DNA from: Heptranchias perlo
Lineage: Eukaryota
Assembly (NCBI RefSeq): GCF_035084215.1
Contig: NW_027138892.1
Coordinates: 186,001 to 250,000 of the forward strand
Direction of reading: 5' to 3'
DNA length: 64,000 bases
Shown here: positions 1-64,000 of the stretch, one piece after another
Numbering within the stretch: position 1 is the first letter of the stretch
Layout of the letters: every line of letters starts with the position of its first letter
Program-made: the position numbers and the translations under genes
Notes under the pieces: model-generated
Databases searched by the model: none
Told to the model about the DNA's origin: nothing
What the model saw: only the letters and a program-made list of their open reading frames with translations

Positions 1-10745: not shown

Positions 10746-11589
10746 TTAATAACGAGCGGTCAATCTGCAAGGCCAGTTTTACACCAGATCACCAAGCGGA
10801 AAATGTACCCCAGAGAGTCTGTAATTATTCGTTCTGGGAACTGAAGTATATAGAAATTCAAGACAATAAATTTTCTGAATTTGTACATTTCCTGTGACCA
10901 GAACCACGACCATCTCCTGTGGAACAAACGGATTTGTGTTAACATTGCAGAGAATCCATTGGAAATCCACATTGTGAATTGAAACATTCAGCATTGTACA
11001 AATTCCGGATTGGTGTCGGTCTTTCAAACATTATCACAGACACTCGCTTTATTTCATCTTATTCATCTCTCTCCCACCGTGAGATAAATATCTAACCCTC
11101 TGACACCAAAATCAACGAGCGACATATGTTTTCATCACGTTCATCGCGAAGAACTAATGGATCATCTTTAGTACAGCTGATTCAGACACTCTGAGAGGTC
11201 TCTTTGGGCCTCTGTGAATGATCAATGAATGGATTGAAAAGGGCAGGTCAGTTAAAATCTGATTTTTTACCGTATTAACAAACAGCCAAGTGATTAGGAG
11301 ATTCTAATTGCCAGTTTAGTGCAGACACCATGTGATGAGTTCAGCACTCACTCGAAAGCAAACTGAGAGCTGGTCTGTTTCTGGCTCTGTGATATTGGAA
11401 GGAGTGACTGGTCGTGTTTCAGGGGTCTGTGCTGTGCTGATGACTGGAGCAGAAAAAACATCTTTGGGCTGAAATCGACACCTGATTCTTTGATGCCTCG
11501 TGTGTTTGGACCTTTTGAACATCTGCTTTGCTCAGACAGCCTGTCATTGTCCTTCTTACAGAAACAAATATATGGAAAATATACAATCC

Positions 11590-12242
11590 TAGAATCTCAC
11601 AGCACAGGAGGCCATTCGACCCATCGTGCAGTGGCCAGCTCTTTGAAGGATGTAACCGATTACTCCCATTCCCGTGCTCTTTACCCATAAACTTTGTAAT
11701 TTTTATCTTTTCAAGTATTTATTCAATTTTCCTTTTAAAGTTACGATTGAATCGAGCTCCACCATCCTTTAAGGCAGTGCGTTCCAGATCATAACAATTC
11801 GCTGTGTAAAAAATCTCCTTATTTCCCTTCTAGTTCTTTTGCCAATTATCTTAAATCTGCGTCCGTTGGTTGCCGACCCTCCCGCCAGTGGGTGAAGTTT
11901 CTCCTTATTTACCCGATCAAAACCCCTCTTAATTTTGAACACGTGGATTACTTCTACCCTTAACCTTCATTGCTCGAAGCAGAACAATCCCAGGTTCTCG
12001 AGTCTCTCCACACAACTAAACCCCATCCCTGGTATAATTCTGGGAAATCTCCTCTCCATCCTCTCCAAGACCTTGACATCCTTAATAAATTATAGTGCCC
12101 AGAATTGGACAAAATACTTCAGATGAGGCCTGAACAATGATTTATAAACGTTTAACATAACTTCCTTGCTTTTGTGTTCTATTTCTCTATTATTAAGCCA
12201 AGGAACCGGATGCTGTTTTAACGGTTTCACCAACTTGTGCTG
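11590..12242 (-). mobile_element. CR1 LINE 3' fragment; mirror at ~52128-52780(+)
   Basis: Mirror ORF FKIKRGFDRVNKEKLHPL...RRFFTQRIVMIWNALP; CR1-type 3' end gatgggtcgaatggcctcctgtgctgt. Confidence 0.85.
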
Positions 12243-12830
12243 CCGCCCTCCGCTCTAATCCCATTGCCCGTCTCTCGGTCCTGTCCCCGGGCTCGGGGAC
12301 TCTCGGCCGGTCCAGGGCCCTTTAAGAGGGACGCGCCACACTGCGCATGTGCGCCGTTTATTTAAATCAAACCGCGCGATTCAAAGGAAAAGTGACGTCA
12401 GTTTCCGTCACAATAAAAACCGCTCGTTCTCAACCGAAAAAACGGAAAGTTTGTCTCGCGACACAACAGGAAGCGGTCGCTGATCCGGCGGGTGATGTGC
12501 GCATGTGCGAACATTCTCCCAGAGTGCAGCGCGGCCCGTCTCACAGATGGGGCCTTTTCTCCGCCGCTCTGCATTGTGGGAGATTCGGCCGCCATGACGG
12601 GCCCGGGTCACCGAGTTCATCCAATCACAGGTGAAGCTTCCCGGATTGGTGGAACCGACAGAGTGCAGGTGGTCTGTGGAGCGAGAGAATCTCTGAGAAG
12701 AGGGGCAGCCAATTGGGGAAATCACAGGAGGTGGTGACCGGTCATAAACCCAATCGGTGAATGACGGATTGAACCAAGGAAAGGAATGAAGAAACTCGAC
12801 TGGGACCTGTGGGAACAGGCGGACTAATAA
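12243..12830. promoter_or_regulatory. CpG-island promoter, possibly bidirectional
   Basis: CpG-dense island. NRF1-like TGCGCATGTGCG at 12342 and 12498, full CRE TGACGTCA at 12393, ETS CAGGAAG at 12467, YY1-like GCCGCCAT at ~12588, four CCAAT/ATTGG boxes in 12621-12755. Confidence 0.7.
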
Positions 12831-12844
12831 ATTTAACCCGTGTC

Positions 12845-13475
12845 CAGTTCAGGTCACCACATTACAGGAAAGATGGGATTGGACCAGAGAGGGTGCAGAG
12901 GAGATTTACAAGGATGGTCCAGGACTGGAGAATTTTAGCAATGAGGAAGGATTGGATCGGCTGGAGTTGTTTTCATTGAAACAGAGGATGCTGATGGGGG
13001 ATTTAATTGAGGTGTTTAAAATTATTGGGGGCCACGCGGACTGCGTCACTTCAAGGCGGCAACTCACCCCCACCTTCTCAAAGGCAAATGGGATGGGCAA
13101 TAAATGCTGCCCTTGCCAGTAACACCCACATCCCATCAACAAATAAAAAAAGAATATGAAGGTCCTATATCCCTTAGCAGAGAGGCCAATAACCAGGGGG
13201 CATATATTTCAAATAATTGGAAGAATTCGAGGGGATCTGGGGATAATTTTTTTCACCCAGAGGGTGGTGTGGGTTTGAACCTGACTCGCTGAAAGGGTGG
13301 TAGAGGCAGAAACCAACATCGCTTTTTATAAGTACTTGGATGCGCACTTCAAGTCCCGTCACCTGAAAAGGCTGCGGACCAAGACCAAGAGTGCGATTCG
13401 GCTGGATAGCTTTTTCAGCTGGCACAGACAATGGGCCGAATAGCCTCCTTCTGTGCTGTAAATTTCTATGATTCT
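12845..13475 (+). mobile_element. CR1 3' fragment interrupted by a LINE-tail insertion (~13063-13152); mirror at ~50895-51525
   Basis: EEGLDRLELFSLKQRMLMGDLIEV; tail gggccgaatagcctccttctgtgctgtaaatttctatgattctat. Confidence 0.8.
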
Positions 13476-15518
13476 ATAACCCCTAGGTTCAAATGTAACA
13501 TGGCAAAAGATACATGTCTACGGTTCAAAAAAATATCTTTATAGGGAGGGGACAATGTAGAGTTCTGCCCGAAAATGTTGTTCACACAGACTCCATGAAT
13601 TATTTTAAATGGGAATAATAGTGGAGGCACCTTGGAACAGAGGAACATTAAATTGGATGAGGGGGCGAGAGGAAAGTCACCTGTTTCTGTCCTGTAAGAT
13701 CCTAAGCTTCATTGAGAATGAATTCATGAAGCATTTCTACATGGTATTTTGTTGCAACATTTTAAAAATACCCCAAAGTAGTTCTCCTGGTGTCCTGGTC
13801 AGTATATCCAGTTTGTAAAGCCTCCCTGAAATGTTTACATGTAAATCAGACAAGAGTCAGAAGAGGGTAGGATGGCCCTACACTACACTACAATGTATTG
13901 TCATCTATTGGGTTTAATGTTTCCTAACATTATTTATCAATAGTGTGAGGAAGCTGAGAGTGAAAGTGAGGAGGGGCCGTCTGACTGCAGTTTCCACTGG
14001 AAGAAAAATCACCTTGTGTGTAGTGAGCAGAAATGAATTGCTATTGTTAAAAGTTCCCACTAACTTATTATGATTCTACTGCAACAGAACGAGCCTGGAT
14101 CTCCTGCTATGTTTAAACACTAAACTTCAGTGATTATAGCTCAAGTTAAATATTACTATGATTTGATTTAAATGGAGGAGTGGTTTCCACCTGCCAAAGA
14201 ATGTTGTCTGAAGAGGGTGTTTACTGCTAACAGCTCCCATCCTGTTTAATAGACCCCCTGAATGTCTGATTTACCAAAAAGAAAAACCCAGCTCAGTAAA
14301 GATAAACAAATATGCTCTTATTAAATCTGAAGACCATTTTATGAACAAATTTCAGTATTTCAAAGGCAAGGTTGTCCCAGACATGGATTGTACCCAATTC
14401 ACTGTAAAGTTATAAAGACACAGCCAGTTTAACGGCCAGGGGACATAACCTCGAAGTTCGAATTAGGACTTTCAGGAATGAAGTTAAGAGACACTTCTAC
14501 ACACAACGAGTGGGAGAAGTTAAGAACACTCTTCCACAAATGGCAGTTGATGCTAGCTCAATTGTTAAATCTATTATCTCAGGTTAAAATTTTGTTAATC
14601 AAAAAGTTAAGGGATATGACTAAGGCAGGTATATGGAGTTATGTCACAGATCAACCATGATCTCATTGAATGGTGGACCAGGCGAGAGGGGCTAAATGGC
14701 CAACTCCTGTTCCTATTGCCACCCCTCAAATATAGTGAATGATAAACAATAACGTAATCTGAAAAATAGCACTAACTACTTACAATACAATCCTGAGGGC
14801 CTGCCGTGAGGGGAAGCTGAGGATAACGAAACTTCAGTCTGTGCTCACGAGAAGACAGGTGAAATTCAAATCCAACAGAGGTAAATCACAACCGCTGGGC
14901 TCCCCGTCCCTCGCACTCTGTGCCTGTACCCAATGAGCACAACATTGCCCCCTGTGAACATTAATCTTTACACTGGGAATTGGAAATTTACTTGGAGCCC
15001 CAGCCCAACAAAACAAAGATCTTCACACCAGGGGCAGAGATCTTCAATCTTGGAAGAGAGTTCAAGTCCACCCACTTTCAATCCTATTGGTGTTTGGACA
15101 ATTAGCTCCAAATGGGAAAGTTTAGGAGTTTGGAGCCCATGTGCGGATTCGAGTGATCAATGGCCACAGAGCACCAAGGGAATGATTGGGCAGTCAACCA
15201 CCCGGCACCAGTACTTCAGGCCAGTCCCACTGTCCCTTCAGAGCTCATTGACCTGCACAATGAGGGCCTGGCAATCCTTCACCCATTGCTGCAGCCATCC
15301 CTGGACTGGGCCTGGATACACTATTACCAGCCATTCTGCCACGAGTTACATGGACCCATTTCAACCCATTTCACTAACAGGAGGAACTGACGGAGGAGTG
15401 CAGTGTGTTACTAACACGGTATTGAGCACTCATTGTGTCGTTGACTGGAGACAATGAGAAATGAGCAACCAGCCATTAGAAGATACCAGTGGTCACTGCT
15501 TTATTGGTCATTTGATAA

Positions 15519-18367
15519 CTAGTTAAACTGGGTTTGCTTGTGTTTCCTGTTCAGGAACAAGGCAATCCAAGAAGCAGAGATCAGAGAGACAGCGCTCACA
15601 GTCAGGGCCAAGATCAGGACCACCTGAGACGCCACACCTATAAAGCAACAAGAAACCAATGGTTAGTGAAGGAAATACTGAGGGGAAAATGGAAACTAGC
15701 AGTCGGCCAACTCACCACCTGGACACCTCTCCTGCATCCTTTGCTCAACATCATTAAGGGGCTCAGTTGCCAGGTCTGACACATGAGGATCCAGAATGAC
15801 CAAGGGTCCAAGTGAGGCCTCACCCTCCCACTTCAACTCAGCATCACTCTCTGCAATATCAAACATTCCAGTTAGAGGGTAAAGGGTGACCTCCAACATA
15901 GAGGATCAATGTCCTACCAGGTCCAGATACAAGATCCCTCCTTCCTCTGGAATCAGGTCGGAATTCCCTTGTGGCACTGCAGCTGCCCAGATGACAACAG
16001 GCACACACGTCATTGGTCGATTCTTCCAATGGGGTCCAGCTCAACCAGAGAATCAGTTTATCAACCAGGTTGTCCATCACCCTTTAATACAACACATCCC
16101 TGAGCGAGAGAGGGAACTTACATATTCTGGAAAGTACAAGCTTTGTTCATGGAATCTCTCCGATCCACTGCAGCAACTTTCAGGTGACAGGTGATGAAAA
16201 TCTGAGGGACACATTCAATACAAGTTGTTATTGAGTGACCTCCTCCCAACATGGGGAACCCAATGTTTGGCTTCCTCTTACCAAGGAACGGTCATCCCCA
16301 AAGAAGCGGAACGCATCCAGATCAAACTGGAGTTTGTCCAGCTCACGTTCACCTCTTGGCAACACAAAGGTTGAAAAGGAGTCCTCAGCTTTGCTGTCCA
16401 GGAGGCAACTGAAGAAAGATTTAAAAAGGGACAAAGTGAATTAAGTGAACAGATTGAGACAAAACCAGCTGGAGAAAGCAGAGAGCTCCTTACCCATGGG
16501 AGTCAATGATGTTGTATCTTGGGGTGGAATCCTTGTCTGGGCTCAATGTAGCTGCACAGCTGTCAATGTAGAGCTTCAAGGGCATGTGGTTGGTCATTGA
16601 AACAGAGGCCTCAATGTGAATGAGGTCACCCAGGTAGTCGACAGTCGAGGTGCGCTCTGTAAGCCAGTCATCTGAAGTACAAGAGGAAAAGGGTTGGAGA
16701 CAGTGGGTGTAACTCCCAGTGGGAGACAACAGAAAAGCACTCCCCATCCACCAATCACATACCGTTCATAAGACGCAGTGAGAATGACAGAAGCCCTTCT
16801 CCAGACTTGGTCGAGCTGAATGGGATCCAGGTGGGCTTGATAGGGTCACTGCTCACATTGCCCTTCCTGAAACGACAGTACAGTAATTTCAGGACAACTT
16901 CACAGAACTGCACCTGCTGTAGACCTTATTTGCAATGGAGTAAAGATTCTTACCTAAAATAGTGGCACTCAATGGGAATGACTGCTCCATTAGTTCTCAC
17001 AATGACAGATCCACGAGCATTTGGGGTGTGGTTCAGGTGGGTGGTGTCGACCAGGAAATCTCCAGCCATCTGAAATACATCAGGTGAAGGAATGAAGAGC
17101 TGGTCTCATTGAACAAAAGCTATTTCTGGTCATTTTCCTGCCCTGTTAAGCAGCAGTTTGAGGGGTTTCAGCTGCTCCTCAATGACACATGATTGAAGCA
17201 GCTCCACCATTGGTGGATGTTGCCATTGAGCAGCCTCTGTTACTCTGCTCAGTCCACCTTCTATTCCAGGGGACTTCAGGCCTGCAGTCAGAAACCCTGA
17301 AATGATCGGCACAGCCAGATTTGATGAGTATTCTTTCCCATACAGAATAGAGCTTTCACCTTAAGGGGCTTCAAGTGACCCCTGATATGGAGCACAAAAC
17401 ACATCACTTTGAAACCTCATCTGTGCCCATGGAATCAAGGGGATTGGCAGGTGTAATAACCAAAAGTGGAGTTCCCCTTTAATACACTGTATCCCAATTA
17501 TTATTCCAATTGTTTCATCTTTCAAGAGAAGTCTCAACAGGAACTTCCACACTGAACATTCATTGACCACAAGTTGAGGCAACAGGCCTGAATATCCACA
17601 GGAAGGAACGGAAAAGATAAATCAATTGAGGCACAAAAGAACAGAGTGGTTTGGAGAAATGCAGGTGAAGGTTCAAGGTCAATAGAATTGAATCTCAGAG
17701 TTAGAGAGTAGCAATGACCCATTTAAGAAAGATGCAGTCCCTCAGTGACAAGTTGAAGTTCTTTTTAAATATAAAGCGAAGATTGACATGTCAACATAAA
17801 GAAGTAGTTTCACACAGGGTGATACTTCACAGTGGGCAAAAATTTATACACAGATTTCATTCAGGGGTCTCCTCAGTGGCTGGAGTTTCACCCGATGTTA
17901 ATGAGTTCAGAGTGGGCAGTAATCTACACAGTGAAATTGGAGCAAGAGTTGAGGAATCACATTACCTGCAATCTGCTGCCACATTCATGGAGCCCATAGT
18001 CAAAGAGGACAGTGTGGTTCTGAGAGTAGATCCCAGTTGGCCGATAACCTGCTGTCCCCAGGGTCAGGTCAGTAGCTTTAATCAGGTGCCTGGTTCCAAA
18101 TAAATCCATGTCTATCCTCACCAGCAGGTTCTGCTCTCCACACTGCACCATCACAGTCTGCAGTGGAGACAGACTTCTCCCCTCAGACACACTGAAATGG
18201 GAACCAAAGGGAGGGACAGGGGGAGGGACTCTCTGGGGTACAGGGGTGGGTTTTACTCTTCTCCATGGAAATCTCTGCCCTCTAAACTGTTGCCAAATAT
18301 CAGAGCAACAAACCACTCCAACTAACACCAGCACCGAGAACAAACCTCTCACTACAAAATCCCCCAT
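15519..18367 (-). CDS. zp3: Zona pellucida glycoprotein 3 (ZPC), 9 exons: 18367-17966, 17069-16954, 16866-16763, 16671-16494, 16408-16282, 16201-16122, 16039-15918, 15850-15716, 15637-15519
   Basis: Signal peptide, [62 protein letters not shown]...C, furin site RGRR, EHP LGPLVIL, TM helix; AATAAA just 3' of the stop. Splice phases are compatible; the exon 7 acceptor is GAG. ZP-N Cys2 is replaced by Tyr. Confidence 0.92.
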
Positions 18368-18385
18368 GTTCCCAAATAACTCAAC

Positions 18386-18479
18386 TATCACTTTACCCAC
18401 CAACCAGCACCTTTTTTTTTTCTCTTTTTTTTTTCCTTTTTTTCTTTTTCTTTTATCACTTTACCCACCAACCAGCACC
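18386..18479 (-). repeat. 26-bp motif GGTGCTGGTTGGTGGGTAAAGTGATA duplicated around an A-rich spacer (2 copies; 3 copies at 45821-45981)
   Basis: Seen directly, upstream of the ZP3 ATG; period ~67 bp. Confidence 0.9.
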
Positions 18480-18812
18480 CTTTTTTTTCCTTTTTCTTTT
18501 GTGTTTTTTAGGCCCCCCTTTTACAAGAAGCGGGGGGGGGGGGGGTGTCGGGTGTGCTTAAGTGCTAAAAACCAAATAAAACGAAACCAGGCATCAAATT
18601 AAAATTTTATTTTCCTCGTCCAGGATGCACTCCAGCCCCTGCAGTGCCCACCGGTCGCGGAAAGCCTCAAGCGTACCGGCAGACACCGCGTGCTCCATCT
18701 CCAGGGCCACCCGGGCGAGGAGCAACCCGCGAAAGAGAGGCAGACAGGCCGAGCGACCGCCCCCACGGACCGCGAGCATCATGGACCTGTGGATATCCAG
18801 GATGCACTCCAG
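18480..18812 (-). mobile_element. Short Tx1-type 3' end, tail pointing at ZP3
   Basis: RSACLPLFRG...EMEHAVSAGTLEAFRDRWALQGLECILDEENKILI* followed by hairpin and A-rich tail. Confidence 0.9.
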
Positions 18813-20666
18813 TTTCGTCTAGTTTTCTGGTGGGTCAGTGGCGGGTGGACTCTCTGCCGGAGGAGCTCAGGCCTTTCGCCTGGAGTACCACGCACCTCCG
18901 GTACCTGGGAGTCTACCTCGGCCCTGCCGAGGAAGCCTGGCCGGCGAACTGGGAAGAGCTGGAGGCCAAGGTCGCCGCTCGCCTGGCGCGCTGGACAGGA
19001 CTGCTCCGAGTGTTATCCTACAGGGGTCGAGTGCTGGTCATAAACCAGCTGGTGGCCGCCATGTTGTGGTACCGGTTGGTCACTTTGACCCAACCCCCCG
19101 AGTTTGTCGCCAAAATTCAGAGGAAGTTCGTCGACTTCTTCTGGGCCAGAGGGATACACTGGGTCGCTGCCGCGGTCCTGAGTCTCCCGCTTAGGGAGGG
19201 CGGTCAGGGGCTGGTGTGCGTCCGCACCCAGGTGGTAACTTTCCGCCTTCGGACGCTGCGGCCATACCTGTACGTTGAGCGTCCTCTTAGATGGCGTGCG
19301 CTGGCGACGTATTTTTTCCGCCAGCTGCACGGCCTGAACTACGACACGCAGCTCCTGTTCGTCTCGCTGGTGGGCGGCCGCATGTCTTTGCAGGAGCTGC
19401 CTGTCTTTTACCAGGATCTGCTCAGGGTCTGGAACATGGTCGCCTCCGGTCGGAGCTCTCGCCCGTCAGGGGTAGCGGCTGTCCTGCAGGAGCCGCTGCT
19501 CGGGAATCCGTTCCTCCGCGATATCGGCTTCGGCCACTCGCGGCTGTCGGTGCGGAGGGCCGTGGCCGGTCGGGTGACCAGAGTCAGGGACGTCCTGGAT
19601 GGCGGTGGGTCGGGTTGGTTGGAGCCGTGGGCGCTCGCCGCACGGATGTCCTCGTGGCGTGCCGGGGACGCGGCCATCGCCATCCGGGCGTTGAAATCGG
19701 CGCTCGGCCCTGACTCCACTCGGGATGTGGAGGCGGCTCAGGCGTGCGGAGCCATCCCGTCCGACCTGACCCCCGTTCGGACGGAGTTCCTCCTCGGCGC
19801 CAAACCCCGGAACCTCCCTCGGGGGGCCGCGCCTCACAACTTGAGCCGTCTCTCGGAAATTCCCTCCGTGCCGTTTCACACCGCGCGGAGGGATTTCCTG
19901 TACGGGCTGCTCCTGCACACCATCCACTTCCTCGCCCTCGTCTCTCGGCCGGACACGCCCTGGCGTACCATCCTGCCGTCCGGCGGAGACGGGGGTTCCC
20001 AGTGGGGGACTCTCTACTCAGGGATCCTCCCGTGTTCCATCGGGGATCTGGGGTGGAGGGTGGCGCACGGAGCAGTCGAGTGCAACCGGCGGTTACGCCA
20101 TTTCACGGACACCCAGGCCGCTTGTGATTTCTGCGGCCTGGAGGAGTCCGTGTTCCATCTGTACACTGGGTGTGCGAGACTGCAGCCCCTGTTTGATTAT
20201 TTGAAGGGGCTGCTCCTCAAGTTCTGGCTGCATTTCAGTCCCACGCTCCTGATCTTTGGCCGCCCGGTGAGGAGGGGAGCGGGCAGGTCGGTGGACGTTC
20301 TCGTGGGCCTGCTCCTGGGCCTGTCCAAGGTGGCCATCCACAGGTCCAGGATGATCGTGGTCCGTGGGGGCGGTCGCTCGGCCTGTCTGCCTCTCTTCCG
20401 CGGAATGCTCCGCGCCCGGGTGGCCCTGGAGATGGAGCACGCGGTGTCTGCCGGTACGCTCGAGGCTTTCCGCGACCGGTGGGCACCACAGGGGCTGGAG
20501 TGTATCCTGGACGAGGAGAATAAAATTTTAATTTGAACACTTGGTTTTGGTTTGTTTGGTTTTAGTATTTAAGCACACCCCACACCCCCCTCTTATAAAA
20601 GGGGGGCCTAACAAAATAAAAAAAAAGAAAAAAGGAAAAAAAAAAATCTGAAAGTGAAAAAAAAAA
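18813..20666 (+). mobile_element. 5'-truncated Tx1-clade (L1 group) retrotransposon: RT C-terminus plus zinc-knuckle region, frame open
   Basis: LRYLGVYLG, LSYRGRVLVINQL, LPLREGGQGL, CDFCGLEESVFHLYTGC (CCHC), A-rich tail. Confidence 0.92.
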
Positions 20667-21095
20667 TCTGAAAGTTTCTCTTTGTTTCAATCTCTTGGAA
20701 TCATAACTTTGAATTATTTGATAATAATTTGATATTTTCACTGAAGTGGCTTTTCATAATCTGGTCAAGTTTATTACTTGTTAGTGATTGTGATGTTGAG
20801 ACAATATTCAAAGCAATCAAGTTGTCTTGAGTGAATTTGCAAACCATCCATTGGTCAGAGAAATGGAAATTCCATCCCATGGATGGTGTGAATCGTCCCC
20901 AGTTCTAATATAGAGAATGGGTGTGTCTGAGGATTGGCAGCATGGGGGCATCAACTGGGCAAAGCATTGTGGGATGCATCATTTTTAGTTTTGATTCTCA
21001 TGAAATGTTGTTTGGTAAAATTCAGGATATTCAGCGAGAATGAGAGGCAGTGAAGATTACTGAATGCAATGTCACCCACACAAACATCTCCATTT

Positions 21096-21468
21096 GTGTC
21101 AGCTGTGGCTCAGTGGCAGCACTCTCACCTCAGAGTCAGAAGGTTGTGGGTTCAAGTCATCATCTCGAGACTTGAGCACATAATCTAGGCTGACTAAGGG
21201 AGTGCTGTACTGTCGGAGGTGCCGTCTTTTGGATGTGATATTAAATCGAGGCCTCATCTGCTCTCTCAGGTGGACGTAAAATATCCCACAGCACTATTTC
21301 GAGGAAGAGCAGCGGAGTTCTCCCCAATATCTGGACCAATATTTATCCCTCAACTAACATCACTAAAACAGATTATCAGGTCAATATTTCATTGCTGTTT
21401 TTGGGTCCTTGCTGGAGGCAAATTGACTGCCGCATTTCTTACCTTACAACAGTGACTACACCTCAAAG
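21096..21468 (+). mobile_element. tRNA-derived DeuSINE (SacSINE1/AmnSINE1-like)
   Basis: A-box tggctcagtgg, B-box ggttcaagtc, Deu-like core cattgctgtttttgggtccttgctg...aaattgactgccgcatttcttaccttacaacagtgactacac. Confidence 0.8.
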
Positions 21469-21584
21469 GTGCGAACTATGCAGCAGTCAAAGCTACCAGA
21501 TAATCCACACTGACTCCTAAAATTATGGCTCAACAACGTATGAAATGTGGTGACATTGATATCCCAAAAGTGCCTTTAGAGATC

Positions 21585-21890
21585 ATAATATCCAACTATT
21601 ACAGCACAGAAAGAAGCCATTCAGCCCATTGTGCCTATGCTGTCTCTTTGAAAGAGCTATCCAATTAGTCCCACTCCCCTGCTCTTTCCCCCTTCAAGTA
21701 TTTATCCAATTTCCTTTTGAAAGTTATTAAATCTGCTTCCACCACCCGATGAGGCAATTCATTCCAGATCAGAACACTGAAAAAAGTTTCGTGTCACTTC
21801 TGGTTCTTTTACCAATCACCTTAAATCTGTGTTTGCTGGTTCCTAACCGGTCTGCTACTGGAATCAGTTTCCCCTTATTTACTCCATCAA
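21585..21890 (-). mobile_element. CR1 3' end fragment; mirror at ~42430-42735
   Basis: acagcacagaaagaagccattcagcccatt...ctttgaaagagctatccaattagtccc, same tail family as 11590. Confidence 0.75.
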
Positions 21891-23260
21891 TATAAAGATA
21901 TTAACATGGACTGACTGAAGATGGCAATTCTATCACACCCAGTGCAAGTCACAAGTTCCTAAACTTCACTTGGAAACACTGGATAATTACAGCTACAGCA
22001 TCAACATTTGAATCCATTCATAGGGGTGAAGGAGATGAATGGAGAACCCATAGGATTTGGAAAGGTTGATTACAATTTGGTATGGAACACACAATAGGAC
22101 TATAGGCAAATCGACACATTTATGGAGGAGCTGATTGTATTGTGTTTATGAATTGATGGCATTGGGATGTGGAGTTTCAGGCAAAATATCTATTTAACTT
22201 GGTTTAAATGAAATGGTGATCCAGTAGAATTTAGAATTGTAATCTAGTATTAACTGCACAATGGGATAAATACAAATTGATAGATTTATGGATGAGCTGC
22301 TTATATTGGGTTTATGAATTGATGGAACAGTAGTGGTATGGAAGAGTTTAGGAGCCTTATCTATTCAACTTAATGGTTCAAGTTAGTTGTTTAGTGCATT
22401 TACTACGTCTCCCAGAAGGAAGATTTTGTTTGCTGGAGTTTAGTTCGAAGTATTTTTTCTGTACCATACCCAATTTATTATTCATGGGGGAGATTAACAG
22501 GGGGTTGGGGGGGCAGAAGATGAAAATGAAGGGAAATAGACAAACAGGGAACCTGCACTCCCCCATATGAGACCTATTTGACTCCAAACAAACAGTTTAT
22601 TAGGAGTAATAGTGAGTGATTTCATAAGCTACCCCAACTACCTACTGAGGTCTGTAGCATCTTTGGAAAAAAAAGCATCTGGATTGTTCTTCCCCAGGCA
22701 GATACTATTCTTTAAAAAATTGCCTATTGGACTGAAATTACTAGTTCACTTTCCTTGTGTTTTATTGGAACAAAATGTTACAGCAGCTGATTTTGCATCA
22801 TTAATGAGTTAAACAGTTGATAATATGCAGTACTAATAGGAACAGTAACTCATTACTGTATTGTTCTTTGCATTGAAATCAGCAGTAATCATTTTACTGC
22901 ATAAATACAAATTTACACTCAAGGCAGACACATTGGCCCTCAACACCCAAGTCACTACATTGATATGACCCCAGAAGAAAAAATGTCATAGGGCAGAATC
23001 TCACCCGAAAGCCAATACATAGCCCAATGTAATTTGTTACAACAGCTGAATTATGTTAATCTGAAAAATAAGCAATCACTCAATTTACAAGGAGCCAAAA
23101 CCCAGTCTTCTGTAACAGTTTATTTCCAGTTACTATTACATTTCACATCAAGAGCCCAGGTCTCACAGCTCTTAGTACAAAGTCACCATTGCTACAGGAT
23201 AGGGGTTCTTCAGACTATAAACAAGAGTACTGAACAATAAGCTTTATCCCTGCAGTCAGT

Positions 23261-25823
<2,563 letters not shown>

Positions 25824-25842
25824 CTTTAAATTAACTTTAACA

Positions 25843-26095
25843 AAACTAAACAACTCTATTGAAGCAAGAAACTGAAAAACAGCCACCCAAAGCTCCATAT
25901 TTATACTGCTGGTTAATCCTGGGCGTGGCAGCCTAGATGATGAGTGACAGTTGGCAATACCCAATCAGAAATTACATCCTCTCTCAGAACACCAATCAAG
26001 AAAAGGGAGGAGGGGAGATGACACCCAGAGCCAGTCAGAACTTTGAAGGAGGAGCATCATTGGCTGACAATTCAATAAAGATCCAATTGCTTTGA
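25843..26095 (-). promoter_or_regulatory. Ferritin promoter (TATA plus CCAAT boxes) and degenerate IRE
   Basis: TATAAATA at 25905-25898, CCAAT boxes at ~25962, ~25992 and ~26060; TTCTTGCTTCAATAGAGT IRE remnant. Confidence 0.75.
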
Positions 26096-26120
26096 CTTTC
26101 CTCAAACTGTAAAATCTGTT

Positions 26121-26295
26121 TCCGTGACCGGTGGGCACCGCAGGGACTGGAGTGCATCCTGGATCGATGTAATAAAATTACAATTTGACACTTATTTTGG
26201 GTTTATTGATTTACTGCACATAATCACAACCAACCCCCCCCTCCCCTTCTTATAAAAGGGGGGCCTAAAACACAAAAAAAGGAAAAGCAAAAAAA
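26121..26295 (+). mobile_element. Tx1 3' end fragment immediately upstream of the outer-left ferritin promoter; mirror at ~38030-38205
   Basis: ccgtgaccggtgggcaccgcagggactggagtgcatcctgg...ccccttcttataaaaggggggcct. Confidence 0.85.
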
Positions 26296-26584
26296 CCATG
26301 GCTGCTCTTCCATCCCACACTCCAAAGAATAAAAAATCTGATCGTGACCATATTCTTGACCATAATCGACCTTTCTTTGATGGACCAATAAGGGAGACTC
26401 TGGGTTGCCCCAGGGTCACCAAACATAAACCATCACAAGTGGCCCTCTCAGGGCACCACTAATATTGGATGGTCCAATCAAACTGAAAAGATACCAAAAT
26501 AAGCATCAAGTGCCACCAAAAACAACAGGATACTTTCCCAATTAAATCAGGATTCTATTATTGATGTCTGAAAGACAGTCTATA

Positions 26585-26665
26585 CCCTGCGGTGCCCAGC
26601 GGTCGCGGAAGGCATCAAGCGTAACGGTGGACACCACATGCTCCCTCTCCGGGGCCACCCGGGCA
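26585..26665 (-). mobile_element. Small Tx1 fragment; mirror at ~37660-37741
   Basis: Mirror reads gcccgggtggccccggagagggagcatgtggtgtcc...ttccgcgaccgctgggcaccgcaggg. Confidence 0.7.
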
Positions 26666-28659
26666 CTTGACCATAATGGACCAAATTGTCAATTGGTGGA
26701 TCGGCCCCCATCCCATCGGTTATGGTCACTGATCGTGACGGTTCAAAGATCCAGAACCACAGGTTTAATTGTTGTTTGCGGGTCAGTGTCTTTGAATAAT
26801 TCTGGATGGATCCGTGAGTTGGTTATTTGGCAAGTAGCTGCGGGTTTGAGGCAACATCCAAACAGATCAGAGCCTGTGAACAGCAACCAACAGCGAGTCA
26901 GGCGAATGGAAAGTGGGTGTGATGAACGTGTTAAACACAAGTCCTTCAATACTCCATCAATTCTCGGGTCAGTGAGCATCTGTACACACATCGGCTGGAA
27001 AGTGAAGGGGGCCACGGCATGTTGAGTTCTTGTTTTGTCATCATGACATTTTACAAACAATAAAATGCAGAGCACTCCACGGGGAAGAGACTGTGGACCA
27101 TTGACTGAAGGGATTTGGGGGGGGGTGGGGTTTGGTGTTGGGAGGGATTGCGGTGAGAGGCAAACACTGTGTGTAGTGTTGGTTGTATATACAGTGAGCG
27201 ACAGTGGTGAACAGACTATCTGGTATTTCCTGGGTTTGGTAATCCCTTGTTTCAATGATTAATCTCTTGTACTTTTTGGACAGTCAAACACCAAGTGGAA
27301 AGAGTCGAGTGGTGAATTTTCTCATTAGAAAGGGGAGTTACTGATATTTCCCTAAATCCGGTCAGGGAAGGATGGGGCTCCGTGGATATTTTGTGTTCCA
27401 GATCACATCAGAATACTGTCGGATCAACAACAAACAGCAGGCTAAAAAAAAATCAAAGGTGGAACCTAGTGAAGGAAAGATGAAGCAACGAAAAGTGGGG
27501 TCGATGGACTGATCTGATCATATGATCCCTGTGTGAGAATAACCTGAACATCACTGGTGCAAACTCAGTTAAAGCTTTAAACAGACCAAGTAGTTGGTGG
27601 TTTAGCCTTTAATTAGATGGCTCTATTCTCCAACTCTTCAGTAGACTTGTAAGTGGCAGTTTTGGCAATTGGGATCTAGTGTTATTTGGTTCCAGGCCAA
27701 ATAAGATTACACAAAGATTGTATTCGCAAGGAGAGGGGAATGGGGCAAGAACTGTTTAATTGCAGAATCCAGCAAGGGAAACTTAGAGGGGCCCTTAGAT
27801 TTGCAACAGCAAATGGAAGTATTTTAGAGGCTAAGGGGTCCAGGATATAAAAGGTGCATGAGGTGAACAGAGACTGGAAAATAAAAATTGAGATTGAAAC
27901 AAATAGCAGGAGCTGGACCAAAGTTCTGCACAGGAAGAAAAAGATGGGCTGAAGAGAAGGAGGAAAGAGCCAGGTAACCCTAGCAGGAACAATTGGAGAT
28001 TTGGTCTTACTTTGCTCCAGGATTTTTGTAACTACTTAAATTTGAATACCTGCTTCAGGGAACACTTCCCTCATGTCCTACAATGGACAAGTCAGCAGCA
28101 ATGTGTGGGGTTGTTTATTCAGAAGGTTAACTACTGTAATCACCATTGATGCCCACATCCCATGAACGAATAGTAATTTAAAAAATGCACACTCTCCAAA
28201 AGGGATTCAAGCCTATGTGGAGGAAGAGGCCTTACTGTAATCAGATTACACTTTAATCTCTACTACACAACACCAAATATTGAAATCTGTTAGGTACAAA
28301 TCTAAATTTGGCCTGATGGCCATCCCAGGCTGCTACAAAACCAAATTAAGCCTTCTGGAGGGGAAGGGGTTAAAACATCCATGTGCCCAAACAAATCAGA
28401 TTTTATCACGGTGACAACTTATTTCTTAGAATTTTTTTTGTTTGACGCAAGGCCACGTGCATTGGTGTTAGAATGTGCTCAATTACTGAAGAAAAGGAAC
28501 CAGTTCAACATCAAAATGTTTTATTTCAGCTGCAAGAACACTCAACTACAATGTTTGGAAGTTAATCTTAGACTTTGAATTCCATTCCCAGTTCAGAGAG
28601 ATGGCAACATAAAACTTCAATACACAAGTTGAATATCTGCAACATGGACAACAGTCCAG

Positions 28660-31710
<3,051 letters not shown>

Positions 31711-32459
31711 CCAAACTACTTTTTTTTTAAATAGACCAGCAACTGACTATAAACAATATGAACATAAGGACCTCAAACCTAAGCTGCTATATTTATTCTT
31801 TCAGACCCAACCCATCTTTAACTACAGGATGTGACATCACTGATGATAAATGTTTGGCAGCCAATCAAATAGCTGCTTTCTCATCACACGAACGGAAAAA
31901 AACCCTAACCCCTCCCCCTGAAAAAAGTGGGGGGGGCCTAAAAACACCAGAAAAAAGGAAAAACACACAAAACCCCAATATCTTCAGGATCCTCCTTTCA
32001 TTCAATCACTTCTCTTGTTCTATTTCATAAGTTTCTTCACTTCATTTTAACCTGCTGTTTGTTTTTATTCTGTGACCTGTCTGTTTTTTAACCTCTCTTT
32101 CTCATGATTTCTCCCCCTGCTCCTCATTTGTTCTGTTCTTTTCTCCCCATCTCCCCCATTCCCCAGAATCCCACCCATTCCCATGTCCCCTTGTAACACT
32201 GTGCAGTCTGCAGCCTGTGTGTCCATGTCCCTGTGCTTCAGTCAGCCTGAGTCACTCTCTTCAATAAAAAATATTCCTTCCACTACGAGCATGCTATCCA
32301 GTCCCTCGGTGCCATTGTCTCAATGTTACTCTTTTAATTGAACAAGAAGGAGACACTGAGTTTCTCTTTTTTTCTAATGGGTCTTTGAGCCCCAGTGTCA
32401 GGAACCCCGAAAACCTATTCAAGTGCTGTAAGAATTTTTTCTTGTGCCACACCCAATCA

Positions 32460-33105
32460 TAGCAATGAAACCGAATTAAACCAAAATGTCACTGTCGTAA
32501 TCAACTATCCACTCCAGTCCCCGGTCTCAAACATAACGGCAGACACTCCGTGCTCCTTCTCCAGGGCCGCCCGGGCACGGAGAATGCTGCGGAAGAGAGA
32601 CAGACAGTCGGAGCGACCGCCCCCCCATAGGCCATGTCTAGCCTGGACCTGTAGATGGCCACCTTGGACAGGCCCAGGACCAGACCCACGAGGACTTCAG
32701 TCCCACGCTCCTGATCTTTGGCCACCCGTTGAGGGGAGTGGGGAGTTTGGGGGGGGGGGCGCAGGCAAGTCGGAGGACATTCTCATGGGTCTGGCCCTAG
32801 GCCTGTCCAAAGTGGTCATCTACAGGTCCAGGCTCGACCCGCCCCATGGGGACGGTCGCTCCGACCGTCTGCCTCTCTTCCGCAGCATTCTTCGCACCGC
32901 GATGGCCCTGGAGAGGGAGCACGCGGTGTCTGCCGGTACGTTTGAGGCTTTCCGCAACGGATGGGCACCGCAGGGATTGGAGTGCATCCTGGACCGAGAT
33001 AATAAAATTATAATTTGACACTTATTTTTTTTTTGGATTTACTGCACATGAACACACCCTAACCCCCCCTTCTTATAAAAGGGGGGCCTAAAACACACAA
33101 AAAAA
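32460..33105. mobile_element. Head-to-head pair of Tx1 3' fragments (minus ~32460-32725, plus ~32745-33105) in the palindrome spacer
   Basis: LVGLVLGLSKVAIYRSR on minus; LMGLALGLSKVVIYRSR...WAPQGLECILDRDNKIII plus hairpin tail on plus. Confidence 0.85.
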
Positions 33106-33461
33106 GCTGACTGCCCATAAAAAAAAAATTTAAATTATTATTTGACTCTGTTATCATTTAGTTTTTGGATTTTTAAAAAAAAAATAAAGTTACATCCTGA
33201 ACCTCCCTCCCTCAATCTCATAAAAGGGGATCGAAACATACAAAAAAAGTCAACCTGATTCAAAAGAAATCTACTTAATTGAAAAAAAAATGTTCTGATT
33301 GGCCTTAAATACAATCTCGACTACGCCTCTTTCTTGATTGGTGTCCTCAGTGGGCGTAGAGCTCTGAATGGCTAGTGTGAGTTTTTACTCATCATCGGGA
33401 ATGCCACGCCTTGTATTACAGGCAGGCTGTCCCCAGACATATCAATAGAAGAGTTTGGGAA

Positions 33462-33690
33462 TGCTCTGCGCCCGGGTGGCCCTGGAGATGGAGCACGCGG
33501 TGTCTGCCGGTACGCTCGAGGCTTTCCGCGACCGGGGGGCACCGCAGGGGCTGGAGTGCATCCTGGACGAGGATAATAAAGTTTTAATTTGAACACTTGG
33601 TTTTGGTTTGTTTGGGTTTTTAGTATTTAAGCACACCCCAAACCCCCCCTTCTTATAAAAGGGGGGCCTAATAGGAAAAAGAAAAAAAAA
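33462..33690 (+). mobile_element. Tx1 3' fragment with target-site duplication aagagtttgggaa, inserted at the ferritin pseudogene start region
   Basis: gagtttgggaa at 33451 and 33691 flanks the insert, which ends in the hairpin and A-rich tail. Confidence 0.9.
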
Positions 33691-33749
33691 GAGTTTGGGA
33701 AGACGTTAGCCTGGTTCAGCTAGTTAAAATACCTTCTTAGACAGTTAGA

Positions 33750-35691
<1,942 letters not shown>

Positions 35692-38254
35692 CTGGACTGT
35701 TGTCCATGTTGCAGATATTCAACTTGTGTATTGAAGTTTTATGTTGCCATCTCTCTGAACTGGGAATGGAATTCAAAGTCTAAGATTAACTTCCAAACAT
35801 TGTAGTTGAGTGTTCTTGCAGCTGAAATAAAACATTTTGATGTTGAACTGGTTCCTTTTCTTCAGTAATTGAGCACATTCTAACACCAATGCACGTGGCC
35901 TTGCGTCAAACAAAAAAAATTCGAAGAAATAGGTTGTCACCGTGATAAAATCTGATTTGTTTGGGCACATGGATGTTTTAACCCCTTCCCCTCCAGAAGG
36001 CTTAATTTGGTTTTGTAGCAGCCTAGGATGGCCATCAGGCCAAAATTAGATTTGTACCTAACAGCTTTCAATATTTGGTGTTCTGTAGTAGAGATTAAAG
36101 TGTAATCTGATTACAGTAAGACCTCTTCCTCCACATAGGCTTGAATCCCTTTTGGAGAGTGTGCATTTTTTTATTACTATTCGTTCATGGGATGTGGGCA
36201 TCAATGGTGATTACAGTAGTTAACCTTCTGAATAAACAACCCCACACATTGCTGCTGACTTGTCCATTGTAGGACATGAGGGAAGTGTTCCCTGAAGCAG
36301 GTATTCAAATTTAAGTAGTTACAAAAATCCTGGAGCAAAGTAAGACCAAATCTCCAATTGTTCCTGCTAGGGTTACCTGGCTCTTTCCTCCTTCTCTTCA
36401 GCCCATCTTTTTCTTCCTGTGCAGAACTTTGGTCCAGCTCCTGCTATTTGTTTCAATCTCAATTTTTATTTTCCAGTCTCTGTTCACCTCATGCACCTTT
36501 TATATCCTGGACCCCATAGCCTCTAAAATACTTCCATTTGCTGTTGCAAATCTAAGAGCCCCTCTAAGTTTCCCTTGCTGGATTCTGTTTCATTAAACAG
36601 TTCTTGCCCCATTCCCCTCTCCTTGCGAATACAATCTTTGTGTAATCTTATGTGGCCTGGAACCAAATAACACTTATAAGTCTACTGAAGAGTTGGAGAA
36701 TAGAGCCATCTAATTAAAGGCTAAACCACCAACTACTTGGTCTGTTTAAAGCTTTAACTGAGTTTGCACCAGTGATGTTCAGGTTATTCTCACACAGGGA
36801 TCATATGATCAGATCAGTCCATCGACCCCACTTTTCGTTGCTTCATCTTTCCTTCACTAGGTTCTACCTTTGATTTTTTTTTAGCCTGCTGTTTGTTGTT
36901 GATCCGACAGTATTCTGATGTGATCTGGAACACAAAATATCCACGGGGCCCCATCCTTCCCTGACCGGATTTAGGGAAATATCAGTAACTCCCCTTTCTA
37001 ATGAGAAAATTCACCACTCGACTCTTTCCACTTGGTGTTTGACTGTCCAAAAAGTACAAGAGATTAATCATTGAAACAAGGGATTACCAAACCCAGGAAA
37101 TACCAGATAGTCTGTTCACCACTGTCGCTCACTGTATATACAACCAACACTACACACAGTGTTTGCCTCTCACCGCAATCCCTCCCAACACCAAACCACC
37201 CCCCGCCCCAAATCCCTTCAGTCAATGGTCCACAGTCTCTTCCCCGTGGAGTGCTCTGCATTTTATTGTTTGTAAAATGTCATGATGACAAAACAAGAAC
37301 TCAACATGCCGTGGCCCCCTTCACTTTCCAGCCGATGTGTGTACAGATGCTCACTGACCCTAGAATTGATGGAGTATTGAAGGACTTGTGTTTAACACGT
37401 TCATCACACCCACTTTCCATTCGCCTGACTCGCTGTTGGTTGCTGTTCACAGGCTCTGATCTGTTTGGATGTTGCCTCAAACCCGCAGCTACTTGCCAAA
37501 TAACCAACTCACGGATCCATCCAGAATTATTCAAAGACACTGACCCGCAAACAACAATTAAACCTGTGGTTCTGGATCTTTGAACCGTCACGATCAGTGA
37601 CCATAACCGATGGGATGGGGGCAGATCCACCAATTGACAATTTGGTCCATTATGGTCAAGTGCCCGGGTGGCCCCGGAGAGGGAGCATGTGGTGTCCACC
37701 GTTATGCTTGATGCCTTCCGCGACCGCTGGGCACCGCAGGGTATAGACTGTCTTTCAGACATCAATAATAGAATCCTGATTTAATTGGGAAAGTATCCTG
37801 TTGTTTTTGGTGGCACTTGATGCTTATTTTGGTATCTTTTCAGTTTGATTGGACCATCCAATATTAGTGGTGCCCTGAGAGGGCCACTTGTGATGGTTTA
37901 TGTTTGGTGACCCTGGGGCAACCCAGAGTCTCCCTTATTGGTCCATCAAAGAAAGGTCGATTATGGTCAAGAATATGGTCGCGATCAGATTTTTTTTTCT
38001 TTGGAGTGTGGGATGGAAGAGCAGCCATGGTTTTTTTGCTTTTCCTTTTTTTGTGTTTTAGGCCCCCCTTTTATTAGAAGGGGAGGGGGGGTTGGTTGTG
38101 TTTCTGTGCAGTAAATCAATAAACCCAAAATAAGTGTCAAATTATAATTTTATTACATCGATCCAGGATGCACTCCAGTCCCTGCGGTGCCCACCGGTCA
38201 CGGAAACAGATTTTACAGTTTGAGGAAAGTCAAAGCAATTGGATCTTTATTGAA

Positions 38255-38482
38255 TTGTCAGCCAATGATGCTCCTCCTTCAAAGTTCTGACTGGCTCTGG
38301 GTGTCATCTCCCCTCCTCCCTTTTCTTGATTGGTGTTCTGAGAGAGGATGTAATTTCTGATTGGGTATTGCCAACTGTCACGCATCATCTAGGCTGCCAC
38401 GCCCAGGATTAACCAGCAGTATAAATATGGAGCTTTGGGTGGCTGTTTTTCAGTTTCTTGCTTCAATAGAGTTGTTTAGTTT
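38255..38482 (+). promoter_or_regulatory. Ferritin promoter (CCAAT boxes, TATAAATA at 38420) and degenerate IRE at ~38453-38482
   Basis: gccaat at 38261, gattgg at ~38328 and ~38359; gtttcttgcttcaatagagttgtttag. Confidence 0.75.
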
Positions 38483-38501
38483 TGTTAAAGTTAATTTAAA
38501 G

Positions 38502-41063
<2,562 letters not shown>

Positions 41064-42852
41064 ACTGACTGCAGGGATAAAGCTTATTGTTCAGTACTCC
41101 TGTTTATAGTCTGAAGAACCCCTATCCTGTAGCAATGGTGACTTTGTACTAAAAGCTGTGAGACCTGGGCTCTTGATGTGAAATGTAATAGTAACTGGAA
41201 ATAAACTGTTACAGAAGACTGGGTTTTGGCTCCTTGTAAATTGAGTGAATGCTTATTTTTCAGATTAACATAATTCAGCTGTTGTAACAAATTACATTGG
41301 GCTATGTATTGGCTTTAGGGTGAGATTCTGCCCTATGACATTTTTTCTTCTGGGGTCATATCAATGTCGTGACTTGGGTGTTGAGGGCCAATGTGTCTGC
41401 CTTGAGTGTGAATTGTATTTATGCAGCAAAATGATTACTGCTGATTTCAATGCAAAGAACAATACAGTAATGAGTTACTGTTCCTATTAGTACTGCATAT
41501 TATCAACTGTTTAACTCATTAATGATGCAAAATCAGCTGCTGTAACATTTTGTTCCAATAAAACACAAGGAAAGTGAACTAGTAATTTCAGTCCATCAGG
41601 CAATTTTTTAAGAATAGTATCTGCCTGGGGAAGAACAATCCAGATGCTTTTTTTTCCAAAGATGCTACAGACCTCAGTAGGTAGTTGGGGTAGCTTATGA
41701 AATCACTCACTATTACTCCTAATAAACTGTTTGTTTGGAGTCAAATAGGTCTCATATGGGGGAGTGCAGGTTCCCTGTTTGTCTATTTCCCTTCATTTTC
41801 ATCTTCTGCCCCCCAACCCCCTGTTAATCTCCCCCATGAATAATAAATTGGGTATGGTACAGAAAAAATACCTCGAACTAAACTCCAGCAAACAAAATCT
41901 TCCTTCTGGGAGACGTAGTAAATGCACTAAACAACTAACTTGAACCATTAAGTTGAATAGATAAGGCTCCTAAACTCTTCCATACCACTACTGTTCCATC
42001 AATTCATAAACCCAATATAAGCAGCTCATCCATAAATCTATCAATTTGTATTTATCCCATTGTGCAGTTAATACTAGATTACAATTCTAAATTCTACTGG
42101 ATCACCATTTCATTTAAACCAAGTTAAATAGATATTTTGCCTGAAACTCCACATCCCAATGCCATCAATTCATAAACCCAATACAATTAGCTCCTCCATA
42201 AATGTGTCGATTTGCCTATAGTCCTATTGTGTGTTCCATACCAAATTGTAACCAACCTTTCCAAATCCTATGGGTTCTCCATTCATCTCCTTCACCCCTA
42301 TGAATGGATTCAAATGTTGATGCTGTAGCTGTAATTATCCAGTGTTTCCAAGTGAAGTTTAGGAACTTGTGACTTGCACTGGGTGTGATAGAATTGCCGT
42401 CTTCAGTCAGTCCATGTTAATATCTTTATATTGATGGAGTAAATAAGGGGAAACTGATTCCAGTAGCAGACCGGTTCGTAACCAGCAAACACAGATTTAA
42501 GGTGATTGGTAAAAGAACCAGAAGTGACACGAAACTTTTTTCAGTGTTCTGATCTGGAATGCATTGCCTCATCGGGTGGTGGAAGCAGATTTAATAACTT
42601 TCAAAAGGAAATTGGATAAATACTTGAAGGGGGAAAGAGCAGGGGAGTGGGACTAATTGGATAGCTCTTTCAAAGAGGCAGCATAGGCACAATGGGCTGA
42701 ATGGCTTCTTTCTGTGCTGTAATAGTAGGATATTATGATCTCTAAAGGCACTTTTGGGATATCAATGTCACCACATTTCATACGTTGTTGAGCCATAATT
42801 TTACGAGTCAGTGTGGATTATCTGGTAGCTTTGACTGCTGCATAGTTCGCAC

Positions 42853-43225
42853 CTTTGAGGTGTCGTCACTGTTGTAAGGTAAGAAATGCGGCAGTCAATT
42901 TGCCTCCAGCAAGGACCCAAAAACAGGAATGAAATATTGACCTGATAATCTGTTTTAGTGATGTTAGTTGAGGGATAAATATTGGTCCAGATATTGGGGA
43001 GAACTCCGCTGCTCTTCCTCGAAATAGTGCTGTGGGATATTTTACGTCCACCTGAGAGAGCAGATGAGGCCTCGATTTAATATCACATCCAAAAGACGGC
43101 ACCTCCGACAGTCCAGCACTCCCTTAGTCAGCCTAGATGATGTGCTCAAATCTCGAGATGATGACTTGAACCCACAACCTTCTGACTCTGAGGTGAGAGT
43201 GCTGCCACTGAGCCACAGCTGACAC
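42853..43225 (-). mobile_element. DeuSINE, mirror of 21096-21468
   Basis: Reverse-complement match. Confidence 0.8.
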
Positions 43226-43654
43226 AAATGGAGATGTTTGTGTGGGTGACATTGCATTCAGTAATCTTCACTGCCTCTCATTCTCGCTGAATATCCTGAA
43301 TTTTACCAAACAACATTTCATGAGAATCAAAACTAAAAATGATGCATCCCACAATGCTTTGCCCAGTTGATGCCCCCATGCTGCCAATCCTCAGACACAC
43401 CCATTCTCGATATTAGAACTGGGGACGATTCACACCATCCATGGGATGGAATTTCCATTTCTCTGACCAGTGGATGGTTTGCAAATTCACTCAAGACAAC
43501 TTGATTGCTTTGAATATTGTCTCAACATCACAATCACTAACAAGTAATAAACTTGACCAGATTATGAAAAGCCACTTCAGTGAAAATATCAAATTATTAT
43601 CAAATAATTCAAAGTTATGATTCCAAGAGATTGAAACAAAGAGAAACTTTCAGA

Positions 43655-45496
43655 TTTTTTTTTTTCTTTTTTTTTCACTTTCAGATTTTTTTTTTTTCTT
43701 TTTTCTTTTTTTATTTTGTTAGGCCCCCCTTTTATAAGAAGGGGGGGTGGGGTGTGCTTAAATACTAAAACCAAACAAACCAAAACCAAGTGTTCAAATT
43801 AAAATTTTATTCTCCTCGTCCAGGATACACTCCAGCCCCTGCGGTGCCCACCGGTCGTGGAAAGCCTCGAGCGTACCGGCAGACACCGCGTGCTCCATCT
43901 CCAGGGCCACCCGGGCGCGGAGCATTCCGCGGAAGAGAGGCAGACAGGCCGAGTGACCGCCCCCACTGACCACGATCATCCTAGACCTGTGGATGGCCAC
44001 CTTGGACAGGCCCAGGAGCAGGCCCACGAGGACGTCCACCGACCTGCCCGCTCCCCTCCTCACCGTGCGGCCAAAGATCAGGAGCGTGGGATTGAAATGC
44101 AGCCAGAACATGAGGAGCAGCCCCTTCAAATAATCAAACAGGTGCTGCAGTCTCGCACACCCAGTGTACAGATGGAACACGGACTCCTCCAGGCCGCAGA
44201 AATCACAAGCGGCCTGGGTGTACGTGAAATGGCGTAACCGCTGGTTGCAGGCGACTGCTCCGTGCAACACTCTCCACCCCAGATCCCCGATGGAACACGG
44301 GAGGATCCCTGAGTAGAGAGCCCCCCACTGGGAACACCCGTCTCCGCCGGACGGCAGGATGGTACGCCAGGGCGTGTCCGGCCGAGAGACGAGGGCGAGG
44401 AAGTGGATGGTGTGCAGGAGCAGCCCGTACAGGAAATCCCTCCGCGCGGTGTGAAACGGCACGGAGGGAATTTCCGAGAGACGACTCAAGTTGTGAGGCG
44501 CGGCCCCCCGAGGGAGGTTCCGGGGTTTGGCGCCGAGGAGGAACTCCGTCCGAACGGGGGTCAGGTCGGACGGGATGGCTCCGCACGCCTGAGCCGCCTC
44601 CACATCCCGAGTGGAGTCAGGGCCGAGCGCCGATTTCAACGCCCGGATGGCGATGGCCGCGTCCCCGGCACGCCACGAGGACATCCGTGCGGCAACCCGA
44701 CCCTCCGCCATCCAGGACGTCCCTGACTCTGGTCACCCGACCGGCCACGGCCCTCCGCACCGACAGCCGCGAGTGGCCGAAGCCGATATCGCGGAGGAAC
44801 GGATTCCCGAGCAGCGGCTCCTGCAGGACGGCCGCTACCCCTGACGGGCGAGAGCTCCGACCGGAGGCGACCATGTTCCAGACCCTGAGCAGATCCTGGT
44901 AAAAGACAGGCAGCTCCTGCAAAGACATGCGGCCGCCCACCAGCGAGACGAACAGGAGCTGCGTGTCGTAGTTCAGGCCGTGCAGCTGGCGGAAAAAATA
45001 CGTCGCCAGCGCACGCCATCTAAGAGGACGCTCAACGTACAGGTATCGCGGCAGCGTCCGAAGGTGAAAAGTTGCCACCTGGGTGCGGACGCACACCAGC
45101 CCCTGACCGCCCTCCCTAAGCGGGAGACTCAGGACCACGGCAGCGACCCAGTGTATCCCTCTGGCCCAGAAGAAGTCGACGAACTTCCTCTGAATCTTGG
45201 CGACAAACTCGGGGGGTGGGGTCAAAGTGACCAATCTGTACCACAACATGGCTGCCACCAGCTGGTTTATGACCAGCACTCGACCCCTGTAGGATAACAC
45301 TCAGAGCAGTCCTGTCCAGCGCGCCAGGCGAGCGGCGACCTTGGCCTCCAGCTCTTCCCAGTTCGCCGGCCAGGCTTCCTCGGCAGGGCCGAGGTAGATC
45401 CCAGGTACCGGAGGTGCGTGGTACTCCAGGCGAAAGGCCTGAGCTCCTCCGGCAGGGAGTCCACCCGCCACTGACTTACCAGAAAACTAGACGAAA
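43655..45496 (-). mobile_element. Tx1 5'-truncated copy, frameshifted mirror of 18813-20666
   Basis: ORF split into 45267-45665, 44617-45300 and 43794-44711 by a 1-bp deletion (~45398) and a ~20-bp deletion (~44693). Confidence 0.9.
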
Positions 45497-45820
45497 CTGG
45501 AGTGCATCCTGGATATCCACAGGTCCAGGATGCTCGCGGTCCGTGGGGGCGGGTGCTCGGCCTGTCTGCCTCTCTTTCGCGGGTTGCTCCGCGCCCGGGT
45601 GGCCCTGGAGATGGAGCACGCGGTGTCTGCCGGTACGCTTGAGGCTTTCCGCGACCAGTGGGCACTGCAGGGGCTGGAGTGCATCCTGGACGAGGAAAAT
45701 AAAATTTTAATTTGATGCCTGGTTTTGTTTTATTTGATTTTTAGTACTTAAGCACACCCTACACCCCCCCCCCTTCTTATAAAAGGGGGGCCTAAAAAAC
45801 ACAAAAAAAAGAAAAAAAAA
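45497..45820 (+). mobile_element. Short Tx1 3' end pointing at the right-arm ZP3
   Basis: ORF 45530-45715; cccccttcttataaaaggggggcc; A-rich tail. Confidence 0.9.
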
Positions 45821-45999
45821 GTGTGCTGGTTGGTGGGTAAAGTGATAAAAGAAAAAGAAAAAAAGGGAAAAAAAAGAGAAAAAAAAAAGGTGCTGGTTGG
45901 TGGGTAAAGTGATAAAAGAAAAAGAAAAAAAGGAAAAAAAAAGAGAAAAAAAGAAGGTGCTGGTTGGTGGGTAAAGTGATAGTTGAGTTATTTGGTATC

Positions 46000-59409: not shown

Positions 59410-60917
59410 ATTGGTACAGACATTTACCGTATATTCACCAAAGATGCTTCACTTTTCAGTGAATCTGTTTGAACTGTTCATTTGATGACAGTTTGTTTGA
59501 CTTTCCATGGACCACTGTTGAACGAAAAATTACCGACCTCTTTTCCATCTCATGTTGGATAATGATGTGGGTAACGCGGGAGAGAGTGAGACAGAAAGAG
59601 ACAGATCTTCTCAGGAAAATATAGAAAATATGAGGCACATACACAGAGAGACGGACAGACACAGACACACATACACATGGATTGACTCAGAAATACTGAG
59701 AGTCAGAATATGGATAATTTGGCTGATTTTTGTTCCATTTCTGTCGTAGATTTCGTGAAATCTTGCAGATCAATTAAAATAAGCATAAAACTCGAGGTAC
59801 TCAATGCTGGGGAATTTGAATTTGAATTTTGAAACGCAGTGATGAAACAGGTTGATGAATGACGGGATCTGAAGTCTGTCAGATTTGAACCTGCGCGGGA
59901 GAAATGAATGAATTTCTAATCTGTCACCTTAACCACCAGTTAGTAAAAATCACAATTGCTCTGCATCCAGTCCTCAAATTGTCTCTTAATTATCCACCAT
60001 CATTCACAAATGGGTGCGGCAGGACTGCAGAGCTTTGATCGGGTCCGTTTTTTGTAGGATCGCTGAGCTCCATCTGCAGCATGCTGCTTCCACTGTTTGT
60101 CAAGTACTTTATGTTATTGGTGTGTGTATGTTTGTGTGTATATGTCTGTGTGTGAGTGTTTATGTAGCTGGCATGTGGGCCTCCATTTTTACAGCTATTT
60201 TATTTTAAACTCTTGGGGTCAGGATTCCTGGGCCTTCTCCTTCACACCACATGAGAGGAGGCGAGAAGGCCCGAAACAGCAGTTAAGTGCCTTTATTGCA
60301 CAGCTTGTGGGCCCGAAGGAGCAGGAGTGCTTTCCGCAGGCCCAACAAGCCAACCTGCCGTGATCCCACACAGGTGATCGGCCGACCCCCTCCAAATCTC
60401 CGACACCCCTGCACGAGCTACGAACCCCATGATATCCGACCCCCGCGATGACCACCGACCCCCGACCCCCGATGACTGAGCCCTCCCTCCGATGATTGAC
60501 CCACCCATGACCCCTGACGACCTCCCATGACCCTCCGATAGAATCATGCCCAATGAGTTTGATTCCCGTTGTGTTTTCTCTCTGTCGGTTTGCTAATAAA
60601 CGTTTAACTCGCGGCCTGTTCCCGTCAATGGTCACAAGTAGTAACAGACAGAGCGGGTCTGACCGCCCCGAGATGTGGAAAAGACATCAGTTCAGGACAA
60701 ATGCCTCAAATCAAATGGTCTCCCGGCACCGAGAGAGACAAATTCCAGAGAAAAAGGCAGAAGAAAAAAGAGAAATAAAAGCTCAACAAAGACACTATCA
60801 ATATTTCCCATTCTTGATGCCTGTCTATTTCTTCCCTAACCTTTCTGTGCCGGTTAAAATTTCAGTGTAAATAAATGCGAGAATCGACTCAAAGAACGAG
60901 AACAAAGCAACAAAAAT

Positions 60918-60990
60918 TGCCGAACACAGAATCAAACCCAGAGACCTTTAGATCTTCAATCTCACGCTCTCCAAACTCAACTTTTTCGGC
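60918..60990 (-). pseudogene. tRNA-Phe(GAA) pseudogene
   Basis: Reverse complement gccgaaaaagttgagtttggagagcgtgagattgaagatctaaaggtctctgggtttgattctgtgttcggca. Confidence 0.82.
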
Positions 60991-61338
60991 TCCACTGGAA
61001 ATTGGATTTTGTGACATCACCTTGGACAAAAATATAAACCGGGTGGAATTTCCCCTCCCGCTCATTCCTCCCTCTGGGGGAATGGGACCCGGTCAGATCC
61101 CGGAGCTCAGGTTATGTTGATGTTCTGCTGATGACATCTTAATATTATCTTGTGTTTGGCCTCATTTAATCAGGTTCATGGGCACTTTCTTCCCTCATCC
61201 CTTCTCCCAAATCGCTTCTTCCCCGAAGGAATGTGGTGCAGCCGTGGCCAAATTGAATAGGAAAAGCCAATTATCGCCCGCTTTCCACAGGAGAAAAAGC
61301 TCACCCTGGAGATTCAAGCGGAGCAAATTCCCAAATAA

Positions 61339-61411
61339 CGTTCCCACCCAGGATCGAACCGGGGACTTTTCGCGTGTGAGATAAATGTGACAATCGCTGC
61401 ACGACAGAAAC
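61339..61411 (-). pseudogene. tRNA-Val(CAC) pseudogene
   Basis: Reverse complement gtttctgtcgtgcagcgattgtcacatttatctcacacgcgaaaagtccccggttcgatcctgggtgggaacg. Confidence 0.8.
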
Positions 61412-61591
61412 CATTGCTCAATTTATGGCATCGTGTGGCTTCTCTGTTAAACAACATCTGTCCCACACTACAAGCTCACAATCCTTCTCTTTCACAAACA
61501 TTTCACTGATCAAAACTTCACAAGTCACACAGGAAAAAGTCTTCATTCCAAAATCATGAAACTCCCGAAGGAGCTGCGGGGACAGACTGAA

Positions 61592-61897
61592 CGGTGCAAC
61601 TGAGTACAGAGATACAGAGAGACACCAGCAGAGGGAGGTAGAGAGCGGTGTAACTGAGTACAGAGATACAGAGAGACACCAGCAGAGGGAGGTAGAGAGC
61701 GATGTAACTGAATTCAGAGATACAGAGAGACACCAGCAGAGGGAGGTAGAGAGTGGTGTAACTTAGTATAGAGATACAGAGAGACACCAGCAGAGGGAGG
61801 TAGAGAGCGGTGTAACTGAGTACAGAGAAACAGAGAGACACCAGCAGAGGGAGGTAGAGAGCGGTGTAACTGAGTGCAAAGAGAGAGACACCAGCAG
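61592..61897. repeat. 54-bp minisatellite, ~5.5 copies
   Basis: Unit gtaactgagtacagagatacagagagacaccagcagagggaggtagagagcggt. Confidence 0.95.
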
Positions 61898-61978
61898 ACT
61901 GCGCAGCAAAGCAACCTTTTATCTGAAATCTGAGGCGAGATCTAAACTGCACAGAGCAAGCCCACGGACAACCTCACG

Positions 61979-62890
61979 ATGCTCCACTTTTCCAGCTTCC
62001 ACCCTAACCACGTCAAAGAGGCCATCCCCTATGGACAGGCCCTGCGAATACACAGGGTCTGCTCAGACGAGGAGGAACGCGATGGACACCTACAGACGCT
62101 GAAAGACGCCCTAGTAAGAACGGGATATGACGCTCGACTCATCGATCGACAGTTCCGACGGGCCACAGCAAAAAATCGCATAGACCTCCTCAGGAGACTA
62201 ACACGGGACGCAACCAACAGAGTCCCCTTTGTCGTCCAGTACTTCCCCGGAGCGGAGAAACTACGCCATGTTCTCCGCAGCCTTCAACATGTCATCAATG
62301 AGGACAAACACCTCGCTATGGCCATCCCCACACCTCCACTACTCGCCTTTAAACAGCCACCCAACCTCAAACAGACCATCGTTCGCAGCAAACTACCTAG
62401 CTTTCAAGAGAACAGCGTCCACGACGCCACACAACCCTGCCACGGTAACCTCTGCAAGACATGCCAGATCATCGACACAGATACCACCATCACACGAGAT
62501 GACACCACCCACCAGGTGCATGGTTCATACTCCTGTGACTCAGCCAACGTTGTCTACCTCATACGTTGCAGGAAAGGATGCCCCAGAGCATGGTACATTG
62601 GCGAGACCATGCAGACGCTGCGACAACGGATGAACGGACACCGCGCAACAATCGCCAAACAGGAGGGTTCCCTCCCAGTCGGGGAACACTTCAGCAGTCA
62701 TGGACATTCATCCACCGACCTTCGGGTAAGCGTACTCCAAGGCGGCCTTCGAGACACACGACAACGCAAAATCGTCGAGCAGAAATTGATAGCCAAGTTC
62801 CGCACCCATGAGGACGGCCTCAACCGGGATCTTGGGTTCATGTCACGCTACACGTTACCCCACCAGCGAACAAATGTTATCTGTTTTTAA
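61979..62890 (+). CDS. Penelope-like ORF C-terminus: RT thumb, Cys linker and GIY-YIG endonuclease
   Basis: PCHGNLCKTC; SCDSANVVYLIRC..C..WYIGET...RMNGHR...VGEHF...EQKLI...GLN. Confidence 0.9.
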   Translation: MLHFSSFHPNHVKEAIPYGQALRIHRVCSDEEERDGHLQTLKDALVRTGYDARLIDRQFRRATAKNRIDLLRRLTRDATNRVPFVVQYFPGAEKLRHVLRSLQHVINEDKHLAMAIPTPPLLAFKQPPNLKQTIVRSKLPSFQENSVHDATQPCHGNLCKTCQIIDTDTTITRDDTTHQVHGSYSCDSANVVYLIRCRKGCPRAWYIGETMQTLRQRMNGHRATIAKQEGSLPVGEHFSSHGHSSTDLRVSVLQGGLRDTRQRKIVEQKLIAKFRTHEDGLNRDLGFMSRYTLPHQRTNVICF

Positions 62891-63139
62891 TATAATGGGT
62901 CATTTGCTGGCTCTCTCTGCCTTCCGGATGTTTCTGCCTCTCTCTGTGTTTTTTTTTCTCTGTTTTTTTTCCCTGTTTGTTTTTTTGTTGAATGTGTATT
63001 CGGAGGTTCTGCAGGTAACACCTCTCTGTCTGAACACGGTGATTGCCTTGGCAACGGGCAGTTGCAGGGGCAGTCTGTAAACACCATGTATTATTGTTCA
63101 ATATGTATAAATGCGTAGGCTTCAAGGAGATCTTGAAAC

Positions 63140-63180
63140 ATTTGCCTGAGGAAGGAGAAAATCTCCGAAAGCTTGTGAAT
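63140..63180 (+). ncRNA. Minimal type I hammerhead ribozyme
   Basis: AUUUGC-CUGAGGA-A-GGAG aaaau CUCC-GAAA-GCUU-GUGAAU: catalytic core, stem II, palindromic helix III, helix I closable with two G-U pairs. Confidence 0.7.
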
Positions 63181-63230
63181 TTAAAATAAAATTGCTGGAC
63201 TATAACTTGGTGTTGTAAAATTGTTTACAA

Positions 63231-63382
63231 CAGAGTAGAGGAAGCATTACTGTGTATCTAACCCGTGTTGTACCTGCCCTGGGAATGTTTGATTTGACAG
63301 TGAAGAGGGAGCTTCATTCTGCATATAACCCGTGCTGTACCTGTCTTGGGAGTGTTTGATGGGGCAGTTCAGAGTGAACTTT
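63231..63382. repeat. ~70-bp satellite-like repeat, 2 degenerate copies
   Basis: taacccgtg(t/c)tgtacctg..tggga.tgtttgat repeated at ~63259 and ~63325. Confidence 0.75.
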
Positions 63383-63384
63383 AA

Positions 63385-63975
63385 TAAGTCTCTCCACATA
63401 ACTGAAGTCCCTCATCCCTGGCACCATTCTAATAAATCTCCTCTGCACCCTCTCGAAGGCCTTGACATCCTTCCCAATGTTTGGTGTCCAGAATTGAACA
63501 CAATACTCCAGCTGAGGCCCAACCAGTGTTTTATAAAGGTTTCGTATCAATTCCTTGCTTTTGTATTCTGTGCCTCAATTAATAAAGCCAAGGGCCCCAT
63601 TTGCTTTTTTAAACATCCTTCTCAACTTATCCTGCACCTTCAAAGATTTGTGTAACTACACCCCCAGGTCTCTCTATTCCTGCACTCCCTTTAAAATTGC
63701 ACCATTTAGTTTATATTGTCTCTCCTCAATCTTCCTACCAAATGTATCACTTCACAATTCTCTGCATTAAATTTTATCTGCCATGTTTCTGCCCATTTCA
63801 CCAGTCTGTCTATGTCCTCCTGAAGTCTGTTACTATCCTCCACATTGTTAATTACATTTTCGAGTTTCGTGTCATGTGCAAACTTTGAAATTATACCCTG
63901 TACTCCGAAGTCCCAATCATTAATATATATCAAAAAGAGCAGTGGTCCTAATACCGAGCCCTGGGGGGCACCCCT
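63385..63975 (-). mobile_element. Degraded CR1 RT fragment
   Basis: IYINDWDFGVQGIISKFAHDTKL...LQEDIDRLVKWAETWQIKFN; LYKTLVGPQLEYCVQFW. Confidence 0.88.
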
Positions 63976-64000
63976 GTATACAGGGTACGGTAGCGTAGTG

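Follow-up and report, generated by a model that had tools for sequence, protein, structure and literature searches.

The window (the whole 64,000-nt stretch of Heptranchias perlo DNA that was analysed) contains ZP-domain and ferritin genes whose upstream regions carry copies of a Tx1 LINE (Table 1). A scan with a full-length Tx1 reference gave 11 family matches, and a scan for the tail added a remnant at 31931-31941.

Table 1. Genes and Tx1-derived features of the window (coordinates are those of the whole stretch).
Feature	Coordinates	Strand	Evidence
Left ZP-domain gene, ATG 18367	15519..18367	-	Pfam ZP-C 3.4e-11, ZP-N 3e-4 (below cut-off)
Second copy of the 25 nt that directly follow the ZP TATA box, then A-run	18412..18480	-	Window sequence
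Tx1 copy B, sense to ZP; A-tail stops at 3′ edge of TATA box	18481..18794	-	Tail scan, full-length reference
Tx1 copy A, 1.8 kb, 5′-truncated, head-to-head with B	18827..20640	+	94% to full-length L199 copy
3′ flank of copy A: antisense ferritin upstream DNA, starting ~290 bp above ATG	20641..20940	+	
Outer-left ferritin gene, TATA box ends 25905	23257..25823	-	Pfam Ferritin 8e-11
Old Tx1 3′ fragment (26119-26268), short flanking repeat and transduced piece	26111..26340	+, antisense	
80-bp Tx1 fragment upstream of outer ferritin	26585..26664	-	Full-length reference; common to 23 paralogs
Inner-left ferritin gene	28652..31710	-	
Tx1 tail remnant, antisense, ~230 bp above inner-left ATG	31900..31975	+	Tail motif 31931-31941
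Inverted Tx1 pair between divergent ferritin genes	32526..33110	.	Full-length reference; common to 8 paralogs
TATA remnant of ferritin pseudogene	33440..33447	+	Alignment to intact ferritin promoter
Tx1 insert, sense, with 13-bp TSD starting 2 nt past TATA remnant	33449..33701	+	
Ferritin pseudogene / inner-right gene	33750..35699	+	
Mirror images of both outer-ferritin fragments (not independent)	37662..38206	.	98% inverted repeat
Mirror copies of A and B, upstream of right ZP gene (ATG 46000)	43719..45820	.	

Every Tx1 copy in the window is placed upstream of the start codon of a ZP or ferritin gene, and the introns contain none. The non-redundant arm has seven copies, and in all seven an edge falls in the 1 kb that precedes an ATG; these 1-kb zones make up 15% of the arm (p ~2e-6, assuming that the seven copies are independent). 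Several of the copies in the window are old events common to many paralogs, and the mirrored copies belong to a 98% inverted repeat and, as the first-pass annotation had recognized, are not independent. The annotation had placed a Tx1 3′ end within ~300 bp of every ZP and ferritin ATG. The upstream position holds for every copy in the window, but at the outer ferritins it is the 5′ end that lies 296 bp from the ATG, while the 3′ end is at a distance of 445 bp and faces in the opposite direction to the gene. Nor does “every gene” extend beyond the window, where 8 of 40 ZP 5′ ends and 13 of 37 ferritin genes of the separate C43 array have no upstream copy. Likewise, the reported absence of the family from introns is true of the window, but one independent intronic copy was found elsewhere. 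At the pseudogene, the two copies of the target-site duplication (33449-33461 and 33689-33701) match exactly, but alignment to the intact promoter puts its start 2 nt after the TATA remnant and not ~20 nt downstream. The 80-bp fragment, the inverted pair (matches at 32526-33091) and copy A (match at 18827-20611) had been overlooked.

Empty ZP promoters corresponding to copy B were found, and the same B junction type occurs at 22 places; the arrangement of 25-nt repeat and A-run next to it recurs at L215 and L224. The 3′ flank of copy A is 93-96% identical to C43 ferritin upstream regions. A first search for its empty form gave one unrelated-looking match, and a later search detected empty forms at the C43 ferritins. 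The fragment at 26111..26340, whose 5′ end marks the 296-bp position above the outer ferritin ATG, is common to 23 ferritin paralogs on C38 and C43. The inverted pair is probably the product of one event.

The sequence of the element supports its assignment as a Tx1L-like LINE of the Tx1 clade, in agreement with the lineage first proposed. The intact 1301-aa ORF2 matches Pfam RVT_1 (6.6e-38) and Exo_endo_phos (3.2e-11), indicating an APE endonuclease and a reverse transcriptase, and it shares 645 of 1294 positions (50%) with Xenopus Tx1L (P0004, named YTX2_XENLA in the source). Upstream lies a 679-aa ORF1 with a weak zf-CCHC match (0.003). The copies have an A-tail, and a TSD was called in 73 of 98, mostly of 11-16 bp. 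The two ORFs and the APE domain do not fit the R2 clade, which has a single ORF and a restriction-like endonuclease.

Insertions recur at a few fixed places. One is the ZP TATA box, at its 3′ edge; another lies ~290-330 bp above the ferritin ATG (antisense); and a third is inside the element's own leader, where insertion produces head-to-tail stacks. The A-tails of five or more distinct inserts stop at the ZP TATA box edge (L192/193, the B type, L220, L205 and a second L192 insert); among the inserts at this edge, two are ZP-RNA-like pieces restored in register. On C43, where copies were collapsed by junction before counting, eight of nine distinct junction types are found in the 1.1 kb above an ATG, and such zones cover 20% of 200 kb (binomial p ~2e-5). 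The distinct junctions in the ZP genes and in the C43 array support the view that the family has landed repeatedly and independently at both kinds of promoter. These results bear on the explanation that insertion is random and that a few chance promoter-proximal copies were expressed and then spread by array duplication and gene conversion. Several events are indeed common to 12-23 paralogs, the B junction is one event at 22 places, and the dispersed copies look near-random. However, the C43 bias persists after junctions are collapsed, tiny non-coding fragments cluster as well although expression brings them no gain, and distinct A-tailed inserts share one nucleotide position. We consider this explanation improbable.

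Most copies of the family are dispersed (0.10 per Mb on C1–C7), and their sites are not promoter-like. We analyzed 68 dispersed empty sites. Excluded beforehand were the duplicates L117 and L119, the 25 of 98 copies in which no TSD was called (among them the promoter-like L079) and 5 copies adjoining another family copy. General targeting of Pol II promoters, as suggested in the first-pass annotation, was not borne out at these sites. CpG-island-like sequence was present at 5 of 68 sites and in 25 of 408 control windows, no nick among the 68 fell at a TATA box or TATA-like word, and among 11 motifs in three window sizes CpG, TATA, GC box, ETS and NRF1 were not enriched, all of these being motif proxies and not mapped start sites.

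The related suggestion of a preference for open chromatin in oocytes, under which any germ-line-active promoter would be favored and the arrays would simply be the most active, may hold. One LTR-like family lies within 200 bp of 10 of the 68 sites, a 58-fold excess (2 of 680 distal windows and none of 30 control-LINE sites; p=1e-9). E-boxes numbered 71 versus 38 expected (1.9-fold; 0/5000 resamplings), or 56 versus 32 when the LTR sites are excluded, and CCAAT words 31 versus 21 (p=0.02), both in post hoc tests. A homeobox-like word was enriched solely through the LTR sites. Single sites look like promoters (L072, L082, L061 and L079). On the other hand, the E-box density at dispersed Tx1 sites equals that in control-LINE flanks (0.69 and 0.70 per 400 nt), the promoter motifs named above are not enriched, and many dispersed sites lie inside other LINE bodies. 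General open-chromatin targeting is unlikely in our judgement, while retaining appreciable weight.

Insertions return to the same nucleotides at the ZP TATA edge and the ferritin −290 site, and the family is closely related to Tx1L; both observations would fit a sequence-specific endonuclease like that of Keno or Tx1L, for which a DNA motif common to the sites sets the target. However, a logo of the 68 TSDs, a check put forward with the first-pass annotation, revealed no conserved motif at the nick of the Keno, Kibi, Koshi or Tx1L type beyond an A-rich start, which is partly an A-tail artefact. Moreover, the recurrent sites have no motif of greater length in common and none of the 68 dispersed nicks is at a TATA-like word, which makes a sequence-specific enzyme very improbable.

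The ZP and ferritin promoters also carry full-length copies and appear to be sources of the dispersed ones, a feature that the earlier annotation had overlooked. TSD-bounded 3′ transductions in dispersed copies trace to the ZP/ferritin arrays or to leaders in 29 of 37 cases at a loose threshold (≥15 nt, E < 0.05), and 8 of 37 are untraced; L156 carries ~340 nt of ZP exon 1. All 38 exact matches to the 5′UTR are on C38, C725, C1048 or C1417. Of the 30 full-length 5′ ends that were read, 25 start directly behind a ZP promoter followed by the first 69 nt of ZP exon 1 (+1..+69), and this in-register host target sequence at the 5′ end is an R2-like feature. We also searched for a founder copy that had inserted at ZP +55..+69 and made a normal TSD; there was no match, and no tail abuts that segment. 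A second leader matches antisense ferritin upstream DNA at 93-97%, and a third contains 150 nt of ZP intron 1 at 90%.

The genome has at least 556 tails of the family, and ORF2 starts were found at 149 places. Among the 100 listed, 88 are in the two arrays, a share that overstates the arrays because the list runs by contig and 49 places fall outside it, and the counts are inflated by duplication; 35 of these 88 lie head-to-tail behind another copy. For comparison, a family is called target-specific when more than 20% of its flanks hold one target (PMC4494074), and the best target type of the dispersed copies reaches 10 of 68 (15%). A portable leader is present in 45 copies. As 25 of these are off the array contigs, a copy need not sit in an array to be full-length. 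The elements found behind promoter type 2 do not form one clade, and at least three changes are forced. Gene conversion is another possible source of the long 5′ duplications and of the tree mismatch, and template jumping could be the origin of the serial tail chains. Contigs assembled from four runs of uncertain kind, from one sample, span the ZP-leader junction (X1, X3); because they also extend upstream of the TATA box, they carry no weight either way on the start of transcription.

Taken together, we think it probable that a Tx1L-like LINE has landed many times over at promoters in the amplified ZP and ferritin arrays, and that many full-length copies reside there, likely transcribed from host or captured promoter DNA. 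Most likely, highly active egg-gene promoters both house the family and drive its transcription, in the manner of R2 but in arrays of Pol II protein genes; here we infer expression and mechanism from sequence. In such a cycle, an endonuclease with only a weak A-rich nick preference would reach its sites through their openness in oocytes. The ZP promoter would drive a co-transcript of ZP exon 1 and element, and copies in divergent orientation would be transcribed from ferritin promoters. Once in the cDNA, the 69-nt ZP leader may base-pair with the target so that the 5′ junction is completed in register, a step also proposed for R2. The promoter-element cassettes would then multiply through array duplication and gene conversion. 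A more detailed version is possible, and we hold it only tentatively: a vertebrate Tx1 may be an R2-like resident of Pol II protein-gene arrays that is driven by the ZP promoter with a ZP exon 1 leader and nicks the TATA edge of a sister gene, the leader rebuilding a promoter-driven full-length copy in each cycle. Ferritin-promoter and ZP-intron DNA would have been captured as further leaders, and elsewhere the element would be drawn to DNA bound by oocyte factors (LTR ends, E-boxes).

If this is true, promoters of amplified egg-protein genes would be a further class of LINE target, the same promoters would drive the element, and promoter capture would be seen under way, with donors that can be identified. 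Whether LINE insertion in the germ line follows open chromatin could then be tested directly, as could the homology model of 5′ joining for an APE-type element. This family may also have helped to shape the ZP and ferritin arrays, which have roughly 100 copies. A literature search that reached few subscription papers and did not include Repbase turned up nothing about Tx1 at the promoters of ZP or ferritin genes, or about the arrays themselves.

Several known elements share features with the shark family. Tf1, the P element and Mutator, which are LTR or DNA elements, seek promoters, and TRE5-A of Dictyostelium targets Pol III genes. Like them, the shark family inserts near transcription units, which those elements owe to chromatin or bound factors and not to target sequence; unlike the promoter-seeking elements, it has no genome-wide promoter bias that we could find. 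In L1, the 5′UTR is replaced over time and 3′ transductions tag source loci. The shark family likewise shows leader turnover and source-marking transductions, but its leader donors are identifiable and are the very loci that receive new insertions. With Xenopus Tx1L and other Tx1 families, it shares a zinc-knuckle ORF1, an APE-RT ORF2, an A-tail and TSDs, as well as the preference for multicopy targets, other transposons included (PMC4494074). The reported targets of Tx1L, Keno, Kibi, Koshi, Tx1-Mar and Tx1-9_AMi are snRNA genes, microsatellites and transposons (PMC4494074), whereas the shark family recurs at protein-coding array promoters without a sequence motif, is mostly dispersed and has host-derived leaders. 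Like R2 in 28S rDNA, it resides in a tandem host array and carries target sequence at its 5′ end; target-derived sequence at the 5′ end of R2 RNA is proposed to make the 5′ junctions uniform by annealing, and in earwig R2 the 5′ end has downstream target sequence (PMC3774820). R2 is co-transcribed from its host unit by Pol I, with a restriction-like endonuclease, one strict site and a ribozyme (PMC3774820). In contrast, the shark family, for which co-transcription is predicted, combines an APE endonuclease with a 69-nt duplication and occupies several sites in Pol II genes.

A Tx1-type LINE family recurs at fixed positions in the promoters of ZP-domain (egg-coat) and ferritin genes, and many of its copies have host-derived leaders or array-derived tails. 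All family copies in the window are upstream of an ATG and, as the first-pass annotation had noted, none are in introns; all seven non-redundant copies have one edge ≤1 kb upstream of an ATG, a zone that makes up 15% of the arm. The 13-bp target-site duplication (TSD) of the insert in the ferritin pseudogene is exact, but alignment to the intact promoter places it 2 nt after the TATA remnant, not ~20 nt as first estimated. The Tx1 3′ end had also been placed within ~300 bp of every ATG, but for the outer ferritins it is the 5′ end that faces the gene. The 3′ flank of copy A consists of ferritin upstream DNA from about -290, and we infer that this copy is a ferritin-site insertion that was afterwards joined to the ZP promoter. 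Several window insertion events are old and common to 8-23 paralogs.

The window, C725:186001-250000 of a 3.25-Gb genome, contains a 98% inverted duplication bearing ZP-domain and ferritin genes, which are presumed to be expressed in oocytes. A search with a 24-mer of the ZP 5′ end gave 112 genome matches; C38 accounts for 77 of the 100 listed (75 within the array region in the table) and C725 for 13. Of 101 matches to ferritin exon 1, one group falls inside the C38 ZP region and a second forms a tandem array of its own on C43. It appears that ferritin units were copied into the ZP array together with their old insertions. In total, the large arrays contain ~100 ZP 5′ ends and ~100 ferritin exon-1 copies. 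In some paralogs (L205, L229, L230), ZP exon 1 has expanded 6-nt in-frame repeats.

Coordinates of the features discussed
Feature	Location	Details
Copy A	window 18827-20611	1.8 kb; head-to-head with copy B
Control LINE	window 5426-8393 (-)	different LINE; 968-aa APE-RT frame
tRNA-like stretches beside control LINE	window 5250-5400; 4950-5010	degenerate
314-aa frame	window 61946-62890 (+)	by eye like a Penelope-type GIY-YIG region; no Pfam match
Large arrays	C38:9.5-17.8 Mb; C725; C43:4.27-4.77 Mb	
TATA-edge insert	L192/L193	long copy
TATA-edge insert	22 places	B type
TATA-edge insert	L220	leader-only
TATA-edge inserts (two)	L205; second insert in L192	ZP 5′ sequence and A-run
ZP 5′ sequence on other chromosomes	L156 tail (C7:21943647); C43:4630831; listed places on C2, C5, C7, C8, C10, C49	3′ transduction in cases read
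Long young copies L076, L316	C1:160.17 Mb; C22:54.26 Mb	both within the same AT-rich satellite; L316 99.6% identical to L199
Lone ferritin exon-1 fragments L262, L263	C1:114.07 Mb; C8:35.52 Mb	different 5′ leader; no Tx1 copy nearby

In the 200 kb of the C43 array that we examined, 24 of 37 ferritin exon-1 copies have an upstream Tx1 fragment. Collapsing the insertions there by 5′ junction left nine distinct ones. Eight are ≤1.1 kb upstream of an ATG (20% of the sequence; p about 2e-5); the ninth is intronic and has a ZP transduction. Four of the nine are common to window ferritins or C38 paralogs, so the C43 and window sets are not independent. Among 40 ZP 5′ ends fetched, eight were empty; these empty promoters have CCAAT, E-box and TATA immediately before the site where the A-tail of copy B ends, the 3′ edge of the TATA box. 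At least five distinct A-tailed inserts terminate at this edge, and further ZP insertions occur at about -70 to -170 in either orientation.

The full-length C38 copy L199, our family reference, has intact ORFs, a 679-aa ORF1 and a 1301-aa ORF2 with APE and RT domains. Xenopus Tx1L ORF2 is 50% identical to the family ORF2 across 1294 aa; the highest-identity matches (67-69%) come from one stingray and one horn shark, which makes a shark or ray host probable. A 5′UTR 26-mer has 38 exact matches, all on C38, C725, C1048 or C1417. In 25 of 30 5′ ends read, the ZP promoter leads into ZP +1..+69 (ATG included) and then the element leader. The element's 3′ end is back at the TATA edge in L192 and at about -110 in L199, a target duplication of 70-180 bp, well above the 11-16-bp TSD; no tail abutting ZP +55..+69 was found. 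Elements behind promoter type 2 require at least three changes on the element tree, a mismatch that fits repeated joining or gene conversion. The ZP-led copies, whose 3′ ends were read for only a minority, may themselves reflect gene conversion. The other five 5′ ends all follow another tail, and in two of them the leader is 93-97% identical to ferritin upstream DNA read on the antisense strand. There are 149 ORF2 starts; C38 accounts for 78 of the 100 listed, C43 for 10, and the other 12 map elsewhere. Of the 88 array starts in this listing, 35 are head-to-tail, 11 follow a listed ZP start, 7 diverge from a ferritin ATG, 1 runs antisense to ZP, 8 are tied only to a 5′UTR match and 26 fall in no class. 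A third leader, which combines 150 nt of ZP intron 1 with E-boxes and paired CCAAT boxes, is present in five of eight off-array long copies read. Its 45 occurrences include 25 off the array contigs, which indicates that one sub-lineage takes promoter-like DNA along.

The exact 23-mer tail has 556 genome matches. The first 100 (C1-C7; 0.10 per Mb; median identity to L199 91%), after two duplicates were dropped, gave a dispersed sample of 98 copies. A TSD was called in 73, and 68 of these sites do not adjoin another family copy. Non-A sequence is present in the tails of 37 of the 73 TSD-bounded copies, and at a loose threshold 29 of these tails match ZP sequence (exon 1, intron 1 or promoter), DNA from the ferritin array or a leader; the tail at L156 includes about 340 nt from ZP exon 1. 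Tails with ZP intron-1 sequence imply that sources sat in this intron too. Chains in which a single site is repeated as diverged paralog versions (e.g. L092, L096) fit serial re-insertion or template jumping.

The proposed genome-wide promoter preference is only partly supported: recurrence holds at the array promoters, but general promoter targeting is not supported at the dispersed sites, where promoter tests used motif proxies rather than mapped start sites. At the rebuilt empty sites, CpG, TATA, GC box, ETS and NRF1 showed no excess over their own distal flanks or over 30 sites of the control LINE, a family taken by its tail (372 exact matches). CpG-island-like windows occurred at 5 of 68 sites versus 25 of 408 controls, none of the 68 was nicked at a TATA-like word, and the TSD logo showed only an A-rich start. 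In post hoc tests, the ZP-promoter E-box was enriched 1.9-fold (71 vs 38, or 56 vs 32 once LTR sites are excluded) and CCAAT 1.5-fold, but E-box density equals that of control-LINE flanks. One LTR-like family, whose motif has 1,850 matches genome-wide, is ≤200 bp away at 10 of 68 sites, mostly near one end, compared with 2 of 680 distal windows and none of the 30 control-LINE sites. Three insertions (L074, L075, L079) are in elements that by eye appear to be Harbinger-type, and L079 is 28 nt past a TATA-like box, ahead of an ATG.

We suggest that sites would be reached through open oocyte chromatin and a weak A-rich nick preference, and that host or captured promoters may drive transcription. 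The ZP leader would mediate in-register 5′ joining, and array duplication would presumably amplify the copies.

The promoter feature is real and represents a variant form of Tx1 target use. PMC4494074 and PMC4640811 name U2, U5 and 5S genes as Tx1 targets, together with microsatellites, satellites and transposons. In the largely open-access literature searched, nothing described Tx1 at promoters of protein-coding genes. There is a likeness to R2, for which in-register 5′ joining through a target-derived leader is proposed in PMC3774820; the family's ZP leader would join the 5′ end in register in the same way.
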